Shown: positions 1 through 64,000 of the stretch, one piece after another
Layout: every line of letters begins with the position of its first letter
Numbering within the stretch: the stretch's first letter is position 1
IMG/VR virus record: IMGVR_UViG_3300036546_000172
Coordinates: 32,001-96,000 of that record
DNA: 64,000 nt
Strand: one strand, 5' to 3'
From: a virus
Lineage: Duplodnaviria > Caudoviricetes
Position numbers and translations under genes: made by a program
The notes under the pieces: generated by a model
The model's input: the letters and a program-made list of their open reading frames with translations, nothing else
The model's database searches: none
What the model was told of the DNA's origin: nothing

Positions 1-306
1 CAAAGATCAGTTAAAGCTATTGTTGATGAATTTAAGTTTCACCGAGCCCCAGAATTCAAATATGGTGGTCAAACAAACTATATGATCTTTCCTTCTGAGT
101 TTGATATACAATTTCTAACACGTGAAGGTGAGAATGATTGGTTATTCAAAATCTCTACATGTGCACTCACGAACATGAACGTGAATTATAGTCCAGAGGG
201 GCAATATGCAGCGCATAGCGACGGTGCTCCATTTGCTACCGAATTGACTCTAGAGTTTACAGAGCTTGAGATTCTAACAAAAGAATCCCACAGGAAAGGG
301 TATTAA
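1..306 (+). CDS. gp48: Baseplate tail-tube cap gp48-like, 3' part (runs off window start)
   Basis: Frame open from base 1 (QRSVKAIVDEFKFHRAPEF...PSEFDI...CALTNMNVNYSP...LTLEFTELE); immediately upstream of gp53. Confidence 0.75.
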   Translation, partial: QRSVKAIVDEFKFHRAPEFKYGGQTNYMIFPSEFDIQFLTREGENDWLFKISTCALTNMNVNYSPEGQYAAHSDGAPFATELTLEFTELEILTKESHRKGY

Positions 307-308
307 TC

Positions 309-806
309 ATGGCCTATTTTACAAAGTTTCCAGTAGTCAAGGATTATGAGATCAATGGTAAAGTCTTTGATCTGATGGATATCACAAGACGAACGGGCTT
401 CTCTGAGAACATTAAAAACAACCCTGCTTTCTACATTGAACATTATATTCAGGATGGAGAAACTCCCATTGTCTTAGCAGACAGAATGTATGATGATGCT
501 GATCTGTATTGGATTATTATGATCTTTAATGATATCTATGATATTGATAATGACTGGCCAATGGATCAAGTTTCACTAAACGAGATGGTCAACCGAGTCT
601 ACACTGATCCTTATGAAGTAAGACATTTTGAATCTATTGAGACTGGTGCTGTTGTCGATGATACTTGGCCTATCTATGACAAGGCAGTGATTACGCACTT
701 CGGCTATGAAATAGAGAAGAATGATGCAAAGAGAAAGATCAAGATACCAACACCTGAAGCAGTTACTGAATTGGTAAGAGAACATAATAGGCTTATCAGC
801 AAATGA
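309..806 (+). CDS. gp53: Baseplate wedge protein gp53
   Basis: MAYFTKFP start, LysM-like DGETP..LA..MY....YWII...N motif, WPM. Confidence 0.85.
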   Translation: MAYFTKFPVVKDYEINGKVFDLMDITRRTGFSENIKNNPAFYIEHYIQDGETPIVLADRMYDDADLYWIIMIFNDIYDIDNDWPMDQVSLNEMVNRVYTDPYEVRHFESIETGAVVDDTWPIYDKAVITHFGYEIEKNDAKRKIKIPTPEAVTELVREHNRLISK

Positions 807-2017
807 GCAAGTATACAGGCAACGGACAGTTTACTCTAAATAGGGCGACTCTGCTTTATAAAGACCAGGGTGATGATCAAAAAGAGTTAGACTTATCTTA
901 TGCATTTGTTCAAATAGATCTGTTTGAATCTATCTTTGAACAGACCATGAATGGTGCAATTTCTATTCTTGATACATATAATCTTCCAGATTTTTTGCCT
1001 CTATATGGACAAGAATATATAGAACTTGAGTTCCATACTCAGGGCAATGAAGCGAATCCTATTGTATATCGAGGTGTTGTCTATAAAATATCAGAAAAAC
1101 ACAGATTGACTGAACATGCATCAGGCTATTCGATCTATTTCATCTCTGAACTAGCAATCACATCACAAAAGCTCCATGTTCAGAAATCATTTAATGAAAC
1201 ACCATCTGCTATTACAAAGAAGATTTTTGATACTACTCTAAAAGAAGAAGATAAACTTCTTGAACTCGAAGAAACAAAATCTGTTGAATCATATGTCTTT
1301 GGTGCATTGAAGCCACTGGAAGTTATTTCTATCCTATCAAAACATTCATACAGCAAAGCAGGTGATATTGGCTATGTTTTCTTTGAAGATAATTTGCAAT
1401 ACAATTTCAAGCCAATTACGAAACTGTACCAACAAGAATCTGTGAGTGAGTATAAGTCTAGGAATAAAGGCTTATATGATGACGTAGACCAAAGAGCTCA
1501 AGAAGCATTTTCTAATATTCAAGACCTAAAATTACTTGAAGAGAATTCTTATCTTGATCGGTTGATGGAAGGTCAACATGGTGCAACATTTCATAAATTT
1601 GATCTATTCACAAAAACAATGTCGTCATTCAAATATGATAGATCTAAAGAATATGATGAAACAAAGAGTCTTGGTCAATATCCGTTCAAAAAAGACATTG
1701 ATGTTTCTCTAGAAAATAAAACTTCTTTGGCTTATGGTCAAAATTCTAAATTATTACATTCAGAGATTTCTAAGGGTCTCAACTCAAAAATAGAATTGAA
1801 TATGATTCGAGCAGAATTGACTATTTTTGGTGATTCATTTTTAAGATGTGGACAATGTGTTGATATTAATCTACCAATCTGGAATAAAGATCAAGAAGAG
1901 ACAGGTGATCGACTATCTGGTAAATTTCTAATTAGCAATATTCATCACCAGATATCTCAACAAGAAAAATACACACAGACAATCATGATACAGAAAGAGG
2001 CTTATGAAGACCTATGA
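803..2017 (+). CDS. Baseplate hub protein (gp27-like)
   Basis: 404 aa, ESIF..GxI.I.D..N...LP.G.E N-terminal motif, SGKFLI..I.H C-terminal motif; between gp53 and gp5. Confidence 0.7.
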   Translation: MSKYTGNGQFTLNRATLLYKDQGDDQKELDLSYAFVQIDLFESIFEQTMNGAISILDTYNLPDFLPLYGQEYIELEFHTQGNEANPIVYRGVVYKISEKHRLTEHASGYSIYFISELAITSQKLHVQKSFNETPSAITKKIFDTTLKEEDKLLELEETKSVESYVFGALKPLEVISILSKHSYSKAGDIGYVFFEDNLQYNFKPITKLYQQESVSEYKSRNKGLYDDVDQRAQEAFSNIQDLKLLEENSYLDRLMEGQHGATFHKFDLFTKTMSSFKYDRSKEYDETKSLGQYPFKKDIDVSLENKTSLAYGQNSKLLHSEISKGLNSKIELNMIRAELTIFGDSFLRCGQCVDINLPIWNKDQEETGDRLSGKFLISNIHHQISQQEKYTQTIMIQKEAYEDL

Positions 2018-3048
2018 TTCAATTTGATGTCTTTTTGCCATTTTTTGGGGTCGTCGAAGATCTTAATGATCCAGAGAAGTTAGGCAGAGTTAGAGTGCGA
2101 TGCTACGGCTATCACACAGAAAACAAAGCTTTTATTCCATCCGAGACTCTTAGATGGTTCTCTACAGTCGTCTCAAATTCCGCAGGTACTTCAGGTGTAG
2201 GTCAAAGTCCTACTGGGTATGTTACAGGTTCAACTGTATTTGGATACTTTCTCAACAGAGAACTTCAAGACGGTTTTGTACTTGGGTCTATTACAGGTAA
2301 ACCAACACAGTCATCGATGACTGATCTAGGATTCAATGATCCAAGTGGTGTCTATCCGATTTTTGTTGATGAGTCTGATGTTAATCGGTTGTCAAGAAAT
2401 GAGCATATAGATCAAACAGTAGTACAAAAAAAGAAAGACGGGATTAGAACTGATGTGGAAACAACATCTGGCTCATGGAATGAACCAGAAACTCCGTACA
2501 ATGCAGAATATCCCAATAATCACGTATCGGAATCAACTTCGGGTCACATTCATGAAGTTGATGACACACCAGGCTCGGAGAGACTTCATGAATATCACAC
2601 TTCTGGCACGTTTAAAGAAATTCACCCGGACGGTACTCAGGTACTCAAAATTGTCCGTGATCATTATACTATCATTGCCGGTGCTAATTATTTCTGTATT
2701 GACGGTGATTCTACTGGGTTCATTGGTGGCAATCATGATCTGGTTATTAAAGGTGATAACAAGATAAACATTGATAAGACCAGTACAGTTGATGTAGAAG
2801 GGGCTGCTGTCCTACGTGCACCAATTATTCAACTTGGCGAAGATGATGCTGTTGAACCTTCTGTGCTTGGTGACAAATTATCTAATTGGATCAATAATGA
2901 ATTAGTACCGTGGCTCAATGCACATACACATATTGGTAATCTAGGGTTTCCTACATCCCCGGCTTCAACTGCACCAACAGGACCTTTTAATCCAGGTACA
3001 GCTGCTCCTGGGAATATTGTCTATTCTAAAGTCAATAAGAATCAATAA
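2014..3048 (+). CDS. gp5: Baseplate hub / central spike gp5 (no lysozyme domain apparent)
   Basis: FFGVVED..DPEKLGRVRVRC.G.H OB-fold; YP.NHV.E..SGH..E.DDTPG.ERLH..H.SGT repeat region; terminal HTH metal motif. Confidence 0.9.
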   Translation: MIQFDVFLPFFGVVEDLNDPEKLGRVRVRCYGYHTENKAFIPSETLRWFSTVVSNSAGTSGVGQSPTGYVTGSTVFGYFLNRELQDGFVLGSITGKPTQSSMTDLGFNDPSGVYPIFVDESDVNRLSRNEHIDQTVVQKKKDGIRTDVETTSGSWNEPETPYNAEYPNNHVSESTSGHIHEVDDTPGSERLHEYHTSGTFKEIHPDGTQVLKIVRDHYTIIAGANYFCIDGDSTGFIGGNHDLVIKGDNKINIDKTSTVDVEGAAVLRAPIIQLGEDDAVEPSVLGDKLSNWINNELVPWLNAHTHIGNLGFPTSPASTAPTGPFNPGTAAPGNIVYSKVNKNQ

Positions 3049-3593
3049 TGCTAGATCCAAATATTTTCCCTAGTGAATTTGATGCATTTATGAAGAGAAA
3101 AGTTTCTCTCAGTGACAGCTTTTTACCTCTTTATGATGGAGATTTTATATTGCCAGCGTTTGGAGATTATCCGTCTGCGTTTGCTAGTGCATATGATATA
3201 TATTCCTATTCTGGAGAAGTTTTAGGTGCTACACACGAACCTGCTCATGATCCAGGTATAATCGAAGCATTCATGAGATCATATAGCACCTCGGTCACAG
3301 AATTTGCTCAAGCACTTGCAGACTTTTGGTCTACGGTTCTTATTGTTCCTGGCGCTCCTATGCACGGTGGAGTTTCAGTTCAATCTGTAGTTAATGATGC
3401 ATCAGTTCAAGTAGGAGCATTTGAATCAGCAATTTTAGCCAGTATCACAACGGAATTAACTACTCCGGTCTTTATCCAGTTAATAAATAATATTGAAGCT
3501 ATTGCATTGCCTTCCGTAACTTGGACGGTAACAGAGATGATCCCAGTTGGATCATCATTAGTACCAACTCCATTTTTAGAGAAAGTTTTCTAA
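3048..3593 (+). CDS. Hypothetical baseplate-associated protein
   Basis: 181 aa ORF coupled by TAATG overlaps to gp5 and gp25. Confidence 0.55.
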   Translation: MLDPNIFPSEFDAFMKRKVSLSDSFLPLYDGDFILPAFGDYPSAFASAYDIYSYSGEVLGATHEPAHDPGIIEAFMRSYSTSVTEFAQALADFWSTVLIVPGAPMHGGVSVQSVVNDASVQVGAFESAILASITTELTTPVFIQLINNIEAIALPSVTWTVTEMIPVGSSLVPTPFLEKVF

Positions 3594-3964
3594 TGAGAAA
3601 AGATCTTGATTTAAATTTTGCTCCGCACCCATTAACCGGTGATCTTGCTATGAAATCCGGACGCAGTGCTATAGATCAATCTGTTAGAAATCTTGTTTTG
3701 ACAAATTTTTATGAACGCGGCTTTAATATTGAAGTTGGTTCTAATCTACCAGATTCTTTGTTTGATAACTTTACATCTTTGGATCAACAAACAATCAAAA
3801 GCAATATCATTCGAGTATTAAAGAATTTTGAGCCGAATGTTGAAGTGACTGAAGTTATTTCAACACTTGAGCAAAATAATGAGCTCAAAGTTGAAGTTTA
3901 CTACACATATTCAAATGATCCGGAAGTTAGATCTACAGTCATACCAATTAGACGGTTAAAATAA
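3593..3964 (+). CDS. gp25: Baseplate wedge gp25
   Basis: DLDLNF..HP.TGD....AI.QSVRNLVLTN..ER.F...FEP.V; start set at ATG 3593 (TAATG overlap). Confidence 0.9.
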   Translation: MRKDLDLNFAPHPLTGDLAMKSGRSAIDQSVRNLVLTNFYERGFNIEVGSNLPDSLFDNFTSLDQQTIKSNIIRVLKNFEPNVEVTEVISTLEQNNELKVEVYYTYSNDPEVRSTVIPIRRLK

Positions 3965-5694
3965 TGTCAGCAGAACAATTAAATACAACAAGTTTTGATG
4001 CAGTTGAGCTCAAACAAGATCTAATTGATTATTTGAAATCAACTGGAAAGTTTGATGACTTTGATTTTGAAGGCTCAACGATTAATACAATTATTGATCT
4101 TCTTGTAAGGAATGATCATTTTGATGCATTTCTTGCTAATATGCTTGCAAATGAGTCGTTCATTGTTAGTGCACAACTACGTGGTAATGTGATTGCTCAT
4201 GCACAAAAATTATCATACACTCCAAAATCAAAGACTGTATCAAGGTCAATTGTTGATCTAAAAGTTATCCCATCGGATAAAACAGATCTGGAGGATAACA
4301 TTAGTGTTCCTATTAATGCTGTCTTTTTGTCAACAGTTGGTGATCAATCATTCCAATTCGTGACTCTAGATACATACCTGATGACTCTAGATGAAAATAA
4401 TGATTATGTAGTTAATGATGTTACCTTATACCAGGGACAATATATCACAAACAGCTTTGTTCATATTGCTGGTACCCCAATTGTTATCCCAAATAGGAAT
4501 ATAGACACAACAACACTTAAAGTTGTTGTAAATGAAGGTGGTGAGTTCTTTGAATATGAACTTGCGAGTTCAATTAGTGATCTTGGTAAAGATTCTCAAG
4601 TCTATTTCTTGTCTGAAAACTATGAAGGCTTGTATCAAATCGAATTTGGTAGAGACTTGATCAGTAAAGAACCTGTGACAAATTCGGTTGTGTCTCTGTC
4701 TTATATTAATGGAGAAGCTGAGCATGGCAATGGAGCAAGAACATTTATTGCTGGTACAACAATCGGTGATTATGGTAATGTTCAGATTACTACAACTCAA
4801 CCAGGCTACGGTGGTTCTGATAGAGAAGATACAGAGAGTGTTCGATTTCTAGCAACAAAGAATTACCAGGCACAAGATAGGGCATTGACATCATCCGACT
4901 ATTCTGTTTTGATCAAGAAAGAATTCCCATTTGTTGAGTCAATCAAAGTTTGGGGTGGAGAAGAGAATGAACCACCTCAGTACGGTAAAGTCTTTGTCTC
5001 TATCATTTCCGAAGACAATCTAACAAGATCAGTTAAGAACAATATTGTGTCTTATCTGAAATCATATAATGTCGGTTCTATTACACCAGAGATTATTGAT
5101 TCAGATCCAATTCGGTTGGATCTTACTGTCTCATTTGCTGTTGATGCAAAACGAGCAACAAAAACATTTAACCAGTTATCACAAGATATCTCTGGGCTAA
5201 TAACTGAGTTTAGTTCTACATATCTTGAGTCATTCAGCGGCTATTACAATGACTCTAGACTCAGTGATCAGATTATGGCTCTTCGTGGTATTGAAAGCTG
5301 TGATATAACAAAACGAGCAGTGAAGTCCATCCGCAGATTAACATTTAATAACCCAGCATATGACTATAGATTTGATAATGAGATTGTACCGGGTTCATTG
5401 CTTGTTGAAAACATTGAATTCGATTCTTCGGCAACAAATCAGTATCTAGCCGATGATGGAAAAGGTAATATCATTGCTCATAAAACTACAGATTCAGAAC
5501 AAACTGAAGTTATAGGTTCAATAGACTATGCTATCGGGGCTTTATCTTTCACATTAAATATTATCAGCGATACATTAACATTTGATCTTAGTGTGGAGCC
5601 AAAACACGAGAACTTTTACATTTACAATAGCAAATATCTGTTCATTGGAAATACAAAGTTTGAAACCATGGAATTGTTTCCGAATAAGAGATAA
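3964..5694 (+). CDS. gp6: Baseplate wedge gp6
   Basis: F.D.DFEGS, NESF..SAQLR, YQIEFG, GG.D.E, Q.RA.T..DY, VWGGEEN.PPQYGKVF. Confidence 0.92.
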   Translation: MSAEQLNTTSFDAVELKQDLIDYLKSTGKFDDFDFEGSTINTIIDLLVRNDHFDAFLANMLANESFIVSAQLRGNVIAHAQKLSYTPKSKTVSRSIVDLKVIPSDKTDLEDNISVPINAVFLSTVGDQSFQFVTLDTYLMTLDENNDYVVNDVTLYQGQYITNSFVHIAGTPIVIPNRNIDTTTLKVVVNEGGEFFEYELASSISDLGKDSQVYFLSENYEGLYQIEFGRDLISKEPVTNSVVSLSYINGEAEHGNGARTFIAGTTIGDYGNVQITTTQPGYGGSDREDTESVRFLATKNYQAQDRALTSSDYSVLIKKEFPFVESIKVWGGEENEPPQYGKVFVSIISEDNLTRSVKNNIVSYLKSYNVGSITPEIIDSDPIRLDLTVSFAVDAKRATKTFNQLSQDISGLITEFSSTYLESFSGYYNDSRLSDQIMALRGIESCDITKRAVKSIRRLTFNNPAYDYRFDNEIVPGSLLVENIEFDSSATNQYLADDGKGNIIAHKTTDSEQTEVIGSIDYAIGALSFTLNIISDTLTFDLSVEPKHENFYIYNSKYLFIGNTKFETMELFPNKR

Positions 5695-5696
5695 GT

Positions 5697-7532
5697 ATGA
5701 ACAAGGTTATTACAGCTGATACAATTTACCAGCAATTACCATCTCATATTCTTGAGCAATACCCAAACTTTGTTCAATTTCTAAAAGCATATTATGAATG
5801 GGTATCTAGAGAAGACGGCCCATATGATAGACTTAAGAATCATATGGACTACCTGGATTTCCAGAGATCTATTGATGAGTATATAACAGCGATGAAGTCG
5901 GAATATCTTGTTGATGTTCCCGATTCTGTGTTATTAGATAAAGAACTTTTTATTAAATGGTCTAAGAAATTCAACTTGTCTCGTGGTTCACAAGAATCAT
6001 ACAAGTTCCTATTCAGTATTCTATTTGATGAACAAGATACTGAACTTTACCTACCCAAGGATAATATTCTTAGAACTTCAGATGGAGTCTGGATCAATAA
6101 TGAATCTAGACTACTTTTGACAAATTCTGGTAATCTTAATGAGTTCAGGTTTGCCAGGCTTACACAGAAAAAAGAAGTACTTCCTGGCTTCTTTGAATAC
6201 GCATATGCAAACGTACAGACTGTAAGAAACAGATACTCCGGCGGTTATAATCTTCTAGAGCTTACTGTCTCCGATGTAGAAGGTGACTTTGTTCGAGAGT
6301 TCCCGGTTGTTTCCTCCACTGGTGCCGAAGAGTGGCTAATTGAGACTGCACATGACTTCACGATCAATGCTTTCTGTGAGCAGTGTACTCCTGGCTCCAG
6401 AGTAGATTTTGAAGAGACTCCATTCTACATAGTAGAAAGAGAACTCACATCTGCTAGATTTGATACTAGAGTCACATCATATTTCAATGAAAGTCAAATT
6501 ATCGTAGAAATTAATGGTACATCAACATCTGATTTTGAATTTGATGGTAGGTATATTGACAGTCCATTAATGTCTATTGGTGATACGATTAAGGTGACCT
6601 TCCCTACTTATAAAGGCTATATGATCTTCAATGGCTCTGACATAGAGGTGTTAGAGACTCCAATTGGACTATCTGATGATGCAACATTAACAATTGAAGC
6701 TCCCTATGCTACAATCTTTGATGTTGTTGCACATCCGGGTGCTTCGAGTCCGATTGCTGGATATTATGAAGATAACCGTGGACATTTATCTTCGACGATG
6801 TATCTTCAGGATAGCTTCTATTATCAAGAATATTCATATGCAATAAGAACAAAACAGAATATTGATTCTTATGCTAATACAGTTAAGGATCTGTTGCATC
6901 CGTCCGGCTTTGCAATGTTTGGTTATCTGCGAATTGTGGATATTCTTGAAATTCTCCTTGAGCTTGTGTCTAGTGAATATGACATCTTGCCTTGGGGGAT
7001 AGAGTCAAGGGCAAAATATACTCTTGGTCCGAACTATTCATTCTTGGATAAGTTCAAACATGGGTTGTCTGGTAGACTTTATAATCTTTCACACTTCAAT
7101 GATAAGAATGGAACTGAGTATGAGTATTATGTAGATAATTCTTACATGATAGATCAAGAAGACTATGTTTATACTAAGGTTACATATAATTCAACCTATG
7201 AGCTAATTTATGCTATAGGTGAAGATGGATACGATCTTGAAGACTCATCGATGACAAAAACATTTATTGGTGGATCGTATAATATCAGAGGATATACAAC
7301 ATACCTAGAATTAAATTACATAGATGATCAAAATAAATATTTAATTAATAATGTTCCTATCTATAGACAAGAGACTACCGATGGTAATTGGGTTGTGGAC
7401 AAGAAAGGCTGGATGACCAAGCATTACCTACAAGACTATCATTTGTATCTACCACAAGACTATTCAGAAGAAACAGAAAGCGGCTTCAACTATTTTGAAA
7501 CCGGATATATCACACAGAGGGTACAGCAATAA
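5697..7532 (+). CDS. gp7: Baseplate wedge gp7-like
   Basis: QLP....YP.FV.FLKAYYEW, RGS..SYKFLF, LQDSFYYQEYSY, HPSG..MFG. Confidence 0.8.
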   Translation: MNKVITADTIYQQLPSHILEQYPNFVQFLKAYYEWVSREDGPYDRLKNHMDYLDFQRSIDEYITAMKSEYLVDVPDSVLLDKELFIKWSKKFNLSRGSQESYKFLFSILFDEQDTELYLPKDNILRTSDGVWINNESRLLLTNSGNLNEFRFARLTQKKEVLPGFFEYAYANVQTVRNRYSGGYNLLELTVSDVEGDFVREFPVVSSTGAEEWLIETAHDFTINAFCEQCTPGSRVDFEETPFYIVERELTSARFDTRVTSYFNESQIIVEINGTSTSDFEFDGRYIDSPLMSIGDTIKVTFPTYKGYMIFNGSDIEVLETPIGLSDDATLTIEAPYATIFDVVAHPGASSPIAGYYEDNRGHLSSTMYLQDSFYYQEYSYAIRTKQNIDSYANTVKDLLHPSGFAMFGYLRIVDILEILLELVSSEYDILPWGIESRAKYTLGPNYSFLDKFKHGLSGRLYNLSHFNDKNGTEYEYYVDNSYMIDQEDYVYTKVTYNSTYELIYAIGEDGYDLEDSSMTKTFIGGSYNIRGYTTYLELNYIDDQNKYLINNVPIYRQETTDGNWVVDKKGWMTKHYLQDYHLYLPQDYSEETESGFNYFETGYITQRVQQ

Positions 7533-9664
7533 TGGCTATTTCCGATTCAACTAAAGTTACTCTTAGATCAGAGACTAATCAACCATTGTCTCACATTGAG
7601 ATGGATGAGAACTTTAAACAAATTAAAAACGTTATCACTGATTCTACAAATAACAGTGATTCAATCCAAGATATTGATGAAAGGTTAGTTACAAGAGAAG
7701 AACAAGTAGATGATCTTATTACTAAGCCGTATACGGTTGCTGCTCTGTCTTCGCTTGGTTATTCTCTTGTGGGTGACTACGCCGCTGGGATCGAAATTAC
7801 CAACTACAACCAGATCGTGCGGGACTCTTCCGGCGAGTTCTGGCGAGTGTCCGGCTCCACTGCGTTGCCGTATACGACCACGGGCGCAGGGCTGCCAGAG
7901 GGCGGGGCGTTTGTGGCGGTTGGGGATGCGGCGTTGCGGCAGGAGCTTGGCAGCAATACGGCAGGCCAAGGCTCCGACCTAATAGCCCACACCGGCACCG
8001 CTGACACGGTGACTGAGGCTCTGGATAAGCGAACCATTTATGTGGGGAGTGTGGCGGAGCTTGAGGGGCTGGATGCCGGTGATTTGGCGGAAGGGCTCAC
8101 TGCCCTTGTGTCTGGTATCCCTTTTGTTTACCGATCAGGGGAGTGGAGGCCGTCAGCCGGAGTGGTGACACCGGAAATCTACGGGGCAGTTGGCGACGGA
8201 GTTGCAGACGATGGCCCAGCTTTTCGTGCGGCAGAAGCGGCGCTATACGAAGTGGGGGGCGGCACAATCAGATGCGCGAAAGACCGTGTGTACGCTGGCG
8301 GTACGGTCGGCACCGCAGGCATCCCTAGCATTCTCCCTTTGAGAAAGAATACTACGTTATACCTCAACGGGAGTGTGCTGAAGACGCACGAAACTGTGAC
8401 ACGCGCGCTCTACAGTTGCGTCGGCTTAATTCGAGCCGTCAATTGTTGGGTTGAGAACGGCACCCTTACAGGTAATAGATACAACCCTCTGGCTGATCTT
8501 GTCGAAGAGGCGGGTCTCGGCATCTCGCTTAACTCGGCAATTGCCTGCGGGGGACGGAACTTGTTATGTAACGAGCATGGCGGCGATGGACTATACTTTG
8601 GCATAGCGTCATATGATGACAATGCCCCATCAGTCGGATGTTATTTTGAGAACATTGAATGTGACGATAATGTTCGTCAGGGCATATCTATAATTGCCCT
8701 TCATTCTTCTGATTTTGTTAATGTTACGCTGTCAAACAGTGCCGGGGGAAGTCTTCAAACTGGCCTTGATATAGAGCCAGACAATAGCAATCAAACTGTT
8801 GTCGGTGTGAAGTTCAAAAACTTGGTGGTTAAAAGCTGTGCTGAAGCGGGCATTGTCATTTCTACTCGTGCAAATACCCCCGCTGAAAGGATTGATGTCA
8901 CATTTGAGAATACGCTGGTTGAAGACTGCCCACTAGGCATCTTCTCGCCTTCATCAGCCATCGACAGTCCAACTGGGTCTGTTGCCTTTTCCGGCCGCAC
9001 TAGAATTAAAAACTCAAGCTCGGCGGGATTGTTTATAACAGCAAATGATAACACAAGGTATGTAATCGATGACCTTGAGATAACAGGCACTAATAACTCA
9101 TACCTCGGGCAATCTGGTGCTGATCCAGAATTGCCGATAAAAAATATCGAGATTGGAGCCCTAAGGGGGGCCGGAAGGTTTCTTATCCGTAGCGGTAGCG
9201 CGGAGGCCAAGAACATAAAAATTCGAGTCACCGAAGACTTCACTGGGACCCTCAGGCTAATTTCGTCGGAGGGTCTGATCGAAAATGTTGACTTTTTAGC
9301 GGATAAATTTGCCAACTGTGTGGCGTACGGTGCGGGGGATCATGTGTATGATCCAATAGATCACCACGTCAATGTTCAATTTTACTGGGGTGAAGCAACA
9401 TACGACATCAGTGCCCTGCCCATTGGATTGTCGGTTACAGTGTACAACGACAGACGATCCCCCGAACGAGGTGGGAATGGGCCTGTTTACATTCTTGCCA
9501 ACACCGTACCTACATACACATTTTCGCCAAGAGAGGTAGGGGGCGTCGAGTTGACGAGATGCGTGCTGAACTCTTACGGGGCGTGGGCGAGAATCAGAAG
9601 AGATCGGGATGGCATTTTTATTGTCGAGGAAGGTTCAGGGTATTCGCTTGACAACCCCGTGTAG
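7532..9664 (+). CDS. Tailspike / receptor-binding protein with right-handed beta-helix (putative depolymerase)
   Basis: N-terminal TLR....PLS..EMDENF anchor, tailspike head-like segment (DYAAG..I..YNQ...PYTTTG...VGDAALRQEL), YGAVGDGVADD pectate-lyase-like start, N.RQGISI and GLDIEP repeats. Confidence 0.85.
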   Translation: MAISDSTKVTLRSETNQPLSHIEMDENFKQIKNVITDSTNNSDSIQDIDERLVTREEQVDDLITKPYTVAALSSLGYSLVGDYAAGIEITNYNQIVRDSSGEFWRVSGSTALPYTTTGAGLPEGGAFVAVGDAALRQELGSNTAGQGSDLIAHTGTADTVTEALDKRTIYVGSVAELEGLDAGDLAEGLTALVSGIPFVYRSGEWRPSAGVVTPEIYGAVGDGVADDGPAFRAAEAALYEVGGGTIRCAKDRVYAGGTVGTAGIPSILPLRKNTTLYLNGSVLKTHETVTRALYSCVGLIRAVNCWVENGTLTGNRYNPLADLVEEAGLGISLNSAIACGGRNLLCNEHGGDGLYFGIASYDDNAPSVGCYFENIECDDNVRQGISIIALHSSDFVNVTLSNSAGGSLQTGLDIEPDNSNQTVVGVKFKNLVVKSCAEAGIVISTRANTPAERIDVTFENTLVEDCPLGIFSPSSAIDSPTGSVAFSGRTRIKNSSSAGLFITANDNTRYVIDDLEITGTNNSYLGQSGADPELPIKNIEIGALRGAGRFLIRSGSAEAKNIKIRVTEDFTGTLRLISSEGLIENVDFLADKFANCVAYGAGDHVYDPIDHHVNVQFYWGEATYDISALPIGLSVTVYNDRRSPERGGNGPVYILANTVPTYTFSPREVGGVELTRCVLNSYGAWARIRRDRDGIFIVEEGSGYSLDNPV

Positions 9665-9724
9665 GCCGAAATTCGACCGCAAAGGGCGCGGCCATTACGG
9701 CGCATCTAGGGGCAGGAAATTACC

Positions 9725-9921
9725 ATGAGATACTTCAACCTACAGAGTTTGCCTGTCCCTGCTGCGGAGAGGGCTTTGATCACATGAGCCAGGAGCTGCT
9801 AATCCATCTGGACGCGGCTCGGCACATGGCCGGCGTCCCGTTTGTGATCAATTCGGCACATCGGTGCGAGAAACACAACGCTGATGTGGGTGGCGCTCCG
9901 GGATCAACACAAGTCGCTTGA
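9725..9921 (+). pseudogene. Frameshifted, truncated peptidase M15 (endolysin-like) remnant
   Basis: Restoring one base after MRYF gives PTEFACPCCGEGFDHMSQELLIHLDAARHMAGVPFVINSAHRCEKHNADVGGAPGSTQVA*; ends before the SxH zinc ligand. Confidence 0.8.
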
Positions 9922-9976
9922 CTTCTACGCGTTTGTAAAGGGAAGTTTTATTCTCTATCCTATGTGGTTTTTTTAA

Positions 9977-9984
9977 TATAAATA
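9977..9984 (+). promoter_or_regulatory. T4-type late promoter
   Basis: TATAAATA upstream of gp8. Confidence 0.8.
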
Positions 9985-10018
9985 CTTTCAAATATAGAAA
10001 CAAATCGGGATATATGAA

Positions 10019-11338
10019 ATGCCAGCCATAATCACAAACGATCTGAGAATCACAAATGGTGATTACTTTCAGAATGACATCACCAGAATCCCTATGTATG
10101 TGTATTTTGGTGGTACAGAAGAATGGGACGATGAAACAAATCCACCAGACACTGTGGATTCAACAATCGGTCGAATTGACTCCACAAAAGAAATTTTGGG
10201 GCTTAAAAGAGTCTTCAGTAATGATGTAATCTCTGTTTTACCACGAAGAGATTGGCAAGAAGGTTTTGTCTATGATGAATATACTGACAAAGCCAATATC
10301 ATCGATGACAAGAATCCAGAAACCAATGACTTCTATAAGTTTTATGTCGTTACTGATGAGTTCAACGTCTATAAATGTATCTCAAATAATGATCGAAGTC
10401 CATCAACAATTAAACCCACTGGGACAACAATTACATCATTCCAAACGCCGGATGGTTATGTCTGGAAGTACATGTATACGATCACAACTGATGATGCATT
10501 CAAGTACATGACACCAAACTGGATTCCTATCTATTCTATCTATAATGATAACGGATCACAGCAATGGCAAGTTCAAGAATCCGCGGTTCACGGTTCTATT
10601 GAAAATATCAAGGTTCTAGCTGGAGGTGGTGGCTATCTGTCGACCAATCCACCCACTGTTACTATTACAGGTAATGGTACTGGAGCAACGGCTATTGCTC
10701 AAGTTAATGATGTTTCTGGTCAAGTTGAGAGAATCATTATGACTAATGTTGGTGAAGGTTATACTGAAGCTGAGGTTTTGATTAGCGGTGGCAATGGTCT
10801 TGGTGCATCAGCTGAAGCTGTTATGAGCCCAATTGGCGGTCATGGTTCTGATGCCAGACGAGAACTTGGTGCCGTTTTTAAGATGATTCGAGTTGCTATT
10901 GAATCAGATGAGGGTGGTATTCTTCCAATTGGCATAGACTATAGAAAATCAGGCCTTCTTCTTGAACCAAGAACAAACCAATCTGGTGTAAGTCTATTCA
11001 TTAGTGATACGAAACTTTATGATATTGGTGAGACTGTAACAGGTCAGACTTCAGGTGCTTCGGGTGTAATTAAGTCAATTAACGTCTTGAAGAATCAAAT
11101 CTATTTAGAAGGTGTTACTGGCACATTTACACAAGGTGAGTATGTTTCATCACAGCCTTATAATCAAGATGAAGTGCTTATAGCAAAACAAGAAACTACT
11201 CTTCCTATGACTGATCTGGTTGTTAATGGTAATGATTATGCACCAATGACTGGAAGAACCGTATATTTTGCTAATCGAGAAAAGATTACACGGGGTATTA
11301 ATCAAATTGAAGAATTCCGATTCATTATTCAATTTTAA
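10019..11338 (+). CDS. gp8: Baseplate wedge gp8
   Basis: FYVVTDEFNVYKCISNN, DGYVWKYMYTI, PIGGHG.D...ELGA. Confidence 0.88.
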   Translation: MPAIITNDLRITNGDYFQNDITRIPMYVYFGGTEEWDDETNPPDTVDSTIGRIDSTKEILGLKRVFSNDVISVLPRRDWQEGFVYDEYTDKANIIDDKNPETNDFYKFYVVTDEFNVYKCISNNDRSPSTIKPTGTTITSFQTPDGYVWKYMYTITTDDAFKYMTPNWIPIYSIYNDNGSQQWQVQESAVHGSIENIKVLAGGGGYLSTNPPTVTITGNGTGATAIAQVNDVSGQVERIIMTNVGEGYTEAEVLISGGNGLGASAEAVMSPIGGHGSDARRELGAVFKMIRVAIESDEGGILPIGIDYRKSGLLLEPRTNQSGVSLFISDTKLYDIGETVTGQTSGASGVIKSINVLKNQIYLEGVTGTFTQGEYVSSQPYNQDEVLIAKQETTLPMTDLVVNGNDYAPMTGRTVYFANREKITRGINQIEEFRFIIQF

Positions 11339-11346
11339 TTGGTGTG

Positions 11347-11354
11347 TATAAATA
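11347..11354 (+). promoter_or_regulatory. T4-type late promoter
   Basis: TATAAATA upstream of the 1643-aa gene. Confidence 0.8.
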
Positions 11355-11391
11355 CCTTGTATACCAACATTGAAATATTAAAGGTTGTTAC

Positions 11392-14300
11392 ATGACTCAA
11401 GTAGATAAGTCAAAGTCTCCATACTATGATGATTACAGCGCTGATAAGAATTATCACGAAATTCTGTTCCGCCCGCGTCGCGCTGTTCAAACTCGTGAGC
11501 TAAACCAAATTCAGTCACAGTTTAAAGAGCAGCTTAGTCGGTTCGGTGATAATATTTTTGAAGACGGGTCTGTTGTAATTCCCGGTGAATCAAATTATGA
11601 TTTAGAATTTAAATATGTCCAAGTTAATATTACTAACTATTCTCAGATTGTTGGTCTTCTTGGTTCACAAAATCTTGAACTAGAAATGGCAAATGGTATC
11701 AGAGCAAAAGTTAAAATGTTTGCTGAACCGGAAGGTGCTGATCCTGCTACTTTCTATATTGAGTATATGGAAGGCTCAAATGATGGGGGTTCAAATAACT
11801 TCCAAGCCGGAGATACTATAACAATTAATTTGGCTGGCAACCAGATTGGACAAGCATCGGTTATTGGTACTGGACTTGGTTCTAAGTTTACACTATCCGC
11901 TGGTGTTTACTATATCAACGGTCGATTTGTTCTTGTCACCACGGAATCTGTTTTACTAGACAAATATAGTAATGCTCCATCAAAAGTTGTTGGTATTCAA
12001 TATGATGAAGTAGTTGTTACTGAGTCTGGTGATAGCAGCCTATTTGATAATGCTCAGGGTACGCCAAACTTCTCTGCTCCTGGTGCACATAGACTCCGTG
12101 TAGATACAAAGCTTGTTGTTTATGATCTGGACAGTTCAGAAACAATCCCAGACAATGTGGTTGAAATCTTCCGAATTAGTAATGGTCAGATTCAGAAGAA
12201 GTATCGCGGACCTGACTATAACATTCTTGGTGATGTTATGGCTCAGAGGACATATGAAGAGTCTGGTGACTACACTGTCAAGTCATTCAATATCGGTTTT
12301 GCTGATTTTGAGGAAGGATTCGGTCTTGAGGATGATAGCAAATTTACTATCCAACTAGATCCGGGTCTTGCTTATGTGCGTGGTTATAGGATTGAGACAA
12401 ACTCCAAGACTAATATTGCGGCAGATAAAGCACGAGATGTTGGTTTAATTAATAACAGTTCTATTTCTGCTGCTTTGGGATATTATGTTGAGGTTGAAAA
12501 TCTCAGTGCTATGCCAAGTGTTGTAAATTTACAATCTCTGAACTTTAAAGATGGTACATCGACTCTACTAGGCACCGCACGGATTCGTTTTATATCTAAT
12601 CCATCAACAAATGTTTACAGATTGTATTTATTTGATGTCCGTGATACGGCAGGTATTAGATCTACAACATTTATCAATAGTGCTGTAACGGTTGATTCTA
12701 CAGATACTGTTACATTTAGTGCTGATTTGATTGAATCAACCATCTACGAAGCAACATTTAACTCTTTGCTATTCCCGATGAACGTAGAGTTTGTCCGTTC
12801 TTTGAATGTTAACAATGGACAATCAGATACTTCATATTCTTCGGTTAAGCAAGTAACAAGTACTGTTGATTCATCGGGTCAAGTTACTTTCACTGCTGGT
12901 GGTAATGAGGTCTTTGTTGGACAAGATGCACGTTTTGCATTTGGCGCGTTCACAGATACAAATGAGTTTGTTGATATTTCTACAAGCTATACTCTTGGTG
13001 GTTCTCCGACTGGTTCATTTATCACCTTGAATCTTGGTTCTGCAAATGCTGGACGACCTGTAAGACTGAATCTTCAGGTAGCCAAGCAAGAGGTTATTCA
13101 AAAGACAAAAACAGTTACCCAGCATACAATCTCTGGTTCGGTTACTAATGGCAGACTGGCTCTCGGTAAGGCCGATGCTTTCCGTATTATCTCTATAACA
13201 GATAATGGGAATAATGATGTAACTAATCTGTTTACACTGGAACCAAATAAAACCAGTTCGTTTTATGGTACATCATACATAGAGACAGGATCATCGGTTT
13301 CCAATCCAGTTACAGTTGTTTTCGAATATTTCTCTCATTCTAGTGGTGATTATTTTGGTCCAGATTCTTATGTTGATCTGGATTATGATGACATTCCAAA
13401 TGAGGGTGGTATTAGATTATCTGATGTTCTGGACTTTAGGCCTAGAATTAATGATGCCGGTACTGGATTTACCGGTGCTGGGTCATCGGTTGGTAATATT
13501 CCGACGCCATTCAGTATTATCAGAACCGACCTTGAGCACTACTTGAAGCGTATTGATAAGGTGTATGTGAATAGTGAAGGTGAATTTGGTGTGGTTAAGG
13601 GTGTTCCTGATCTTGATCCGTCGGCACCAGCTGATCCTGCTGAGTCTATGGTTCTTTATACACTTTATGTTCCACCATATACATTTGATCTCGAAGGTGT
13701 TCAGGCTGAAAAGGTTAATAACCGCAGATATACAATGAAAGATATCGGTAATATTGAGAACCGATTGTCAAACGTTGAATACTATGTTACATTGAATATG
13801 CTTGAACAAGAAACAGAATCCGCCCAAGTAACTGATCCTGTGACTGGTGCAAACCGCTTCAAAAACGGTTTCTTTACAGATCGGTTTATTGATCACGGCT
13901 CTGCTGATTTTGCATGGCCTGGCTATCATGTCGCGATGGATGACGAAGATTCAGAACTTCGTCCTGAATTTTCCATGAATGCTATTGATCTACAGATGAA
14001 TGAGCTCGGATCTTCTAATGTTGTTGTGTCTGATAACATTGTTACATTGCCTTATGAAGAAGTAACATATGTTAAGCAGAATCAACGGTCAAGAACCCTG
14101 AATGTTAACCCATACGCAATCTACAGATGGACTGGTACACTTAAGCTGAATCCTTCTATGGATTCATGGATTGATACACACTATACCAATCCAGATGTGA
14201 CATACAGAGTCTTCAATAATGGTCGTTTGACACAAAGTTGGAAATCTTGGCAGCTTAACTGGACTGGTGGAGTTAATAGCACATCTCGTTCATTTACACG

Positions 14301-16323
14301 GACATCCGCTCCACATAGTGTGTGGAAATCAGCTGGTGCATGGGGTGAGCAAGGTGACCGCTGGAACGCAGCCAGTGCATCGGGTTGGAGAAGAACTACA
14401 GATACATTCCGTACAACCACAACAACTAGAACCAATATTGATGTTGTGAATGACCGTGTTGTAGACACATCCGTGATTCCGTTTATGCGTTCAATTAATG
14501 TTCGGTTAACCGGTAAGGGCAACCGTCCATTGTGCCGTATGCACTTCTTCTTTGACGAGACGAATATTAATCAATATATCCGCCCCGTTTCAGGAAGTTT
14601 CGGTAATCCAGTTGTGACTGATATTGATGGTAATTTTGAAGCTATCTTCAGGATCCCGAACAATGAACAACAAAGATTCCGTACAGGTGAAAAGCAGATT
14701 GTTGCAACTGATGAAGCCGGCAATAATCAACAAGTTTCTACTTCGTATTCACAGGCTCAGTTTACATCAACTGGTACTAGACAGGTTAGACAAAGGACTA
14801 TTGTTGCAACAAGATCAACTACAACTAATACTAATTTGGTTCGTCGTGTTTGGTCTGATCCACTTGCACAGTCTTTCCTAGTTGAACGACGCGGTGGTAT
14901 GTTTGTGACAAAGATCAATTGTTTCTTTAAAACAAAAGACCCTTCCGTTCCTGTAGCTGTGCAAATCCGTGAGATGGATAATGGTCAACCAACACAGACG
15001 ATTGTGCCTGGTGGAGAGAAGCTGTTGAATCCATCTGAGGTCAATCTATCCGATGATGGTTCTGTAGCGACTACGTTCGTGTTTGATCACCCGGTTTATC
15101 TTCAGGACGGTACAGAATATTGTTTCGTATTGATGTCAAACTCTAATCAGTATAATGCATTTATTGCAACTATGGGTGAACAAGATCTTGGCAATGGTCG
15201 GATTATTGTGAAACAACCATATGCGGGTGTTCTGTTTAAATCACAGAATAACTCTACTTGGACAGAGGATCAACAGTCTGATCTTCAATTTGAGATCTTT
15301 GCTGCAAAATTCAACACTGATGTTGTTGGAATATTAGAGATGGAAAATACTGATTTTGATCCAATCAGACTTCCTGCAAATCCGTTTAAGACCGAAGAGA
15401 GTAGTCAAGAAGTTATTGTGAATCGTGAACATCACAATTATGTAGTTGGTTCACAAATTACTATTTTGGGTGCTGTAGGGAATAACGGTATTACAACACT
15501 GAACGGTAATCATATCGTGACCGAAGTTCTGAATCCTAATCAGTTCAAGATCACTATGACAGAAACTGCCACACTTACCGGTGATATTGGTGGTGAAAAT
15601 GTAGAGATCTCTGACACTGTTCAGGCAAGTATCTTGAATCCAAATATCCCTGTGATTAATTTGCCTAGTACAACAATTGCTTTTGGTGCAAAAGGAACTA
15701 CAGGTAAGTCTATTGATGGAGCTGAAACCCCATATGTTGCACAGGCTAGCTATATTCCTGTCGACAATGAAACAATCAATAATTTGAGTGTTCCATGGAT
15801 CATTACAAACCGTGCTGATGAAGATTACAATGCGGGTGGGGAGCGGACATTCAAGATGCACGCTATTATGTCTACAACGAATGAAAACGTATCACCTGTT
15901 ATTGACTTGTCTGGTGCTAACGTGATTACACCATTTGTTGAAGTTACTAAGAAATCTACTGTAGAGGCGGATGGTTCTAATAACTGGGCAAATTATAGAA
16001 CTCGTGTGAATCCTTTGGCTACTCCAGCTGATATGATCAAATGTTACCTGGATATTAGAACAATTGATCCAGCTAACGTGATCATTTCTGTCAGGACAGC
16101 AAACAGTCAGGAAGAGTTTGAGACTTCAACATGGCAAGTTATTCCTAACATAACTACCGATACACCGGCAGATGGTAATAATTTCTATGAATATGAATTT
16201 GAAAAGACGGGTATGTCTCAATTCTCATTCTATCAAATCATGATTCAACTGAAGTCTGATAGTTCGGTTGTTTTCCCAAGATGCAAACGGCTGAGGGTTA
16301 TGGCCTTGTCTGATTTTAGTTAA
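11392..16323 (+). CDS. Large virion structural protein (VrlC / DUF4815-like)
   Basis: SPYYDD....Y..ILFRP...VQ.RELNQIQS, APGAHR, RTYEESGDY, RYTM.DIG, RFKNGFF.D.F, DPLAQSF, LFKSQN..TW. Confidence 0.85.
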   Translation: MTQVDKSKSPYYDDYSADKNYHEILFRPRRAVQTRELNQIQSQFKEQLSRFGDNIFEDGSVVIPGESNYDLEFKYVQVNITNYSQIVGLLGSQNLELEMANGIRAKVKMFAEPEGADPATFYIEYMEGSNDGGSNNFQAGDTITINLAGNQIGQASVIGTGLGSKFTLSAGVYYINGRFVLVTTESVLLDKYSNAPSKVVGIQYDEVVVTESGDSSLFDNAQGTPNFSAPGAHRLRVDTKLVVYDLDSSETIPDNVVEIFRISNGQIQKKYRGPDYNILGDVMAQRTYEESGDYTVKSFNIGFADFEEGFGLEDDSKFTIQLDPGLAYVRGYRIETNSKTNIAADKARDVGLINNSSISAALGYYVEVENLSAMPSVVNLQSLNFKDGTSTLLGTARIRFISNPSTNVYRLYLFDVRDTAGIRSTTFINSAVTVDSTDTVTFSADLIESTIYEATFNSLLFPMNVEFVRSLNVNNGQSDTSYSSVKQVTSTVDSSGQVTFTAGGNEVFVGQDARFAFGAFTDTNEFVDISTSYTLGGSPTGSFITLNLGSANAGRPVRLNLQVAKQEVIQKTKTVTQHTISGSVTNGRLALGKADAFRIISITDNGNNDVTNLFTLEPNKTSSFYGTSYIETGSSVSNPVTVVFEYFSHSSGDYFGPDSYVDLDYDDIPNEGGIRLSDVLDFRPRINDAGTGFTGAGSSVGNIPTPFSIIRTDLEHYLKRIDKVYVNSEGEFGVVKGVPDLDPSAPADPAESMVLYTLYVPPYTFDLEGVQAEKVNNRRYTMKDIGNIENRLSNVEYYVTLNMLEQETESAQVTDPVTGANRFKNGFFTDRFIDHGSADFAWPGYHVAMDDEDSELRPEFSMNAIDLQMNELGSSNVVVSDNIVTLPYEEVTYVKQNQRSRTLNVNPYAIYRWTGTLKLNPSMDSWIDTHYTNPDVTYRVFNNGRLTQSWKSWQLNWTGGVNSTSRSFTRTSAPHSVWKSAGAWGEQGDRWNAASASGWRRTTDTFRTTTTTRTNIDVVNDRVVDTSVIPFMRSINVRLTGKGNRPLCRMHFFFDETNINQYIRPVSGSFGNPVVTDIDGNFEAIFRIPNNEQQRFRTGEKQIVATDEAGNNQQVSTSYSQAQFTSTGTRQVRQRTIVATRSTTTNTNLVRRVWSDPLAQSFLVERRGGMFVTKINCFFKTKDPSVPVAVQIREMDNGQPTQTIVPGGEKLLNPSEVNLSDDGSVATTFVFDHPVYLQDGTEYCFVLMSNSNQYNAFIATMGEQDLGNGRIIVKQPYAGVLFKSQNNSTWTEDQQSDLQFEIFAAKFNTDVVGILEMENTDFDPIRLPANPFKTEESSQEVIVNREHHNYVVGSQITILGAVGNNGITTLNGNHIVTEVLNPNQFKITMTETATLTGDIGGENVEISDTVQASILNPNIPVINLPSTTIAFGAKGTTGKSIDGAETPYVAQASYIPVDNETINNLSVPWIITNRADEDYNAGGERTFKMHAIMSTTNENVSPVIDLSGANVITPFVEVTKKSTVEADGSNNWANYRTRVNPLATPADMIKCYLDIRTIDPANVIISVRTANSQEEFETSTWQVIPNITTDTPADGNNFYEYEFEKTGMSQFSFYQIMIQLKSDSSVVFPRCKRLRVMALSDFS

Positions 16324-16335
16324 AGGAGAAATACG

Positions 16336-16824
16336 ATGAAATTTAATAAAACTGCTTTGGGTGTTATTGCTTTCATCGTTGTTCTTATTCTGGCCGGGTA
16401 TTCTGCCCGGTCAGGAGCAGACAACGGTGCAAGGATTGGCGTTGGTAAGACTCTGATTAATTCTCATTTGAAGATTGGTGAGATCGGATATGAATATAAT
16501 GACTGGGAATTCTCTGCTACCATACTTGAAGAAGGCCAAACGAAAAACGGCTTCCAGTCAGACAACATGCACATCTATTCGGTTAGTTATCTTACTAAGC
16601 CCAAATGGGGTGTTTATGGTGTAGACCCTTATTTTAGACTAGGTGTTTCTTATAATGATGGTTCTAAGTTGATAGGAAACAGTAATTTCAGACTTGGAGT
16701 TGGTTTAGACTTTCACGATGTTTGGCGTGTAGAGTTTAGCCACCATTCTAGTGCAGGTATTCACAACCCAAACACTGGATTGGATTACATCACACTAACG
16801 TACAAAATTCCACCAATGTTCTGA
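16336..16824 (+). CDS. PagL-like lipid A 3-O-deacylase (outer-membrane beta-barrel)
   Basis: Signal peptide, alternating beta strands, C-terminal HHSSAGIHNPNTGLD matching the PagL HxSNAGxxxPNxGx(E/D) motif; RBS AAGGAG. Confidence 0.75.
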   Translation: MKFNKTALGVIAFIVVLILAGYSARSGADNGARIGVGKTLINSHLKIGEIGYEYNDWEFSATILEEGQTKNGFQSDNMHIYSVSYLTKPKWGVYGVDPYFRLGVSYNDGSKLIGNSNFRLGVGLDFHDVWRVEFSHHSSAGIHNPNTGLDYITLTYKIPPMF

Positions 16825-16831
16825 GGCAATT

Positions 16832-17068
16832 ATGGAACTCTATTTAATCATAGCATTATGCTTTATTATCATATTAATGTTAATTCCAACTGCTCTTGGG
16901 ATGTTGATGCTATTTCATACTCTAGTAAGAGAAAAGAAATCTCCAGTAGATAAGAGTAATAGAATTAATCATCTTAGACTCGTTTGGTTTGCAATGGCAA
17001 ATGAAGAAGATTTCGTTGATTTGTATCCATGGCTAAGAAAAGATGAAAAAGACAACTTGAGAAAATAA
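16832..17068 (+). CDS. Small membrane protein
   Basis: Long N-terminal hydrophobic helix, charged C-terminus. Confidence 0.6.
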   Translation: MELYLIIALCFIIILMLIPTALGMLMLFHTLVREKKSPVDKSNRINHLRLVWFAMANEEDFVDLYPWLRKDEKDNLRK

Positions 17069-17070
17069 CT

Positions 17071-17277
17071 ATGAACAAAGTACAAGGTAAAGATCATCTA
17101 ATTAAAACCGAGACAGGGGCAGTTATTAATGCTGATCAAAATGCTTACAAGTTGGCAAAGCAGCATAAAAGACGCATTATGCAAGAAAGAGAAAAGCAAC
17201 AATCACTCGAAGATCGAATTGGAAGACTCGAACAGCTTATCTCAAAACTTACCGGAGAAGAAGGTGAACAACTTTAA
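17071..17277 (+). CDS. Small coiled-coil protein
   Basis: 68 aa, L.K..TGAVIN.D motif; position before the neck genes. Confidence 0.6.
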   Translation: MNKVQGKDHLIKTETGAVINADQNAYKLAKQHKRRIMQEREKQQSLEDRIGRLEQLISKLTGEEGEQL

Positions 17278-17731
17278 GTTCAGTCAGAGAAGTATAAACA
17301 ATCTCCAATATGTAGATGAAGACCTGGTAGAGACTTGTTACTTGGCTCTAGAGTTTAGCACAGTCGATTTTGGTATTTCCGAAGGGCTTAGAACAAAATC
17401 TAGACAAAAAGAGTTGTTTGATAGCGGTAAATCACAAACAATGAATAGCAAACATCTCGATAATCCATCTACACCGGATATTATTGACAGCTGGGCTGTT
17501 GATGTTTACGCCTATGTCAATGGTGGTGTTTCCTGGGACATTAAGCATTATATTCAAATTGCTGAAGCATTTAGACAAGCTGGTATTGAATTAAATAACA
17601 AAATAAGATGGGGCGGTTCGTGGACAATCTTAAATAATGAACCAAGTGCAGAGATCGCATATGAAGATTATGTTGAATCTAGGCGAAGTCCATTTGTCGA
17701 TGGCCCTCACTTTGAAATCATTAAGGACTAA
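17264..17731 (+). CDS. Endolysin, peptidase M15 (L-Ala-D-Glu peptidase type)
   Basis: FS.RS..NL..V..DL, EGLRT..RQ, SKH....AVD, RWGG.W, DGPHFE; GTG 17264 follows GGAGAAG. Confidence 0.85.
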   Translation: MNNFKFSQRSINNLQYVDEDLVETCYLALEFSTVDFGISEGLRTKSRQKELFDSGKSQTMNSKHLDNPSTPDIIDSWAVDVYAYVNGGVSWDIKHYIQIAEAFRQAGIELNNKIRWGGSWTILNNEPSAEIAYEDYVESRRSPFVDGPHFEIIKD

Positions 17732-17734
17732 CAA

Positions 17735-18472
17735 ATGGCTGTAACATCAAGAGAAGAATTAAAACAATATTGCTTACGTCGCCTTGGTCAGCCAGTCATT
17801 GATATTAACGTTGATGATACACAGCTTGAAGATCGTATTGATGAAGCACTGGAGGTTTATCAAGAGAAGCACTATGACGCAACCGAACGTGACTGGGTCT
17901 ACTATGAGATAACTCAGACTGACATCGACAATGGATACGTGTCTATTCCTGATGACATCTTGGTGGTGATCTCTATATTACCATTTAATGAGATTATCGC
18001 CCAAGGCAATATGTTCTCATATCAGTATCAAATTGCACTGTCTGAATTGTCTCCTTGGCGTCCATTTAACCAATTAGACTATTTCATGAAAGTGACTAAT
18101 TACGAGTCCATTGCTAACATGACATCCGTGACTCCTACCATGGATTTTTCGCGTCATGGTCGCAAATTGAAGATCTTTGCCGAGCTTGGGAACTTGGGTG
18201 TAGGCTATAAGCTGGGCGTACAGGTTCAAAGAATAATTGACCCTGAAACAGTGACAGCTGTTTATAATGACAAATGGTTGAAGCAATATGTTACTGCTTT
18301 GATGCAAAAACAATGGGGAATGAATATGAAAAAGTTCTCTGGTGTTCAGATGCTGGGTGGTGTAGAGCTTAACGGTCAGCAGTTATTCGATGAGGCAGTA
18401 CAAGAGATTGAGCGTCTGGAAGAGCAGTTAGAAACAACGTATATGCTCCCTGTTGATATGCTTATAGGATAG
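17735..18472 (+). CDS. gp13: Neck protein gp13
   Basis: LKQYCLRRLG.PVI.INV...Q.EDRI.EAL; W.K.Y.TAL...QWG.N..KF.G..M.GGV.LNG. Confidence 0.92.
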   Translation: MAVTSREELKQYCLRRLGQPVIDINVDDTQLEDRIDEALEVYQEKHYDATERDWVYYEITQTDIDNGYVSIPDDILVVISILPFNEIIAQGNMFSYQYQIALSELSPWRPFNQLDYFMKVTNYESIANMTSVTPTMDFSRHGRKLKIFAELGNLGVGYKLGVQVQRIIDPETVTAVYNDKWLKQYVTALMQKQWGMNMKKFSGVQMLGGVELNGQQLFDEAVQEIERLEEQLETTYMLPVDMLIG

Positions 18473-18475
18473 AGT

Positions 18476-18748
18476 ATGGATAACAGAGAGCGAGAAGAGA
18501 TAGAATTTCAAAGAGAAACACGCAAATGGCGCATACGACGTCGATTTGCAGTGATCTCATTTGTTCATTTGCTGATGCTGACTCTGTTCTATCTCATTGC
18601 ACCGTTTCATCTGACTCCAGAAGAATCTAAGGTGTTTGCCGATTTCAACTCCATTATGATGACCCTCATCGGTTTCTTCAGTGGAATTGTGATGCTGTAC
18701 ATGGGAGCGGTTACATACGCTGATCAGCACGTCAAGATAAATAGTTAA
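18476..18748 (+). CDS. Two-TM membrane protein (holin candidate)
   Basis: Basic N-terminus RKWRIRRR followed by two hydrophobic helices. Confidence 0.5.
   Translation: MDNREREEIEFQRETRKWRIRRRFAVISFVHLLMLTLFYLIAPFHLTPEESKVFADFNSIMMTLIGFFSGIVMLYMGAVTYADQHVKINS
18736..18743 (+). promoter_or_regulatory. Late promoter variant
   Basis: GATAAATA upstream of gp14. Confidence 0.55.
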
Positions 18749-18813
18749 ATGTATACCTATACCATCCACCACGTAACTAAGAAAACCCCGTCTCCATGGG
18801 GAGAGAAGGTTCT

Positions 18814-19446
18814 ATGGCCATAGTCAGTCCTCATTTTAATCACTACCGAGCCTCCAACGAACAGAGCTTGATCCAAGATCTGGTGGATGAAAGCATATAT
18901 CAGAGAGGATTGGAGTGTCTTTATATTCCTCGTTCTCAAGATAATATCGATTATCTGTACAATGAAGACTCGAGTCAGTACTATTCATCGTTCGCATCTG
19001 TTGCTCTGTATCCCATGTTTGTAGATGGGTTTGACGGTCAGGAAATGATGACCATGTTCGGTGATGAGTTCCAGAAGAGCGGAACTTTTGCATTGTCTAA
19101 GCGTAAGTTCACCGAATGGCTGCCGACTATGTCCAGACCACAAGAAGGTGATCTTATATTCATGCCCATTACTAACACTATCATGGAAATTAAATTCGTG
19201 GAGCACGAGTCTCCTTTCTTCGAGAAGGGCAAGCAGTACGTCTATGAACTGAAGTGCGAGGCGTTTGAATTCTCCTATGAGGATATTGCTACAGGCAACA
19301 CTGAATTCGATGATTTGGTGGATGCTGAAATAGACATTATAGATCCAGATATCAATACTGAAATCTATGGCGACAATGACGATATTGAGACAGATACTGC
19401 TGACGATATCGACTTTGATCCAAATAACCCATTCGGAGTCAGATGA
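18814..19446 (+). CDS. gp14: Neck protein gp14
   Basis: EQ.L..DLV.ESI...G....YIPR, RP.EGDLI.MP, EIKFVE.E.PF. Confidence 0.92.
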   Translation: MAIVSPHFNHYRASNEQSLIQDLVDESIYQRGLECLYIPRSQDNIDYLYNEDSSQYYSSFASVALYPMFVDGFDGQEMMTMFGDEFQKSGTFALSKRKFTEWLPTMSRPQEGDLIFMPITNTIMEIKFVEHESPFFEKGKQYVYELKCEAFEFSYEDIATGNTEFDDLVDAEIDIIDPDINTEIYGDNDDIETDTADDIDFDPNNPFGVR

Positions 19447-20141
19447 TGGCGATTCTTGAGCAGCATTTCTACCATAAAACCATTCATCTGTATACCGGTG
19501 TATTCGGTACGGTATTTGATGGGATCCAAATAGAGAGATCGAATGGCAAACTGATCAAGGTGCCTATTTCGTATGCCGGGCAACAGAAGCAGAATACTAG
19601 ACTGGATCAGAATGAAGACCCCAATGCATCTAGATACAAGATGAGGCTGCCTCGGCTGTCCTTCATGTTGACTGGGTGGCAGAAAGATGAGTCTCGTATC
19701 ACTAATAAGATGCATATGCTGCAGGAGCAAGGTGTAGATCGAAGCGTTAATAACCAGGTTAACAGCCAAATGAACCGTGTGCCATACACGTTCAATTATG
19801 AACTGCGCGCTAAGACCAAGCACCTGGATGATATGATGCAGATTGCCGAACAAATACTGCCGTTCTTCAATCCATCGATCAAAATAGTAGTCAATGATAA
19901 TCCTGATTTGAATATGACAACCGCTCTCAATTTGACTCTGACTGATTCGAATCTAGAGGATCAATTTGAGGGTGCGTTTGAAGAGGGTCGAGTGATTGAG
20001 GCTGTGTTCAACTTCGCTCTAGAGGGATACTTGTACGGTCCTACTTCACCCTCTGGTGTCATTCAGACAGTCTATGTTAACTACTACGATTTGCTAAATC
20101 CAGATGATATACTTGAAACTGATGTGTTTACGGAGCGGTAA
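19443..20141 (+). CDS. gp15: Tail sheath stabiliser / terminator gp15
   Basis: FYH.TI....FGT.F, KVPI.Y, LPR.SF, VPY, Q..EQILPFF.P, GYLYGP. Confidence 0.92.
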   Translation: MMAILEQHFYHKTIHLYTGVFGTVFDGIQIERSNGKLIKVPISYAGQQKQNTRLDQNEDPNASRYKMRLPRLSFMLTGWQKDESRITNKMHMLQEQGVDRSVNNQVNSQMNRVPYTFNYELRAKTKHLDDMMQIAEQILPFFNPSIKIVVNDNPDLNMTTALNLTLTDSNLEDQFEGAFEEGRVIEAVFNFALEGYLYGPTSPSGVIQTVYVNYYDLLNPDDILETDVFTER

Positions 20142-20623
20142 TGGCAGAGTCTAAGTTTGATAGACAATTGAAACAGTTGCTCAATGGAGACGTTGAGAAC
20201 GACATTGATTCCCTACCGGATGGTGAGGAAGAAGAGCAGCAAGTTGAGGAGCTTGTACCTGTTGTATATGACGACAAACCATCTCAAATGTCTATTGACA
20301 ACAATCCAGATCTGCAGCATGACTATGAGTTCGCCAGGTCTAATTACTACGGTCTGATTGGTCGCACTAATGCAGCGGTTGATCTAGCCCTTCGTGTGGC
20401 TCAAATGTCTGAGCATCCACGTGCTATGGAAGTGGCCGCTAATTTGATGAAAACTTCGGCTGATATCACCAAAGACCTGCTGTCTCTGCAGAAGTCTATT
20501 CAGAACGACACTAAGAGTACAAAGACTCCAAGCGGAACTTATGTGCAAAACAACTACTACGGTGATAAGTCACCAGATGATATAGACCAAGAGCTCGATG
20601 GCCTGGACGACACGAAAAAGTAA
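20141..20623 (+). CDS. gp16: Terminase small subunit gp16
   Basis: DYEFAR.N, SEHPRA.EV. Confidence 0.9.
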   Translation: MAESKFDRQLKQLLNGDVENDIDSLPDGEEEEQQVEELVPVVYDDKPSQMSIDNNPDLQHDYEFARSNYYGLIGRTNAAVDLALRVAQMSEHPRAMEVAANLMKTSADITKDLLSLQKSIQNDTKSTKTPSGTYVQNNYYGDKSPDDIDQELDGLDDTKK

Positions 20624-22394
20624 AAATCTTGCAACAGACGAGAACACTCTCACACACAAAATCAAAGAGCTGAAGGATGTGTGTGAGTTTGATGTCGTGG
20701 GATTTTACCAGGCGAACAAAGGACTGGTCAAGAAGTACCTTCGTAAAGATACATCTAAGCTGCATATTGACGACTTCAACGAAGAAGACATACCAGACAA
20801 CTGGTGGTATAAGAACAAGGAAGGACTATTACGCGCCAAGATAAAAGATAAACCCTTTACTACCTATCAAAAGCTTGAATGGATCAAGTGCGGACTGGAT
20901 GTGGTTTATTTCACCAGACGTCATGTTAAGATCATATCTATTGACGATGGTATAATTCCTTTTGATCTGTACGATTATCAGGAAGATCTTCTTGAGATGT
21001 ACAGTGACAATCGATTCTGCATCAGTTTACAGGCTCGTCAATCTGGTAAGACTCAAACAACAGCGTCATTCATTCTGCACTTCTCGTTATACAATGCTGC
21101 CAAGCTCTCAGCTATTCTGGCTAACAAAGCGGATCAAGCTCAGGAAATACTAGAGCGCATTCAGTTATCATTTGAAATGCTGCCATTGTATTTGCAGCCC
21201 GGTGTTAAAACGTACAATAAGCGGTCAATGGTGTTTGGCAGTAATTCTAAGATTATGACCTTTGCGTCCAGTTCAGGCTCTGTGCGCGGGAAATCTATTG
21301 CGTGTCTGTATGTTGATGAGACTGCCTTCATCCCGAATGACATGGCGTTCTATGAATCCACCTATCCTACCATCGCGTCTGGTAAAGAATCTAAGGTAAT
21401 ACTAACCAGCACACCTAATGGCACCCGAGGCATGTTCTACAAGCTGTGGACTGAGTCTGTGTCTGGTAAGAACAGCTACCAACGCAAGATCGTTACATGG
21501 GATATGGTACCTGGACGTGATGACAGATGGAAAAAAGAAACTATTGCCAACTCCAGTGAAGAACAATTCCGTCAGGAGCATGATGTTCAGTTTCGAGGAA
21601 GCTCAAACTCTCTGCTATCCGGCAATACTCTTGAGCGGTTGGTCAGCATTGATCACGTGGAACAGATTGAAGATTTCAAGGTGTTCAAGCCAGTTGAGGA
21701 TGGACATTCATATGTCACTGTTGTAGATTGCTCCGAGGGTGTGGGTGGAGATTATCACGCCGTTACTGTGATTGATATTACAGCCGAGCCGTATGAAGTA
21801 GCGGCCACCTACAAGAACAACAAACTGTCTCCTTTGATGTTGCCTAATTTGTTATTCAACGTAGGGTCAAAGTATAACGACTCGCTGATTCTGATAGAAA
21901 ACGCCAGTACTGGATCTCAGGTAGCCTCTGATCTGTATTACGATCTTGAATATGAAAATACCTTGATGACCGTACAAGAGAAAGGTAAGCAGGTACTGGG
22001 ATTCAATCACAATGGACGTCTTGGCGTGAAGCCAACTAAGCAAGTCAAAGCCATTGGATGCTCAACTATTAAAACTTTGATCGAAGACGGTAAGATTAAT
22101 CTCAACGATCAGGATATCATTGATGAGTTCGGTGACTTTGTTCCACGGGGTGGTTCATACGCAGCTGCCGAGGGCGCTCATGATGATCAAGTGATGACCC
22201 TGGTGCTGTTTGGATGGCTCACTACTCAATCATTCTTCATTGAACTGACAGATGTAGATATTAGACGCAAGCTATTCTCTGAAATGCTGGATCGGTCGGT
22301 TGAGGAGATGCTTCCGTTTGGTATCATTGACAACGGACATACTGAGTATGATGGCAATCACACCGTTGACTACAGTGAGTACGGTGCGTTTTAA
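20598..22394 (+). CDS. gp17: Terminase large subunit gp17
   Basis: RQSGKT Walker A, YVDE Walker B, STPNG, nuclease D.SEG.GGDY and HDD. Confidence 0.97.
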   Translation: MAWTTRKSKNLATDENTLTHKIKELKDVCEFDVVGFYQANKGLVKKYLRKDTSKLHIDDFNEEDIPDNWWYKNKEGLLRAKIKDKPFTTYQKLEWIKCGLDVVYFTRRHVKIISIDDGIIPFDLYDYQEDLLEMYSDNRFCISLQARQSGKTQTTASFILHFSLYNAAKLSAILANKADQAQEILERIQLSFEMLPLYLQPGVKTYNKRSMVFGSNSKIMTFASSSGSVRGKSIACLYVDETAFIPNDMAFYESTYPTIASGKESKVILTSTPNGTRGMFYKLWTESVSGKNSYQRKIVTWDMVPGRDDRWKKETIANSSEEQFRQEHDVQFRGSSNSLLSGNTLERLVSIDHVEQIEDFKVFKPVEDGHSYVTVVDCSEGVGGDYHAVTVIDITAEPYEVAATYKNNKLSPLMLPNLLFNVGSKYNDSLILIENASTGSQVASDLYYDLEYENTLMTVQEKGKQVLGFNHNGRLGVKPTKQVKAIGCSTIKTLIEDGKINLNDQDIIDEFGDFVPRGGSYAAAEGAHDDQVMTLVLFGWLTTQSFFIELTDVDIRRKLFSEMLDRSVEEMLPFGIIDNGHTEYDGNHTVDYSEYGAF

Positions 22395-22405
22395 CCTGTC
22401 CTTCC

Positions 22406-22413
22406 TATAAATA
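22406..22413 (+). promoter_or_regulatory. T4-type late promoter
   Basis: TATAAATA upstream of gp18. Confidence 0.85.
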
Positions 22414-22454
22414 CTCATAAGACCTAAACCTTAACTCAACACGAGGTACAACAA

Positions 22455-24053
22455 ATGGCTAGTCCTAGCGTAATTACACGTGAGAAGGACGTCAGCTTCA
22501 ACGTCAACAGCATTGAATCAAACGCCGGTTCAATGATTGGTTTGTTTCGTTGGGGTCCAGTAAATGAAGCCATTCGGATCACCACCAATGAGGGTGAACT
22601 GCTTCAAAAACTGGGACGTCCAGATCAAGCAACAACACAATTCTTTCATTCGGCTCTCAACTACATCCTGTACGTAACTCCTCTCTATGTGGTTCGTGCT
22701 ATCGATGATGCAGTAGCTTTGAACGCAGTACCTACCGCTGAAACACCTATTCTGATCAAGAATGAAGGTGACTATGAAGCTGCTGACCTAACTGGCATAA
22801 GTGCCATTGGTCGTTATCCTGGTTCTCTCGGTAATACCATCAAGATTTCGGCCGCTGACGATCAGGGCTTTGACGGATGGGCTTACAAAGACGAGTTCAC
22901 TTATGCACCTCAAGCTGGTGAATTCAACTTGGTAGTAGTAGATGAGGGCGGTGAAATCACCGGTACTCCAGGTCAGGTGCTTGAGCGTTATGAACTGATG
23001 ACCAAAGTCGAAGGTTCTAAGAAGCCTAATGGCACAACCGCTTATGTAGTTCGAGCTGTACAGGAACAATCTCAGTACATCTGGATCGGTGATGTAGATG
23101 CTATCGATTTCGCATCATCCGGCTCTCTGGGTGTTTATGAAGACTCACTTCAGGGCGGTGTAGATGGTAATGATAAGACTACCGCTGACTTTGCAACAGC
23201 TGCTGGTGTCCTAGCTAACACTGAAACACTGGACATCATCAACACATTCACCTCTGTGATTCCATCTGCCGGTGTTGGTACCATCATCGACACCATGGAT
23301 TCTCGTCAAGATGCTGTAGCCTTTGTGCCGCCGCAACTGGCAGACGTATACAACAATCCTACAGCCGCCGACGACGTGTTGGTGTATTTCAACACTACTA
23401 TCAATAAGAACACCTCTTATGCGTTCTACGTTGATAACTGGAAGATGGTATATGACAAGTACAATGATACCAACATCTGGATACCAACTGATTCTGATGC
23501 TGCTGCGTTGACTGCACGAGTATTCGTACAGAACGAGCCTTGGTTCTCACCAGCCGGTCTCAACCGCGGTCAGTTGAAGAACGTGATCAAGCTGGCTTGG
23601 AATCCAAACAAACCTCAGCGTGATCTTCTGTATACATCATCTATCAACTCTATCATTGCCTTTCCTGGCGAAGGTACGGTTCTATGGGGTGATAAGACAG
23701 CGCTGAAGCGTCCGAGCGCATTCGATCGAATCAACGTTCGTAACCTGTTTATTGTGCTGAAGAAGTCTATCAGCCAATCGGCTCGTTATCAGTTGTTTGA
23801 ACTGAACGATCAAATCACTCGCTCGGTGTTCCGTAACGCAGTTGATCGTTACCTGAATAGTGTTCAAGGTCGTCGTGGTATTGCGCGGTATCGAGTAGTG
23901 TGTGATGAGTCTAACAATACAGCTCAGGTGATCAACTCTAATGAGTTTGTTGGTGACATCTACATCGATCCTGCGCGTTCAATCAACACCATTAAGCTCA
24001 ACTTTATAGCGGTAGCTAGTGGCGTTTCCTTCGATGAAGTGGAGGGGGTATAA
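22455..24053 (+). CDS. gp18: Tail sheath gp18
   Basis: SP.V...E.D, G.F.WGP, WFSPAG.NRG, WGDKT, FDRINVR.LF. Confidence 0.97.
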   Translation: MASPSVITREKDVSFNVNSIESNAGSMIGLFRWGPVNEAIRITTNEGELLQKLGRPDQATTQFFHSALNYILYVTPLYVVRAIDDAVALNAVPTAETPILIKNEGDYEAADLTGISAIGRYPGSLGNTIKISAADDQGFDGWAYKDEFTYAPQAGEFNLVVVDEGGEITGTPGQVLERYELMTKVEGSKKPNGTTAYVVRAVQEQSQYIWIGDVDAIDFASSGSLGVYEDSLQGGVDGNDKTTADFATAAGVLANTETLDIINTFTSVIPSAGVGTIIDTMDSRQDAVAFVPPQLADVYNNPTAADDVLVYFNTTINKNTSYAFYVDNWKMVYDKYNDTNIWIPTDSDAAALTARVFVQNEPWFSPAGLNRGQLKNVIKLAWNPNKPQRDLLYTSSINSIIAFPGEGTVLWGDKTALKRPSAFDRINVRNLFIVLKKSISQSARYQLFELNDQITRSVFRNAVDRYLNSVQGRRGIARYRVVCDESNNTAQVINSNEFVGDIYIDPARSINTIKLNFIAVASGVSFDEVEGV

Positions 24054-24055
24054 TT

Positions 24056-24586
24056 ATGGCTTCTGGTATTTCTGATTTTCTAGCTGCGCTTCAAGGTGGT
24101 GGAGCTCGACCAAACCGGTTTGAAGTTCTGGTTGAGTTTCCAGCCTTTGCTGCCACTCAAGAAGCTATTCGTCAAACAGCGTTCCTTTGTCAATCAACAC
24201 AGCTGCCTGGTTCTAACCTAGGCACCATGGAAGTTGGCTTCCGTGGTCGTCAGTTGAAACTAGCCGGTGATCGCACATTCGAAGATTTGGATCTGACGTT
24301 CTACAACGACACAGATTTCGCTCTTCGTGATGCGTTTGAAGCTTGGCAGAATGCTATCAACCAATACAACTCTAACATCGGTCTTCCTAGTCCATCTGAG
24401 TATTTGTCCACTGTGACATTGTATCAGCTGGATAACCAGGATAACCGTATCAAAGAGTACGTGTTGAAGCTGGCATGGCCTACGGTTGTAGCTCCTATTG
24501 AAGTCGCGCAAGATTCCAACGACCAAATAGAGACCTTCGCGGTAACCATGGCATACTCTGACATCAGCAATGGTGTAAGCACTTAA
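24056..24586 (+). CDS. gp19: Tail tube gp19
   Basis: GGARPN.FEV, LPG, FRGR..K.AGDRTF. Confidence 0.95.
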   Translation: MASGISDFLAALQGGGARPNRFEVLVEFPAFAATQEAIRQTAFLCQSTQLPGSNLGTMEVGFRGRQLKLAGDRTFEDLDLTFYNDTDFALRDAFEAWQNAINQYNSNIGLPSPSEYLSTVTLYQLDNQDNRIKEYVLKLAWPTVVAPIEVAQDSNDQIETFAVTMAYSDISNGVST

Positions 24587-24595
24587 TTATTGTGG

Positions 24596-24628
24596 TATAA
24601 ATAGCGGTGGATATCCACCGCTTATTTT
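24596..24628 (+). promoter_or_regulatory. Late promoter followed by terminator-like hairpin
   Basis: TATAAATA 24596-24603, then AGCGGTGG-ATAT-CCACCGCT-TATTTT. Confidence 0.7.
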
Positions 24629-24642
24629 CATAAAGGTCTTTT

Positions 24643-26190
24643 ATGGCAGACGGATTATTTGGCAACTTTCTGAGTAAGTTTAAGCTCTCAGATGAGAAGC
24701 AGGAAGAGAGAGTTCATTCTAATCAAATTGCAACCGACTACGATGACGGTGCAATTGAGCTAGATGACTCGTTTTCTCAGTACCTGCTTAATATTGATTG
24801 GTCATACAACAGTCAAGCTGAACTCATTGAGACGTACCGTGAAGTAGCTAATTACAGCACCGTAGACTATGCTATTGAAGATATAGTCAACGAAATGGTA
24901 TCGTTCGCTGAACACGAAGATGCCATTGAGCTGGATCTGTCTGACCTGACTGAGGATCTTTCTGAAAATATCAGGAACAAAGTTCACGAGAAGTGGGAAA
25001 AGATTGTTGGACTGCTGGAGCTGAATAACACCATTCACAGACGTGCACGTCAATTTTATGTGGATGGTCGATTGTCTTATCAGAAGGTCATCGATCAGAA
25101 GAAGCCAACTGACGGTCTATTGGATGTAATAGAGCTCGATACTCGATACACCACCAAGGTTCGTCATAAGGAATATGATCGAGAGACTAAAACGATCAAG
25201 AATATCCAAGAATATTTTCTATACGATGAGAATATCACCACATCTCGTAATCAGGCTAAGAACAATCAACCTGGGCGTAATAACAACAAGCAATTCAAAG
25301 AAGCATTAAGAATTGATCCTAGAAGCCTGACTTATGTGACTTCTGGTATTACTGACCTGTCTACTGGCATGGCTATCAGTTGGCTTCATAAGGCTGTCAC
25401 GCCAGCCAATCAACTGCGTATGATGGAAAACGCATTGGTAATCTATCGGATCACCCGTGCACCTGAGCGTCGAATTTTCTACGTAGATACAGCTAATCTA
25501 CCTAAGACTAAAGCTGAGCAATACATCAGACATCTGAAGAACATGTACCGTAATAAGATGTCATTTGATCCTGAGACAGGTACGTTTAAGGATCGCAGAC
25601 ATCTTCAAACCATGCAGGAAGATTACTGGCTGCCTCGTAATTCCAACGGACGTGGAACTGAGGTGAGTACTCTGCCTGGGGGTGCGAATCTTAGTGATAT
25701 AGACGATGTTCTTTACTTCCAGAAACAACTGTTCAAAGCTCTGAACCTGCCAGTCACTCGGCTGGAGCCTGAGAACTCAATGATTGGCGGTCGTGGAGCT
25801 GAGATTTCACGCGATGAGTTGAAGTTCTCTAAATTTGTATCAAAGATTCGTAAGCGTTTCAATCTAGCACTTCTGGATCTGCTCAAGACTGAACTGATCT
25901 TGACCAAGGTGATGACCGTTCAGGAATGGGACGAGATCTCGTCAAGGATTGACTTCAGATATGCACAAGATATGCAGCTGGAAGAGATGCGAGCATCTGA
26001 GCTTAAGCGTGAGCGTTTGGATCTGTTGCAGATGTATGAACCTTACGTTGGTAAGTATGTATCTAATCGATACGTTCGTGAACAGATCTTGATGCAAACA
26101 GAACAAGATATCCAGGACATGGACGAACAAATCAAGGAAGAGAAAAACAATCCACAGTACCAAGCGCCTGAAGATGGCATGGGTCGATGA
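24643..26190 (+). CDS. gp20: Portal protein gp20
   Basis: YVDGR, NQLRMME..LVIYRITRAPERRIFYVD, EDYWLPR, ISRDELKF.KF. Confidence 0.97.
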   Translation: MADGLFGNFLSKFKLSDEKQEERVHSNQIATDYDDGAIELDDSFSQYLLNIDWSYNSQAELIETYREVANYSTVDYAIEDIVNEMVSFAEHEDAIELDLSDLTEDLSENIRNKVHEKWEKIVGLLELNNTIHRRARQFYVDGRLSYQKVIDQKKPTDGLLDVIELDTRYTTKVRHKEYDRETKTIKNIQEYFLYDENITTSRNQAKNNQPGRNNNKQFKEALRIDPRSLTYVTSGITDLSTGMAISWLHKAVTPANQLRMMENALVIYRITRAPERRIFYVDTANLPKTKAEQYIRHLKNMYRNKMSFDPETGTFKDRRHLQTMQEDYWLPRNSNGRGTEVSTLPGGANLSDIDDVLYFQKQLFKALNLPVTRLEPENSMIGGRGAEISRDELKFSKFVSKIRKRFNLALLDLLKTELILTKVMTVQEWDEISSRIDFRYAQDMQLEEMRASELKRERLDLLQMYEPYVGKYVSNRYVREQILMQTEQDIQDMDEQIKEEKNNPQYQAPEDGMGR

Positions 26191-26216
26191 TTTTTAACAC
26201 AGAAGAGGAAAAACCG

Positions 26217-26459
26217 ATGCAAGCTGCAAAGCAATTTATGAAACAGCTTCAGGAAGGTAACACTACTGAGGCAATCAAAACTATTAAAGAGTCTATTCAT
26301 CAGCGTTCAGTTGGTCTTATCGAAGAGCAACGCGTAGCTGTCCTTGAGTCTTATGGCTTCTCTGAAAAGAAAATGCAGGAAGAGGAAGACAAAGAAGAGA
26401 AGGACATGGACGATGAGGATGAGGAAGACGAAGAGAAAGAAGAAAGCGAGGACGAATAA
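26217..26459 (+). CDS. Prohead core protein gp67-like
   Basis: Very acidic C-terminus, follows gp20; ATG 26217 follows GAGGA (ORF track starts at 26187). Confidence 0.65.
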   Translation: MQAAKQFMKQLQEGNTTEAIKTIKESIHQRSVGLIEEQRVAVLESYGFSEKKMQEEEDKEEKDMDDEDEEDEEKEESEDE

Positions 26460-26461
26460 TC

Positions 26462-26728
26462 ATGTCTGAGCAAATCGAAGAAGCGCGTCGAGTTGTTCGA
26501 GTCAATTCAAAAGGACAAAAGACTCGACGTATCAAGTGCCGCAAAGGTTTCAAGCTGTCGTCTAATGGCAAGACGTGTGTTCCAATTACTGGATCCGAAA
26601 AAGCCTCTAAGAGAAAGGCTACTAGAAAAGCGATTAGGTCCAAGAGGGCGGCTGGTTCCGGTGCAAAGAAACGAGCTACACGTAAGCGTCTGAAGGCGAT
26701 GCGCAAGAGAAAGAGCTATAACCTATGA
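26462..26728 (+). CDS. Prohead core protein gp68-like (very basic)
   Basis: IEE/A putative cleavage site, K/R-rich, ends KAMRKRK; precedes gp21. Confidence 0.65.
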   Translation: MSEQIEEARRVVRVNSKGQKTRRIKCRKGFKLSSNGKTCVPITGSEKASKRKATRKAIRSKRAAGSGAKKRATRKRLKAMRKRKSYNL

Positions 26729-27357
26729 AAAACAAATATAACCTACTCATAGAAAGTTCAGATCAAGTTGAAGTTCTAACCGAACAAACAGACCAAGGCA
26801 AGAAGCTTTATATTGAAGGCGTCTTTGCCCAGGCTGAAGTCAAGAACGGTAACGGCCGAATCTATGAGCGTAAGGTCATGGAAGGTGCCATGGACAAGTA
26901 CATCACTGAGTATGTTGACCGTCGTCGTGCATTGGGTGAACTGAATCATCCTGACTACCCTATGGTTGATCCTGCTCATGCTTGTATTCGGATTACCGAG
27001 CTTAAATGGGACGGTAATGACGTATATGGTAAGGCTCTGGTGCTTGATACCCCTAAGGGGCAGATTGTCCGTGGTCTGCTTGAAGGTGGATTTAATATGG
27101 GTGTATCTACACGCGCTCTAGGATCACTGAAAGAGCGTAATGGCGTGAAATATGTTCAGGATGATCTCATGTTTACTGCTGTTGATTGTGTAGACAATCC
27201 CTCTGCACCTAAAGCCTATGTTAATGCTTTGACTGAGTGTCAGAAATGGACCATTAACGAATCTGGCATGTGGGTTCCTGCTCAGCCAGAAGAAGATATA
27301 GATCAAGAACTTTTTCTCGAAAAACTCGAACAATTTATAAAAGGATACAAGAGATGA
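26725..27357 (+). CDS. gp21: Prohead protease gp21
   Basis: YIEG.F.QA...N.NGR.Y, ALGELNHP, GVSTR.LGS, D.V..PSAP.A. Confidence 0.95.
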   Translation: MKNKYNLLIESSDQVEVLTEQTDQGKKLYIEGVFAQAEVKNGNGRIYERKVMEGAMDKYITEYVDRRRALGELNHPDYPMVDPAHACIRITELKWDGNDVYGKALVLDTPKGQIVRGLLEGGFNMGVSTRALGSLKERNGVKYVQDDLMFTAVDCVDNPSAPKAYVNALTECQKWTINESGMWVPAQPEEDIDQELFLEKLEQFIKGYKR

Positions 27358-27687
27358 AACAATTCAAAGAGTTTGTTAATGAAGTGATGGTTAACACAAC
27401 CAAAGCTCGCTCAGGAGCCAGTGAGGCTTTTAGAAGTATGAATAGTGATAGGATAGGTCAGCCTATATTAAATGTTAGAGGCAAAGAAGTTAATAACACT
27501 ATTGTCCTGTCTCCTTCATCCTTTGCACAAAAGCAAGGTAGAGGTTGGAGAATCACTTCTTATGAACTAGACGGTACTGTATCTACTGTTGAGATTTCTC
27601 AGGAAGAGCTTAGGTTGCTGAAGTAACACTGTCCGAGATACAACAATTCATAAAAGGATACAAGAGATGAAACTGTTTAAAGAATTT
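27329..27687 (+). repeat. 46-bp imperfect direct repeat (27329-27374 and 27642-27687)
   Basis: AACAATTTATAAAAGGATACAAGAGATGAAACAATTCAAAGAGTTT vs AACAATTCATAAAAGGATACAAGAGATGAAACTGTTTAAAGAATTT. Confidence 0.9.
27354..27626 (+). CDS. Putative internal head protein with capsid-targeting sequence
   Basis: N-terminus MKQFKEFVNE resembles the T4 internal-protein targeting peptide; ATGA overlap with gp21 stop. Confidence 0.7.
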   Translation: MKQFKEFVNEVMVNTTKARSGASEAFRSMNSDRIGQPILNVRGKEVNNTIVLSPSSFAQKQGRGWRITSYELDGTVSTVEISQEELRLLK

Positions 27688-28500
27688 CTAGGCGAAGCTG
27701 CACAGCCTGAATGGCGTGTATCTTTCAAGAAGCAAAAGATGAATGGTGTTGCAATCGACGAGAAGCCTGTTACTGTTAAGGCTCGTGATAGTCGAGAGGC
27801 TATTGTGAAAGCAGCTAAAAAGGTTGGTGTTAGTGATAAGTCTGCAGCTATGCAGCTCAAGACCAAGAATGTTGACAAGTTGGATGAATCACTGACTGAA
27901 GCCTTAAAGATTAAAATTGGTGATAAGGTTAAGAGTAAGAATACCTTTGCCTCTACCAATAACGTCAAGGGCGAAGTTGTAGATATCAAGACGGTAAAAT
28001 TTGCTTCGGGTGATCAGACTAGATATGTGGTAAAGGAACCAGACGGTTACAAGATAGAGTTGCGAGCTGATGACATCATCAAAGAAGGTCTGACTGAAGC
28101 CAAATATGAAGTTGAAGTTGAAGTCCGTGATGCCCGTGCGGCTAACGATCTAGCAAAAGATATGTTCCGTGGTTCGTATAAGAATGATGGATCAAACGTG
28201 TTCATCTTTAAGAATGAAGACGACTATGAAGATTTCAAATATGAGCTTGAAAATGCTGGATTAAAGCTCATGGAGCAAACTCAAGTAAATGAGGCTGTTT
28301 CTATTGATCCGGAGTTCATGAAGATGTCGAAGATGCTCAGCGATGTCAAGAACACATTCAAAGATGTGGCGCGCAAGGTTAAAGCTGACACTGATATCCC
28401 AGTCAGACAATACCAGTCAACGGTAGATAATATCGAAGATTCGATTGAGCGGCTCAGGAAGGAACTGGATAAAGCTCAAACTATCCTGAAGAAAGCTTAA
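27667..28500 (+). CDS. Putative internal head polyprotein
   Basis: MKLFKEFLGE N-terminus; LTE/A, LTE/A and VNE/A sites at ~66-aa spacing. Confidence 0.7.
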   Translation: MKLFKEFLGEAAQPEWRVSFKKQKMNGVAIDEKPVTVKARDSREAIVKAAKKVGVSDKSAAMQLKTKNVDKLDESLTEALKIKIGDKVKSKNTFASTNNVKGEVVDIKTVKFASGDQTRYVVKEPDGYKIELRADDIIKEGLTEAKYEVEVEVRDARAANDLAKDMFRGSYKNDGSNVFIFKNEDDYEDFKYELENAGLKLMEQTQVNEAVSIDPEFMKMSKMLSDVKNTFKDVARKVKADTDIPVRQYQSTVDNIEDSIERLRKELDKAQTILKKA

Positions 28501-28511
28501 CTATAGCATCT

Positions 28512-28519
28512 AATAAATA
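28512..28519 (+). promoter_or_regulatory. Late promoter variant
   Basis: AATAAATA upstream of gp22; the same variant lies at 29307-29314 upstream of gp23. Confidence 0.6.
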
Positions 28520-28551
28520 CCATTAAGCCAATCAATTAAGAGGTTTAAACA

Positions 28552-29295
28552 ATGAACGAAGATCTGAAGAAAATCTTCGAAGGTATGGAGCTTACAGGAG
28601 ACTTCAAGAAGAAGTTTGAAGAAATCTACGAGGCTCGCATTACTGAAGAGAAGAAACAAATCGAGGAAGCTGCAGAGCAAGCCGCTGAAGAAAAGTACAG
28701 CGCTCTGGCTGAAGAGTATTCTCAGTACGTAGTCGCTGAAACTGAAGAGAAAATGGATGCTTATCTGAGTGAGGAAGTGATTCCCGCAGTTGAGCGTTAC
28801 ATGGATCATGTTGCTCAAGAGTTCGTTGCCGAGAACAAAATGGTGATTGAATCTGAAACCAAGGTAGAGCTGGCTGACAAGTTTCTGTCTGGTTTCTCTC
28901 AAATTGCTGAGCAGTATAACGTCACTGTACCGGAAGGTCAGGATGACGTGGTAGCTGATCTTAAAGGCAAGCTGGCTGAAGCCAACGATACTGTTGATCG
29001 TCTTCTGTCTAAGACTGAGCAGTTGAAAGAACAGGTAGAAGCTAATGCCATGTCTGACATCGTGGATGCTGTTGCATCTGGTATGACTGAGACTCAAAAG
29101 GAACGGTTCTTTGAGAGTTGTGCCAAGGTCAAGTTCCACAATGAAGGTCAGTATAAAGCTGCTGTCCAAGAACTATACGAGTCTTTCTCTCCTGAATCTG
29201 AAAAAGAGCAGATCACCGAGAGTAAGGACAAGGGCGTAAAAGAGAAGATCGTTGAAAGTGATTCCTGGCTTGACGGCCTGCTTTCAAAGGTTTAA
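28552..29295 (+). CDS. gp22: Prohead core scaffold gp22
   Basis: Acidic coiled coil, D.YL..V..EF..EN, M.ETQKERF; precedes gp23. Confidence 0.85.
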   Translation: MNEDLKKIFEGMELTGDFKKKFEEIYEARITEEKKQIEEAAEQAAEEKYSALAEEYSQYVVAETEEKMDAYLSEEVIPAVERYMDHVAQEFVAENKMVIESETKVELADKFLSGFSQIAEQYNVTVPEGQDDVVADLKGKLAEANDTVDRLLSKTEQLKEQVEANAMSDIVDAVASGMTETQKERFFESCAKVKFHNEGQYKAAVQELYESFSPESEKEQITESKDKGVKEKIVESDSWLDGLLSKV

Positions 29296-29348
29296 CTGCT
29301 GAGTTAAATAAATAAAATCAAGCAATCCAATTAAGAGGTTCAATCACA

Positions 29349-30629
29349 ATGGATATGATTCAAGAAAAGATCAGTCAACTGATCGAATCTGATAAGTTTC
29401 CGAAAATCGGAGACGATTACAAGAAGTACGTAACTGAACGTGCTCTTGAAAATCAGATCAAGTACATGAAGAGCGTAAACGAGGCTTCTGCTGACGCTAC
29501 TACCGCCACTCCTGGTGTTGCTAATTGGGACCCGGTTCTAATTCGCATGGTTCGTCGTTCTATGCCTCAGCTGATGGCTTTCGACCTGGCCGGTGTTCAG
29601 CCGATGTCTGGTCCGACAGGTTCAGTGTTCGCCATGCGCGCGCGCTACACCAATCAGACTGGCGCTGAAGCTCTGTACAACGAAGCTAATTCAGGTTTCT
29701 CTGGTGCAGGCACTCAGGTCGGTGATACTTCTGGTTTCGCTGCTGATGCATTCGGTTCAGGTGATCCTGCAGCCGGCACTGCATACGGTACTGGTATGGA
29801 TCTGGCTACTGCTGAAGCCAAAGGTACTGAAAGTGGTACTCCTTGGGCAGAAATGAGCTTCAGCATCGAGCGCACCGACGTTAGTGCTAAGTCTCGTAAG
29901 CTGAAGGCCAGCTTCACCCGCGAACTGCAGCATGACCTGCGTCAGATTCACGGTCTGGATGCTGAGACTGAACTGGCTAACATCCTCTCTACTGAAATTG
30001 TAGCTGAGCAGGATCGCGAACTGCTGCGTACCATCAACGTCTCCGCTCAACTGGGTGCTCAAGACGCTGCTGTACCGGCTCTGTTTGACCTGGCTGCTGA
30101 CAGTGATGGTCGTTGGTTGGTTGAGAAGTTCAAAGGTCTGCTGTTCCAGATCGAACTGGAAGCGAACGAAGTAGCTAAGAGCACTCGTCGTGGTAAGGCT
30201 AACCGCATCATCTGTAGCTCTAACGTTGCATCTGCCCTGAACATGGCCGGTGTTCTGGACTACAATCCGCAGCTGGCTGCTAACCTGAACGTTGATGAAG
30301 CATCTACCACCTTCGCTGGTGTACTGATGGGTCGTTATCAAGTTCACGTTGACCCGTATGCTACCCGTGATTACATCACTGTTGGCTACAAGGGCGGCAA
30401 TGCCTGGGATGCTGGCGTATACTGGTGCCCATACGTACCGCTCGAGATGGTCCGTGCAGTTGGTGAGGATTCTTTCCAGCCACGCATCGGCTTCCAGACT
30501 CGCTATGGTGTAATTGCTAACCCATACAGCTCTACACTAGCTAACGGCGATGCCAAAGCTGGTAAGGGTCTGGGTCAAGGCGAGAACGATTATTTCAGAA
30601 AAATGGCTGTGGCAAACTTGACTGGCTGA
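29349..30629 (+). CDS. gp23: Major capsid protein gp23
   Basis: VRR.MP.L.AFD..GVQPMSGPTG, AKSRKLKA, DL...HG.DA..EL..IL, DAG.Y.CPYVPL, FQP.IGF.TRYG. Confidence 0.98.
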   Translation: MDMIQEKISQLIESDKFPKIGDDYKKYVTERALENQIKYMKSVNEASADATTATPGVANWDPVLIRMVRRSMPQLMAFDLAGVQPMSGPTGSVFAMRARYTNQTGAEALYNEANSGFSGAGTQVGDTSGFAADAFGSGDPAAGTAYGTGMDLATAEAKGTESGTPWAEMSFSIERTDVSAKSRKLKASFTRELQHDLRQIHGLDAETELANILSTEIVAEQDRELLRTINVSAQLGAQDAAVPALFDLAADSDGRWLVEKFKGLLFQIELEANEVAKSTRRGKANRIICSSNVASALNMAGVLDYNPQLAANLNVDEASTTFAGVLMGRYQVHVDPYATRDYITVGYKGGNAWDAGVYWCPYVPLEMVRAVGEDSFQPRIGFQTRYGVIANPYSSTLANGDAKAGKGLGQGENDYFRKMAVANLTG

Positions 30630-30663
30630 TTGCTAGCTATTATAATAAAAACTATAAACGTTT

Positions 30664-30690
30664 AGAGGGGACATTGTCCCCTCTTTTTTT
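30664..30690 (+). terminator. Intrinsic terminator after gp23
   Basis: AGAGGGGAC-ATT-GTCCCCTCT followed by a T run. Confidence 0.85.
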
Positions 30691-30722
30691 AAGTTAGAGA
30701 ATCAATATTTTAGGAAGTTAAA

Positions 30723-31724
30723 ATGGGGATAGTATACGCATTACTGGATTTGTCTAGCCCGGGTAGATATGAAACACCTTATTTCACCTTACTATATAAA
30801 CCATATTATATAGGCAAGGGTTATAGCGAAACGAGAGCAAAGTCTCATTTTCACGAATCCATAACAAGATCTAAATCTAAAGGTAAGCGGTCCTATAAGC
30901 AAAACAAAATTATTGATCTTCATAATCGTGGAATAGACTATAGTTATATTGTTTGTGAATGTGAAGACGAAGATGATGCTTTTATCAAAGAAATGGAATT
31001 AATTGAACTGTTTGGAAGGTTTTCAAATGGTGGTATACTAACTAATGTGAATCCAGGGGGTTTGGTTGGGACAAGAAAAGGCTATATTCACTGCCACGAT
31101 AAGAATGGTATGATTGTATATGTAAAAAGTGATGATAAAAGAATAGAATTAGGTGAATTAAGTAGAACTTTATTTTATGAGCATTCAGTGATGTGCGTAG
31201 ATACTGAAGGTAAAATTTACAGAGTGGATAAACATAAATACAACCCTAATATCCATACAACGATGCATAATAGAAGGAAAAGATCAAAAAGCACGAGAAA
31301 GGCTATATCAGAAGCAAAATTAAAATACAAATTCACAGAAGAACACTTAAAAAATATAACAGAAGCTAATAGATTAACTTCAAAAAATGTACACACTGGC
31401 GCAAAGAGAAAAGATTCAACTAAAACAGCAATATCAAAATCTAGATTTGGTAGTAAATCAAAAGTTGCTAACACCTGGAGATTGACAGATCCAGGTGGAA
31501 GTGTTTTTGTTTATAAAGGTGGGATTGCTTTAGCAGAAGATTTGTTTGATATTAATGCAAATAGACTACTAAGATACGAAGGAGATAAAGTTCCTTATCC
31601 AGATTATACTGGACATAAGAGCCAAAGAATCTTTAATACAATCGGATGGATGCTAGAAAAGAATCCAGATGATGCAGAAATAACATTTGAATTTATATTT
31701 AAGAAGAAAAGGTTGGGGAGCTAA
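30723..31724 (+). mobile_element. Free-standing GIY-YIG homing endonuclease with NUMOD-like repeats
   Basis: VYAL...YYIGKG...R, E..LI...G, LTN..PGG; basic repeats STRKAISEAK and STKTAISKSR; AT-rich relative to flanks. Confidence 0.8.
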
Positions 31725-31738
31725 TGCTCCCCTTTTTT
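31715..31738 (+). terminator. Intrinsic terminator between convergent units
   Basis: GGGGAGC-TAAT-GCTCCCC-TTTTTT. Confidence 0.8.
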
Positions 31739-31773
31739 GTGTTTGTCATTTCAAACTTGGATCTGATCACACG

Positions 31774-32244
31774 CTACTCTCCAATACAACACATACCTTT
31801 AATCACATGATGCACTGATGCTATTGCTATGTTATCGAAGAACCTATGTTTACGATCCTGAGACATGGAGTCTAAAATGAACATGTGTCTTCTAGAATCT
31901 CCTACAAACCTCACCTTAAGACCTTCTACGCTGGTTTCTGCGCTTAACACGCGATCCTTAAGACCTGCGTGATTCTGAACAATCAATTTTGCTGCACGGT
32001 TGTTGTGGACAACGAGGTAAGAGTTCGGGTTGCGATATAGATACTCTAATGCTGCAGAGGTGTGACCGGATTGTCTACCAAACGAGAACGACGTAACACA
32101 CAGCTCAGCCCACTGTGCAATTCCACCGACAATAGTGTCTCTGTACTGATCATTCTTAAGCTCTGAGATCTTTAACATAGACTCCAGGATCTCGTAAACT
32201 TTATATTCAACCGTCTGTGTGTAAAGTTTCATACCAAACCTCAA
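31774..32244 (-). CDS. Hypothetical protein with P-loop-like GRQSGHT
   Basis: 156 aa; overlaps the upstream gene's stop. Confidence 0.55.
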   Translation of the reverse strand: MRFGMKLYTQTVEYKVYEILESMLKISELKNDQYRDTIVGGIAQWAELCVTSFSFGRQSGHTSAALEYLYRNPNSYLVVHNNRAAKLIVQNHAGLKDRVLSAETSVEGLKVRFVGDSRRHMFILDSMSQDRKHRFFDNIAIASVHHVIKGMCCIGE

Positions 32245-32501
32245 TACAAGTTTTCAGAAAATAACATGCCAGCAGCTGACACATCACGAATAATTTGTCC
32301 ATTCTTCTCAGCAATCACCCATGCCTCTTCTCTATTATAGAACCGACCATACTGATCAATGAACCCCTGGATATGAGGATCAGAGCCTTTAACTCCCATA
32401 TACGACATTTGAACATGCATATGTTGATCGAAGTGTCTTGCTCCGATCAACAGTGGTCCGTTCTCAAATTTGTTAGCTGCACAAACAATGCGTGGTTCCA
32501 T
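32241..32501 (-). CDS. Hypothetical phage protein
   Basis: RIVCAAN...GARH...QGFIDQ.G.F..R.EA..IA...GQ; translationally coupled. Confidence 0.65.
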   Translation of the reverse strand: MEPRIVCAANKFENGPLLIGARHFDQHMHVQMSYMGVKGSDPHIQGFIDQYGRFYNREEAWVIAEKNGQIIRDVSAAGMLFSENLY

Positions 32502-32695
32502 TACACACCCCAGATTACCCCAAGAATGAAGAGCAGTAGTCCTGATGTAATAGAGAATAGAACCAAAGCACCACCAATCAAATTATAATACTCAAACTTC
32601 TTCTCACCCACAGCTTGTTTAACTGGAGTATCTATGAACATCATGACAATAGCTATTAGAGCTGTCGTCAATGTAATCTTAAACCAAATATCCAT
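32501..32695 (-). CDS. Small two-TM membrane protein
   Basis: Two hydrophobic helices; coupled. Confidence 0.55.
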   Translation of the reverse strand: MDIWFKITLTTALIAIVMMFIDTPVKQAVGEKKFEYYNLIGGALVLFSITSGLLLFILGVIWGV

Positions 32696-32974
32696 TTACC
32701 ACCTCTTCGTTTTCACTTTAACCACATCATCCCAATACAGATTAGGGTAGCGCTTTTCATAGTATTGCACGGAGTTTGTGTTCTTGGTGCCATAGAGTTC
32801 TAGTGTCATGGTATCACTGTAATGAATACCAATAAACTCCTTACCTTGCCAAACAACAGTGCCTCTATCGTCAATAGGCTCATTGATAGGCTCACCAGGA
32901 ATATCCATAGATTCAATGACACGATGACACACAGAGAGATCACTTACATTAGCGTTATACTTGAAGACAATCAC
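32696..32974 (-). CDS. Hypothetical protein
   Basis: Abuts uvsY; RBS AGGAGG lies in the end of uvsY. Confidence 0.55.
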   Translation of the reverse strand: MIVFKYNANVSDLSVCHRVIESMDIPGEPINEPIDDRGTVVWQGKEFIGIHYSDTMTLELYGTKNTNSVQYYEKRYPNLYWDDVVKVKTKRW

Positions 32975-33463
32975 TTACATACCTCCTTGGGTAAATCGTC
33001 GCCAATCTACCGCTACTTTACAATGGAAATTACGAGATTGAATCTCTTTCATGCACCGTTCAAGATAATCTACAATAGCTTTTTGAGTGCCAACGATCTC
33101 GCTCACCAGTATCATCTTTTCATCTGCTGACATGTATTTGTCAATGTCTCCTTTGAGTATCTTTTCATGCACCAGTCCATGAGTGGCGTAATACTGGTCT
33201 GTTTGTCGTCCCATCCAATATTTCCAGCGTTCCATCTTGACCTTTTCTCTGAAAGCGTAGAGCTCTTTAAGCGTCAAGGTATGATCAGTCAACAGCCCGT
33301 TGTACTTGTTCATAAGCTTGGGTGTATATAGAACCGCTGAGTCTAGATCAATATCATCTATTTCAAGATCTGTTTCTGCTTGTTTCTTGACCTTATCCAG
33401 AGATTGCCTCAGATCATCTCGAAGCTCTTCCAGGTCAGAACGCGCTTTGTCACTGAGCATCAT
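32975..33463 (-). CDS. uvsY: Recombination mediator UvsY
   Basis: DL.ID..DLD......PKL..KY, W.Y..G, K.DI.KY..AD, I..R.F..K.A.DW.RF..G. Confidence 0.88.
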   Translation of the reverse strand: MMLSDKARSDLEELRDDLRQSLDKVKKQAETDLEIDDIDLDSAVLYTPKLMNKYNGLLTDHTLTLKELYAFREKVKMERWKYWMGRQTDQYYATHGLVHEKILKGDIDKYMSADEKMILVSEIVGTQKAIVDYLERCMKEIQSRNFHCKVAVDWRRFTQGGM

Positions 33464-33956
33464 CTACTCCGTACTGTTCATTGATGATCTCGCCATCGGC
33501 AGTAACCACTTCAAATTGATTATATCGTAGAGTAGCGTCAAATGTCAACACTGTAGATTCATCTAAAGATGTATACTCGATAGCTGAGATGTTAGTGATG
33601 AAGCAATCCTTGTATATGAATTTGGTAGATGGTTGATTCTGAGAGTCTAGTGAGGTGAGTTCACATGTTCGCGCCAGATCTGGGAATATGGTCTGTTTGG
33701 CATTCTTCAATTGAAGCATCCATTTGTAACAGTCCAGCCACTCACGGTGATCCTCGGATAGAAGGAATTGAACAATGAGTGGCGCTGTGTCAATCTTGTT
33801 GGATGGCACAAACAGATCTTTAGGTCGCGCACCATACAACGTTTCACCTAAGGTTAGATCGGCAATGTTAGATGACTGTACGCTGTATGTCACGTCTCGG
33901 TTGTCGCCGAACACGAATAGGTAGTTGGTGGTGCGTGAGGCGTTTCTTTGTTTCAT
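33450..33956 (-). CDS. gp3: Tail tube terminator gp3-like
   Basis: Y.VQS.NI....LG, L.V.FL..ED...W...Y.W, F..CF.T.IS, F.AT..Y; adjacent to uvsY as in T4-like phages. Confidence 0.75.
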   Translation of the reverse strand: MKQRNASRTTNYLFVFGDNRDVTYSVQSSNIADLTLGETLYGARPKDLFVPSNKIDTAPLIVQFLLSEDHREWLDCYKWMLQLKNAKQTIFPDLARTCELTSLDSQNQPSTKFIYKDCFITNISAIEYTSLDESTVLTFDATLRYNQFEVVTADGEIINEQYGVDDAQ

Positions 33957-34009
33957 GATATTCTCTGTGATAAATGAATGTGTATCAATTTATTCGGAGC
34001 ATAACGATT

Positions 34010-34402
34010 ATGCAGACATTTGCGCAATTTATCAACGAGACGCCGTCATTCTCTGCGTTCTTGATCTCACGTGTCTCTATGCCCCAGATTCGCAACGTCT
34101 CTGATTTCGGTCAATTCTTGGACCAGTTAGGTGTCAGCGGAACATACACTGAAATAGATCCTCAAAATTATAATCCTACTCAAACAGACTTTGATCAATC
34201 TAAGGTGGATCGACTGATCGCAGCTGAGGACCAGGAGACTACCCCTATCATCGTCAGTGAGGATAATTTCGTAGCTGACGGTCATCATCGATTTTATGCC
34301 GCGCTTCAGTCTAGTAGTACGGTTCAAGCTCTGATAGTAAATCTGCCTATCAACAAACTGTTAAAACTCATGTACGATTATACTGAGCTAAGAAATGGCT
34401 GA
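34010..34402 (+). CDS. ParB/sulfiredoxin-like protein with capsid-targeting-like N-terminus
   Basis: PTQ..F...KV, PIIVS.D.FV.DGHHR; N-terminus MQTFAQFINE. Confidence 0.7.
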   Translation: MQTFAQFINETPSFSAFLISRVSMPQIRNVSDFGQFLDQLGVSGTYTEIDPQNYNPTQTDFDQSKVDRLIAAEDQETTPIIVSEDNFVADGHHRFYAALQSSSTVQALIVNLPINKLLKLMYDYTELRNG

Positions 34403-35534
34403 TATCACCATTACCAAAATAAGCGATGTTTGGATGAAGGTTGTGTGCTCCGAACGCTGGATGGAGCTCGATCTGAACGATCGCTTCAAATTCGAGGTGC
34501 CAGGCGCTAAGTTTGATCCACGCGTGAGAGCTGGTAAGTGGGATGGATTTAAGAAGCTCTATAACAGAAAGACTCGTCGGATGTACACCGGTCTTCTGTT
34601 CAAGCTTTTAATGTTTTGTGAAGACAAGAAACTGACATACCACATCGATCCTGACCTGGTACCGCCTGGTGATGAGATTGATGATGAGGATTTAGACCAA
34701 TTGATCTCGTTGATTCAGCCTCACTCTGATGGTCATCCGGTCAATCCATACGATTACCAGCGCGAGGCTGTTAAGTACATGCTCAGTATGGATCGATCTA
34801 CAATTCTGGCAGCTACATCAGCTGGTAAGAGTCTCATACTGTACCTGGCCATTCGCATATATCAGTTGCTTGATGAGATGCAGGACAAGACAATCTTTGT
34901 CATTGTACCATCCACTTCATTGGTTGAGCAGCTATACTCAGATTTCGAAGACTATTCTTCATTCAAGGATTCTAACTGGACGGTCAGCTCCCACGTCCAG
35001 AAGATATCTGGCAAATATTCAAAGTTTGTGAACAAGCAGGTAGTCGTTACAACCTGGCAAAGTCTAGACAAATTACCGCACAGTATCTATGAAGATCTGG
35101 GTGCGGTGTTTGTGGATGAGACTCATACGGCATCTGCTAACATTTTGACTAATATTTTGGAGCGATGTACTACCACTCCTCATCGTCATGGGTTGACGGG
35201 CACTTTAGATGGCTCCGAGTGTTTGCACGGCGATTCAGAAGTAAGAATGCATGATAATTCATTAAAGAAAATAAAAGATATTGTTGTGGGTGATTTAGTA
35301 AAAACCTTAAATGAATCTACTGGGGAAATAGAAAATAAAGAAGTTAAATATATATATAAGAATCTATCAATTTCAAAAAAGGAAAGAAGATTTGAAATTG
35401 AGTTTGAAAATGGAAAGGTTCTTAGATTAACAGGAAATCATAAGGTATTTGTAAGATCATATGGGTGGAAAAGAGCTGATCAGCTTGAAGAAGGTGATGA
35501 TATCATTTGTGTAGAGGAGTATTATGAATTATAA
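34395..35534 (+). CDS. uvsW: UvsW helicase N-terminal half fused to split-intein N-fragment (starts at Cys276, nt 35220)
   Basis: WDG...LY, PYDYQ, ATSAGKS, VDETH, GLTGT, then intein block A CLHGDSEV and block B LTGNHKVF. Confidence 0.92.
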   Translation: MADITITKISDVWMKVVCSERWMELDLNDRFKFEVPGAKFDPRVRAGKWDGFKKLYNRKTRRMYTGLLFKLLMFCEDKKLTYHIDPDLVPPGDEIDDEDLDQLISLIQPHSDGHPVNPYDYQREAVKYMLSMDRSTILAATSAGKSLILYLAIRIYQLLDEMQDKTIFVIVPSTSLVEQLYSDFEDYSSFKDSNWTVSSHVQKISGKYSKFVNKQVVVTTWQSLDKLPHSIYEDLGAVFVDETHTASANILTNILERCTTTPHRHGLTGTLDGSECLHGDSEVRMHDNSLKKIKDIVVGDLVKTLNESTGEIENKEVKYIYKNLSISKKERRFEIEFENGKVLRLTGNHKVFVRSYGWKRADQLEEGDDIICVEEYYEL

Positions 35535-36402
35535 AAGGATATACAATGAGTTAATATCAAATGCTCTGGAGAGGAATATTGAAGATGGCGTGTATTATGA
35601 GAAGCACCATATTGTTCCTAGATCGTTGGGAGGAACTGATGATGCGATTAATCTTGTTTGTTTAACCGCTAGGGAACATTTTGTTGCACACTGGCTTTTA
35701 TGGAAATTTAGTGAAGGAAGAGACAAATATAAGATGGGGCATGCTTTCTTTAGAATGTGTTACCATAATTCAGATAATAGAAAGATAAAGTTAAAACCAA
35801 GAGATTATCAATATGCGCGAGAAGCACATAGAGAGTCTGCAAGATATTTTCACACCGGTAAAAAGTTATCTGAAGAACAAAGAAAAAGAAGAAAGACCCA
35901 CAACCCAAATGCAAGAAAATGTATAATAGAAGGGAAAGAGTTTAACGCCATTTCATTAGCTGCAGAGTATTATGGTGTCACTTCAGCTAAAGTAAGAAGA
36001 TATCTTGATGGAGATGGAACTTTAGAGTGGTTAAAAGGAGAAACAAGGTATGCGAACAAGGAAATAGAGAACAAGGTATACATCAACAATACAAATAATG
36101 GAAGAAATCACAAGATAACAGAAGATGGAAGAAAACGTGTTATAGAGTCAAATAAGAATAGAAAATGCAGTGAAGAAACTAGAAGAAAGATAGGCGAAAA
36201 AACAGCAAAGAATACATATATTGTACATCCAGACACAAAAGATATTATTATAGTGAGGGGTAGGAAATCTTGGTGTGAAGATAACGGATATAGCAAAAGT
36301 ATGCTACATAATATTGTAAATTCAGAGAACCCTATCCACAAAGGAGAATATATAGGGTATTATGTATATTCTGAGGAAGAATATGAAAATAAAAAAGATT
36401 AA
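35524..36402 (+). mobile_element. Free-standing HNH homing endonuclease (MobE-like) between the intein halves
   Basis: YYEKHHIVPRSLGGTDD..NLV.LTAREHFVAH; NUMOD-like GKKLSEEQR and CSEETRRKIG; AT-rich. Confidence 0.9.
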
Positions 36403-37237
36403 AGAAACTTATGATGATTATGAAACATACAATCTTCATATTGAAGATAATCATAATTATTTTGCTGAAAGTGTTCTAGTTAAAAATTGTAATGAGATGG
36501 TGATTGAGGGACTGCTTGGTCCGGTTAAGAGGATTGTAACGTCACGCGAAATCATAGATCAGGGACGCGCCTCGGACATTGAGGTCAGAATGTCTATGGT
36601 TGAATATCCGCAGTCTGTTTTATATGAGTTAAAAGCCGCCTGTGATCAACTGCCTCCTAAGCAGAGATACGCCAAGGAGATTGAGTTCATCAACAGTTAC
36701 GAACCTCGCTGCAGATTCTTATTGGACATGATTCAGTCTATGCCAGGTAATTCTCTGGTGCTGTTTGATCGAGTAGAAGGATACGGTAAGGAATTGTATG
36801 AAGCTCATCTGCAGGTACATGAGCATGTGTTTCTTATTGTAGGTGATGTAGATGTAGATCGACGTGAAGAGATACGTCAGATCATGGATCAATATGACGA
36901 TGCAGTAATCTATGCCAGTTATGGCACGATGCAGCAGGGGGTCAGCATCAAGAAACTGCATAACCTGTTTCTGATTTCATCATCTAAGTCTGTGATTCGA
37001 ATCTTACAGTCTATTGGTCGAATGATGCGATTGCATGATTCTAAATCCAAGGCTCGGATTTTCGACATCGTGGATAATATGACTATCGATGGAAAAGAGA
37101 ACTACGTGTTGAAGCATGCACAAGAGAGAATCGGAATGTACAGTCAGCAGCAGTTTCCAATCGAATTTGATCAATATTCAATTTCACGATATATCGAAGA
37201 ACCTTCTGAGACTAATTCTCTCCAATTCTATGACTAA
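36383..37237 (+). CDS. uvsW: 35-aa split-intein C-fragment fused to UvsW helicase C-terminal half
   Basis: MKIKKIKE...TYNLHIEDNHNYFAESVLVKN/C, then LVLF..VE..GK, ASYGT...GVSIK.LHN, SKS.IRILQSIGR.MR; RBS GAGGA 36373-36377. Confidence 0.92.
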   Translation: MKIKKIKETYDDYETYNLHIEDNHNYFAESVLVKNCNEMVIEGLLGPVKRIVTSREIIDQGRASDIEVRMSMVEYPQSVLYELKAACDQLPPKQRYAKEIEFINSYEPRCRFLLDMIQSMPGNSLVLFDRVEGYGKELYEAHLQVHEHVFLIVGDVDVDRREEIRQIMDQYDDAVIYASYGTMQQGVSIKKLHNLFLISSSKSVIRILQSIGRMMRLHDSKSKARIFDIVDNMTIDGKENYVLKHAQERIGMYSQQQFPIEFDQYSISRYIEEPSETNSLQFYD

Positions 37238-37288
37238 GGTATATCCTAACTTACCTATGCTTGTAAAATTGGAGAGCGATAGAGAGAT

Positions 37289-37549
37289 TCAGTCTCTCGT
37301 TTGATTAAACATAGCAGCCATAGCCTGTTGAACGTTGCTGCATCGAATCACACCTCTTTTCATATACTGATCAATTTCTGATCTTGTGATGTTATGATCA
37401 CTCATGAAAGCAGTTTGAATCTGAATATCTGACTCATATCGATGACGATTAGTCTCATTGCGGTTGTGCTCAAACAGATATTCAGATTCACGAGTGTTGT
37501 CACTCAATGTCATGTACTGCTTGATGATGTTCTGTCTTTTGTTATCCAT
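37289..37549 (-). CDS. Hypothetical protein
   Basis: ATG 37549 preceded by AGAGGA, overlapping the RNase H stop. Confidence 0.5.
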   Translation of the reverse strand: MDNKRQNIIKQYMTLSDNTRESEYLFEHNRNETNRHRYESDIQIQTAFMSDHNITRSEIDQYMKRGVIRCSNVQQAMAAMFNQTRD

Positions 37550-38006
37550 GAACGGTAATCCTCTTACAAAGTTCATCTACTCTTTCATTCTCCGGAATTC
37601 CAGAATGACCTCTGATCCATTGGAAATAAAGAGATCCGTATTTCCTTTGATGTGCTAGCTCATACAAAGTCTTCCAGAGTTCAACGTTCTTGGTCTTTTG
37701 GTAATTAACCAGTCTCCAATTATGAACCCACTCGTTGATCCCCTTGACACAATATTGAGAGTCTGAATAGACTGTAATGTGACATTCTAGTCTATTGACA
37801 TCAGACTGTTCTATAAGAGAATTGATATACTGCAGCGCTTTGATGATGGCGGTAATCTCCGCCACGTTACCCGTCCGTTGCCCAGACAGTATTTCTTGGT
37901 AATCTTCTATGAAGAATTCATCGTCAATTTTAATCAGGTATGCATAAGAACATTTATTATTCTTACTTCGGTTAATCGAGCCATCAGTCCATATTTTAAT
38001 ATTCAT
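37542..38006 (-). CDS. Ribonuclease HI
   Basis: WTDGS, N.AE..A...AL, YSDSQY, W..W, KN.ELW, W.RGH.G...NE.VD. Confidence 0.92.
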   Translation of the reverse strand: MNIKIWTDGSINRSKNNKCSYAYLIKIDDEFFIEDYQEILSGQRTGNVAEITAIIKALQYINSLIEQSDVNRLECHITVYSDSQYCVKGINEWVHNWRLVNYQKTKNVELWKTLYELAHQRKYGSLYFQWIRGHSGIPENERVDELCKRITVHG

Positions 38007-38042
38007 ACAAAGATTCCACAAAAAGACAAAGAGAAAGAAAAG

Positions 38043-38109
38043 ATATTATTTAAATAATTATTAGAATCAAATGAAATTTTAATTAGTTTCTTAATTATTT
38101 AAATAATAT
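38043..38109. repeat. 18-bp perfect inverted repeat in an extremely AT-rich intergenic region
   Basis: ATATTATTTAAATAATTA (38043-38060) / TAATTATTTAAATAATAT (38092-38109); each arm contains the palindrome ATTATTTAAATAAT. Confidence 0.8.
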
Positions 38110-38253
38110 TTAATTAGTAATGTAAATTAAAATAGATGATCATATCATCCTGTTATATTATCAGCACTCTCTTTTATCCCCTAGTATGAATATAATGCTG
38201 CTTCCTCCGAGAAAATCAAGGTCAAAAACTGAAATTTAATGAAAATTTAATAT

Positions 38254-38282
38254 TTGCATTTCATCTCGTATGAGTCTATCAT
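38254..38282 (+). promoter_or_regulatory. Sigma70-type promoter for the gp55 operon
   Basis: TTGCAT-17 bp-TATCAT with AT-rich upstream tract. Confidence 0.7.
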
Positions 38283-38306
38283 ATCAAATCACGAAGGGGA
38301 GGCAGT

Positions 38307-39026
38307 ATGAAACTAACAAAAGAAATAGATAGTGTCGATGATGTTGAATTCGAACTCATTGAAAGCGGTAGACTTAAACCATCCAACGGTGGCAATTATG
38401 TCAACAACAAAGAATTGTACCAGGAATTTATAGAGTACACGAAGAAAAAGCAAGCTCTGTTTGATGAGTTTTTGATCCAGGTACATTCTGAGTTTCAAAT
38501 TCAATCGCCTGATGAACTGAAAGATAGTCAGCGTAAAGATTACCAGAAGCGCATCAAAGAATTCAGACCACCACGCTTGACAAACAAGATCGGAGCGGCT
38601 ATTATCCAGATTGCTACACGTCGTTGCAACGCGCGGCAGTTCGTAGGATATTCCAACAACTGGAAAGAAGAGCTGATTGCTAATGCGATCATGACAGCTA
38701 CCATCCGGTGTCATAATTTCAATCCAGAAAAAAGTGATAATCCATTTGCATACTTGACTCAGATTTGCAACAACGCTATACTGGATCAGCTGAAGAAGGA
38801 AAAGCGTCAGTTGTATATTCGATACAAGTCGATGGAAGAGGCCGACGGTTTTGTCGGTGAGGTAGACGAGAACAACATGGATGAAAGTGAATTGCATCAC
38901 ATGATGGACAGCGCACCTTCAGATCAGCGACGCAAGTACATTGAAGATTATGAAGCATCGAACTTCACCAAGAAGGAAGATGCAAAAGACGAGCCAGATG
39001 ATGGCGTCATGAGTTTTGTAGATTAG
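38307..39026 (+). CDS. gp55: Late transcription sigma factor gp55
   Basis: YVNNKEL, IG.AI..IA, F.GYS..WKEE.I, NF.PEKS.NPFAY.TQI..NA....LKKEK. Confidence 0.93.
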   Translation: MKLTKEIDSVDDVEFELIESGRLKPSNGGNYVNNKELYQEFIEYTKKKQALFDEFLIQVHSEFQIQSPDELKDSQRKDYQKRIKEFRPPRLTNKIGAAIIQIATRRCNARQFVGYSNNWKEELIANAIMTATIRCHNFNPEKSDNPFAYLTQICNNAILDQLKKEKRQLYIRYKSMEEADGFVGEVDENNMDESELHHMMDSAPSDQRRKYIEDYEASNFTKKEDAKDEPDDGVMSFVD

Positions 39027-39038
39027 TTGGAGATACAC

Positions 39039-39392
39039 ATGAATGCTTATGAACGTGAACAGTTGCGGGATGTTACAGCTCAACTCAACGAATCATTGAC
39101 AGGAGTGGACTTCAGCACCACTTTCAGTGTCGTATTCTTTCGTCGTCTAGCTGTCAGGTTGAAAGAAACACTCGGGCTCTCATATCCGAACGCGATCAAA
39201 GTTGCTAGCAAGGCCAAGTGCGACGTGCAACTGCTGATCGAAACTGATGAGGATCGAGACGTATTGTACGAGATGGTTGAGCTATATATCCATTCAATTA
39301 CATCTATTGCTGATGAGATATGTGACGATGACTCAGTAATGGTTGACGTTCTTGAGAATATAGTGTCGCAGTCTCACGTGACTTTTTCATAA
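39039..39392 (+). CDS. Hypothetical protein
   Basis: ATG 39039 follows GGAG. Confidence 0.55.
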   Translation: MNAYEREQLRDVTAQLNESLTGVDFSTTFSVVFFRRLAVRLKETLGLSYPNAIKVASKAKCDVQLLIETDEDRDVLYEMVELYIHSITSIADEICDDDSVMVDVLENIVSQSHVTFS

Positions 39393-39400
39393 GGTGTGAA

Positions 39401-40285
39401 ATGAGTAATATCAAATCGCTGTACAAATCAAAACACATTAAGAACATTGAGCCTTGGATCGTTGAGAATATCCAATACGAGACTATCATGGGATCTCAAG
39501 CCTACGGAGTCTCCTCTGATAACAGCGATCTGGATCTGTACTCATTCACTGTACCTCCTCGTGGAATAGTGTTTCCTCACACTCAAGGGTTCATATCGGG
39601 GTTTGGCAAGCAACCTCCAAATTTCAAAGTGTATCAACAGCACCACATTGAGACAGATGGCGTGTCTCACGATATCAACGTGTACAACATCGTCAGCTAT
39701 TTCCAGTTATTGATGGACAATAATCCCAATCTGATTGACAGTCTCTTTACACGCACACAGTCTGTGACTCATTCAACCAAGATTGGCAACATGGTGAAGG
39801 ATCAACGTCGTATTTTCCTGCATAAGGGAGCATGGCACAGGTTTAAAGGCTATGCTTACGCTCAGATGAAGAAGCTCAGGAGCAAACACGTTGAACCTGA
39901 GAGTAAGCGCTTTGAATCCATCATGAAATATGGCTACGATGTCAAGCACGCGTATCACGTAGTTCGTCTCCTGAATGAGGTTGAGCAGATCTTGATGTAC
40001 GGTGATATTGATCTCATGCAGAACAACGACCAGTTAAAAGATGTGCGTAATGGTGAATGGTCACTGGAGTTCTTGGAACAATATTTCGAGACCAAGGAGG
40101 TTGCGCTTGAGAAGTGTTATCACCAATCGGAGTTGCAGAAATATCCAGACGAGACTAGAATTAAGCAATTATTACTAGATTGTCTGGAAGAATTCTATGG
40201 CCAGGTTAGCGAAGAGGAGGTGCGTTTAGTGTCTGAGCACGAACGCGCCATTGAAGAGATTAAACAGATCATGAGGAAGCTATAA
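39401..40285 (+). CDS. Pol-beta superfamily nucleotidyltransferase (RlaP / PF10127-like)
   Basis: GSQAYG....SDLD, NPN.I..LF, F.GYA..Q, GYD.K.A.H..RLL, L..VR.GE. Confidence 0.8.
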   Translation: MSNIKSLYKSKHIKNIEPWIVENIQYETIMGSQAYGVSSDNSDLDLYSFTVPPRGIVFPHTQGFISGFGKQPPNFKVYQQHHIETDGVSHDINVYNIVSYFQLLMDNNPNLIDSLFTRTQSVTHSTKIGNMVKDQRRIFLHKGAWHRFKGYAYAQMKKLRSKHVEPESKRFESIMKYGYDVKHAYHVVRLLNEVEQILMYGDIDLMQNNDQLKDVRNGEWSLEFLEQYFETKEVALEKCYHQSELQKYPDETRIKQLLLDCLEEFYGQVSEEEVRLVSEHERAIEEIKQIMRKL

Positions 40286-40749
40286 TGAGTGATAGAGCGG
40301 AGTTTGAGAAGTATTTTCGGCGACCCGACGGTGTGTTTTGGGATAATGAATTTTGCCGGTATGAAGCTAATGAAATGGAGTATGAGCTTGACGCAGATGA
40401 GTATAATACGATGTGTCAGGTCTGGGAAGCTGCTTGTGCCCAAAGTAGGCAGGATGTGGAGCGGGTGACAAACGACCGTAGAGCTTTCTGGCAAGAGCTT
40501 CAGTCGTTCGTTGATGACTATGTAAGCGGCTACGAATTTCAGGGAGACGGTGACTATACGCCAAACGAAAAAGAGCAGTTCTTGATTGAGGATTACGTAG
40601 CCGGACTGCTGTATGAGTTGCGTCAGGAGGGTTATTTCTACGCCCAACCTCAGCTACAAGGTCAGCAAGGGAGTGTGTCGGATTACGTAAACAAGGCATT
40701 TCAGAGACTCATTGAGAATGGTGGCAACCTTGGTCCAGCAAGCAGATAA
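40285..40749 (+). CDS. Island protein, probably frameshifted near its end
   Basis: MSDRAEFEK...; a family-type tail LTTPQPEGG continues in another frame to about 40831. Confidence 0.6.
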   Translation: MSDRAEFEKYFRRPDGVFWDNEFCRYEANEMEYELDADEYNTMCQVWEAACAQSRQDVERVTNDRRAFWQELQSFVDDYVSGYEFQGDGDYTPNEKEQFLIEDYVAGLLYELRQEGYFYAQPQLQGQQGSVSDYVNKAFQRLIENGGNLGPASR

Positions 40750-40820
40750 AGACGCTTTGGTAGTTGTTCAATACCGGCGTGAGTTCCTTACCACACCCCA
40801 GCCAGAGGGAGGCCATAACA

Positions 40821-40928
40821 ATGAGCATTAAGTGCAAGCCATTAGATATACATCTCCTTCAAAGCCTTCTGGCTTACGATCCGGTTACCAGTCTCAAGTG
40901 CCCACAACCACCACAGGAGGGTGAGTGA
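40821..40928 (+). pseudogene. Truncated HNH-endonuclease-like N-terminus fused to a linker repeat
   Basis: MSIKCKPLDIHLLQSLLAYDPVTSLKCPQPPQEGE*; LL.YDP.T resembles phage HNH N-termini. Confidence 0.4.
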
Positions 40929-41188
40929 TGGCAAAGGCAATAGCGCGACTCTGCGATATGAGAGAAGGCAAGGCCCTTCAGTTATTCGTTGAAGACGATG
41001 GCGATGTGATCGTGTCCGTTATCCCAGAGGATGGGATCTATGCAAGAGGCGTCCAATTCTGCGTTTCTGGATCTCAGTCACGCCGCACGGTTCGTGCATT
41101 ACATGAGCTTTTCGAGGCGATGGCCGAAGACGAGAAATCACTGCCCCATGGCGTTGGCATGAGGTTGGAGGACGAAGGCGATGAGTGA
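40928..41188 (+). CDS. Hypothetical island protein
   Basis: TGATG coupling, RBS GGAGG. Confidence 0.6.
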   Translation: MAKAIARLCDMREGKALQLFVEDDGDVIVSVIPEDGIYARGVQFCVSGSQSRRTVRALHELFEAMAEDEKSLPHGVGMRLEDEGDE

Positions 41189-41450
41189 TGTGAGAGATGC
41201 GTTTGAGAAGTGGTACGTAAACAACTTTAATAGAAGGCCGACAGAAGTTGGTTATGAAACTGATATCTGCTGGCAGGCATGGCAAGCCGCCCGCGCCAAG
41301 AAAGTGCGTGTACCGGAGGGATGGAAGTTGGTGCCGGTTGAGCCAGATGAGTATATGCGTAATGCTGGAGTAAGTGCATTTTGTGGGGGTGGGAAGGTGT
41401 TTCAGGCCATGGTCAATGCCGCCCCACAACCACCACAGGAGGGCGAGTGA
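41181..41450 (+). CDS. Hypothetical island protein (Eaa/Ea22-like linkers)
   Basis: AFEKW...WQAARA...VPEGWKLVPVEP..M...AAPQPP. Confidence 0.65.
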   Translation: MSDVRDAFEKWYVNNFNRRPTEVGYETDICWQAWQAARAKKVRVPEGWKLVPVEPDEYMRNAGVSAFCGGGKVFQAMVNAAPQPPQEGE

Positions 41451-41641
41451 TGATTTCAGCGTACATCCCGAAGGTGGGTGATCCGTGCGAAATACGGAGT
41501 AACGGGGTCAAGTGGAGGTCATCTTGGGTCAAAGTGCAGTTGTTGTTTGCGACGGATCAGATTTTTGTTTTTGAACTCGCAGCGTCAGGAAATCATTTTT
41601 GCGTGAGACTTGGCGAAGTTGAGATTCGAGAACCACAGTAG
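41450..41641 (+). CDS. Hypothetical island protein
   Basis: TGATG coupling; P.VGD.CE motif. Confidence 0.5.
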   Translation: MISAYIPKVGDPCEIRSNGVKWRSSWVKVQLLFATDQIFVFELAASGNHFCVRLGEVEIREPQ

Positions 41642-41651
41642 GACTCAAGTG

Positions 41652-42206
41652 ATGAGTGATAGAGAAGAGTTTGAGGAGTTTGCAAAAGACAGGGGATTGA
41701 GTATTGGTAAGCTGCCGCACGGCGACTACCGACTGTTTAGCACTGGTGAAGCATACGCAGCATGGCAAGCCGCCCGCGCCCAGTGTGGACAGGGAGTGGA
41801 GCCGGTGGCGTGGTGGAACGGCTTCGGCCTACTAACGCGGCACGAAGAGCTGCCGGTTAATCACAGATGGGCCAAAATAATCCCCCTCTACACCCACCCC
41901 CAGCCGGTCGTGCCGGATAAGAAGCCTTTGCCTGATCTGTTTATGGCCTCGTACCACGAGGCTATAGGCTGGAATGCTTGTGTAGACGCGATACTCACCG
42001 CCGCCCAAAGTGGGCAGGGTGTGGAGCCGGTAGAGTTTCAAGACTACGACGCGGGAATGCTTAATGATTGGGGTGGAGGAAATGTGTCTTGGTGGCTGGA
42101 CTATTTGAGGGCCGAGATAGATAGAGCCAACAACCACTGGCGGGAACAGACCGGCCCTCTACCTCTCTACACCCAATCCCAGCCGCCCAAGTCGAAGGAG
42201 GATTGA
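41652..42206 (+). CDS. Hypothetical island protein (Eaa/Ea22-like mosaic)
   Basis: MSDREEFE...WQAARA..EPVAW...PLYT.PQP...GWNAC...EPV...PLYT. Confidence 0.65.
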   Translation: MSDREEFEEFAKDRGLSIGKLPHGDYRLFSTGEAYAAWQAARAQCGQGVEPVAWWNGFGLLTRHEELPVNHRWAKIIPLYTHPQPVVPDKKPLPDLFMASYHEAIGWNACVDAILTAAQSGQGVEPVEFQDYDAGMLNDWGGGNVSWWLDYLRAEIDRANNHWREQTGPLPLYTQSQPPKSKED

Positions 42207-42415
42207 TTATGTGGGACCACAGGTACAGACAACTGGAAGAAGGCGAAACTGTGCAGGAAGGCGACGAGGTAGAGATAAGTAATGATGGATGGCGCGATCC
42301 GCCGAAGTGGGTGAAGGCTACCGGAAGTATCGGGCACAAAGCTCCCTGCCCACATTATCCGTCACACCGCAAGTTTCGCAGGCTTAAATCTAAAGAGGAC
42401 CGCGACCATGGGTGA
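42203..42415 (+). CDS. Hypothetical island protein
   Basis: YR.L.EGE.VQEGDE; RBS GGAGG. Confidence 0.55.
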   Translation: MIMWDHRYRQLEEGETVQEGDEVEISNDGWRDPPKWVKATGSIGHKAPCPHYPSHRKFRRLKSKEDRDHG

Positions 42416-42689
42416 TCCAGTAATCCGGCGAGTGCGCCGGTCAATCGACGAAGCCAAAAACCGTGGCGGGATGCAGGCAGGAATGCCCAAGGTGACTATT
42501 GATGCAGGTGATGCCGAACGGCTATGCATTGTGACGGAAGCCCTCACCACTACCCAAGCCGAAAACAAGGCGTTGCGGGAGGCTTTGGAAGACGCCTTAG
42601 AGGCATGGAATTACGGGGAGTCGGTTAACCAGACTGACGCTTACGTAAAGGCCCGCGACCTGTTAATAGAGCTGGAGAAAGGATCATGA
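42408..42689 (+). CDS. Hypothetical island protein
   Basis: EN.ALREALE coiled segment; coupled. Confidence 0.55.
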   Translation: MGDPVIRRVRRSIDEAKNRGGMQAGMPKVTIDAGDAERLCIVTEALTTTQAENKALREALEDALEAWNYGESVNQTDAYVKARDLLIELEKGS

Positions 42690-43429
42690 GTGACAAAACA
42701 GAGTTTGAGAAGCGACTTTCGGTGCCTGAAGACGCTACCTGGAGCGAGAAGAAACAGGGCTACTACTGGAGCAACTATCCGACCGTAGCGCACCCGTTCA
42801 ATGATGACTGGTAAGTGTGGCAGGAGGCACTGGAGTATGTTCGTGATCAGCAGTGGGTGCCATCTGGAATTGATTACGATCGGGCAATTCATCATAACCC
42901 TGACGCAAAAGCATGGGCCGACCTTTTCATGCAGACGTTCCCTCATTGCGGAGCCGATCCTGAGACAATGCACGGCTGGTTTGCCAATTCCATGATGGCG
43001 ATGTATGACCACCTGAAAAACAATCAACCCGCCCAGCAAGGGAGTGTGCCGGATGTAGGTTCGATGGCTGAAGTGCTTGGCGAGTGGGTGCGGAACACTA
43101 CAGGCACCGCTCTTACGCATGTAACCCTTGTTGACATGGTTCGCGTAATGCTTGCCACCACCGCGCCCCAGCCAGGGAGTGATGGCAATAAGCGTCATTG
43201 GTACGCCCTCAGCTACCGAGGCAGAGACCGGGAATCCGGATACACTGCCGACGCAGTTACATATACCGGTTACCCGGAGAATGCTCTGACATTAGCAAGG
43301 ATCCAGGCCGCAAAGGCTGACGCTGGTGTTGACGACAAGGCCGTTCTCGTTTGTGCAACCTACCTCGGGCACATGACCAAAGAGGAGTTCACCGCACAAC
43401 CACCACGGGAGGGCGAAGGTGATGAGTGA
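42686..43429 (+). pseudogene. Island gene with in-frame premature stop (TAA 42812-42814)
   Basis: MSDKTEFEK...NDDW*VWQEA... continues in frame into the 42815 ORF. Confidence 0.7.
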
Positions 43430-43898
43430 TTTTAAGAGCTGCGATGAGCTGGTTGAACACTTTGATAACCACACAAAGTACCTAATTGACAGCGACACAT
43501 ACGACATGATCCGTTTTGCATGGGAAGAGGCAAGCTCTGCGGTGCGGGACGAGATTAAAGCCGATCTTGAGCAGACTCAAGCAAGGGTGGCGGAGTTGGA
43601 GTCGATTCTTATCAGGCAACAATGTGAATATGTGAAAGGCCCTGACGGCTTTGAGACATGGAGAGATGCCGCGGTTTCGGAGAGGGCTTGGAGGGTATCA
43701 ATGAAGCCTCTTAATGAAGTTGTAGACCTTGCGCGCGAAGCGATGGACATATTCACCGGACCAAACATGAACGAAAGAAAGCTTTGCGCCGAACTGGTCA
43801 GACTGGATGAATTTTACACCAGAGAGGCTCAGCGCCTCCGTCAACAAGCCGACGAACTAGAGCAACACCCGGATGGTGATGTGCGTCGGAAATGCTAA
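43422..43898 (+). CDS. Hypothetical island protein
   Basis: MSD start after a linker repeat, ARVAELE, EAQRLRQQA. Confidence 0.6.
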   Translation: MSDFKSCDELVEHFDNHTKYLIDSDTYDMIRFAWEEASSAVRDEIKADLEQTQARVAELESILIRQQCEYVKGPDGFETWRDAAVSERAWRVSMKPLNEVVDLAREAMDIFTGPNMNERKLCAELVRLDEFYTREAQRLRQQADELEQHPDGDVRRKC

Positions 43899-43990
43899 CC
43901 TTTCCGAGAAAGACATTTACTACTTTGCTTAGAGATGTCACCAATATCTACCGCCAAGTCGATGAAATTGAAAAATATGAGAGGTTAAAA

Positions 43991-44497
43991 ATGAGTTGTA
44001 TTTGGCTGTGTTCTGATTGGCATCTCGGGCATCAAGGTATATCAAAGAAGTTCCGTACTCAGTTCAGTTCTGATGAAGATCACGATCAATTTTTCGTTGA
44101 TGCTTATCACCAAGCTGGTGTCAAGAAACGAGACATAATCTTTATGCTCGGTGATATGGTGATCACTCAACGTGGATTCGATAGCTTGAGTCAGCTACAC
44201 GGTGACAAGAGGATCATTCTAGGTAATCACGACCTGGAACGAGGGTGCAGTCTTGAACAGTTTCAACAACACTTCACTCAAATTCACGGAGCTTTGAAAT
44301 ACAAAGAGTTCTGGATGACTCATATTCCTATTCATCCGAACGAGCTCTTTGGTAAGATTAATCTTCACGGACACGTACACAACAAAACGGTTCAGGATGA
44401 GCGGTATATTAATCTTTGCCCTGAATTCTTAATGGAAGAGTTCGGAACACCGATCATCAAACTACAAGATCTTAGACAATGGTTGAGAACAAGATGA
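43991..44497 (+). CDS. Calcineurin-like metallophosphoesterase
   Basis: SDWHLGH, LGD, GNHD, HIP, NLHGHVH; ATG 43991 follows GAGG. Confidence 0.88.
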   Translation: MSCIWLCSDWHLGHQGISKKFRTQFSSDEDHDQFFVDAYHQAGVKKRDIIFMLGDMVITQRGFDSLSQLHGDKRIILGNHDLERGCSLEQFQQHFTQIHGALKYKEFWMTHIPIHPNELFGKINLHGHVHNKTVQDERYINLCPEFLMEEFGTPIIKLQDLRQWLRTR

Positions 44498-44961
44498 GAA
44501 TTTGGATAGATACAGAGTTCAACGGGTTTGGCGGTAAGCTGTTATCCATTGCGCTCGTGGCAGAAGATCAGTCGTATTTGTATGAAGTACTTCCTGCTGC
44601 TATGGAAGAATGTGTTGAATGGGTACAAGAGAACGTGCTGCCTCAGATTAAAGCCGATCCTGAAGGAGGTGAAATAGAATTCTATACTCCGTTGATCACA
44701 GTTAAACACAAGATCTCTGAATTCTTATGCAAATATGACCACGTAGAGATCATTGCTGACTGGCCAGATGATATTCGATATCTGATGGAGCTGCTCATCG
44801 TTGGTCCTGGACTGGCTGTGTCTACTCCTACTATAATGAATCTAACCATAGATCGATCATTGAACGGTCTGTCAATGCTGCCTCATCATGCCTATTTCGA
44901 TGCTGTAGGTAACATGATGCAACAACTGAATAACGAATACGGAACAAAACCTTATGTGTGA
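44494..44961 (+). CDS. DEDDh 3'-5' exonuclease-like protein
   Basis: IDTEF, LLSIALV, WV.ENVLP, ADW..D, HHA..DA. Confidence 0.8.
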   Translation: MRIWIDTEFNGFGGKLLSIALVAEDQSYLYEVLPAAMEECVEWVQENVLPQIKADPEGGEIEFYTPLITVKHKISEFLCKYDHVEIIADWPDDIRYLMELLIVGPGLAVSTPTIMNLTIDRSLNGLSMLPHHAYFDAVGNMMQQLNNEYGTKPYV

Positions 44962-46027
44962 TAGGATCTTAGTACTTGGAGATATTCATATTGGAGCTAG
45001 AAACAGCTCGCACGTATTTCGTGAATTGTTTCGCAGCTACTTTCGAGATTGTGTGTTTCCATCAGTCAAAGAACGTAAGATTAAGAAGATCATTCAACTG
45101 GGCGACTTTTTCGACAATCGCAACAGCGTGTCTCTGCATGACATCGACTATGTGTTGCGTGAATTCTTGCCTCAGCTTGAAGAGACAGGCGCACACATGT
45201 ACGTTCTGGCTGGCAATCACGACGTAGCCTTCAAGAACACCAACCGCGTACATTCTCTGTCTATTCTCGAAACATCTCCTAGTGTCACGATTGTTCATGA
45301 CCATGTAGAATCGATCCGTACTGAGTCTAAGACGTTCGTTCTATGTCCGTGGATCAACAACGAGAATGAAGAGCAGTTGATGGAGGACTTGAAGGCGTAC
45401 GCTACGAAGAATCACATCTTGTGTGGTCACTTTGAGTTCGAAGGCATGCGCATGAACAAGACATCCAAACCATGCGAACATGGACTTAATCCAAAAGACT
45501 TTAAGAAATACGATCGTGTGATCAGCGGTCACTTCCATCATCCGTCTACGTATGGTAATGTAAGCTACATGGGATCGGTGTTTCATCTGACGTGGCAAGA
45601 TCACGACGATTCCAAGTTCATCTACATCTATGATACTAACACCGATGAGTTCGAACCGATTGAGAATCCGTACTCGCTCTATACTCAGATTGATTATCAC
45701 GAGTGTAACATGACCGACGATGAGCTGTCTGATGAATGTCGTGGTAAGTTTGTACGCATCATCATAGATCAAGAGTACAAGCGCGTGGAGCTCAAGGATC
45801 TGATTCATCGTATTGAGAAGGTCAAGCCTCTGTCTGTAGATGTCATTGATAACACGATCCTAGATGTACAAGTTAATGATACCTCAGAGGTTGAACTATC
45901 TGACTCTAAGGATATCAAAGACTACGTGGATGAGTTCTTAAAAGACTCTGAGAGTAAAAGCACTCTGGTATCTATGTTCGATGAGATCTATACTGAAGCT
46001 CAGCAACGTATGAAAGAGATTGAATAA
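44954..46027 (+). CDS. gp47: Recombination nuclease gp47 (Mre11-like)
   Basis: GD.H.G.R, LGD.FDNR, GNHD, PWIN, GHFE, SGHFH. Confidence 0.93.
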   Translation: MCDRILVLGDIHIGARNSSHVFRELFRSYFRDCVFPSVKERKIKKIIQLGDFFDNRNSVSLHDIDYVLREFLPQLEETGAHMYVLAGNHDVAFKNTNRVHSLSILETSPSVTIVHDHVESIRTESKTFVLCPWINNENEEQLMEDLKAYATKNHILCGHFEFEGMRMNKTSKPCEHGLNPKDFKKYDRVISGHFHHPSTYGNVSYMGSVFHLTWQDHDDSKFIYIYDTNTDEFEPIENPYSLYTQIDYHECNMTDDELSDECRGKFVRIIIDQEYKRVELKDLIHRIEKVKPLSVDVIDNTILDVQVNDTSEVELSDSKDIKDYVDEFLKDSESKSTLVSMFDEIYTEAQQRMKEIE

Positions 46028-47727
46028 TGCCTTATTTCACGTCATTAGAATACAAGAACATCCAGAGCGTCGGTAATCACCCAGTTAAGATTCAACTGGA
46101 TCGCAGCCCCAATACGCTAATAGGCGGTCCTAACGGAGCGGGAAAAAGCACCATGCTTTACGCGTTCGCCTACTCATTATTCGGTAAGTTTCCATCAGGT
46201 GCTAAACTGGCTGATGCGATCAACAGCGTCAATAAGAAGAATCTGCTGGTGACTATAGAGTTCTCCGAGCGTGGAGATAATTACCGTGTCGTCCGAGGTG
46301 AGAAGCCCAAGAAGTTCGAGATCTATAAGAACGATGAGCTTGTAGATCAACAGGCTAACTCACGTGATCAACAGAAGATGCTTGAAATCATACTGGGCAT
46401 GGACTACAAGACGTTCACTCAGATCGTCATGCTCAATAAAGAACGGTACGTTCCGTTCATGGAGATGAACGCAGCCGAACGACGGAAGGTGATCGAGGAT
46501 ATACTAGGCATCTCTATCTTCTCAGAGATGAATGAGGTGTTGAAAGTTAGGCTCAAAGATAGCCAAAGAGAGTTGGCTAACATCGAGCGTCAAATCGAGG
46601 TTAAGACTACTGAGCTTCAAGGTCAACAGAGACTGGTCAATCAGATTCAAGACAGCATGAAGGTTGCGTCTGCTAATAACCAGACTAAAATAGATGAGCT
46701 CAAGGTCAGTATCGTCGATCTGAAGCAGCAGAAGCAAGATCTAGAATCACAACTCAGTAAGCTATCTACTGACGGTCATGACAGCATTAAGAAGCAGAAA
46801 CGTGAATTTGAGACTCTAGCTATACAATTTGAGCAGAAGATCAACAATGCTAAGAAGAACTCATCGTTCTTTGAGCTGAACGATCACTGTCCTACGTGTG
46901 GTCAAGATATTGATGATGCGTTAAAGCATGATAAGAAGCATGAGTGTGATATCGAGGTTCAAAAGATACAGGACGTAGTAGCTGAGATGATGGTCGAGCT
47001 TGAATCTGTGATCAAGCAGGATGCTCATTACAAAGACATCATCGAACATCAACAGAAGATCAATACTGAGCTGAACAGTATCAATTTTGAAATACGATCG
47101 GTTACGTCACAGTTAAACAGCTATTTGAAAGAAAGCACATCTATTGATCAGCAAGAAAAACTTGATGAGGCTGTGTCAGAGTACAACAGCCTTGAATCGC
47201 ACATCAGTGAACTGAGACAGCATTATACTGATAGTGATAAGCAGAACGACGTACTGGAGTCTATGAAGGCTGTATTAAAGGATGATGGTGTAAAGGCGAT
47301 CATTATCCAAGAGTATATGGCTCTGATGAATCGTAAGGTTAATGAATATCTTCAAGCTATGAACTTCTATATCAATATGACACTTGATGAGAACTTCAAA
47401 GAGACGTTCGGTGCCATGCATAAAGAGAAGTTCACGATGAACAATCTATCCACGGGACAGAAAGCTCGTGTCAACATAGCGATATGGTTGGCGTTGCTTG
47501 AGGTGGCTGCGATCAAGAACAGTGTGGTCTCTAACGTAATCCTAATGGATGAGATTCTCGAGAACGTAGACTCTGAAGGGGTCAAAGATGTGATGAACCT
47601 ATTCAAGGAGAAACTCAGTGACAAGAACATCTTCTTGATCACTCAGCGCTTTGATGAGTTTGAAGATCTGTTCAGGTCATCTATTAAGTTCAAACTGAAC
47701 CAAGGCTTCACAGAGATGTGTAACTGA
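46027..47727 (+). CDS. gp46: Recombination ATPase gp46 (Rad50-like)
   Basis: G.NGAGKST, CPTC hook, LSTGQK, MDE. Confidence 0.95.
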   Translation: MPYFTSLEYKNIQSVGNHPVKIQLDRSPNTLIGGPNGAGKSTMLYAFAYSLFGKFPSGAKLADAINSVNKKNLLVTIEFSERGDNYRVVRGEKPKKFEIYKNDELVDQQANSRDQQKMLEIILGMDYKTFTQIVMLNKERYVPFMEMNAAERRKVIEDILGISIFSEMNEVLKVRLKDSQRELANIERQIEVKTTELQGQQRLVNQIQDSMKVASANNQTKIDELKVSIVDLKQQKQDLESQLSKLSTDGHDSIKKQKREFETLAIQFEQKINNAKKNSSFFELNDHCPTCGQDIDDALKHDKKHECDIEVQKIQDVVAEMMVELESVIKQDAHYKDIIEHQQKINTELNSINFEIRSVTSQLNSYLKESTSIDQQEKLDEAVSEYNSLESHISELRQHYTDSDKQNDVLESMKAVLKDDGVKAIIIQEYMALMNRKVNEYLQAMNFYINMTLDENFKETFGAMHKEKFTMNNLSTGQKARVNIAIWLALLEVAAIKNSVVSNVILMDEILENVDSEGVKDVMNLFKEKLSDKNIFLITQRFDEFEDLFRSSIKFKLNQGFTEMCN

Positions 47728-47734
47728 CGTCGAG

Positions 47735-47763
47735 TTGATTTAAAGTTGTTATCTATATACAAT
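47735..47763 (+). promoter_or_regulatory. Sigma70-type promoter for the RNA repair operon
   Basis: TTGATT-17 bp-TACAAT. Confidence 0.7.
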
Positions 47764-47794
47764 GAAAACACTATTCATTATTTGAGGTTATATC

Positions 47795-49051
47795 ATGGAT
47801 TCTTATAGACAAGCTCTTCAGTACTGCCGAGATGGTTTGTTAAAAATGACAGACGATGGCGAGGGTCATCGTCTGTTCTGCTACACCAAGTCTTGCTTTT
47901 TTGGTAAAGATACATGGGACGATGTCACTAAGACTCATCGCGGCAAGCTGTACTATGAGAACAAGCCCGTTAATCACCCATTCACTAAGATCTTTAACGT
48001 AGATGAAGTTACAGAGACTGAGCATAACCTCATCTACAATCGCATGCAGAATGAACCATACGAGATCCTAGATAAGGCTAATGGACATTTGTTCATAGTA
48101 TCGATGTTCCAGGACTCCAAAGGTGAGCAGCACGTGGTATTCTCTACCAAGGGCTCAATGCCGAACCCCGAGAACGATCTACTGAATGATGACATTCGTA
48201 TATTCGCTCACAAATACTCAGAACAACTGGATAAGCTGTGTTTTGTGATGCCTAATGTTACATTGATGTTTGAGGCTATCGTCGCTCATGATAAGCACTC
48301 AATGTATGATCTGCAGGTCGAGCAGTATGGATCTGAAAACGACTTTGTTCTGCTCGGTGCTGCAATCAACCTAGGACGCGAGCACATCGACCTCGGTAAC
48401 GAAGATGAGTTAAAGAACATCCAGCATTCAGAGCACAATACAACTACACTGGCTGACTATCCGTGGGTAGAAAGTGATTGGCACCAATTGTTGAAGCTAT
48501 CACATTTCATCGGTTGTCCTGTTGTCCATTGCTACGATTTCATTGAAGGCTCACCTGAGACCTGGAAAGAGCATACTGATCGTGAAGGTTATGTGATTCG
48601 TTTCCTGACAGATAACGCAAGAGTTAAGATCAAGACTACTGAATATTGGAAGAATCGATTCAAAAAAGATCTGACACCTGAGGTATTATTATCTACGTTC
48701 GCTAAAGGCGGAGCTGCATTGATGCAGGAGAAGATCGCTAACAAATGCATTGCTAAAATCGAAAGTTATTTCATCTCATGGTACATGGATGATCTGATTC
48801 GATGGAAATCTGAAGTGCTGCCATACCTGAAACAGAAGAACAATCAATTGTCATCTAAAGATCGCAAATGGCTGTTCACTGAATCCTACTTCTGCAGTTT
48901 CCAGCGTCAATACATTGCAGCGATAGTAGATGGTAAGAATCTGGATATCACACAGAACAAAACTCTGCGTCAGATGTTCGTAGATGATGTAGCTCTTGAG
49001 CGTGCAGATATCAAACAATCGCTTGAACAGATTGTAGTGAATGCTCTATAA
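47795..49051 (+). CDS. RNA ligase (Rnl1-like)
   Basis: RG...PF.KIFN, motif I DKANG, STKG, TLMFE, EGYVI, VKIKT..Y. Confidence 0.82.
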   Translation: MDSYRQALQYCRDGLLKMTDDGEGHRLFCYTKSCFFGKDTWDDVTKTHRGKLYYENKPVNHPFTKIFNVDEVTETEHNLIYNRMQNEPYEILDKANGHLFIVSMFQDSKGEQHVVFSTKGSMPNPENDLLNDDIRIFAHKYSEQLDKLCFVMPNVTLMFEAIVAHDKHSMYDLQVEQYGSENDFVLLGAAINLGREHIDLGNEDELKNIQHSEHNTTTLADYPWVESDWHQLLKLSHFIGCPVVHCYDFIEGSPETWKEHTDREGYVIRFLTDNARVKIKTTEYWKNRFKKDLTPEVLLSTFAKGGAALMQEKIANKCIAKIESYFISWYMDDLIRWKSEVLPYLKQKNNQLSSKDRKWLFTESYFCSFQRQYIAAIVDGKNLDITQNKTLRQMFVDDVALERADIKQSLEQIVVNAL

Positions 49052-49054
49052 TGA

Positions 49055-49579
49055 ATGAAACGTGAGGACATAACTATGATATTTTTAATGAGAGCTACCA
49101 CTTGTTCAGGCAAGAGCACATTCATTGCTCAAAACTTTCCTAATTCAAATGCAGTATTCTCATCAGATGATTTCCGTGAGATGCTGACCGGTGATAGGAC
49201 AAATCAGCAGTTCAATAAGCGAGTGTTTGAGATCATGCATTCGATTATTGACTTCCGTCTGCACAATCGAGCTGAATACACAGTGTATGATGCTACTAAT
49301 CTGCGCATTCGTGATGCTTCAATGATGATCGAATTGTCCAAGAAACATCAGATTCCATTGACGGTGATTTCAATCGAACCTCCTACACTGGATGAACTGA
49401 TCAGACGCAACCGCATTCGTAATAACGAGACTGGATTCAACGTACCTCAGAATGTGATAGAGAAGCATCTTCATCGATACTATGAGTGTATGGATCCTTT
49501 CTTGGAGGAGAGTAAAAATAATCTTCTGTTCAAGTTTATTGAGATAAACCAAGATCATGAGGTGATTCGTGAAGTATAG
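49055..49579 (+). CDS. Polynucleotide kinase-like P-loop protein
   Basis: CSGKST, SSDDFR, YDATN, RN..R...VP..VI. Confidence 0.82.
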   Translation: MKREDITMIFLMRATTCSGKSTFIAQNFPNSNAVFSSDDFREMLTGDRTNQQFNKRVFEIMHSIIDFRLHNRAEYTVYDATNLRIRDASMMIELSKKHQIPLTVISIEPPTLDELIRRNRIRNNETGFNVPQNVIEKHLHRYYECMDPFLEESKNNLLFKFIEINQDHEVIREV

Positions 49580-50330
49580 TCCAATACATTCACAATCTGT
49601 GACTATGGGTCATCACATACGCACGTTTGGTCAAGATGTGTGGATTATTGGTGACGTACATGGATGCTATCGTGAGTTTAGAGATCTGTGTCATCAGATC
49701 AGACGTCTAAATTCACAAGCTATCATTATACAACTGGGTGATCTCATCGATCGAGGACCTGGGATGTCTCAAGTGTTTGATGTGATTGAAGATTATAATG
49801 TGATATGCACCATTGGAAACCATGAGTTGAACTTTCTGATGGAGCATGATGGAGTCAAGCGATGCAACAGCAAAGCACGACACATCAATCATGATCGCAT
49901 GGCTTCATACTCCATCGGTGAACAAGATCGTATCTTAACTCACCTGCGAAGCATGTATAATGTCATAGTGGTAGATATTGAGCTCAAAACAGGTGAAATC
50001 GAGCGCTGGTGTCTATCACACGCTCCGGTCAAAGGGTATGAGCAGGCCTGGCCTTTCCATGGTCTGCAATCACGCAATGCCTGGACCTATTGCTCACGCA
50101 CAGAGCCTTATGATGAGACTTACCTACACAGTGATGACAGAGCCGCTCACGGACATCAGCATTGGAACTATATTCCAATTGAGGATCAGATTGCTCAGAT
50201 ATTAGCTGGTGAGAGAAAAACATTGAACGTGGATGGAGGCTGTGTGTACGGCGGTGAACTAGCGGCTGTTAATCTCAACAGTCTATTTGCATTAAAAATC
50301 GGTGCATATGAGAGTTACTGGAAACAGTGA
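49569..50330 (+). CDS. Metallophosphoesterase (Pnkp phosphatase-like)
   Basis: IGDVHGC, LGDLIDRGP, GNHE, HGH, VDGGCVYGGEL. Confidence 0.88.
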   Translation: MKYSPIHSQSVTMGHHIRTFGQDVWIIGDVHGCYREFRDLCHQIRRLNSQAIIIQLGDLIDRGPGMSQVFDVIEDYNVICTIGNHELNFLMEHDGVKRCNSKARHINHDRMASYSIGEQDRILTHLRSMYNVIVVDIELKTGEIERWCLSHAPVKGYEQAWPFHGLQSRNAWTYCSRTEPYDETYLHSDDRAAHGHQHWNYIPIEDQIAQILAGERKTLNVDGGCVYGGELAAVNLNSLFALKIGAYESYWKQ

Positions 50331-50373
50331 CCTATATCATGTACAATAGTGTTCTTTATAACAGAGGTGAACT

Positions 50374-51075
50374 ATGAAATTGAATCTTAGCAAGCAAACC
50401 ATCGATACATTGAAGAAAGTGTATGAAGTCAACCAAGGCATCAAGTTCGTAGAAGGTGACAAGACTCTCAAAGTCAAATCCACTGATAACACGCTGCTGA
50501 TGCATGCGCCTATCGACGAAGAGTTTCCACGTGATTTCTACGTGTATAACCTTCGTGAGTTTCTGTCTGTGTTGTCTATCATTGAGGATCCGACTCTGGA
50601 TTTTTCAAATGATCAGTTTATGACTGTGACATCCAAAGACGGTAAGCAGAAGCTGCGCTACCTGGAATCAGATCCACAATTTGTCACATCATACACAGAC
50701 AAAGAGCCTCGTGTACCGTCTACGGAGTTTATTGCTGATGTGACAGCTGATCAATTTGCATCGGTAATGAAAGCTGCTCAAACCATGCGATTGGAATTCG
50801 TAGGCTTTGTCTGCGATGGCAGCACAATCACCTTGACAGCATTCAATCGCAATAACGGTGATCAAGCCATCACCAATAACTTTGCCATTGAAATGGGAGA
50901 TCACGACACTCCGTTTGAAATGTTCTACAAATTGGATTCTCAGAACATTGGTGTACTGCTCGGTGAGGGTGATTTGTCATTTGAGGTCTCTGAGAAGAAG
51001 ATCAGCAAGGTGTCAACCGACAGTGGTAAGACTTTCTGGATCGCCATGAACGCTAATTCCAAGTACGGTGAATAA
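50374..51075 (+). CDS. gp45: Sliding clamp gp45
   Basis: LS.QT...LK....N, EEFP.DF.VY.L.EFL, WIA; synteny with gp44, gp62 and regA. Confidence 0.88.
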   Translation: MKLNLSKQTIDTLKKVYEVNQGIKFVEGDKTLKVKSTDNTLLMHAPIDEEFPRDFYVYNLREFLSVLSIIEDPTLDFSNDQFMTVTSKDGKQKLRYLESDPQFVTSYTDKEPRVPSTEFIADVTADQFASVMKAAQTMRLEFVGFVCDGSTITLTAFNRNNGDQAITNNFAIEMGDHDTPFEMFYKLDSQNIGVLLGEGDLSFEVSEKKISKVSTDSGKTFWIAMNANSKYGE

Positions 51076-52021
51076 TATGGATTTTGATGCAACACAATCT
51101 TTATGGGTTGAAAAGTACAGACCGCGAACCATTGATGCTTGCATTCTGAAACAGAGCACGAAGGTTGAAGCCAAGAGCATGGTGAAGGAGGGTAAGATTC
51201 AGAATTGTCTGTTCTACGGCCCTCCTGGTACAGGCAAGACTACACTGGCTCGTGCTCTGTGTAATGAGCTGGATATCGACTACATGATCATTAACGCGTC
51301 TAATGAACGCGGCTTGGATGTTATCCGTGAGAAGATCACAAGCTTCGCCTCTACTGTCTCTATGTCTGGTAATGGTAAGTGCTTCATTCTAGATGAGGCT
51401 GATCACCTGCTTCCCAATACTCAGGCAGCTCTGCGCGGGGCAGCAGAAGAGTTCTCTAAGTCATGCTCGTTTATTATGACAGCCAACTATCCTAACCGGA
51501 TTATCCCGGCGCTGCATTCACGATTTGTAGGAGTGGATTTTGGTGTAGATAAGGCTGAAATGGATCAGATGCAGGCTCAATTCTTCATGCGAGTGATTGA
51601 GATCCTGGAGAATGAAGACATCGAATATGATGAGGCTGTATTAGCTGCTGTCATTCAGAAACACTTTCCTGACAATCGCAAGATCCTAGGTCTGTTACAG
51701 CAGTATGGTCGTCATGGTAAGATTGACGAAGGTATTCTGATGATGATGGAGGAGGTGTCTATTGATAACCTGCTCACATCTATCAAGAGCAAAAAGTTCA
51801 AACAGATCGTACAATGGGCTGAAGACAATAAGGACAACGATACATCTACAGTCTATGACAAGATCTATAAGGCGTTGAAGCAATGGATCGAGCCATCATC
51901 TGTACCGGATGCTATTATGATCTTAGAAGAGTACCAGCGTCACGATTCTATTGTACCTAGCAAAGAATTGCATCTGGCGGCTATGTGTACTGAGCTCATG
52001 ACTACTGTGGACTTTAAGTAA
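51068..52021 (+). CDS. gp44: Clamp loader large subunit gp44
   Basis: WVEKYRP, GPPGTGKTT, INAS, ILDEAD, LHSRF. Confidence 0.95.
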   Translation: MNNMDFDATQSLWVEKYRPRTIDACILKQSTKVEAKSMVKEGKIQNCLFYGPPGTGKTTLARALCNELDIDYMIINASNERGLDVIREKITSFASTVSMSGNGKCFILDEADHLLPNTQAALRGAAEEFSKSCSFIMTANYPNRIIPALHSRFVGVDFGVDKAEMDQMQAQFFMRVIEILENEDIEYDEAVLAAVIQKHFPDNRKILGLLQQYGRHGKIDEGILMMMEEVSIDNLLTSIKSKKFKQIVQWAEDNKDNDTSTVYDKIYKALKQWIEPSSVPDAIMILEEYQRHDSIVPSKELHLAAMCTELMTTVDFK

Positions 52022-52446
52022 TGGCTAAGAAGAGAGAGCTTGATCAGAAACAGGAGAAGAATGTCACTCTGTTTGACTTCATTAACGATATCTCTTGTGA
52101 TAAGCGCTACCTTCTCAATGACGACACGATCGGAGCCTATAACGCGTTTATGGTGAATCGTGGATTGTCACAGCATATGGATACTATACTGCTGGCGAAT
52201 GAAATGAATAAGAGATCCGGTGTAACAGACGAGATGCATCATGACTTTTTGTTCTTTGCTGTCGATAGTAAGAAGCGATATGGTAAATGGGCTAAGAAGA
52301 CTGAGACAGATGCAGAGGTGATAAATCACATCAGGCTCCAATACAACATTGGTCCTGAACGTGCAATTGAATATTTTAATCTGATGTCTGATGATGAAAA
52401 AGATCAGATTGAGAAACTCTTGAAATCAAAAGGTGGTAGAAAATGA
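52021..52446 (+). CDS. gp62: Clamp loader small subunit gp62
   Basis: FDF.N.I, Y..FMVNRGLS...D....ANEMN, KR..KWAK, GG C-terminus. Confidence 0.88.
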   Translation: MAKKRELDQKQEKNVTLFDFINDISCDKRYLLNDDTIGAYNAFMVNRGLSQHMDTILLANEMNKRSGVTDEMHHDFLFFAVDSKKRYGKWAKKTETDAEVINHIRLQYNIGPERAIEYFNLMSDDEKDQIEKLLKSKGGRK

Positions 52447-52865
52447 AGTACACTGTTAATACCGATCGTAATGTTGTGCTGTCTAATATGGTCGAAATCG
52501 AATTCTGTGATAATGTACAGGATGGCTTTCGCAAGGTTAAAGAGACGCTTGAGCGCATGGGCATTCCGAAACGCGAGAGCAACGTCTTGATCCAAACAGC
52601 TCATATTTTGCACAAGCAAGGACGATACTACATCTGTCACTTCAAGGAGTTGTTCGCGATGGATGGCAAAGCAGCTGAGCTGTCTGAAGAGGATGTAGGT
52701 CGTAGAAACCTGATCGTGAAGTATCTCACAGATTGGGAACTGATCAAACCGATTACCAGTAACAGCGAACGTCCAGTATGCTCACCTCGTCGATTGAAAG
52801 TGATCAAGCACATCGATCGTGAAAACTGGGATTTCGAGAGCAAGTACAGTATTGGTAATCGGTAA
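52443..52865 (+). CDS. regA: Translational repressor RegA
   Basis: F.KVKETL.R.GI, Q..HILHKQG.YYI.HFKELF..DG, RRN.I...L.DW.L, KY.IG. Confidence 0.95.
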   Translation: MKYTVNTDRNVVLSNMVEIEFCDNVQDGFRKVKETLERMGIPKRESNVLIQTAHILHKQGRYYICHFKELFAMDGKAAELSEEDVGRRNLIVKYLTDWELIKPITSNSERPVCSPRRLKVIKHIDRENWDFESKYSIGNR

Positions 52866-52872
52866 TAATACA

Positions 52873-52949
52873 GGGTCTTTAGCATAATTGGTTAATGCCG
52901 CGGCCTCATAAGCCGTACTATCTCGGTTCAAGTCCGAGGGGACCCACCA
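52873..52949 (+). tRNA. tRNA with CAT anticodon (probably Ile2, possibly elongator Met)
   Basis: Cloverleaf, loop CT-CAT-AA, GGTTCAAGTCC, encoded CCA. Confidence 0.85.
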
Positions 52950-52975
52950 TTTTAAATCATGTAGAAGGTCTATAT

Positions 52976-54262
52976 ATGCAACTGAATGACAAACAATCGT
53001 ATGCGATGAAACAGGTGATCTCAGGCGCTAACCTGTTTATTGACGGCCCGGGTGGCGTTGGCAAATCTGTGCTGGTTCGTGAAATTATGGACAAGTTCAG
53101 CACATCGACGGTGTTCCTGGCACCAACTGGTATCGCAGCACTGAATATCAACGGGTCTACGATTCACTCCGCCTTCAAGCTCCCGTTCAATGTGTTGACC
53201 AAGCGCGATCATTTAAGAATCAACGACAAGACATTGGAGCTCTTTGACAAAGAGGGTCCGGTTAAGCGCATCGTCATCGATGAGATCTCTATGGTGAGGG
53301 CGGATCTATTCACCTGCATGGATCAGCAGCTCAGGCGCATTCGTCGTTTGAACCAACCGTTTGGCGGGTTGCAAGTGATCGTAGTGGGTGACTTCTATCA
53401 GCTGCCTCCGGTTCTGACACCTAAGGATAAGCACTGGTATGAGAAGGAAGGATTTACTTCACCGTTTGCATTCAGCACCGAGAGCTGGAGCGCCGCTGAC
53501 TTCGTTCATGTTGAGCTGGATCAAATCATGCGTCAATCAGATGAGCAAATGATCTCAAACCTCATGAAGATTCGACGCAAAGCTGATGGTTGGGAAAAGT
53601 CGGTTCAATTCTTCAACAGCATCGGTTCTGATAACAAAGAGACAGTGCTCGATGAAGATCCAATCTTTTTATGCGCTACCAACAAGAGCGCCAACACCGT
53701 CAATGAACTGAACTACAGCGAACTCGACGGTGAAGAACTGGTATCGTTTGCTCAGAAGAGTGGTCAGTTTACATCAGAACCAGCACCATTTGAGCTTCGT
53801 CTCAGATATGGTACCAAGGTGATCCTAACAGCTAATACTGAGAGCCATAAGAACGGCCAGGTAGGATACGTCATTGGCTTCATCGGTGATAAGATTGAGG
53901 TCCTGCTTGAAGATACTGAAGTGAAGATCCTGGTTGAGAAGTACAAGTGGGAAGAGATGGATTATGAGCTTGGAGCCGAGGGTCAGATTTCAAGAGTGCC
54001 GAATGGAACATATAAACAGTATCCGATGAAACATGGCTGGGGCATCACTATTCACAAGAGCCAGGGTCAATCTATCAATCACGCTATGATAGACACCGGA
54101 CGTGGATGTTTCGCTCATGGTCAAGCTTATGTGGCTCTATCCCGACTGCGCACACTTGAGGGTCTGGCTCTGTTGAATCCTCTGATGAAGCAGGATATTA
54201 TAGTGGCTCCTGAGATCAATGACTTTTACGAGAACGGGTGTCGAGGTATAGGTCTGTTCTAA
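52976..54262 (+). CDS. Pif1/RecD-like SF1B helicase
   Basis: GPGGVGKS, APTGIAA..I.GSTIHS, IDEISM, GDFYQLPPV, TIHKSQG, YVALSR. Confidence 0.92.
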   Translation: MQLNDKQSYAMKQVISGANLFIDGPGGVGKSVLVREIMDKFSTSTVFLAPTGIAALNINGSTIHSAFKLPFNVLTKRDHLRINDKTLELFDKEGPVKRIVIDEISMVRADLFTCMDQQLRRIRRLNQPFGGLQVIVVGDFYQLPPVLTPKDKHWYEKEGFTSPFAFSTESWSAADFVHVELDQIMRQSDEQMISNLMKIRRKADGWEKSVQFFNSIGSDNKETVLDEDPIFLCATNKSANTVNELNYSELDGEELVSFAQKSGQFTSEPAPFELRLRYGTKVILTANTESHKNGQVGYVIGFIGDKIEVLLEDTEVKILVEKYKWEEMDYELGAEGQISRVPNGTYKQYPMKHGWGITIHKSQGQSINHAMIDTGRGCFAHGQAYVALSRLRTLEGLALLNPLMKQDIIVAPEINDFYENGCRGIGLF

Positions 54263-54269
54263 CCGTCTG

Positions 54270-54296
54270 AGCCCGGGTCTCCCCGGGTTTCTTTTT
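54270..54296 (+). terminator. Intrinsic terminator
   Basis: AGCCCGGG-TCTC-CCCGGGTT followed by a T-rich tract. Confidence 0.8.
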
Positions 54297-54314
54297 GAGT
54301 GTGTTAGCGTATAG

Positions 54315-54947
54315 GTGGAGATAGAAAACGTGATAGAGCGTATATATGATGGAGAGACGGTAATATGCATGGCCAGCGGCCCTAGCATTACCGAAGAGCA
54401 AGTAGAAACAGTGAGACAATCTGCACATCCGGTCATTGCAGTCAATAACACGTTTCAACTGGCACCCTGGTGCGATCATATCTTCGCAGCTGACATATTA
54501 TGGTGGTATCGATACTACAATGAAGTCACTGAAGTATCTGATGCCAAGAGATGGACACTGGAGGGAGTAGGACGTCATTTTCAGAAGAAGCGAGGGTATG
54601 ACAAGATATTACATGAGCTTCCATTTGATCGTGAGATGGGATTAGGCAAGACCAGAGTCAATCATGGCGGTAATTCAGGCTATATTGCAGTGAATCTAGC
54701 TTACCTGATGGGTGCTAAGAAAATCATCCTCATTGGGTACGACCACCAGCACACCAACGGCCAGCGACATTTCCACGGTGATCACGATCCTAAGCATTTC
54801 CGAACGAACGCTGATGACATTGATCGATGGGTCACTAATTTCGCTTGGCTGGATTGGGATCTGAGGAAAGAGGGAGTAAATCTAGTAAACTGTTCTACAG
54901 AGACAGCCTTAAACTGCCGTCGTGGTAATCTAGAGGATGAAATATGA
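54315..54947 (+). CDS. DUF115/Maf-like putative glycosyltransferase
   Basis: ASGPS, IAVN, AAD..WW, NSG..A.NLA..MGA..I.L.GYD, VNCS. Confidence 0.65.
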   Translation: MEIENVIERIYDGETVICMASGPSITEEQVETVRQSAHPVIAVNNTFQLAPWCDHIFAADILWWYRYYNEVTEVSDAKRWTLEGVGRHFQKKRGYDKILHELPFDREMGLGKTRVNHGGNSGYIAVNLAYLMGAKKIILIGYDHQHTNGQRHFHGDHDPKHFRTNADDIDRWVTNFAWLDWDLRKEGVNLVNCSTETALNCRRGNLEDEI

Positions 54948-55576
54948 AGATCGTCACAGTGTTAAAGACTGGTGGAGACTTTGATCTCGAGTATGTTGAA
55001 GCCATAGCACAATCTGTACCTTCATGCTATGAGTTTGTGTGTCTCAGCGATGATCCTCGCGTTCCGGGCTATATCCCACTAGAGCGTAGTTATTCCGGTT
55101 GGTGGTCTAAGATGGAGATCTTTCGACCGGGTATTATTGACGATGATATGTTCTATCTGGATCTAGACACTGTCATTCTTCATGACATATCAGAAGAATT
55201 GCGTCAGTTGGAGCAAATAGATCACATTGTTATGTTGTCTGACTTCTATTTTCCGGAAAGATCCGCGTCCGGGATCATGTACATACCAGAATACTTGAGA
55301 TTAGCTGTGTGGTGCTCCTGGCTGAAACATAATCCTCAGCTAATCATGAGTCAGATGCGAGGTGATCAAGACTTCCTCAACACCCTGTATGATTCCTATC
55401 TGCGATTTGATGATGTAATTGACAAGGACTGGATCTGCTCATACAAAGCTCATATTGCTAAAACATATCCAAAACACCTCAAACCATCAGATGTAGATGT
55501 GTCTAAATCTAAGATCATCTGCTTCCACGGTAAACCAAGACCACGTGAAATCAGTGGTATATGGAAAACGAGATGA
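54944..55576 (+). CDS. GT8-like glycosyltransferase
   Basis: GWW.K..IF, YLDLD, S.IM, GDQ.FL, SYK, FHG.P.P. Confidence 0.75.
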   Translation: MKIVTVLKTGGDFDLEYVEAIAQSVPSCYEFVCLSDDPRVPGYIPLERSYSGWWSKMEIFRPGIIDDDMFYLDLDTVILHDISEELRQLEQIDHIVMLSDFYFPERSASGIMYIPEYLRLAVWCSWLKHNPQLIMSQMRGDQDFLNTLYDSYLRFDDVIDKDWICSYKAHIAKTYPKHLKPSDVDVSKSKIICFHGKPRPREISGIWKTR

Positions 55577-55846
55577 GGTGGAGATCAAGGACAGCGCTAC
55601 GACGGCTCTCAATGTAAAGGTTCTCTATCTCACTTGCCTCGGTTGTTTGAGACTGCGCATCAACAGTTGATCGATAATGGAATTACAGTATACAATGGAA
55701 ACATAGAGAGTCGGATTGAATGTTTCCCGAAATTTGACTATGTTAAGGAAGGGTATGAAGGATTCTATCGAGCAATGGCTCAAAGAGCTGGAGCCTCTGA
55801 GTTCACAGCACCAAGATCTGATGGAAAAATATACGACCGGGTCTGA
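55577..55846 (+). pseudogene. Headless C-terminal fragment resembling a second DUF115-like gene
   Basis: Frame stays open right after the GT8 TGA: GGDQGQRYDG...QLIDNGITVYNG..ESRIECFPK, similar in pattern to the 54315 protein C-terminus; no good start codon. Confidence 0.45.
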
Positions 55847-55940
55847 TAATGTTTCATTGAAGCAAATAGATCAGACATTCAGAAAGATGAAGCCACTGAT
55901 GAAGCAGCTCAGAGCTGCAGCTAGGAGTGATCATGATTAA
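55755..55940 (+). CDS. Small hypothetical protein
   Basis: ATG 55755 follows AAGGAAGG. Confidence 0.4.
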   Translation: MKDSIEQWLKELEPLSSQHQDLMEKYTTGSDNVSLKQIDQTFRKMKPLMKQLRAAARSDHD

Positions 55941-56397
55941 CGTTGAATATACTAATGCAGAATTGGATCATATGTTGATATCCAGAGAAGCTGATGTCAT
56001 TGCTGTTGGTATGAACTGCTTTCATCACATGCTGGGCATCAACAACCGGTTAAACAAGATGACCGGCGGTCAACTGATTATGACAGACTATCAAACACCA
56101 TACGCTGATATCAATAAACTCGGCACTCAGATATCCATCGAAGAGTCTATCTTTGGTCATCGTATTCAATTGGCTCTGCTCTATGTCAGTTACACCATAG
56201 CATCAGATGATCATAACTGCATCCATTATGTCTCGTTGTATGATTCGTTGGTCAGTCTGATCTCTGAGATGGAATCTGGACAGACGTTGTGTTTGCCGGT
56301 TATAGGCAATCCTGAATCTTTTAATCAGGCGCTGGACGTGATTGTCAGTGAATCAGACGATCTGCCTGACATCAATATTTTGGTATCGAGGACGTGA
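55933..56397 (+). CDS. Degenerate macro-domain-like protein
   Basis: DVI..G.NCF..M.G, D..T...D..KLG, P.IG. Confidence 0.55.
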   Translation: MINVEYTNAELDHMLISREADVIAVGMNCFHHMLGINNRLNKMTGGQLIMTDYQTPYADINKLGTQISIEESIFGHRIQLALLYVSYTIASDDHNCIHYVSLYDSLVSLISEMESGQTLCLPVIGNPESFNQALDVIVSESDDLPDINILVSRT

Positions 56398-56398
56398 C

Positions 56399-56863
56399 AT
56401 GCAAATTATGTTTATGAGTCGACATGAGTTTACAAATTTATGCTCTCAACTAAATTCGACACAATCGGCTATCATCTCTATCTCAGATAATACCGAAGAG
56501 ATGGAAGAAATGCAGCGGCTGGTTGAGACGCAAGCACCAACTGCACGTGTCATCTACTTGGCGTTTCAAGACGTAGATGATCATGATTGTGGTGGAATCA
56601 CGAACAATCAAGCTCGTAAGTTGTTCAAATTCATCAAGCAGAACAATGACTGCTCGTTCTATGTGCATTGCTTTGCAGGTGTCTCAAGGTCGGCGGCTGT
56701 TGCAAAGTTCATTCAAGAATATTACGATGTACAAGGCACAGTTCTTGAAAACTACAGGATCTATAACAATCGAGTATTCAGCAAGCTGATGTCGTTTGTA
56801 GGATCTATGAGTATCGAAGACTATTATCGTCAACTGGAAGCAGAGGAGCGTGGTTATGAGTGA
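56399..56863 (+). CDS. CX5R (tyrosine / dual-specificity-type) phosphatase
   Basis: IISISD, F.DV, VHCFAGVSRSAAVA. Confidence 0.85.
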   Translation: MQIMFMSRHEFTNLCSQLNSTQSAIISISDNTEEMEEMQRLVETQAPTARVIYLAFQDVDDHDCGGITNNQARKLFKFIKQNNDCSFYVHCFAGVSRSAAVAKFIQEYYDVQGTVLENYRIYNNRVFSKLMSFVGSMSIEDYYRQLEAEERGYE

Positions 56864-57089
56864 AGTTAGTAAGGTGAAGCAGCATCTGAAGCGTACAATG
56901 AAGCGTCCGATGAAACCAAGATTGGATGATTGTCCGGTGTGTGGTGCAAAGGATCAAGCAACTGACATCATCGCACACGGTCCAGGAATTGGAGTGCTAG
57001 GATATGAATGTGGTTGCTCAGTAGCCTCTGAAGAAGGAAAACTTACAGAGTATCGTAAATACGATGGAACAATAACTAAAAAGGAATAG
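56856..57089 (+). CDS. Small zinc-ribbon protein
   Basis: CPVC...YECG; RBS GAGGAG. Confidence 0.55.
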   Translation: MSEVSKVKQHLKRTMKRPMKPRLDDCPVCGAKDQATDIIAHGPGIGVLGYECGCSVASEEGKLTEYRKYDGTITKKE

Positions 57090-57091
57090 AC

Positions 57092-57202
57092 ATGATCGAC
57101 TCAGTGTTACATCACGTACTGGTAGGTATCGCTTCAATAGGTCTGTGGATGATGCGTATCTTCTTTGATGTACTGAGTCGATTGTTTCCGTCCTTTTTCT
57201 GA
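57092..57202 (+). CDS. 36-aa hydrophobic peptide
   Basis: MIDSVLHHVLVGIASIGLWMMRIFFDVLSRLFPSFF; RBS AAGGA; fills the intergenic gap. Confidence 0.4.
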   Translation: MIDSVLHHVLVGIASIGLWMMRIFFDVLSRLFPSFF

Positions 57203-57209
57203 GGTGACT

Positions 57210-57524
57210 ATGAAACTGTTATTATGCACCAAATGTCAATCTATTTTCAGCTTAGTACAATCTAAAGTTCGTTCGTGTGAATGTGGTAACGTCAAAGGTA
57301 TCTACATCGATGACCTTAACGCCAGATTCACGTCCGATACTGAGGACTACTTCATGCTTGGCTTCGCCAACTACACGGTGAGCAAAGCTATTTCTGATTA
57401 TAGCAGGTATGGCAGTCCAGACGGAATGGGTCTAAACTTTACCGCCTTTGTCATACCAGAACCGTGTGATACCTTCATTCGTGTTGGTGCAGATGAGTTT
57501 AGTGAAATCGAGGCAAATTTGTAG
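57210..57524 (+). CDS. Zinc-binding hypothetical protein
   Basis: MKLL.C..C...C.CG. Confidence 0.6.
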   Translation: MKLLLCTKCQSIFSLVQSKVRSCECGNVKGIYIDDLNARFTSDTEDYFMLGFANYTVSKAISDYSRYGSPDGMGLNFTAFVIPEPCDTFIRVGADEFSEIEANL

Positions 57525-57583
57525 TAGATTTTATGCTCAGTGTAGTGTAATATGTGGTTGTCCATTGAGAAAGGAGCTGTATA

Positions 57584-57781
57584 ATGAATGATTATATGCG
57601 CGGTAAAATTGAAGCTTGTATTGAACTGTCTGACGGTGATGCTGAGAAGTTTAAGCAAGACGTGATTAAGGTTACTGGACTCACAGATCAAGGTTTTCAC
57701 AATCTGAACATGACGGACGTAGCATTCGATATGCTGAACCGTGGAGAGGATCTCAACGAGATCATGGATGCTGTCCTATGA
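57584..57781 (+). CDS. Hypothetical protein
   Basis: RBS AAGGAG. Confidence 0.55.
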   Translation: MNDYMRGKIEACIELSDGDAEKFKQDVIKVTGLTDQGFHNLNMTDVAFDMLNRGEDLNEIMDAVL

Positions 57782-57975
57782 AGAAGATTATCAGATTCGG
57801 TCTCGCTTGGACAGTAGGTGTTCCATTTATACTGATCGCTTTGGGTCTTCTGGGATTGATGGCCGCAGTGTTCTCGTTGGTAGAGGATGATGATGAAGTC
57901 ACCGATTGTGGTAATTACATCAAAGAGATCGTTGCAGCCTGGTGGAAGTGGGCAAGTTTCTCGTCTCTTAAATAG
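57778..57975 (+). CDS. Small membrane protein
   Basis: ATGA overlap, one TM helix. Confidence 0.5.
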   Translation: MKKIIRFGLAWTVGVPFILIALGLLGLMAAVFSLVEDDDEVTDCGNYIKEIVAAWWKWASFSSLK

Positions 57976-58078
57976 GGTGTGGTGGGTGCTCTTAGGACGC
58001 TGACAGGGTATGGCATAAGCCGTCTGAATCGCAGCACCCACTCTTTTTTGCTCGGGTAGCCCAATAGGCAGAGAAATC

Positions 58079-58162
58079 GGGGGAGTGGTGAAATGGCAGA
58101 CACAGCGGTGTTAAGTACCGTCGCCTTAGCGCGTGTGGGTTCGAATCCCACCTCCCCCACCA
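58079..58162 (+). tRNA. tRNA-Leu(TAA)
   Basis: GGGGGAG/CTCCCCC acceptor, long variable arm, loop GT-TAA-GT, CCA. Confidence 0.85.
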
Positions 58163-58196
58163 AACAACTCCCGATAGCTCAGCTGGATAGAGCAAC

Positions 58197-58324
58197 AGAG
58201 ACAACAAAGCCTCGCGCTAGCTCAATTGGATAGAGCACCTCCCTTCTTTTGTGCATTCGTGTAGTGTACAAAAGAAGGAGGTGGTTACTGGTTCGACTCC
58301 AGTGCGCGAGGCTTTGTTGTCTTT
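58197..58324 (+). ncRNA. tRNA-Arg(TCT)-derived RNA with a 27-nt anticodon-loop insert and extended acceptor helix
   Basis: Intact D and T arms; insert 58248-58274 pairs with the anticodon; 19-bp terminal helix; no CCA. Confidence 0.8.
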
Positions 58325-58377
58325 AAAAATACAAAATATGATTCCCACTCGGGAATCCAATATAAGATAGGTGACAT

Positions 58378-58656
58378 ATGAATTCACATTTGAGTTTACT
58401 CGGATGCCGAGCAAGAGATAAAGTAACAGGTATCGAAGGTGTGGTAACTACTGTATCATTTGATTTGTACGGTTGCATTCAAGCAGTACTGACTCAGAAG
58501 GCAGATGAGAAAGGTGAGTATAAGATGTCACCGTGGTTTGATGTTACACGCCTTGACATCGTTGACCATAACCCGGTTATGACACAGCCGAACTTTGAAC
58601 TGGGATATGTTGCAGAAGGTAAGAAGGGAGCTGCAGAAAAACCTCAGCCTATGTGA
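58378..58656 (+). CDS. Hypothetical phage protein (SH3-like)
   Basis: LLG...RDKVTG..GVVT...FDLYGC.Q...WFD..RL. Confidence 0.65.
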   Translation: MNSHLSLLGCRARDKVTGIEGVVTTVSFDLYGCIQAVLTQKADEKGEYKMSPWFDVTRLDIVDHNPVMTQPNFELGYVAEGKKGAAEKPQPM

Positions 58657-58673
58657 TGTTAAATCGACAGTTA

Positions 58674-58864
58674 GATAAATAGAAAGGTATAAACAAGGAA
58701 CCAATGATGAACACTCAAAACACCATCGATGCGTCCAATATGCATCCCGGATATAGTAATTCGATGGCTCTCTGTGGCTATAAGCCAGGATACAGAGAAC
58801 GAGGGTTTTGAGCTGATATTGCAGTCATAGTTCATCAAACCCTCCAGTTGGAGGGTTTCTTTTT
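58674..58864 (+). promoter_or_regulatory. Late promoter, leader ORF and attenuator-like alternative hairpins
   Basis: GATAAATA 58674-58681; ORF 58704-58811; terminator AAACCCTCC-AGTT-GGAGGGTTT-CTTTTT 58837-58864; competing GAGGGTTT at 58801-58808. Confidence 0.7.
58704..58811 (+). CDS. Putative 35-aa leader peptide
   Basis: RBS AAGGA 58695-58699; MMNTQNTIDASNMHPGYSNSMALCGYKPGYRERGF*. Confidence 0.55.
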   Translation: MMNTQNTIDASNMHPGYSNSMALCGYKPGYRERGF

Positions 58865-58892
58865 ATACTCGGATAAGGTACAATGAGTTTTC

Positions 58893-58978
58893 GGGTAAGC
58901 GGTGAAGTTGGAGAGTCACACCAGATTGTAACCCTGGCGCCATGTGCTGAGTAGGTCCGAATCCTACCTTACCCACCA
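58893..58978 (+). tRNA. tRNA-Tyr(GTA), degenerate
   Basis: Cloverleaf with CCA, but C at position 8, T-loop GTCCGAA and an A31-C39 mismatch. Confidence 0.7.
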
Positions 58979-58985
58979 ATAACAG

Positions 58986-59014
58986 TTGCACAACATCACA
59001 GGACATCATATAAT
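58986..59014 (+). promoter_or_regulatory. Sigma70-type promoter
   Basis: TTGCAC-17 bp-TATAAT. Confidence 0.75.
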
Positions 59015-59051
59015 ATTTGTAAGTTAAGATGACCTAGAGAAGGAATCAGAG

Positions 59052-59537
59052 ATGAACGCAACTACCTATATCATGAGCAAGCTGGATGAAGTTTTCGCGC
59101 CAATGGATGCAAAAGTACTGGAAGCTTCAAAGAAGTGGGGCGTTGAGCGTTTTGAGGCGATCAAAGAGCTGAGAGCTTCAGGAGAACTGAACGGTTTGAA
59201 CTCAGCTGAGAAATATGATCGTCTCTACGCGGTAGCTGGTGGTAAGACTTGGTACAATATCTTCAACGGTCGTAATGCTAAAATGATCGAAGAGATCATG
59301 GAAAAGAATTGCAAGATGACCGCTGAGAAGCGGAATGCTAAGATTGCAAGTAAGTTGGAGAAGGCTGGCGTTACAGAGGTGCTCAGCTCTGACTTCAGCG
59401 ACACACACGATGGATTCAACGGCTACTTCGGCGTCGAAACCAACAAAGGTAAGAAGACAGTAGAAGTAGAAACAATTTATGCAGGTGGATACAACATTCA
59501 ATGCCTGCATCTGAGAGTACTGGTGAGGGTCAAATGA
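59052..59537 (+). CDS. Hypothetical phage protein inserted in the tRNA array
   Basis: 161 aa, C-terminal TI.AGGYNIQCLH.R.L; own promoter and RBS. Confidence 0.7.
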   Translation: MNATTYIMSKLDEVFAPMDAKVLEASKKWGVERFEAIKELRASGELNGLNSAEKYDRLYAVAGGKTWYNIFNGRNAKMIEEIMEKNCKMTAEKRNAKIASKLEKAGVTEVLSSDFSDTHDGFNGYFGVETNKGKKTVEVETIYAGGYNIQCLHLRVLVRVK

Positions 59538-59546
59538 CCCTCCTTT

Positions 59547-59623
59547 CGGAGCTTAGCTCAGCTTGGTAGAGCATCCGGTTTGGGACCGGAAGGTCGAAGG
59601 TTCAAGTCCTTCAGCTCCGACCA
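59547..59623 (+). tRNA. tRNA-Pro(TGG)
   Basis: Canonical cloverleaf, loop TT-TGG-GA, CCA. Confidence 0.92.
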
Positions 59624-59630
59624 TTTTTAT

Positions 59631-59718
59631 TCCCAGGTAGACAAACTGGTAAAGTCGCCGGACTGTTAATCCGGTTTCCGAAAGGATATTGTAGGTTCGA
59701 AGCCTACCCTGGGAGCCA
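59631..59718 (+). tRNA. tRNA-Asn(GTT) with long variable arm
   Basis: TCCCAGG/CCTGGGA acceptor, G73, loop CT-GTT-AA, CCA. Confidence 0.88.
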
Positions 59719-59724
59719 GACAAC

Positions 59725-59813
59725 AGAGAGTGATTCCAGCTGGTGCTGGAGACCGCCTGCTAAGCGGTTCGCCTGATTCATCGGGTGTGGTTCAATTCCA
59801 CCGCTCTCTGCCA
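59725..59813 (+). tRNA. tRNA-Ser(GCT)
   Basis: Loop CT-GCT-AA, long variable arm, G73, CCA. Confidence 0.82.
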
Positions 59814-59814
59814 T

Positions 59815-59913
59815 GGAGAGGTAAGCCGAAAGATCCGGGGTAGCGGCAACGGTCGTGAAAACCGAGGGTTTACGAAAGTAGACGTCAGGGTTCGAATCCC
59901 TGTCTCTCCGCCA
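59815..59913 (+). tRNA. tRNA-Ser(TGA), atypical G33
   Basis: GGAGAGG/TCTCTCC acceptor, long variable arm, loop CG-TGA-AA, G73, CCA. Confidence 0.78.
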
Positions 59914-59919
59914 TATTGT

Positions 59920-59998
59920 GGTGAAGGTGGCCGATATTGGTTAAGGCGCAAGGTTGTGACCCTTGTATATGCGAGTTCGATTCTCGTCCTTCACACCA
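59920..59998 (+). tRNA. tRNA-His(GTG)
   Basis: Loop TT-GTG-AC, G-1 present, A73, CCA. Confidence 0.85.
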
Positions 59999-60003
59999 CT
60001 TAT

Positions 60004-60081
60004 AGGGGCGTAGCTCAGCGGTTTAGCAGCAACCGGCTTTTAACCGGTAGGTCGTGAGTTCGAATCTCACCGCCCCTACCA
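60004..60081 (+). tRNA. tRNA-Lys(TTT)
   Basis: Loop CT-TTT-AA, CCA. Confidence 0.9.
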
Positions 60082-60082
60082 T

Positions 60083-60156
60083 GACGAGTTGGCCGAATGA
60101 CCAGGCGACGAGCTGCAACCTCGTTCATGTGAGTTTGAATCTCACACTCGTCTCCA
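60083..60156 (+). tRNA. tRNA-Cys(GCA)
   Basis: Loop CT-GCA-AC, U73, CCA; T-loop TTTGAAT. Confidence 0.82.
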
Positions 60157-60294
60157 ACATTGATGGTCTTTCGAAATGAATAGTAGTTATCACATATAAA
60201 TGACGCTACAATGTATTTCGAAAGTTAAGAACACCGCCGGACTGGCCCATCCGGGTACTGGTAGGGATTGAAGTTCCTAGGGCCACGCTCTTTA

Positions 60295-60679
60295 ACAAAC
60301 ATCATTGAGGTAGTCTCTAGGTGAGTTAACGGCCATTGACTCATTGAGGATTGGCGGAATAAAGTCGGAGGTCTTGGGCTTAACGCACGTTCAAAGAGGT
60401 GGTTCTCGGTCATCTATCAAATGGTAGATGACGCAGTCTGAAAAGGCTTGAACGGTTCCTTGCATACACTACAGGCTACAGACCCTACTCTGTTAAGCAT
60501 GTCAACAGTTCTCTCACCCTCATGCATGACTTGAAGATATTCTTCATAGTCGATGTCTGGCAACAGATGAGACAACAGATGACCAATCTAAGTCAGTCAG
60601 AGTCAACAAAGAGAGATGCAGGGGTGTTGGTAATAAGCTAGTCCAGCATTCTCACAGAGACTACCTCAATGATGTTTGT
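60295..60679 (+). ncRNA. Unassigned ~385-nt highly structured RNA
   Basis: Perfect 24-bp terminal helix, many internal helices, GAAA and GCAA tetraloops on the + strand. Confidence 0.75.
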
Positions 60680-60684
60680 ATTAG

Positions 60685-60762
60685 TGCAGGGTGGACTGGA
60701 GATGGTTCCAGCTCGGTCTCATAAGCCGAATGACGGGGGTTCGAATCCCTCCCCTGCTTCCA
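60685..60762 (+). tRNA. tRNA-Met(CAT), initiator-like
   Basis: Unpaired 1:72, TCGGT/GCCGA anticodon stem, loop CT-CAT-AA, CCA. Confidence 0.82.
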
Positions 60763-60840
60763 TATAATCGAAAACCTGGTGCGGTGTGATGATACATCTA
60801 CTACAGGGTACCGAGGATGGTAGTTCACTCGGATCTTTTA

Positions 60841-60916
60841 GCCCGGTTAGCACAATTGGGAGTGCAATCGCCTTGTAAGCGATAGGTTGTAGGTTCGAGT
60901 CCTACACTGGGCACCA
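60841..60916 (+). tRNA. tRNA-Thr(TGT)
   Basis: Loop CT-TGT-AA, CCA. Confidence 0.92.
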
Positions 60917-60952
60917 TATCTGCATTTGATAAATACAAATAAATGCAGGTGA
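60917..60952 (+). promoter_or_regulatory. Late promoter inside an RBS-sequestering hairpin
   Basis: TATCTGCATTT / AAATGCAGGTG arms with GATAAATA (60928-60935) between them. Confidence 0.65.
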
Positions 60953-60955
60953 TCT

Positions 60956-61807
60956 ATGTTTAAAGTAACTCTTCCTTCTAACGATGACTTCTACTGTCTG
61001 TGTAATCTGACTGGGTTACCACTTGGTCAATCTCTCATCATCACCAACAATACCAACTCACAAATCAGAGTCAATCGAGTATCGGTTAAGCCAGAAGATC
61101 CTCTATTAGGATTCCCAGTATGGCCTGGTCAGACTATTCTAGTTCATGGTAATGAAGAGCAACCGGTCTGGACCAGAGGTAATACCAACGGCTACATTCT
61201 GGTACAAACTCTGACTGAAACCATGATGCCCCTAACCGGAGTAGAGTTTCCACAGGACATCGTGACATCAGGCATTGAGGGTTTTCGCAGACTTCAAGTC
61301 GATACAGGACAGACCGGATTCTTCGAAGGTCGTGAGTTTCGTTTTCTGCGTAAGATAAGATCCGGCATTACTTTCAAGTTCGTATCGGCTGTAGATTTCG
61401 TGTTGTATGAACAGGTGTTCGGTATCTCTTCAGGAGCTTACGAGTTTCATGCCTGGCGTGTAGATAATGTAGAAGAGACGGCGTCCTTTGGTACTGATCT
61501 GTCACAACACATCATTAACAAAAACGCCTCTGGCGAATACCGAGATTATAATGGAGATAGATATCAAACTCAGGTAAGCATATCATCAGGAGGAACGCTG
61601 GCTATTAACGATGTTGAATTATATACTGACTATGCTGAAATGAGAACGGCAGGTTCTACAGCACAACGAGCGAGTGTGAATCAAGGCGGTAACACACAGC
61701 GATATCTACCAGCAGGTACGTATTACCTATCGTTTACTGTTCTTGATGCACTAGTTCGCGGTACGTATCAAATTGGATGGGAAGAAAGACCATCGGGAGT
61801 GAAATAG
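60956..61807 (+). CDS. Hypothetical late (probably virion) protein
   Basis: 283 aa, beta-rich, preceded by a late promoter. Confidence 0.65.
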   Translation: MFKVTLPSNDDFYCLCNLTGLPLGQSLIITNNTNSQIRVNRVSVKPEDPLLGFPVWPGQTILVHGNEEQPVWTRGNTNGYILVQTLTETMMPLTGVEFPQDIVTSGIEGFRRLQVDTGQTGFFEGREFRFLRKIRSGITFKFVSAVDFVLYEQVFGISSGAYEFHAWRVDNVEETASFGTDLSQHIINKNASGEYRDYNGDRYQTQVSISSGGTLAINDVELYTDYAEMRTAGSTAQRASVNQGGNTQRYLPAGTYYLSFTVLDALVRGTYQIGWEERPSGVK

Positions 61808-62454
61808 TGACACATGCATTAGTGAATAAAGTGAAATTAATTGATGATCGAGACATGGTGATTCGTGCATCTATCGACGGTCAGTTTGAAGCAGATACCT
61901 TCAAGTTCGTTGATCATCATATGCCTGTAGGTGGTCTGTTTATGGATATCGGCGCGTATTCTGGTATCTACTCACTGTACGTGGCTCAGTTCAAAGATGC
62001 AGTAGCTTATGGATTTGAGCCTAACCCATTATTGTTTGAGCGTTTCAATCAGAACATTGAACTGAATGGATTGAGATCTAACATTCAACCGCTCAACTTC
62101 GGATTATCAAACAAACAACAGAAAGCCTCGTTGTACGTCAATCCAAACACACACCTGACATCCGCTGGCAGTCTATCACCAGAACGCGGTAAGACCTCTG
62201 TATTCGAAGTAGATATAGAGGTGTATGATGACATGCCGTTCTCCGTGCTGTCTATTGACATGGTCAAGATAGACGTTGAGGGTCACGAGTCTCAGGTGAT
62301 TGAGGGAATGATTTACACGCTTAAACGTGATCATCCAATTGTCATTGTAGAGTGCTTAGATGAGCAGGCGGTGAAGCAATGTGATGATCTTCTACTACCT
62401 CTTGGATATGAAAGGACTGGTTGTCTCGATGACAGAAACTACACGTACCAATAA
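61807..62454 (+). CDS. FkbM-family SAM methyltransferase
   Basis: DIGA..G.YS, FEPNP, N..LN, KIDVEGHE. Confidence 0.88.
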   Translation: MTHALVNKVKLIDDRDMVIRASIDGQFEADTFKFVDHHMPVGGLFMDIGAYSGIYSLYVAQFKDAVAYGFEPNPLLFERFNQNIELNGLRSNIQPLNFGLSNKQQKASLYVNPNTHLTSAGSLSPERGKTSVFEVDIEVYDDMPFSVLSIDMVKIDVEGHESQVIEGMIYTLKRDHPIVIVECLDEQAVKQCDDLLLPLGYERTGCLDDRNYTYQ

Positions 62455-62671
62455 CATCACGGTAGGTGTCCTATGGGCATCTTCATATAATGATTTTGAG
62501 CGAGCGACCATCATTGAGCACTGGCTTGGCGTCGACAGAGACGACATAATGGACATAGTAAATGAGTACATAGAAGGAAGAGAGGATGTGTTTTATTGGG
62601 TACACATCTTTGATGGAGAACCAACATCGGTTAAGCCGAGTCTTGTAACGATAAGTGAAGGAGAGTCATAA
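62429..62671 (+). CDS. Hypothetical protein (start uncertain)
   Basis: ORF coupled to the next gene by TAATG. Confidence 0.45.
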   Translation: MTETTRTNNITVGVLWASSYNDFERATIIEHWLGVDRDDIMDIVNEYIEGREDVFYWVHIFDGEPTSVKPSLVTISEGES

Positions 62672-63075
62672 TGGCAGGTAATAAAGGTCGCGGTCAGAAG
62701 GCAGCGAAGAAGCAGTATTACAGCTCGTACAACTATGAAAAGAACCGCAAACTTCGTCTTGAGCGTCATCTGAGCAAGCACCCTGAAGATGCTCAGGCAA
62801 AAGCTGCGCTCAAGAACATCCATCATCGCGGACCTCGTCCGTCTACTAACAAGATGGGATGGGTAGATCGCTCCATGACCATCCAGGGTGGATACACCGA
62901 TAAGAAAGATGATTACAGTCTGGTATTTGCTAATGTCAGTGGGTCAGCTGAAGCTAAAGCACTGGCACAAATGGCTGCACATGTTCGCAAAGTCGAGCGC
63001 ATGAAGCAGCATGGAGTAGACTTCTTGAACGAAAAGCCCAAGAAGAAGTCTAAGAAATACGGCATGCCTCAGTGA
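62671..63075 (+). CDS. Basic hypothetical protein
   Basis: K/R-rich, KN....LERH...HP.D.QA..AL; RBS GGAG. Confidence 0.65.
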   Translation: MAGNKGRGQKAAKKQYYSSYNYEKNRKLRLERHLSKHPEDAQAKAALKNIHHRGPRPSTNKMGWVDRSMTIQGGYTDKKDDYSLVFANVSGSAEAKALAQMAAHVRKVERMKQHGVDFLNEKPKKKSKKYGMPQ

Positions 63076-63083
63076 GATAACGT

Positions 63084-63332
63084 ATGAGATGGATTGTACT
63101 GATATTAGCGTCCGTCGGAGTGTACCTGTCTGCATTGGCAGGTATCACTTTTTTCCTAACCTTAATATTTTCAATGGGATCGTATTTCATCTACGGTGAA
63201 TGGATCTGGCTCTGGGAGATGAGATCCACGCCAGGTCTCATGGTTCTCATCCTATGCGTCGGGATCTCTAATTACCTGATTGAAGACTACATCAAATGTG
63301 AATGCGGTATCGATGAGCATAAGGATAAATAG
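63084..63332 (+). CDS. Small membrane protein
   Basis: Two hydrophobic helices. Confidence 0.5.
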   Translation: MRWIVLILASVGVYLSALAGITFFLTLIFSMGSYFIYGEWIWLWEMRSTPGLMVLILCVGISNYLIEDYIKCECGIDEHKDK

Positions 63333-63353
63333 AAGCATCATTCACTAAAGGAT

Positions 63354-63656
63354 ATGAACATGCTATCATTCAAAGAACATCAGATGCTGTCAGAGATGGT
63401 GCAGTCTATGGACGCTCAATTCACAGACGATATCATTGACAAGGCTGAGTACTATGACATTGAAGAAGATGAGATCACTCTTCAAACCACCGTCACAATC
63501 TATGACGCTAACGGTGGTGTACTGACTACGGTCACTGTAGAAGATTATGACATGGCTGAGACCTACCTTGAAGATATGTTTGATCTTGAGCCTTACGAGC
63601 CTTCTGATGCCAATGATGAAGCTGCTGCATCTAATTCTCGTTACGGCCATGCTTAA
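63354..63656 (+). CDS. Acidic late protein with capsid-targeting-like N-terminus
   Basis: GATAAATA at 63324-63331; MLSFKEHQMLSE. Confidence 0.6.
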   Translation: MNMLSFKEHQMLSEMVQSMDAQFTDDIIDKAEYYDIEEDEITLQTTVTIYDANGGVLTTVTVEDYDMAETYLEDMFDLEPYEPSDANDEAAASNSRYGHA

Positions 63657-63659
63657 GAG

Positions 63660-63710
63660 TTGATCTCCATCTCCATTCAATCTATTATATTATGGTAGAT
63701 TGAATGGAGA
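63660..63710 (+). promoter_or_regulatory. Sigma70-type promoter overlapping a 15-bp RBS-sequestering hairpin
   Basis: TTGATC-17 bp-TATTAT; arms TCTCCATTCAATCTA / TAGATTGAATGGAGA. Confidence 0.65.
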
Positions 63711-63716
63711 CACATC

Positions 63717-64000
63717 ATGATAGACAAGCAATACATTGTTAACCTCCTGAAGACCAATGACAAGGCTGTAGCTCGCGCGTTGGTTGTGCTCACCGAACGT
63801 CAAACACCTCAAGAACAAGCTAATCAAACCACAGTTGTTGAAAACGGCGAAGGCTTTCGCCCGTGTCATGCGCGGATGGGAACCTCTATGGCTGAGTTCT
63901 ATAAAAACCGCGGCTTTCTCACGGAGAAGCAGATAAACTACTGGCGTCATACTCAGAAAGACGGTAAAATGCGCATTGAAGTATACGCCAATCAGTTGCT
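63717..64000 (+). CDS. Hypothetical phage protein, 5' part (runs off window end)
   Basis: MIDKQYIVNLLKTNDKAVARAL...RQT..EQ...NG.GF...LTEKQ; RBS GGAG. Confidence 0.7.
   Translation, partial: MIDKQYIVNLLKTNDKAVARALVVLTERQTPQEQANQTTVVENGEGFRPCHARMGTSMAEFYKNRGFLTEKQINYWRHTQKDGKMRIEVYANQL

Follow-up and report, generated by a model that had tools for sequence, protein, structure and literature searches.

A predicted PagL-type outer-membrane esterase in the late operon of a marine T4-like phage

[quoted passage not shown] The question is raised by a small gene of a marine T4-like phage, which the original prediction had read as a PagL-like lipid A deacylase with one of two uses: weakening the outer membrane at lysis, no spanin being recognisable in the stretch examined, or altering LPS so as to limit superinfection or the re-adsorption of progeny to debris. 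The stretch of DNA analysed here (the window, 64,000 nucleotides) comprises bases 32001-96000 of a 137,942-bp IMG/VR virus record, which has direct terminal repeats and is estimated to be complete. PHROGs and annotation of the window identified the markers of a T4-like phage, namely a gp6-type wedge, gp13/14/15, TerL, sheath and a gp20-type portal.

The reading frame proved to be real and lies exactly at 16336-16824 (+ strand), encoding a 162-amino-acid precursor that we assign to the PagL family of outer-membrane serine esterases (lipid A 3-O-deacylase-like). Upstream, the late module begins with the gp6-type wedge and baseplate/tail-fibre genes, followed by a 1643-amino-acid virion-module protein (phrog_358; 11392-16323, + strand) that matches gp123 of Pseudomonas phage pf16 at 39% identity over its full length. 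The PagL gene starts 13 nucleotides past the stop of this gene in the same operon, and a ribosome-binding site, AGGAG, can be read off the sequence at 16324-16328 (+ strand), 7 nucleotides 5' of the ATG. Two small genes come next, one for a 78-amino-acid single-pass membrane protein, c2 (16832-17068, + strand), the other for a 68-amino-acid coiled-coil protein of phrog_473, 'virion structural protein' (17071-17277, + strand), which is a homolog of pf16 gp122 with 38% identity. They separate the PagL gene from an M15-type peptidase endolysin about 440 nucleotides downstream (17264-17731, + strand), so that the gene does lie, as predicted, in a late operon with the endolysin close by. The endolysin matches phrog_465 (E 4.9e-52) and, weakly, Peptidase_M15_4; the phrog_465 match begins at residue 29 of the long reading frame, and the probable true start is the GTG at 17264, which has GGAG 6 nucleotides upstream. 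Beyond it lie the genes for a gp13-like head-tail adaptor, a gp14-like head-closure protein, a gp15-like tail-sheath stabilizer, terminase, sheath and portal.

Four copies of the T4 late promoter consensus, TATAAATA, are found in the window. Each is on the + strand and precedes the start of a late structural gene (10019, 11392, 22455 and 24643) by 35-50 nucleotides. Because four sites against an expected 2.6 is not a significant count, the argument for promoters rests on their placement. The late-promoter-like motif at 11347-11354 (+ strand), 38 nucleotides 5' of the gene for the 1643-amino-acid protein, probably drives the transcript that includes PagL. From 13964 to the beginning of the PagL gene, a scan of the + strand detected no site like a terminator. 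Given the placement of the motif and the absence of such a site, late co-transcription of PagL with the baseplate and virion genes is likely.

Evidence from sequence and fold comparisons converges on PagL, at a level well above what chance would give. In Pfam the protein scores 32.8 bits for the PagL family (PF09411; E 9e-8), where the gathering cut-off is 23, and the alignment takes in positions 19-135 of the 136 in the profile. The same family is matched by 32 of 34 relatives, and none of these matches a competing one. Among PDB sequences the only significant match is PagL of Pseudomonas aeruginosa (2ERV), with an E value of 8.7e-4 for the single sequence and 1e-4 for the family profile. An AF2 model built on an alignment of the 34 relatives has a mean pLDDT of 88 and a pTM of 0.77, with an N-terminal helix at residues 5-23 and a barrel from residue 31. 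Foldseek places 2ERV first for this model (E 4.8e-6, TM 0.56-0.60, 23% identity), and VIA aligns the two with a Z score of 17.3 and an rmsd of 2.0 Å over 124 residues. The barrel-like strand pattern noticed originally is thus an eight-stranded barrel, as assigned by the structural match of the AF2 model to eight-stranded outer-membrane barrels.

Both ends of the protein also fit an outer-membrane destination. The predicted signal peptide (residues 1-28; 16336-16419, + strand) has the lysine-rich n-region MKFNK, a hydrophobic core and a small-x-small motif with cleavage expected at SGA/DN. The cleavage motif is kept across the family as S/A-x-A, the N-terminal helix of the model coincides with this segment, and the first residue of mature 2ERV aligns with model residue 30 in the VIA alignment. 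At the other end, the protein closes with ...PPMF, an aromatic last residue, as in the family consensus, where it is F or W.

A barrel of this size could in principle be non-enzymatic, an adhesin or structural protein of the Lom/Ail/OmpX kind. The lom gene of phage lambda encodes just such a small outer-membrane barrel, carried as accessory cargo beside tail-fibre genes. Matches in the BFVD collection of viral models are of a similar kind, and outer-membrane barrels encoded by phages are common there. Generic eight-stranded barrels also score well against the model: OprF, the next best after PagL, reaches a VIA Z of 15.3 and OmpA 14.3, leaving PagL about two units above OprF, NspA and OmpA. 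In contrast to the 17.3 of PagL, Ail scores only 8.7 (3qra) to 9.7 (2n2l) and OmpX 9.3 (1qj9) to 10.4 (2m06). In all the structure and sequence comparisons PagL comes out on top, and its Pfam match is specific; searches with the Ail_Lom, OmpA_membrane and OMP_b-brl families gave no Pfam match in the protein or its relatives. Lom/Ail-family barrels share the eight-stranded fold and the cargo position with the phage protein. Unlike it, they have no catalytic triad and are expressed from prophages, and the BFVD barrels are at most 17% identical to it.

The active site tells against an inert barrel. In P. aeruginosa PagL the catalytic triad is His126/Ser128/Glu140, with Asn129 as oxyanion residue (Rutten 2006, as summarized in PMC4402001); we take the residue numbering from that review and from the alignment to 2ERV. 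HMMER aligns H136, S138, S139 and D150 of the phage protein with H126, S128, N129 and E140, respectively, the acid lying at +12 from the serine, as Glu140 does in PagL. These residues fall in the C-terminal segment HHSSAGIHNPNTGLDYITLTYKIP on which the original prediction was based and which is indeed found in the protein. The active-site stretch, H136-H-S138-S139-A-G...N146-T-G148-L-D150, is encoded at 16741-16785 (+ strand), with the His, Ser and Asp codons at 16741-16743, 16747-16749 and 16783-16785. All 34 relatives, which range from 38 to 98% identity, are invariant at H136, S138, S139, N146, G148 and D150. Among 78 diverged representatives, down to 26% identity, the histidine and serine are kept in every one and N146 in all but one (77/78), while the position of D150 is occupied by D in 67, N in 8, T in 2 and E in 1. 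Such a pattern of conservation in the catalytic residues and the NxG motif argues for an enzyme under selection, and we consider it extremely improbable that the protein is merely a structural barrel or adhesin.

The expectation that the PagL signature HxS...N...E/D would be present with its usual spacing was right for the histidine, the serine and the acid. The asparagine that had been counted, N146, is well conserved, but the oxyanion position itself, that of Asn129 in PagL, holds Ser139. The hydroxyl of Ser139 could serve the oxyanion role in place of the asparagine, and the exchange of Asp for Glu in the triad, to judge from the alignment, is a conservative change. On the combined strength of sequence and model, the protein is very probably an active PagL-type esterase inserted in the outer membrane. 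At 162 residues it is an easily cloned candidate with a clear catalytic-dead control.

The likeness to PagL enzymes (PF09411; 2ERV, and those of Salmonella and Bordetella) extends to the signal peptide, the eight-stranded barrel with about 135-150 mature residues, a His-x-Ser on the penultimate strand, an acid 12 residues past the serine and a C-terminal aromatic residue, and the two share the motif H-x-S-x-A-G...P-N-x-G-x-(E/D). The phage protein differs in being only 23% identical, in having Asp for Glu and Ser139 for Asn129, and in its shorter loops. It also differs in setting: the PagL described so far is encoded on the chromosomes of pathogens and remodels lipid A under PhoPQ control, as in Salmonella, whereas here it is a late phage gene.

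Because the oxyanion Asn129 is replaced by serine, substrate or kinetics may differ from those of PagL. The protein might be a PagL-fold esterase acting on some other ester lipid, such as an outer-leaflet phospholipid, an ornithine lipid or other aminolipid, or a different ester of lipid A. Ser139 is invariant in the near family, and in the wider set of 78 the position reads S in 57, N in 10, T in 8, D in 2 and C in 1. The aspartate in place of glutamate and the low identity to PagL point the same way. Against this, no rival family or fold competes with PagL, and both the spacing of the triad and the flanking motif SxAG...PNxGxD/E remain close to it. We regard a different substrate as improbable, though less so than an inert barrel.

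If the enzyme acts on the outer membrane, does the phage depend on it for lysis? The absence of a recognisable spanin, from which the original prediction argued, holds for the 64-kb window only. Scanning the complete genome for transmembrane segments revealed a 134-amino-acid i-spanin with an N-terminal transmembrane segment and a coiled coil (genome 131077-131481; phrog_739, E 2.5e-11), and a 106-amino-acid o-spanin lipoprotein with the lipobox LLQGC (genome 131469-131789; phrog_812, E 6.2e-21). The two genes overlap by 13 nucleotides, and PHROGs classes both products as Rz-like spanins. The pair lies outside the window, genome position 131077 corresponding to window coordinate ~99077. Profiles PF10828 (DUF2570) and PF23793 (LysC) had no match in the phage's own genome. 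Two further lipoproteins picked up by the lipobox pattern, at genome 119422 and 134798, are unrelated.

About 15% of phages of Gram-negative hosts do without spanins and use other means (bioRxiv 10.1101/515445), and a PagL that replaces spanins as the outer-membrane disruptor of such a phage could have been one of them, with an endolysin nearby and no spanin inside the window. Since the genome has a canonical, overlapping Rz/Rz1-type pair, PagL is not standing in for a missing spanin, and this reading is largely refuted; we give it next to no probability. Nor is PagL needed to breach the outer membrane, because the phage has its own spanin pair and relatives carry PagL right next to Rz/Rz1. 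The discovery of spanins elsewhere weakens any essential role in lysis, though PagL may still be an accessory. To overcome the outer membrane in the final stage of lysis, as PagL may do, phages use Rz/Rz1 spanins or the phiKT gp28 disruptin. Unlike the phage PagL these are non-enzymatic, fusing the membranes or acting as a cationic peptide, and because this phage also has spanins, PagL would at most be accessory to the outer-membrane step.

To see in what company the gene travels, we called and clustered genes in 51 loci and annotated the recurrent neighbours. Lysis genes lie no more than four genes downstream of PagL in about 9 of about 20 distinct arrangements, against a chance baseline for a random gene that we roughly estimate at below 10%, and the lysis genes concerned are mutually non-homologous. 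They include endolysins of the M15 type (the window), Amidase_3 type (L005, L008 and L029), M15-like type (L026 and L028) and transglycosylase type (L041), as well as holins of the lambda-S type (L008 and L031) and of other types (L027, L035, L036, L038 and L044). In L002-4 and L014 PagL is followed by an Rz/Rz1 spanin pair with a two-transmembrane-segment protein ahead of it, and a homolog 60% identical to the present protein is encoded directly beside an Rz/Rz1 pair. Other arrangements, several in number, have no lysis gene near PagL.

This recurrent linkage to differing lysis cassettes, together with the late operon and a precedent in mycobacteriophages, leads us to favour an accessory, late loosening of LPS. 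The precedent is LysB, a mycolylarabinogalactan esterase of the lysis cassette that cuts an ester linkage of the outer mycomembrane during lysis (PMC5707550). LysB is a phage serine esterase, and the comparison is one of function: it is a soluble alpha/beta hydrolase, unlike the integral beta-barrel considered here, its host envelope and substrate are different, and its role has been established by experiment, whereas phage PagL is known from sequence and a model. The complete reading, that of a catalytically competent PagL-family outer-membrane esterase, encoded by an accessory late gene and assisting lysis, is the one we prefer, while holding it somewhat less probable than its negation; for the lysis role taken by itself our confidence is, if anything, slightly lower.

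Under this preferred reading, late transcription, probably from TATAAATA at 11347 to judge by its position, would yield a precursor whose sequence and fold suggest a Sec route out of the cytoplasm, directed by the cleavable signal peptide, and then insertion in the host outer membrane by BAM through the C-terminal aromatic beta-signal. Under-acylated lipid A would then pack more loosely in the LPS leaflet, and the outer membrane might yield more easily to endolysin and spanins. Such accessory loosening could matter in seawater, where Mg2+ and Ca2+ rigidify LPS. Lipid A deacylases that make the LPS leaflet softer, either ahead of lysis or while it proceeds, and that act alongside spanins in the way LysB acts alongside endolysin, might form a hitherto unrecognised enzymatic class of envelope-attacking late proteins, widespread in uncultured marine phages that face high Mg2+/Ca2+; this generalization is doubtful enough that we offer it only tentatively. 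Were the preferred reading true, it would be relevant to the way in which viral lysis shapes the marine pool of LPS and vesicles, and an acyl-stripping outer-membrane enzyme could serve the production of low-endotoxin LPS or of vesicles.

Several observations tell against a role in lysis. The tail-fibre genes upstream are as consistent a feature as the lysis genes downstream, and the junction of tail-fibre and lysis modules is a common site for cargo. A prophage copy in Denitromonas is located away from any lysis gene, as are the copies in the several arrangements mentioned above, and pf16 manages without PagL. The tail-fibre linkage, the cargo position in a prophage and the presence of spanins keep alive the readings of surface remodelling and of a different substrate.

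The upstream side of the gene is where surface remodelling finds its evidence. Here the enzyme would alter the LPS of the infected cell, of debris and of vesicles, so that like phages adsorb to it or eject into it less. What most constantly accompanies PagL is a gene for a baseplate or tail-fibre protein immediately 5' of it: one of the DUF4376 tail-fibre-like family c3 in 16 loci, one of the gp10-like family c1, or one for a true tail fibre in L002, L039 and L049. Similarly, a tail-fibre assembly gene adjoins PagL in L051 and a tail fibre/spike gene lies upstream in L052, and in some loci, such as L012, a DGR-type reverse transcriptase is adjacent. The prophage copy at a non-lysis site would fit use in a living cell. 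Phage T5 offers an analogy in Llp: its gene neighbours that of the receptor-binding protein, and it prevents both superinfection and the loss of progeny on debris. Llp likewise acts at the cell surface; in contrast to PagL it is a lipoprotein that masks FhuA, with no enzymatic activity and no homology. The 3-O-acyl chain, however, is buried in the membrane and is no exposed receptor determinant, late expression fits superinfection exclusion poorly, and the linkage to tail fibres may just mirror a permissive insertion site. Spoiling of the receptor in this manner is, in our judgement, unlikely, if still the most credible of the alternatives to assisted lysis; if true, it would be the first exclusion mechanism to act on lipid A.

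How widely the gene is distributed bears on all of these readings. A word-indexed protein search returned 104 clusters at 90% identity, mostly unnamed, and an exhaustive search 83 representatives at 50% identity. One cluster member is named 'opacity protein-like surface antigen' in its source. IMG/VR holds 44 related loci or contigs, while only 3 of 185,579 bacterial species-representative genomes contain a relative. One of these belongs to the cultured Denitromonas iodatirespirans, where the copy sits in a P2-like prophage (L051) between a tail-fibre assembly gene and a sheath gene. Both of two distant representatives that we examined lie on phage-like contigs, and a 151.6-kb NCBI contig that bears the label of an Idiomarinaceae MAG and has a 60%-identical copy is clearly the genome of a T4-like phage. 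In essence this is a family carried by phages, and its contexts include myovirus, P2-like and T7-like-portal phages. With catalytic residues intact over about 100 protein clusters and in several phage types, and with a place repeatedly found between tail-fibre and lysis genes, it constitutes a phage-borne clade of PagL.

Among cultured phages such a gene is as unusual as had been supposed. In 50,697 cultured-phage records, tblastn with the protein as query detected no homolog, megablast of 15800-17800 against the same number of phage records returned nothing, PHROGs has no family for the protein, NCBIfam gave nothing meaningful, and BFVD yielded only the generic barrels described above. Our literature search found no report of a phage PagL; PMC6863877 deals with chromosomal LpxR. 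The clade is thus undescribed in the literature searched, in PHROGs and in the genomes of cultured phages.

The nearest cultured phage by portal is pf16, at 56% identity. It is colinear with the window over wedge, gp123, gp122, adaptor and head-closure genes and has neither PagL nor the 78-amino-acid gene, both of which are, relative to pf16, inserted exactly between the homologs of gp123 and gp122. An insertion of this kind, the occurrence in myovirus, P2-like and T7-like-portal contexts and the cargo position in the Denitromonas prophage would all suit a 'moron', a cargo gene that serves lysogens through envelope properties or vesicle output and has spread into lytic T4-like phages with little role there. 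The gene nevertheless matches its T4-like genome in GC content (40.1% versus 42.6%) and has a median codon usage (rank 33 of 69), values that do not favour a recent horizontal acquisition. It has also kept all its catalytic residues and has been maintained in dozens of diverged T4-like contigs. Composition, catalytic residues and maintenance together argue for selection in lytic phages, and idle cargo appears quite improbable, more so than an altered substrate.

The partner in the inserted two-gene cassette, c2, follows PagL immediately in 19 related loci; neither Pfam nor PHROGs has a family that matches it. An obligate pair of PagL and c2 was considered and rejected, since homologs of c2 also occur without PagL. 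The C-terminus is strongly conserved within the c2 family, with the motif P[AV]DKSNRINH[LF]RLVWFA.

Downstream of the PagL gene, a single-pass membrane protein of 78 aa, a member of an unnamed family, is encoded at window positions 16832-17068 (+ strand). Genes of this family lie immediately 3' of PagL in 19 loci and are also found elsewhere without PagL, and their products show very strong conservation of a motif at the C-terminus, P[AV]DKSNRINH[LF]RLVWFA...FPW..DE. Going by the positive-inside rule, the conserved part of the protein would be cytoplasmic. Pfam and PHROG searches with the 78-aa protein gave no match; it might act in lysis timing or as a membrane factor. The 68-aa gene that comes next (window 17071-17277, + strand) is overlapped by a long endolysin ORF (17129-17731, + strand), for which the true start is probably the GTG at 17264, preceded by GGAG 6 nt upstream, yielding a 155-aa M15 peptidase. 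In Pseudomonas phage pf16, the nearest cultured phage, the slot matching the endolysin is instead occupied by a 189-aa gene that is not homologous to it and for which PHROGs gave no match.

An overlapping two-component spanin of the canonical type is encoded outside the window, at genome positions 131077-131789 (L057, another stretch of the same phage genome, 1578-2290; + strand), and consists of a 134-aa i-spanin and a 106-aa o-spanin with the lipobox LLQGC. The gene next after the pair (L057:2416-2862) specifies a protein of 148 aa that is predicted to have three TM segments, matched no family and is a holin candidate. Within the window, the gp13-like gene is separated from the gp14-like one by a gene (18476-18748, + strand) for a protein of 90 aa (phrog_22774) that is predicted to have two TM segments; this may be a holin or some other small membrane protein encoded in the late operon. 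Also outside the window is a trio of translationally coupled genes (genome 119090-121690, + strand) encoding a 111-aa membrane protein with zinc-ribbon and TM2-domain-like parts, a 75-aa lipoprotein with the lipobox LSGC, and a third protein, of 700 aa, that looks vWA-like when judged by eye.

The T4 late promoter consensus, TATAAATA, occurs on the + strand at window positions 9977, 11347, 22406 and 24596, in every case in an intergenic region 35-50 nt upstream of a late structural gene start. This placement suggests a gp55-type late transcription system; in pf16, a late sigma factor is annotated.

Among the relatives carrying PagL-like genes, NCBI record PAZB01000053.1 (L002; 151,597 bp), labeled as a MAG of an Idiomarinaceae bacterium, looks like the complete genome of a T4-like phage that was binned as if it were a bacterial MAG; its genes include baseplate wedge, gp10-like, tail fibre, PagL, holin-like, an Rz/Rz1 pair, RNR and ThyX. 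In three other loci, a reverse transcriptase (phrog_1423, E 7e-87; L012:3351-4445) is located upstream of the PagL-like gene, directly so in L021, by one gene in L012 and by two genes in L008, and is probably a diversity-generating retroelement for a tail-fibre gene. A PagL-like gene, 44-49% identical, is also present in Denitromonas iodatirespirans (NZ_JAEKFT010000010.1; L051:4965-5465) and D. halophila (L053), in a P2-like prophage where it is flanked by tail-fibre assembly and sheath genes. The prophage host is a cultured marine betaproteobacterium, and this is a tractable system in which the PagL-like enzyme is testable in a real host.

Follow-up and report, generated by a model that had tools for sequence, protein, structure and literature searches.

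Organization of the uvsW locus

In the 64,000-nucleotide stretch of DNA analyzed here (the window), it is well supported that uvsW of a marine T4-like phage is encoded as two proteins bearing split-intein halves, with an HNH nuclease gene between them (Table 1). The three open reading frames (ORFs) occupy three different frames (0, 1, and 2), with a stop codon, a ribosome-binding site, and an ATG at both junctions, and the HNH ORF shares 11 nt with the IntN ORF and 20 nt with IntC. The two intein halves sit on separate ORFs, with dedicated translation signals for each downstream ORF. This anatomy had been described in a sequence-only reading, along with ribosome-binding sites inside the upstream ORFs and an AT-rich insert, and each of these features is in the sequence as described; the GC content of the insert is 25–36% versus 42–47% in the flanks, or 10–15 points lower.

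Table 1. Features of the uvsW locus, in window coordinates
Feature	Position	Strand	Description
uvsW N-half ORF	34395-35534	+	379 aa: 275 aa of UvsW plus 104-aa IntN; TAA stop
uvsW N-extein	34395..35219	+	275 aa; UvsW_N domain, helicase motifs I-III; C-terminus GLTGTLDGSE
IntN	35220..35534	+	104 aa (35220-35531) plus TAA stop; Cys1 (CLHGD), block B TGNH, acidic tail ...LEEGDDIICVEEYYEL
GAGGAG ribosome-binding site of HNH gene	35514..35519	+	within IntN ORF; 4 nt 5' of ATG 35524
Free-standing HNH homing-endonuclease gene (predicted), MobE-like	35524..36402	+	292 aa; phrog_655 match
GAGGA ribosome-binding site of IntC/C-half gene	36373..36377	+	within HNH ORF; 5 nt 5' of ATG 36383
C-half ORF	36383-37237	+	35-aa IntC, Cys+1, remainder of UvsW
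IntC	36383..36487	+	35 aa; MKIKKIKE...NHNYFAESVLVKN; terminal Asn, ends VLVKN
uvsW C-extein	36488..37237	+	249 aa plus stop; opens with Cys+1 (36488-36490), CNEMVIEGLLGP...
Terminator-like hairpin 3' of uvsW	37282..37298	+	consensus scan; weak evidence

Both exteins are recognizable as parts of a helicase. The N-extein contains the Pfam domains UvsW_N, ResIII, and DEAD, matches the DNA helicase family phrog_16259 (2.2e-68), and is 51% identical to the helicase of Pseudomonas phage pf16, and the C-extein matches a second DNA helicase family, phrog_9690 (1.2e-56). The N-half ORF ends with the IntN residues EEYYEL followed directly by the stop codon.

No T4 late promoter (TATAAATA) was found in the locus, sigma-70-like sites there were no more frequent than in shuffled sequence, and no promoter or regulatory hairpin stood out for the HNH gene. 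Neither a hairpin masking the HNH ribosome-binding site in the manner of Aeh1 mobE (z = -0.8) nor a small hairpin presenting the IntC Shine-Dalgarno sequence (z = -1.4) was significant, and the region from 34300 to 37400 contained no group I intron or other RNA family. A consensus scan, which provides weak evidence, detected no terminator-like site inside the insert, and this result fits, if only weakly, with co-transcription of the three ORFs.

The intein halves and the HNH reading frame

The two tails of UvsW correspond to complementary halves of one intein model. IntN scores 39.5 bits against Pfam Intein_splicing, above the cut-off of 35.8 bits, and covers positions 2–95 of the 155 in the model, whereas IntC covers positions 122–155 (E = 0.0016). 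The AlphaFold model of IntN (pLDDT 87) is consistent with this assignment and is predicted to adopt the Hint fold: among its listed PDB matches, nearly all are inteins or related Hint/BIL domains (probability 0.98–1.00), including NrdJ-1 and gp41-1, and the best TM-score is to the Npu DnaE N-fragment (4qfq_A; TM 0.77/0.79, rmsd 2.5 Å). The break between the halves maps to the canonical endonuclease-insertion loop, which separates blocks B and F. This is indicated by the coverage of the Pfam model and by a contiguous mini-intein from a relative (P0131), which aligns to IntN at residues 246–346 and to IntC at ~354–388.

All four catalytic positions are intact. The block A nucleophile is a Cys at 35220-35222, immediately 3' of the GSE of the N-extein; block B contributes TGNH (T71/H74); and block G reads ...VLVKN/C at 36485-36490, providing the terminal Asn35 and Cys+1. 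In 44 related IntNs, C1 and H74 are invariant and T71 is nearly invariant. Block F has an Asn where many inteins have an Asp. The sequence-only reading had proposed a split intein with an acidic IntN tail and a basic IntC head, and the charges bear this out: the last 30 residues of IntN have a net charge of -4 and the N-terminal MKIKKIK of IntC has +4, although the first 12 residues of IntC carry a net of only +1. The predicted spliced product is 524 aa, the length proposed earlier, with the junction GSE-CNEM (LDGSE-CNEMVIEGLLGPVK). On the strength of these sequence features, it is very likely that the two uvsW products undergo protein trans-splicing.

[quoted passage not shown] We consider this improbable. 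The residue before the terminal Asn of IntC is Lys rather than the common His, as the earlier reading had pointed out, and this could be taken as a sign of lost activity. However, a penultimate His is common in class 1 inteins without being obligatory, and it is likewise missing from Npu and Ssp DnaE, the natural split inteins that are best known. Many members of the present family end in VKN/C or VSN/C, suggesting that the Lys is a family trait and not a defect. The precedent for docking comes from the mobE-split NrdA, which works through interaction tails that are perhaps degenerate intein remnants (Crona et al., PMC3045599), whereas in uvsW both Hint halves are present at full length, and their catalytic positions are conserved throughout the family.

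The central ORF belongs to a MobE-like family of predicted endonucleases, in agreement with its initial description. It matches the homing endonucleases of phrog_655 (2.6e-41), is ~30% identical to genes of T4-like phages annotated as MobE or homing endonuclease, and is homologous from Met1 to free-standing genes. Its HNH motif is intact, with H28, H29, N43, H52, and H56 invariant among 28 homologues. The Pfam HNH score is 17.3 bits, under the 21.4 cut-off, and the match to NUMOD3 has an E of 0.14. A fold search with the HNH model gave weak local matches, at Z 4.4 to the DNA-binding domain of I-TevI and at Z 4.0 to I-HmuI.

Relatives, insertion sites, and mobility

The insertion lies six residues past helicase motif III, in the best-conserved stretch of UvsW, where identity to the intein-less gene L014 is 90–95%. 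The C-extein and the predicted spliced product are collinear with L014 and with a second intein-less allele, P0004: the latter reads GSECNQM and the former GSECNEMVIEGLLGP, with no gap at the junction. No co-conversion tract relative to L014 is visible at this level of divergence.

Fractured uvsW genes are present in many metagenomic clusters, and at least seven clusters (50% identity) share the insertion site of the window. Relatives from other samples have IntN and IntC sequences that are 97% and 100% identical, respectively, to those of the window, and many metagenomic IntCs with the VKN/C or VSN/C ending share 65% identity with the window IntC. In the metagenomic relative P0002, IntN is 97.1% identical but the N-extein only 71.6%; a nearly identical IntN on a diverged N-extein points to recent horizontal spread. 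The low GC content of the insert, foreign to its flanks, likewise favors mobility. A second lineage at the motif III site (L094 and L177) has an HNH protein that is 50% identical and an IntC ending in AHN/C. Near-identical DNA was absent from GenBank phages, and a single-sequence query of IMG/VR returned no close relatives of the N-half. For the UvsW genes of Vibrio and Synechococcus phages that we inspected, we interpret the apparent intein matches as chance alignments, since these are ordinary intein-less genes with no split ORF.

In sequenced phages, we found fractured uvsW genes in the deposited genomes of Salmonella phage S16 (gp114/gp114.1/gp115), STP4-a, and Proteus phage PM2, where the inteins are unannotated; S16 and PM2 are cultured phages. 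These loci resemble the one in the window in having three overlapping ORFs in uvsW, an IntN that is ~41% identical, and a homologous IntC. They differ in their insertion point, which falls within motif II (DE/CH), 33 residues upstream; in their penultimate residue, which is His; and in their middle gene, which is not HNH but has weak TnsA-like and NUMOD3 matches (phrog_22417). The annotated C-half of PM2 begins at a Met equivalent to the ATG at 36383. The sequence-only reading had suggested that a UvsW example might be new. This holds for the papers searched, none of which describes a fractured, split-intein uvsW, but not for sequence data, in which S16, STP4-a, PM2, and the clusters at the window's own site show that the arrangement is not rare. 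The S16-type and PM2-type halves should be annotated as a single trans-spliced gene.

The conservation of the element also argues against decay, in which the intein or the HNH protein would be inactive and uvsW dispensable or nonfunctional in the phage. Homing elements do degenerate once fixed, but here every ORF is intact, the catalytic residues are conserved, the helicase motifs are intact in both UvsW halves, and the intein is nearly identical in relatives from other samples; decay is somewhat less probable still than noncovalent docking. Independent assemblies confirm both ORF ends, as P0002 stops right after IntN and P0154, from a Logan assembly, begins at MKIKKIKE, and the frame breaks, for which sequencing error had been raised as a concern, are very probably real. 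The least probable explanation is an assembly or sequencing artifact that split, by two false frameshifts, what is really a contiguous intein containing an HNH domain, a possibility that the contiguous (P0131) or IntN-endonuclease fused (P0030 and P0087) forms in relatives might suggest, but which is contradicted by these shared ORF ends, by the signals at each junction of the three frames, by the homology of the HNH protein to free-standing genes starting at Met1, and, as weak evidence, by a search for longer fused forms that found none.

We therefore favor, with considerable confidence, a model in which uvsW harbors a composite mobile element, made up of a class-1 mini-intein that is split at the endonuclease-insertion loop and a free-standing HNH homing-endonuclease gene that occupies the gap. 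The three overlapping ORFs are probably co-transcribed, with translation of each downstream ORF driven by its own ribosome-binding site. The acidic tail of IntN and the basic head of IntC would bring the UvsW halves together to form one Hint domain, and trans-splicing through Cys1, TGNH, the terminal Asn, and Cys+1 would yield a seamless UvsW. In a mixed infection, the HNH enzyme may nick or cut intein-less uvsW alleles near the insertion site, and recombinational repair would then copy the whole cassette into them.

A more tentative, and on balance doubtful, idea is that the intein of the window changed its address within uvsW. In a maximum likelihood tree, the window IntN falls inside the clade of motif II-site inteins, and the window IntC shares 65% identity with motif II-site IntCs but only 39% with that of the other motif III-site lineage. 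The window HNH protein is closest (50%) to that of this other motif III-site lineage. An AU test did not reject a single origin of all motif III-site IntNs (p = 0.34), and so the idea stays unproven. If it were true, the free-standing nuclease would set the target site and the intein halves would be interchangeable "antidote" modules. At the +1 position, 62 of 80 intein-less relatives have Thr, 15 have Val, and 1 has Cys; under the same idea, the closest intein-less relatives would owe their rare Cys+1 to past occupancy, a scar that would record a full homing cycle of gain and loss.

Comparison with known systems

[quoted passage not shown] As in those genes, the host is a conserved DNA-metabolism gene of phage origin, the split intein is interrupted at the canonical break point, a same-strand free-standing endonuclease gene lies between the halves in overlapping frames, and the intein pieces are oppositely charged. 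The reported hosts are gp41, IMPDH, DnaE, NrdA, NrdJ, ligase, and terminase, but not UvsW, and the associated endonucleases are GIY-YIG or Vsr-like, with HNH fracturing only predicted (PMC2677866). The present locus differs in its UvsW host, its HNH endonuclease, and its site past motif III, and thus extends the documented repertoire to a recombination helicase and to a nuclease of the HNH type.

Another close parallel is the nrdA-a/mobE/nrdA-b locus of phage Aeh1 (Friedrich 2007; Crona 2010, PMC3045599). There, too, a MobE-type HNH gene interrupts an essential gene for replication or repair in a T4-like phage; the ORFs overlap, the insert is low in GC, and both halves carry added tails. In Aeh1, these tails are not recognizable as inteins and the halves stay separate, whereas the uvsW tails are complete, catalytically equipped intein halves. 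The uvsW locus looks like the intact precursor state proposed by Crona et al. (PMC3045599). In metagenomes, members of the same MobE-like HNH family also separate the intact halves of split inteins in NrdA, an NrdJ-like gene, and UvsX, which supports the idea of Crona and Edgell that the tails of the Aeh1 mobE system descend from a split intein.

The phage of the window encodes two further inteins: one in uvsX, which is also split but very different, and one in the DNA polymerase, which is contiguous. Together with the uvsW intein, these would constitute a natural orthogonality test. The uvsW pair is itself a candidate tool, being compact (104 + 35 aa) and natural, with Cys1/Cys+1 and an SE/CN junction. 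It resembles Npu and Ssp DnaE, gp41-1, and NrdJ-1 in the sizes of its halves (an IntN of ~100 aa and an IntC of ~35 aa) and in having Cys1, TxxH, and a terminal Asn, but it is only 22–28% identical to them and differs in its junction and penultimate Lys, and its splicing is predicted.

Anatomy of the uvsW locus

The source record is a complete IMG/VR virus genome of 137,942 bp with terminal repeats, of which the window comprises bases 32001-96000. In the window uvsW spans 34395-37237 on the + strand as three overlapping ORFs, each in a different frame. The helicase part of ORF 1 ends ...GLTGTLDGSE at residue 275 and is followed by a 104-aa N-terminal intein segment (IntN; CLHGD...TGNH...EEYYEL), which scores 39.5 bits against Pfam Intein_splicing (curated cut-off 35.8; model positions 2-95 of 155) and also exceeds the curated cut-off for Hint. 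The C-terminal segment (IntC), the first 35 residues of ORF 3 (MKIKKIKE...NHNYFAESVLVKN), matches positions 122-155 of the same model, and the UvsW half after the Cys matches phrog_9690 (1.2e-56). These complementary matches and the Hint result confirm, coordinates included, the sequence-only reading of a uvsW gene fractured between two intein halves.

The overlapping MobE-like HNH gene proposed between the halves is likewise borne out: ORF 2 matches PHROG homing-endonuclease family 655 (2.6e-41), is ~30% identical to T4-like phage genes annotated MobE or homing endonuclease, and carries an HNH signature (H28, H29, N43, H52, H56) that is invariant in 28 homologues. GAGGAG lies 4 nt ahead of the ORF 2 start and GAGGA 5 nt ahead of the ORF 3 ATG. 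As had been noticed, the insert is AT-rich, at 25-36% GC against 42-47% in both flanks, with sharp edges. No RNA family, group I introns included, matched in the region. Neither a late promoter nor a significant hairpin was found for the HNH gene; a small hairpin (AUAUUCU / AGAAUAU), whose loop would expose the GAGGA ahead of IntC, did not stand out significantly from shuffled sequence (z -1.4).

Features of the fractured uvsW locus and of related loci
Feature	Location	Strand	Description
ORF 1	34395-35534	+	379 aa; UvsW N-terminal domain and ResIII/DEAD helicase core, then intein segment
ORF 2	35524-36402	+	292 aa; HNH homing endonuclease; 11-nt overlap with ORF 1
ORF 3	36383 (ATG)	+	IntC, then Cys, then UvsW C-terminal helicase half; 20-nt overlap with ORF 2
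Insert	35220-36487		IntN to IntC
Hairpin	36365-36385		Around IntC ribosome-binding site
Cys+1 codon	36488-36490		First C-extein residue
uvsX	G000 (whole record) ~109,544-111,220; L009:697-1629 and L009:1807-2373		Split intein; outside window
gp43-type DNA polymerase	G000 ~107,739-108,185 (L007)		Contiguous mini-intein; outside window
Intact uvsW	L200:1451-3744		Free-standing HNH gene downstream
RNR middle piece	L219:3914-4951		IntC-like start, second IntN at end
Fractured uvsW, cultured phages	S16 L001:2814-5540; PM2 L002:2814-5546		Middle ORF 291-292 aa

Splicing capacity and the predicted product

A structure model of IntN alone, with 44 relatives as input, reached pLDDT 87. The PDB matches listed for it are nearly all inteins or related Hint/BIL domains, including NrdJ-1 and gp41-1, and the best TM-score among them (0.77/0.79; rmsd 2.5 Å, 103 columns) belongs to 4qfq_A, the N-terminal fragment of Npu DnaE, a natural split intein. 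In the contiguous mini-intein of a relative, P0131, IntN aligns at residues 246-346 and IntC at ~354 to 388; thus, the break in the window corresponds to a short loop, the usual seat of endonuclease domains. The catalytic set is complete (Cys1, block B Thr/His, terminal Asn and Cys+1). Lys rather than His precedes the terminal Asn, as previously remarked, but this is common to many related IntCs, which end VKN/C or VSN/C (slash, intein boundary), and classic DnaE split inteins likewise lack this His. The related protein P0002 (ENA assembly) stops one residue past its IntN, and P0154 (Logan assembly) begins at MKIKKIKE with an IntC identical to that of the window; such ORF ends in independent assemblies argue against false frameshifts.

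The catalytic residues, the IntN model and the position of the break support the proposal that the halves act in trans, and we consider it quite probable that UvsW is trans-spliced and that the HNH nuclease provides homing. Set against these features, the main rival, in which the two UvsW halves dock non-covalently without splicing, seems improbable. Joining the exteins gives a predicted product of 524 aa with the junction GSE-CNEM, in agreement with the sequence-only reading, and two natural intein-less relatives continue gap-free through this site: P0004 (521 aa; ...TGTLDGSECNQMVIEGLL) and the IMG/VR locus L014 (70% identical overall; ...TGTLDGSECNEMVIEGLLGP). Judged from these alignments, excision would restore UvsW.

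UvsW is at its most conserved around the insertion site (codons 261-290 are 90-95% identical to L014), as is usual for inteins and homing endonucleases. Of 80 intein-less uvsW loci (L014-L093), 62 have Thr at the position equivalent to Cys+1, 15 have Val, and one each has Cys, Ser and Pro. The sole Cys is that of L014, which is the nearest of the intein-less relatives; P0004 also has Cys. The contrast with the Thr or Val found mostly elsewhere indicates that Cys travels with the intein, and its presence in intein-less alleles may be a scar of precise intein loss.

Mobility and distribution

The base composition of the insert, foreign to its flanks, counts as evidence of mobility. Moreover, P0002 is 97.1% identical to the window in IntN but only 71.6% in the N-extein, the pattern left by an element moving between diverged phages. 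A second, far more distant lineage (IMG/VR/JGI contigs L094, identical with L178, and L177) is inserted at the same site (TGTLDGTK/C...AHN/CHKLVLEG); its HNH protein is 50% identical to that of the window, its intein halves only 35-39%. Among the best 150 cluster representatives (50% identity), seven beyond the window's own representative, P0001, namely P0002, P0020, P0021, P0045, P0046, P0121 and P0024 (in its second intein), have an IntN at the window's site, just past motif III, and all end at most ~20 residues past it; ~40 have an IntN at motif II (DE/C) and likewise end shortly after. In a maximum-likelihood tree, the IntNs of the window and P0002 fall inside the motif II-site clade, apart from other motif III-site IntNs, and the window IntC shares 65% identity with motif II-site IntCs versus 39% with L177. 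These relationships suggest that either the insertion site changed or intein modules were exchanged; however, one common origin for all motif III-site IntNs was not rejected in an AU test (p 0.34).

The uvsX gene of the same phage is also fractured by a split intein (IntN, 92 aa from CLLPGT; IntC, 36 aa to THN/S), with only a 177-bp spacer and no endonuclease gene between the halves. BLAST showed no similarity between its IntC and that of uvsW, which is consistent with orthogonal pairs. The DNA polymerase carries its mini-intein, which lacks an endonuclease, directly after DTDS and up to VHN/S. Thus, three inteins reside in replication and recombination genes of this genome.

In the JGI metagenome contig L200, a free-standing HNH gene of the ORF 2 family lies directly downstream of an unbroken uvsW, an arrangement resembling that of T4, where segE adjoins uvsW. 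Such a layout may be the point from which a nuclease gene invades an intein.

Comparison with known fractured genes

The sequence-only reading knew of no UvsW example. This holds for the searchable literature, where we found no paper on UvsW with split inteins or inteins in this sense (one may nonetheless exist), but not for databases, which hold metagenome clusters and three cultured phages. In Salmonella phages S16 and STP4-a and Proteus phage PM2, uvsW is also in two pieces with a homologous split intein, but at motif II (DE/CH), 33 residues upstream of the window's site, and the middle gene is non-HNH, giving only weak hits of TnsA-like and NUMOD3 type; the three ORFs are deposited as DNA helicase, hypothetical protein and DNA helicase. 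By these predicted inteins, split-intein uvsW is not rare in sequence databases. The window remains noteworthy for a natural split intein that is clean, is predicted to be catalytically complete and occupies a host gene and a site that are both new, for its HNH partner, and for the uvsX and DNA polymerase inteins in the same genome.

The architecture is that of the fractured genes of Dassa et al. 2009 (PMC2677866), which were found in gp41, IMPDH, DnaE, NrdA, NrdJ, ligase and terminase with GIY-YIG or Vsr-like nucleases, HNH fracturing being only predicted. The HNH type, unreported there, occurs in the window and in JGI metagenome contigs, where MNYKRIY-type HNH genes, of the ORF 2 family, separate the intact halves of split inteins in NrdA (L212/L220, L219; NL/C...HN/C(Q/T)EI), an NrdJ-like gene (L224; NP/C...HN/CAEI) and UvsX (L211; SGG/C). 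The L219 piece and a helicase piece, P0003, are middle pieces with an IntC-like start and a second IntN at the end, so their host genes are in at least three parts, broken by two inteins. For the Aeh1 NrdA split by mobE, Crona et al. (PMC3045599) raised the speculation that its interaction tails had a split intein as ancestor, and the loci with HNH genes between intein halves look, from their sequences, like the intact ancestral state.

Follow-up and report, generated by a model that had tools for sequence, protein, structure and literature searches.

We describe a tRNA-Arg(UCU) gene of a 138-kb phage (an IMG/VR record), in which a 27-nt hairpin insert sits directly 3′ of U36 and complementary flanks close the two ends of the tRNA. 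The element is, with little doubt, a member of an RNA gene family that has been kept by selection. Its membership in this family and its nesting in a disrupted older tRNA-Arg gene go beyond the original prediction for this locus. Here after, positions are those of the window, the whole stretch of 64,000 nt that was analyzed, and the features are collected in Table 1.

The body of the tRNA (58211-58311) was reported neither by ARAGORN at its default setting nor by the Rfam tRNA model at E ≤ 1. When introns were allowed (ARAGORN -i), tRNA-Arg(tct) was called at 58211-58312 with the insert at 58248-58274. A normal acceptor stem (CTCGCGC/GCGCGAG), a D arm with A20, an anticodon stem (CCTCC/GGAGG) and a T arm (ACTGG/CCAGT) were all found, as originally claimed, and the cloverleaf of the ARAGORN -i model comprises the 7-bp acceptor, D, anticodon and T arms, U8, A14, G18G19 and a GTTCGA T loop. 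Arginyl-tRNA synthetase (ArgRS) of E. coli uses A20, C35, U36 and A or G73 as identity elements, and A20 (D loop AATTGGATA), C35, U36 and G73 are present here. The 7-nt anticodon loop is broken by 27 nt in the gene as encoded and is restored only on removal of the insert, which gives back the canonical loop that had been foreseen. The spliced sequence matches 754 phage records contiguously across the junction with 80-88% identity, and among the matches listed, those annotated at that site are tRNA-Arg.

The predicted fold of 58197-58324 (128 nt) has a free energy of -74 kcal/mol (z = -11.5), and none of 200 shuffled sequences was equally stable. In this fold C32 is bulged, and U33-A38, U34-A37, C35-G and U36-A open a helix of 14 bp capped by a 5-nt loop, so that all three anticodon bases are paired and UCU is wholly buried, in agreement with the anticodon-burying hairpin of ~14 bp in the original prediction. 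Two G.U pairs lie within this helix, indicating that it pairs only at the level of the + strand RNA. At the other end of the molecule, leader and trailer are joined by 12 Watson-Crick pairs, one G.U and one A-U, and these 14 bp and the acceptor stem form a continuous helix of 21 bp, which is a perfect inverted repeat over 19 bp. G73 is followed by CTT, and the encoded CCA carried by 10 of the 10 other tRNAs of the array is absent; the proposed extension of the acceptor by complementary flanks and the lack of CCA were thus both recovered. The 321 nt spanning the element recur with 100% identity in one Logan and two JGI assemblies, all of them independent, and therefore the element is not an assembly artefact.

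Table 1. Features of the cassette, the neighboring tRNA sequences and the RNA-end enzymes of the phage (positions in the window except where another record is named)
Feature	Position	Strand	Basis
tRNA-Leu(UAA) with encoded CCA; upstream neighbor, anchor of the ancestral Leu-Arg pair	58079..58162	+	ARAGORN, Rfam
5′ remnant of resident tRNA-Arg(UCU), positions 1 to ~28	58168..58196	+	identity with relative L299
Leader arm of end-closing helix	58197..58210	+	pairs with 58311-58324
Exon 1 of tRNA-Arg(UCU), positions 1-36	58211..58247	+	ARAGORN -i; spliced-sequence matches
Hairpin insert (mini-intron), 27 nt, between U36 and A37	58248..58274	+	ARAGORN -i; clean 27-nt gap against insert-free tRNA-Arg genes
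Exon 2 of tRNA-Arg(UCU), positions 37-73, without CCA after it	58275..58311	+	
Trailer arm: G73, C74 and 12 more bases	58311..58324	+	paired with leader
A-rich 15-nt spacer between cassette helix and 3′ remnant	58325..58339	+	sequence; missing in relative L299
3′ remnant of resident tRNA-Arg: end of T loop, 3′ strands of T stem and acceptor, discriminator, CCA	58340..58360	+	
Rnl1-like RNA ligase, candidate sealing enzyme	47795..49051	+	Pfam RNA_lig_T4_1, 44 bits
AAA_33 kinase (49055-49579) and metallophosphoesterase (49569-50330), end-healing candidates	49055..50330	+	Pfam
RlaP-family nucleotidyltransferase, possible 3′-end repair	39401..40285	+	Pfam PF10127, 64 bits
Two further metallophosphoesterases	43892-44497, 44954-46027		
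Rnl2-like ligase, outside the window	G000 122718-123287		

The tRNA array also contains a perfect inverted repeat of 24 bp (60295-60318/60656-60679), which encloses 337 nt and ends 5 nt before tRNA-Met. The enclosed sequence gave a sub-threshold match to the manA RNA (RF01745), scoring 33 bits where the gathering score is 55. The repeat is a possible second long stem for RNA processing, which would fit a model in which the array is processed at such stems. The segment 59724-59810 scored 59.8 bits with the Rfam tRNA-Sec model (gathering score 47) and received no ARAGORN call; it may be a class II tRNA, perhaps tRNA-Ser, or a real tRNA-Sec-like gene. The tRNA-Asn(GTT) at 59631-59718 (88 nt) is unusual for Asn in its long variable arm.

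Relatives in Aeromonas phages and covariation

IMG/VR was searched with a pattern that constrained only the tRNA-Arg body and allowed any 25-55 nt from CTTCT to the T loop. The search gave three more tRNA-Arg(UCU) genes in which an insert immediately follows U36, in Aeromonas phage PX29 (L049, 26 nt) and in the records L050 (26 nt) and L053 (38 nt), along with L051, which is of a different design, and several genes with long variable arms. These three genes share with the window the bulged C32 and an insert ending in AG, which pairs with C35-U36, and the remaining insert sequence differs among them; the window also has the U33-A38 and U34-A37 pairs characteristic of the family. BLAST over the insert and its flanks gave homologues in AsFcp_1/2, Ah1, avDM12-TAAL, Aeh1 and phiWae14. 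Both extensions, namely the insert and the leader/trailer helix, are present in the cultured T4-like Aeromonas phages PX29, Ah1, Aeh1 and phiWae14, and phiAS5 carries an insert-free allele at the same locus with the same flanks. The length of the insert is 27 nt in the window and 26-28 nt among five other members, and it reaches 38 nt in L053. Above the bulged C32, the helix amounts to 14-15 bp-equivalents in six of the seven members, with unrelated sequences.

In the Aeromonas-phage genes, a conserved leader, AGAACACATTG, pairs with the trailer CAATGTGTTTT, and CCA is likewise missing. The window has the same arrangement, with a helix starting from -1/-2 and a G(-2)-C74 pair. This helix, found in the window and the Aeromonas group, is weak or absent in L050 and L053, and the two extensions are separable: in L050 the insert is not accompanied by a clear leader/trailer helix, and the converse holds for phiAS5, which has only the helix. 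No leader/trailer helix was found in the ordinary tRNA-Arg genes of T4, Klebsiella MJ359, Morganella MP1 and Rtp.

When the insert of the window was compared with that of Ah1, about 18 of the 28 positions were alike by hand count, including TGTGC and TTC in the 5′ arm and GTACA and AAG in the 3′ arm. The leader of the window equals that of the Aeromonas phages at 8 of the 12 positions, and for each of the other four the trailer carries a compensating change. From these likenesses, which cover short stretches, the cassette of the window is probably homologous to the Aeromonas one. The exons were uninformative as a clue to the source of the cassette because their identity is 72-76% to all the candidates; at 72-76% to the Aeromonas genes and 76% to the resident gene described below, they are no closer to the former.

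The insert-bearing gene is labeled tRNA-Lys in the GenBank record of PX29 (GU396103, 101142-101281) and tRNA-Glu(UUC) in that of Aeh1, and it is unannotated in Ah1, phiAS5 and phiWae14. The 105-nt "tRNA-Glu UUC" of Aeh1 (AY266303; L292 313-417) is an insert-bearing tRNA-Arg(UCU), and the tRNA list of the 2006 Aeh1 paper has Glu UUC without Arg UCU. If these tRNAs are functional, the present reading would correct the long-standing misannotations as tRNA-Glu in Aeh1 and as tRNA-Lys in PX29.

A scan of IMG/VR with a 44-mer for the insert-bearing gene gave nothing, and both metagenome scans were empty. Apart from the three identical assemblies, no near relative with the cassette was found in exact and gapped pattern scans, and none of 26 IMG/VR tRNA-Arg genes with the same anticodon arm had an insert. 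The related complete phage G001 gave no homologue of the tRNA-Arg, and its two "intron" calls by ARAGORN were poor models. Two tRNA-like elements were noted in G001 (L033 2770-2850 and 3653-3748): one of them ends in CCA and has no ARAGORN call, and the other, for which ARAGORN gave only a poor intron-bearing tRNA-Val, combines a closing stem of 8 bp and a good T arm with an aberrant center.

Inserts of other kinds were encountered as well. Chitinophagales and other Bacteroidota MAGs (L180, L197-L201, L207, L261) have chromosomal tRNA-Arg(TCT) genes with a conserved GC-rich palindrome of 19-20 nt (CCTGCCTGCCGGCAGGCAGG) directly after A38, a design different from the phage hairpin. In the Deinococcales MAGs L191 and L217, tRNA-Arg(TCT)-like genes carry inserts of 36-37 nt after U36, with no pairing between insert and anticodon. 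In the 8.6-kb viral contig L051, two tRNAs have short loop inserts, 19 nt long in Arg(TCT) and 21 nt long in Ile(TAT) (2695-2787, 3247-3344), again of another design.

Covariation was analyzed in an alignment of the window with PX29, Ah1, Aeh1 and phiWae14. RNAalifold recovered the whole architecture with 49 consensus pairs, 26 of which had changes on both sides. Paired cells accounted for 95.1%, compared with 41-50% when the partners were slid by 1-3 columns, and the 26 covarying pairs compare with 3-9 in these slid controls; none of 500 shuffles reached any of the observed covariation measures. Of the 20 pairs in each extended helix, 11 covaried in that of leader/trailer and acceptor and 9 in that of anticodon stem and insert, and all four cloverleaf arms show compensatory changes across the family. 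The loop bases C32-U36 and A37-A38 (CUUCU..AA) and the G(-2)-C74 pair are invariant. G.U pairs occur in the helices of both extensions, indicating that selection is placed on the + strand RNA. It had been argued at the outset that two complementary extensions are hard to explain by decay, and a check of homologues for compensatory changes had been suggested; both helices are kept by such changes in other phages, which favors a selected RNA structure.

The resident tRNA-Arg gene around the cassette

The cassette is flanked by the two ends of another tRNA-Arg gene. The 5′ remnant starts five bases past tRNA-Leu(UAA) and contains the acceptor strand CTCCCGA, the D arm and the start of the anticodon stem. 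The 3′ remnant reads GATT-CCCAC-TCGGGAA-T-CCA, and its acceptor strand is complementary to CTCCCGA at 6 of the 7 positions. The relative L299, an ENA contig with an 85%-identical homologue of the neighbor protein P0001 (58378-58656), has Leu(UAA), the same AACAA spacer as the window and then an intact, insert-free tRNA-Arg(UCU) with CCA. This intact gene is identical to the window at every position through GAGCAA (58168-58195), and its segment GAATCCTACTCGGGAGGCCA agrees with the 3′ remnant at about 16 of the 20 positions, counted by eye. In another relative, L298 (83%), an intact tRNA-Arg(UCU) precedes the homologous neighbor gene. The order of Leu(UAA), a short spacer and Arg(UCU) is also seen in Klebsiella and Morganella phages, as it is in L299.

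Because the gene is intact in L299 and L298 where the window keeps only its two ends, the cassette replaced the middle of the resident gene. The comparison shows an exchange in which about 144 nt (58196-58339) took the place of positions ~29-56 of the resident tRNA-Arg(UCU). Judged from these alignments, the segment 58197-58339 is a horizontally acquired cassette. Its nesting, together with the preserved pre-insertion allele, shows that tRNA cassettes of this kind are transferred between unrelated phages and replace genes already in place.

No other copy of either arm or of the insert was found elsewhere in the phage genome, no target-site duplication was found at the cassette and no endonuclease gene is adjacent to it. 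GIY-YIG and HNH_3 are absent from the phage, and its two HNH matches are distant, the nearest being about 6.4 kb from the cassette. The overwriting of the resident gene suggests some DNA-level drive, and we speculate that the insert may act as a shield against a nuclease targeting tRNA-Arg genes. The flanks of the Aeromonas cassette were also considered as tRNA remnants, which was rejected; they are the hairpin ending gene 57B and a terminator-like hairpin. In the window, the 3′ remnant also folds at 58340-58357 as a 7-bp hairpin, which scored as terminator-like on the minus strand (tail ATATTTTGTA), and no convincing minus-strand gene ending at this hairpin was found.

Proposed maturation and alternative readings

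On balance, we think that the element matures to a working tRNA. The best reading, which we hold tentatively, is that of an intron-bearing pre-tRNA that is cut by a nuclease specific for double-stranded RNA, probably RNase III of the host, before it is ligated and completed with CCA. In this scheme the primary transcript would be an inactive, rod-like precursor, both extended helices of which would be cut with a 2-nt 3′ stagger. The cuts in the anticodon arm, after U36 and before A37, would release the hairpin and leave a 3′-OH and a 5′-phosphate, and the phage Rnl1-like ligase would seal the exons to give the normal CUUCUAA loop. The cuts at the acceptor end would leave a 5′-phosphate on C1 and a 3′ end at G73-C74, which a CCA-adding enzyme would finish, and the mature product would read AGA/AGG.

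RNase III requires near-continuous double-stranded RNA of ~20 bp or more and gives products with a 2-nt 3′ stagger, 5′-phosphate and 3′-OH, and such ends are direct substrates for Rnl1-type ligases. The extended helices are of 21 bp and 19-20 bp, each about two turns long. In the predicted fold of the anticodon arm, 58275 has as its partner 58245, two nucleotides short of the end of exon 1 at 58247, which leaves a 2-nt 3′ overhang; at the acceptor end 58211 pairs with 58310, and the same stagger would put the end of the tRNA at C74 (58312). A 2-nt 3′ stagger in a continuous helix points to ends of the RNase III type, for which a ligase would be enough. Since the stagger follows from the position of the insert at 36/37 and the continuous helix, it is one coincidence common to the relatives and not several independent ones. 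The activation by phage kinase and ligase originally put forward is possible, but the geometry of the boundaries suggests that the ligase only would be needed. RNase III combined with the ligase may be the maturation route, and we regard this part as plausible but doubtful.

No RNase III, EndA (PF01974) or class II CCA enzyme was found in the phage, and the proposed route would therefore need host enzymes for the cutting and the CCA addition. The kinase and phosphoesterase genes adjoin the Rnl1-like ligase gene. PX29 also has Rnl1 and Rnl2, and the complete relative G001, in which the cassette tRNA is missing, has no Rnl1; this co-occurrence (n = 2) is weak evidence because both ligases are common in large phages.

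The pre-tRNA may instead be functional and be processed by another route, an unlikely alternative in our estimate, in which the helix opens and its ends are trimmed by RNase P and by RNase Z/BN or exonucleases, another endonuclease of the host or the phage excises the hairpin leaving 2′,3′-cyclic phosphate and 5′-OH, and kinase and phosphoesterase heal the ends for sealing by Rnl1. A complete heal-and-seal set does adjoin the ligase in this phage, the -1/73 mismatch in PX29 and Ah1 leaves room for RNase P, and the repair of a broken anticodon loop by T4 Pnkp/Rnl1 is an established precedent. This route leaves the continuous helix and its constant height unexplained, however, and an EndA-type splicing endonuclease is not encoded by the phage; in addition, we know of no anticodon nuclease that cuts at 36/37.

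Of the two readings originally proposed, a decoy and a latent pre-tRNA, the latter is favored because the exons are kept as a full Arg cloverleaf, the loop is invariant, phiAS5 has the insert-free allele and the resident gene was replaced; the decoy gained no positive support. An RNA that is never spliced and does not decode, and that serves as a decoy or sponge by showing the tRNA elbow with its ends hidden, for instance to an anticodon nuclease, ArgRS, RNase III or a different defense protein that binds tRNA, would agree with the pairing of both functional ends in the fold, with the covariation that keeps the structure and with the proposal that phage tRNAs counter tRNA-targeting defenses (PMC10264068). 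We consider it improbable, given that the anticodon-loop bases are invariant beyond mere pairing, that the Arg identity features and all the cloverleaf arms are kept, that phiAS5 has an insert-free orthologue and that the element replaced a resident decoding tRNA-Arg in a phage where AGA and AGG make up 33% of the Arg codons. There is similarly little to be expected of selfish or decaying DNA, in which the palindromes would be DNA-level features, either inverted repeats at the termini or an insert disrupting the target site of a homing endonuclease that cuts tRNA genes, and the tRNA would be inactive or dispensable. The destruction of the resident gene by the cassette, the polymorphic presence of the insert and the action of the homing endonuclease SegB in a tRNA cluster of T4 (PMC2330249) speak for such an origin. 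Against it, the G.U pairs in the two helices can form only in + strand RNA, compensatory changes have preserved exons and hairpin in phages that are distant from each other, and target-site duplication, other genomic copies and an adjacent endonuclease gene are all missing, as stated above.

Taken to its full extent, the preferred reading of a pre-tRNA that is cut, ligated and completed with CCA would amount to protein-only tRNA splicing in bacteria and phages, where RNase III measures and cuts a hairpin mini-intron, a phage Rnl1-type ligase rejoins the exons, and a cassette knocks out the resident tRNA-Arg(UCU) and supplies a nuclease-proof replacement. We offer this complete scenario as a conjecture that is rather unlikely to hold in all its parts. 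If true, it would give phage Rnl1 and Rnl2 ligases a routine role beyond damage repair, with a constitutive substrate for the long-puzzling Rnl1-type ligase, and would explain the "enigmatic" phage tRNA introns.

Comparison with known systems

To our knowledge, tRNA splicing in bacteria and phages is thought to be limited to self-splicing group I introns. A 27-nt hairpin cannot self-splice, so that an enzyme-driven route of cutting and joining would be required if these tRNAs are functional. No description of hairpin introns in phage tRNA-Arg, of tRNA splicing by RNase III or of tRNA introns in Aeh1 was found in the papers searched. What is new here is the homology of the cassette of a distant 138-kb phage with those of Aeromonas phages, the covariation including that of the leader/trailer helix, and the nesting with its pre-insertion allele.

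Group I introns also interrupt the anticodon loop of bacterial-type tRNA genes, and their ribozyme core takes about 200 nt or more. This class was rejected for the insert, because 27 nt is too small for such a core and no Rfam intron or ribozyme matched. The bulge-helix-bulge (BHB) introns of archaeal and eukaryal tRNAs lie at 37/38, with two 3-nt bulges separated by a 4-bp helix, and are cut by EndA/TSEN. They resemble the cassette in being short, protein-dependent introns by the anticodon, with exons joined by an RNA ligase, a step that is proposed for the cassette. A BHB intron was nevertheless rejected, since the insert lies at 36/37 in a continuous helix in which only C32 is bulged, the 3-nt bulges are absent and the phage has no EndA. 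The archaeal tRNA-Arg(UCU) introns found for comparison all begin after A37.

Homing by T4 SegB in a tRNA gene cluster (PMC2330249) is similar in that it replaces segments of the tRNA cluster between related phages, as a foreign cassette took the place of part of a tRNA gene here, and differs in that the cassette has no linked endonuclease gene. The nearest published observation is that of the "enigmatic" tRNA introns of Lak megaphages, the splicing route of which was left unexplained (Devoto et al. 2019, PMC6784885). Like the cassette insert, these are small ribozyme-free inserts in the anticodon loops of phage tRNAs and are polymorphic between related phages. One Lak intron is predicted to be tRNA-shaped, whereas the insert of the cassette folds as a simple hairpin, extending the anticodon stem and pairing with the anticodon; unlike the Lak introns, the cassette also has a leader/trailer helix and is located inside a disrupted resident gene.

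As to the mechanism, the nearest analogues are the intervening sequences of rRNA and the repair by T4 Pnkp/Rnl1. RNase III excises intervening sequences from bacterial 23S and 16S rRNA, the fragments of which function without being rejoined. The intervening sequences are likewise stem-loops grafted on a normal helix, the end of which would be restored by a nuclease acting on double-stranded RNA, but a tRNA with a cut anticodon loop has to be religated, and in the cassette the part of RNase III is inferred only. T4 Pnkp and Rnl1 reportedly repair tRNA-Lys cut at 33/34 by the host nuclease PrrC. There, as is proposed here, an Rnl1-type phage ligase seals a break in an anticodon loop, and the present phage has a set of ligase, kinase and phosphoesterase; the T4 system repairs damage, whereas the break in the cassette tRNA would be a programmed step in the maturation of the phage's own tRNA.

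Follow-up and report, generated by a model that had tools for sequence, protein, structure and literature searches.

Can the expression of phage tRNA genes be controlled by ribosomes that translate a short leader peptide? This question is raised by a small open reading frame (ORF) and an intrinsic terminator that lie directly before tRNA genes in the genome analysed here. Leader-peptide attenuation is textbook knowledge for amino-acid operons, and to our knowledge the classical leader-peptide attenuators do not include tRNA operons; we know of no described case in which such attenuation controls tRNA genes. The whole stretch of DNA that was analysed, hereafter the window, is 64,000 nt long and corresponds to bases 32001-96000 of an IMG/VR virus record, which has direct terminal repeats and a length of 137,942 bp. 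An earlier note on this DNA had proposed trp/his-type attenuation at this site. From sequence features, alternative-fold energies, and conservation and covariation in four phages, we consider that the stretch is probably a transcription attenuator of the ribosome-mediated (leader-peptide) type that precedes phage tRNA genes, and our confidence is kept at a little better than even because the family is still small and its support is computational. We infer that the leader ORF is translated and that read-through responds to its translation.

Genome setting and elements of the leader unit

The major head protein of this virus is 73% identical to its counterpart in Pseudomonas phage pf16; for Methylophilales phage Melnitz and further distantly related T4-like phages the identity is about 55%. 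The leader unit is placed in a tRNA island, and the features that matter for the analysis are listed below with their positions in the window.

38574-38873: homologue of gp55, the T4 late sigma factor
58079: tRNA-Leu, upstream of the leader unit, inside the tRNA island
58378-58656: 92-codon gene, between a tRNA-like folded stretch and the leader unit
58674..58681, + strand: T4-type late-promoter-like box GATAAATA, 30 nt 5′ of the leader ATG
58695..58699, + strand: Shine-Dalgarno-like AAGGA, with spacers of 4 and 7 nt to the first and second ATG
58704..58811, + strand: leader ORF MMNTQNTIDASNMHPGYSNSMALCGYKPGYRERGF, ATG-ATG start, 35 codons and TGA
58705..58721, + strand: region 1, the 5′ arm of the closing helix in the minimum-energy fold (start codon, codons 1-6)
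58801..58814, + strand: region 2, the last codons and the stop, whose partner is region 1 or region 3
58829..58837, + strand: 3′ arm of the closing helix P1, which joins the antiterminator stem in the alternative fold
58837..58864, + strand: regions 3 and 4, intrinsic terminator AAACCCTCC-AGTT-GGAGGGTTT and CTTTTT, with a 9-bp stem and the loop AGTT
58893..58978, + strand: tRNA-Tyr(GTA), 34 nt past the terminator stem
58987..59014, + strand: sigma70-like site TGCACA-16-TATAAT, 10/12 matches
59052-59537: 161-codon gene, between tRNA-Tyr and the remaining tRNAs
59547..60916, + strand: remaining tRNAs, Pro, Asn, Ser, His, Lys, Cys, Met and Thr

The box, the AAGGA, the 35-codon ORF, the terminator and three perfect 8-nt pairings (58705-12/58830-37, 58714-21/58805-12 and 58801-08/58837-44), all of which had been pointed out in the earlier note, are present. 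The box had been taken as a late promoter, and this assignment was strengthened by several observations. The motif NATAAATA is found on the + strand 28-60 nt 5′ of many ORF starts in this genome, including those of the tail sheath and the major head protein, and the other three copies of GATAAATA are all likewise 28-60 nt 5′ of ORF starts. NATAAATA is also the published late promoter motif of T4-like cyanophages (PMC2984593), and the phage encodes the gp55 homologue listed above. The motif precedes four of the five complete leader units described below, including all three of Salicola phage SCTP-2, where it is located 44-60 nt before the ATG; the unit of the nearest relative, G001, does not have it.

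The leader ORF uses 28 different codons, NAY codons accounting for nine of the 35 by hand count, and a 34-codon form of it was called by the gene caller in a Logan assembly. The AAGGA sequence is unpaired in the minimum-energy fold. Two observations on the ORF count against the attenuator reading: two other frames across the same stretch are also open, and the codon usage of the ORF is closer to that of spurious ORFs than to that of the phage's genes. The claimed breadth of the peptide, which contains 18 kinds of amino acids and all nine residues served by the downstream tRNAs, was correct as a count, but such windows make up about 5% (all nine residues) and about 9% (18 or more different amino acids) of random 35-residue windows.

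Alternative pairings of the leader RNA

When the alternatives were folded computationally, the predicted 1:2, 2:3 and 3:4 pairings were all found. The protector pairing (1:2) is present as the closing helix, in which 58705-21 pairs with 58805-12 and 58830-37, and this helix surrounds a multi-branched core. As isolated hairpins, the 2:3 structure is more stable (-16.6 kcal/mol) than the terminator (-13.8 kcal/mol), whereas in the full transcript the combination of closing helix and terminator (-57.5 kcal/mol) is favoured over the forced 2:3 fold (-51.5 kcal/mol). The RNA from 58674 to 58870 folds with -63.4 kcal/mol (z = -5.2), and the exact 178-nt transcript belongs to the top 0.4% of the genome's 178-nt windows, corrected for composition.

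The same switch behaviour was observed in one of 120 dinucleotide shuffles of the sequence. By a folding-based switch score, a change of similar size was obtained for two of the 11 other terminators of the genome, which counts against the attenuator reading. An exact complement of at least 8 nt to the terminator 5′ arm, located at most 100 nt upstream, was found only here and in the G001 counterpart among 108 terminator-like hairpins, which were those of this genome, of the tRNA islands of eight relatives and of three isolates, the units of G018 and SCTP-2 having been found later.

Related units before tRNA genes of other phages

In G001 (148.7 kb), the nearest relative, a leader unit heads an array of 19 tRNAs, and its terminator lies 26 nt before the first of them. 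The leader ORF has 38 codons, MFTMNSNTKAQPAKGYHNPAMSLGFNIWSDREVEIKGF, and its end, AAGGGCTT, is the exact complement of the terminator 5′ arm. A closing helix of about 22 bp pairs the start-codon region with the spacer before the terminator, and its letters differ from those of the window unit. The poor Shine-Dalgarno sequence and the lack of NATAAATA in G001 were counted against the attenuator reading. The two leader peptides scored 27 for similarity in frame (P 0.019), compared with 10 and 4 when either of the other frames was used, local alignment of the leader nucleotides gave P of about 0.05, and pN was 0.43 versus a pS of 0.72 (pN/pS 0.6). By sequence, homology of the two leaders is thus weak, which also counts against the attenuator reading; the inner hairpins differ between the units, and both sequence and inner structure are poorly conserved.

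A pattern made from region 2 and the terminator detected the unit of a third phage at the very start of the 109-kb contig G018. The 5′ end of this leader is lost at the contig start; the peptide ends with ...GEIKGF-stop and has 15 kinds of residue, and tRNAs for Phe, Asp, Ser, Glu, Ile, Lys and more are located downstream. With the G018 leader, a match to the cultured jumbo Salicola phage SCTP-2 (440 kb) was obtained. This phage carries three units, in which the ORFs have 37-44 codons, the stop codon is part of region 2, and a distance of 24-33 nt separates the terminator from a tRNA trio (Asp-His-Met, Ser-Glu-Thr and Lys-Phe-Trp).

SCTP-2, 296.5, 303.8 and 308.8 kb (L172-L174): leader units with near-identical terminators AAACCCTTCC...GGAAGGGTTTTTT

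Unit A, the sole annotated leader of the three (hypothetical protein gp335), begins with MNSNT, which is the same as the N-terminus of the G001 leader and resembles the MNTQNT of the window leader. The closing helix (1:2) is absent from the SCTP-2 units.

Six units in four phages share the same design, in which an ORF of 35-44 codons has its stop within region 2 and a tRNA gene follows the terminator at a distance of 20-34 nt. The terminators of the units have -13.8 to -16.6 kcal/mol, and in no unit is the 2:3 hairpin (-16.8 to -26.8 kcal/mol) less stable. The eight pairs of the 2:3 core are formed in 47 of the 48 cells across the six units, and covariation was observed at three columns, two in the core and one flanking it. 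In the two core columns both partners vary (A-T becomes G-C in one, and C-G becomes T-A or T.G in the other), and the flanking column, which is outside the terminator stem, shows four pair types and is paired in 6/6 units. Because the terminator stems of the six units are alike, part of the 2:3 conservation follows from the 3:4 pairing; the signal specific to 2:3 consists of the flanking column and of a position in G001 that is G-C in 2:3 where 3:4 has only G.U. An ORF with its stop in the antiterminator, accompanied by covariation, had been suggested as the pattern to look for before the tRNA arrays of relatives, and it was found in G001, G018 and SCTP-2.

Searches by similarity detected little. 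Using blastn against 50,697 phage records, matches to tRNA-Tyr only were obtained, and the loci located via the two flanking proteins had no leader. Scans of IMG/VR with 16-mers and 24-mers gave chance matches or none, and exact look-ups returned identical copies only, in other assemblies. The leader peptide retrieved itself and repeat proteins only from 1.84 billion representative proteins by phmmer, and tblastn with the window and G001 leader peptides retrieved nothing. In 19 related records the element was not found by BLAST, and a single-sequence covariance model gave one match, a plain terminator after a gene in G002. Since this model missed even the G001 unit, such searches are insensitive for short leaders. 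A block-pattern scan and a peptide-alignment scan each returned G001 only.

The design was counted as absent from eight other T4-like genomes with tRNA arrays, which is evidence against the attenuator reading; the tRNA islands that do not have it are those of G002-G004 and G014-G017 and those of DLP_6, C48C1, Melnitz and HTVC008M. Also counted against this reading was pf16, in which a 55-codon gene and a hairpin that has no T tract precede tRNA-Tyr and no counterpart was found there. A 27-codon ORF with a terminator precedes tRNA-Trp of phage Moby, but the 2:3 pairing is absent there. The pf16 paper mentions '13 instances of a weaker motif', ACAAAAAGGGCTCCTTGGAGGGCTTTTCTTTGA, as a possible promoter (PMC5587285); judged by its letters, this motif reads as an intrinsic terminator of the GGAGGG-TTT type, as in the window.

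Leader codons and the downstream tRNAs

At the level of sequence, the strongest functional signal is the match between leaders and tRNAs in SCTP-2. Each of the three leaders is enriched for the amino acids of its own tRNA block, with 17, 18 and 12 residues on the diagonal compared with 1-8 off it (P = 0.005, 2e-5 and 0.017). In unit B, eight of the nine Thr codons are ACA or ACG, as read by eye, and these are read by the adjoining tRNA-Thr(UGU).

In the window leader, the nine amino acids that have a downstream tRNA account for 20 of 34 residues, compared with 38% expected (P 0.013). Under strict wobble the downstream tRNAs can read only 16 of the 35 codons (P 0.03-0.1), which counts against the attenuator reading, and there is no codon run. 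Enrichment of the G001 leader for the amino acids of its array gave P 0.08, and G001 is uninformative on this point because the array covers 18 amino acids. The proposal that the leader samples many codons was not supported, since the tRNA match of the window leader is modest both by amino acid and by codon and the G018 peptide has few kinds of residue. A leader with nearly all 20 amino acids was likewise rejected as a family trait: 18 kinds are present in the window (P 0.09) and 19 in G001 (P 0.04), but only 15 in G018. In sum, the core of the earlier proposal, trp/his-type attenuation before tRNA genes, gained comparative support from the six units, the covariation and the SCTP-2 match, and several of its sub-claims proved weak.

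Predicted response to ribosomes on the leader

Ribosomes were modelled in two ways, as a masked footprint of 28 nt (model A) and as a barrier beyond which only the downstream RNA folds (model B). For the window unit and G001, masking of ribosomes gave a three-state logic, in which no ribosome means stop, a finished leader means stop, and a stalled ribosome means go. The closing helix makes the untranslated RNA of these two units terminate (terminator arm sequestered 0.37 and 0.09), and a ribosome at the end of the ORF also leads to termination. The claim that stalling anywhere on the leader would give read-through held largely in model B, where helices are kept from closing around the ribosome (codons 1 to about 28), but in model A only codons 1-10 had this effect, which counts against the attenuator reading. 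The true behaviour should be between the two models, and queued ribosomes behind the stalled one could widen the sensitive range of codons. For the SCTP-2 units, both models predict that the antiterminator forms unless a ribosome is on the last seven or so codons; that is, a finished leader means stop, and a stalled or untranslated leader means go.

The proposed mechanism for the window unit is as follows. Transcription would be initiated near 58687 from the late-type promoter. If the leader is not translated, region 1 would pair with the end of the ORF and the spacer, the terminator would form, and an RNA of ~178 nt would end at 58864. A ribosome that reaches the stop codon would cover region 2, and the terminator would form in this case too. 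When a ribosome is held up earlier, region 2 would be free to pair with the terminator 5′ arm, and the polymerase would enter tRNA-Tyr and probably proceed further.

Which genes would be under the control of such a switch was a separate matter, and the earlier picture of a gated array had to be narrowed. It fits tRNA-Tyr, the only tRNA located between the terminator and the sigma70-like site at 58987, but not tRNA-Leu, which is upstream of the switch. Judging from this arrangement, tRNA-Tyr would be the sole gene clearly gated here if the attenuator is real. Sigma70-like sites are as frequent in the region as expected from shuffles; the one at 58987, which counts against the attenuator reading, could drive the 161-codon ORF and the remaining tRNAs, bypassing the switch and giving this part of the array a promoter of its own. 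No + strand terminator was found between 58865 and 61000, and a polymerase that reads through would therefore continue into the remaining tRNA genes. Since the 161-codon gene is found elsewhere with no tRNAs beside it, it may have been inserted later into an ancestral arrangement of leader and array like that of G001.

Alternative explanations

The alternative that survives best is an attenuator which works independently of translation, in which a protein, a small molecule or an RNA such as a tRNA opens or closes the closing helix and the ORF is incidental. The closing helix around a multi-branched core is indeed similar to a riboswitch aptamer, the fold is among the strongest of the genome, and the translation start signals of G001 are weak. 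The inner hairpins, however, are not conserved between the units, and the ORF with its stop in region 2 is. Moreover, the SCTP-2 units keep the ORF although they have no closing helix, their leaders match the tRNAs, and the window unit matched no Rfam family, neither a T-box nor a riboswitch. We regard this explanation as unlikely.

According to a second explanation, similarly improbable and ranked just after the first, the stretch consists of a small late gene and a terminator, both of them ordinary, the terminator closes the upstream transcription unit, and the complementarity has no regulatory role. The atypical codon usage and the lack of any relative of the peptide among the 1.84 billion representative proteins argue against a conventional gene, although the geometry of promoter, Shine-Dalgarno sequence and ATG is like that of other late genes and unit A of SCTP-2 is annotated as the hypothetical protein gp335. 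Small ORFs and terminators are common in phage tRNA islands, for example in those of Moby and pf16, and similar switch scores were obtained at other terminators of this genome. On the other hand, the peptides diverge freely, yet the stop within region 2 and the covarying 2:3 pairing are kept; all six units are directly before tRNA genes, and the leaders of SCTP-2 match their tRNA blocks.

Least probable of the three is a stable structured small RNA of ~178 nt, produced late and with its own function in trans, whose position would be like that of the T4 species 1 and 2 RNAs. The unit has its own promoter-like box and a strong terminator, its compact fold buries the start codon, and it is placed in a tRNA island like T4 rnaC and rnaD. 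The poor conservation of sequence and inner structure and the lack of likeness to rnaC or rnaD speak against such an RNA, which would also leave the conserved 2:3 alternative and the amino-acid matching in SCTP-2 unexplained. A function as a small RNA could be compatible with attenuation, as is reported for terminated leaders of other bacteria (PMC7968998).

Four specific candidates were rejected: an RNA like T4 rnaC or rnaD, since these two have a T arm resembling that of tRNAs and show no similarity to the unit; a type I toxin mRNA, since the leader peptide is hydrophilic; a T-box or riboswitch, as no Rfam match was obtained (for T-box, none at E up to 10); and a tRNA or tmRNA, after tRNA and Rfam searches.

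Comparison with known systems

The attenuator that we favour resembles the enterobacterial leaders trpL, hisL, pheL, thrL, leuL, ilv and pheM (pheST) in its short ORF and in its exclusive 1:2, 2:3 and 3:4 pairings, of which 3:4 is an intrinsic terminator. The stop codon is likewise placed so that a terminating ribosome blocks region 2, termination in the absence of translation is predicted for the window unit and G001, and the leaders of SCTP-2 are enriched in the residues presumed to be sensed. Unlike in the enterobacterial systems, the regulated genes would be phage tRNAs instead of genes for biosynthesis or synthetases, no codon is repeated in tandem runs, the window leader being mixed, the promoter is of the T4 late type, and the leaders, with 35-44 codons, are longer than most classical ones. 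None of the Rfam leader families was reached in a 241-nt search, in which the best was Phe_leader with 23 bits against a gathering threshold of 55 bits (E 0.077), or in a 12-kb scan.

Antibiotic-inducible leaders that sense general translation stress, such as those of B. subtilis bmrCD and of mef/mel, are reported to allow read-through when ribosomes slow down on a leader ORF of mixed composition, and not upon the lack of one amino acid (PMC4191407, PMC4335068); the window leader would respond in a similar way. Those leaders control bacterial resistance or stress genes, whereas the output here would be phage tRNAs, and the SCTP-2 leaders differ further in that each is tuned to particular amino acids. 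The T-box leaders of Gram-positive bacteria also report the state of tRNA by a choice between terminator and antiterminator, but they bind uncharged tRNA directly and have no leader ORF; the window unit has no T-box match. T4 rnaC and rnaD are similar as small structured RNAs beside phage tRNA genes, but rnaC has a tRNA-like T arm, is processed from a tRNA precursor, is devoid of ORF and terminator switch, and shows no similarity to the window unit. A full-text literature search retrieved no report of leader-peptide attenuation for phage tRNA genes.

Taken at face value, the sequences indicate that these phages probably tune their tRNA output to ribosome decoding. A more general proposal, which we offer tentatively and consider possible rather than probable, is that phages of several lineages have placed tRNA genes under leader-peptide attenuation: a test ORF would read the decoding capacity of the infected cell, which is lowered when particular tRNAs are lost by starvation or by host anticodon nucleases, and the matching tRNAs would be supplied on demand, the window switch being a mixed-codon, three-state version with a late promoter. 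The tie to anticodon nucleases, repair enzymes and tRNA rescue is conjecture. If the proposal is true, phage tRNA genes are regulated by a direct read-out of decoding and are not simply constitutive helpers of codon usage, which bears on whether phages carry tRNAs for codon bias or for escape from tRNA-targeting defence. Because the family includes a cultured phage, SCTP-2, with three units tuned to different tRNA trios, the idea is directly testable.

Other observations in the tRNA island and the genome

Several loci near the leader unit are of interest in their own right. The stretch 58163-58377, between tRNA-Leu and the 92-codon gene, is the genome's strongest fold (178-nt windows of -79 kcal/mol, z of about -7) and is tRNA-like, and neither ARAGORN nor Rfam called a tRNA there. 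ARAGORN missed a tRNA at 59724-59810, probably a Ser tRNA of class II, for which tRNA-Sec was the best-scoring Rfam model (59.8 bits). A weak match to the Rfam manA RNA motif was obtained at 60321-60491, where a long non-coding gap separates tRNA-Cys from tRNA-Met (33 bits against a threshold of 55 bits, E 1.6e-5); it covers the full length of the model. Unannotated tRNA-like sequences with a GGTTCGA T-arm motif were also noticed in G001, just upstream of the leader (L138, minus strand, about 1900-2010), and inside the tRNA island of phage Moby (L024, 190-250), and ARAGORN made no call at either.

Position 58764 is the exact end of two JGI contigs from different samples, and another contig, also from one of these samples, starts within the leader at 58749. 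The contigs are identical to the window except for one SNP far upstream, and therefore the break at 58749-58764 is probably an assembly break and not a variant.

Other loci with some of the strongest structure are located at 6780-7080, 12250-12520, 17680-17960 and 100200-100600 of the genome, the last of which (68200-68600 in window coordinates, past the end of the window) is around a TATAAATA box and a long hairpin. At 24596-24630 of the window, a terminator-like hairpin (GCGGTGGATATCCACCGC and a T tract) directly adjoins TATAAATA on its 3′ side. Since a late transcript would start inside the stem, it would escape termination, and transcripts from upstream would end there.
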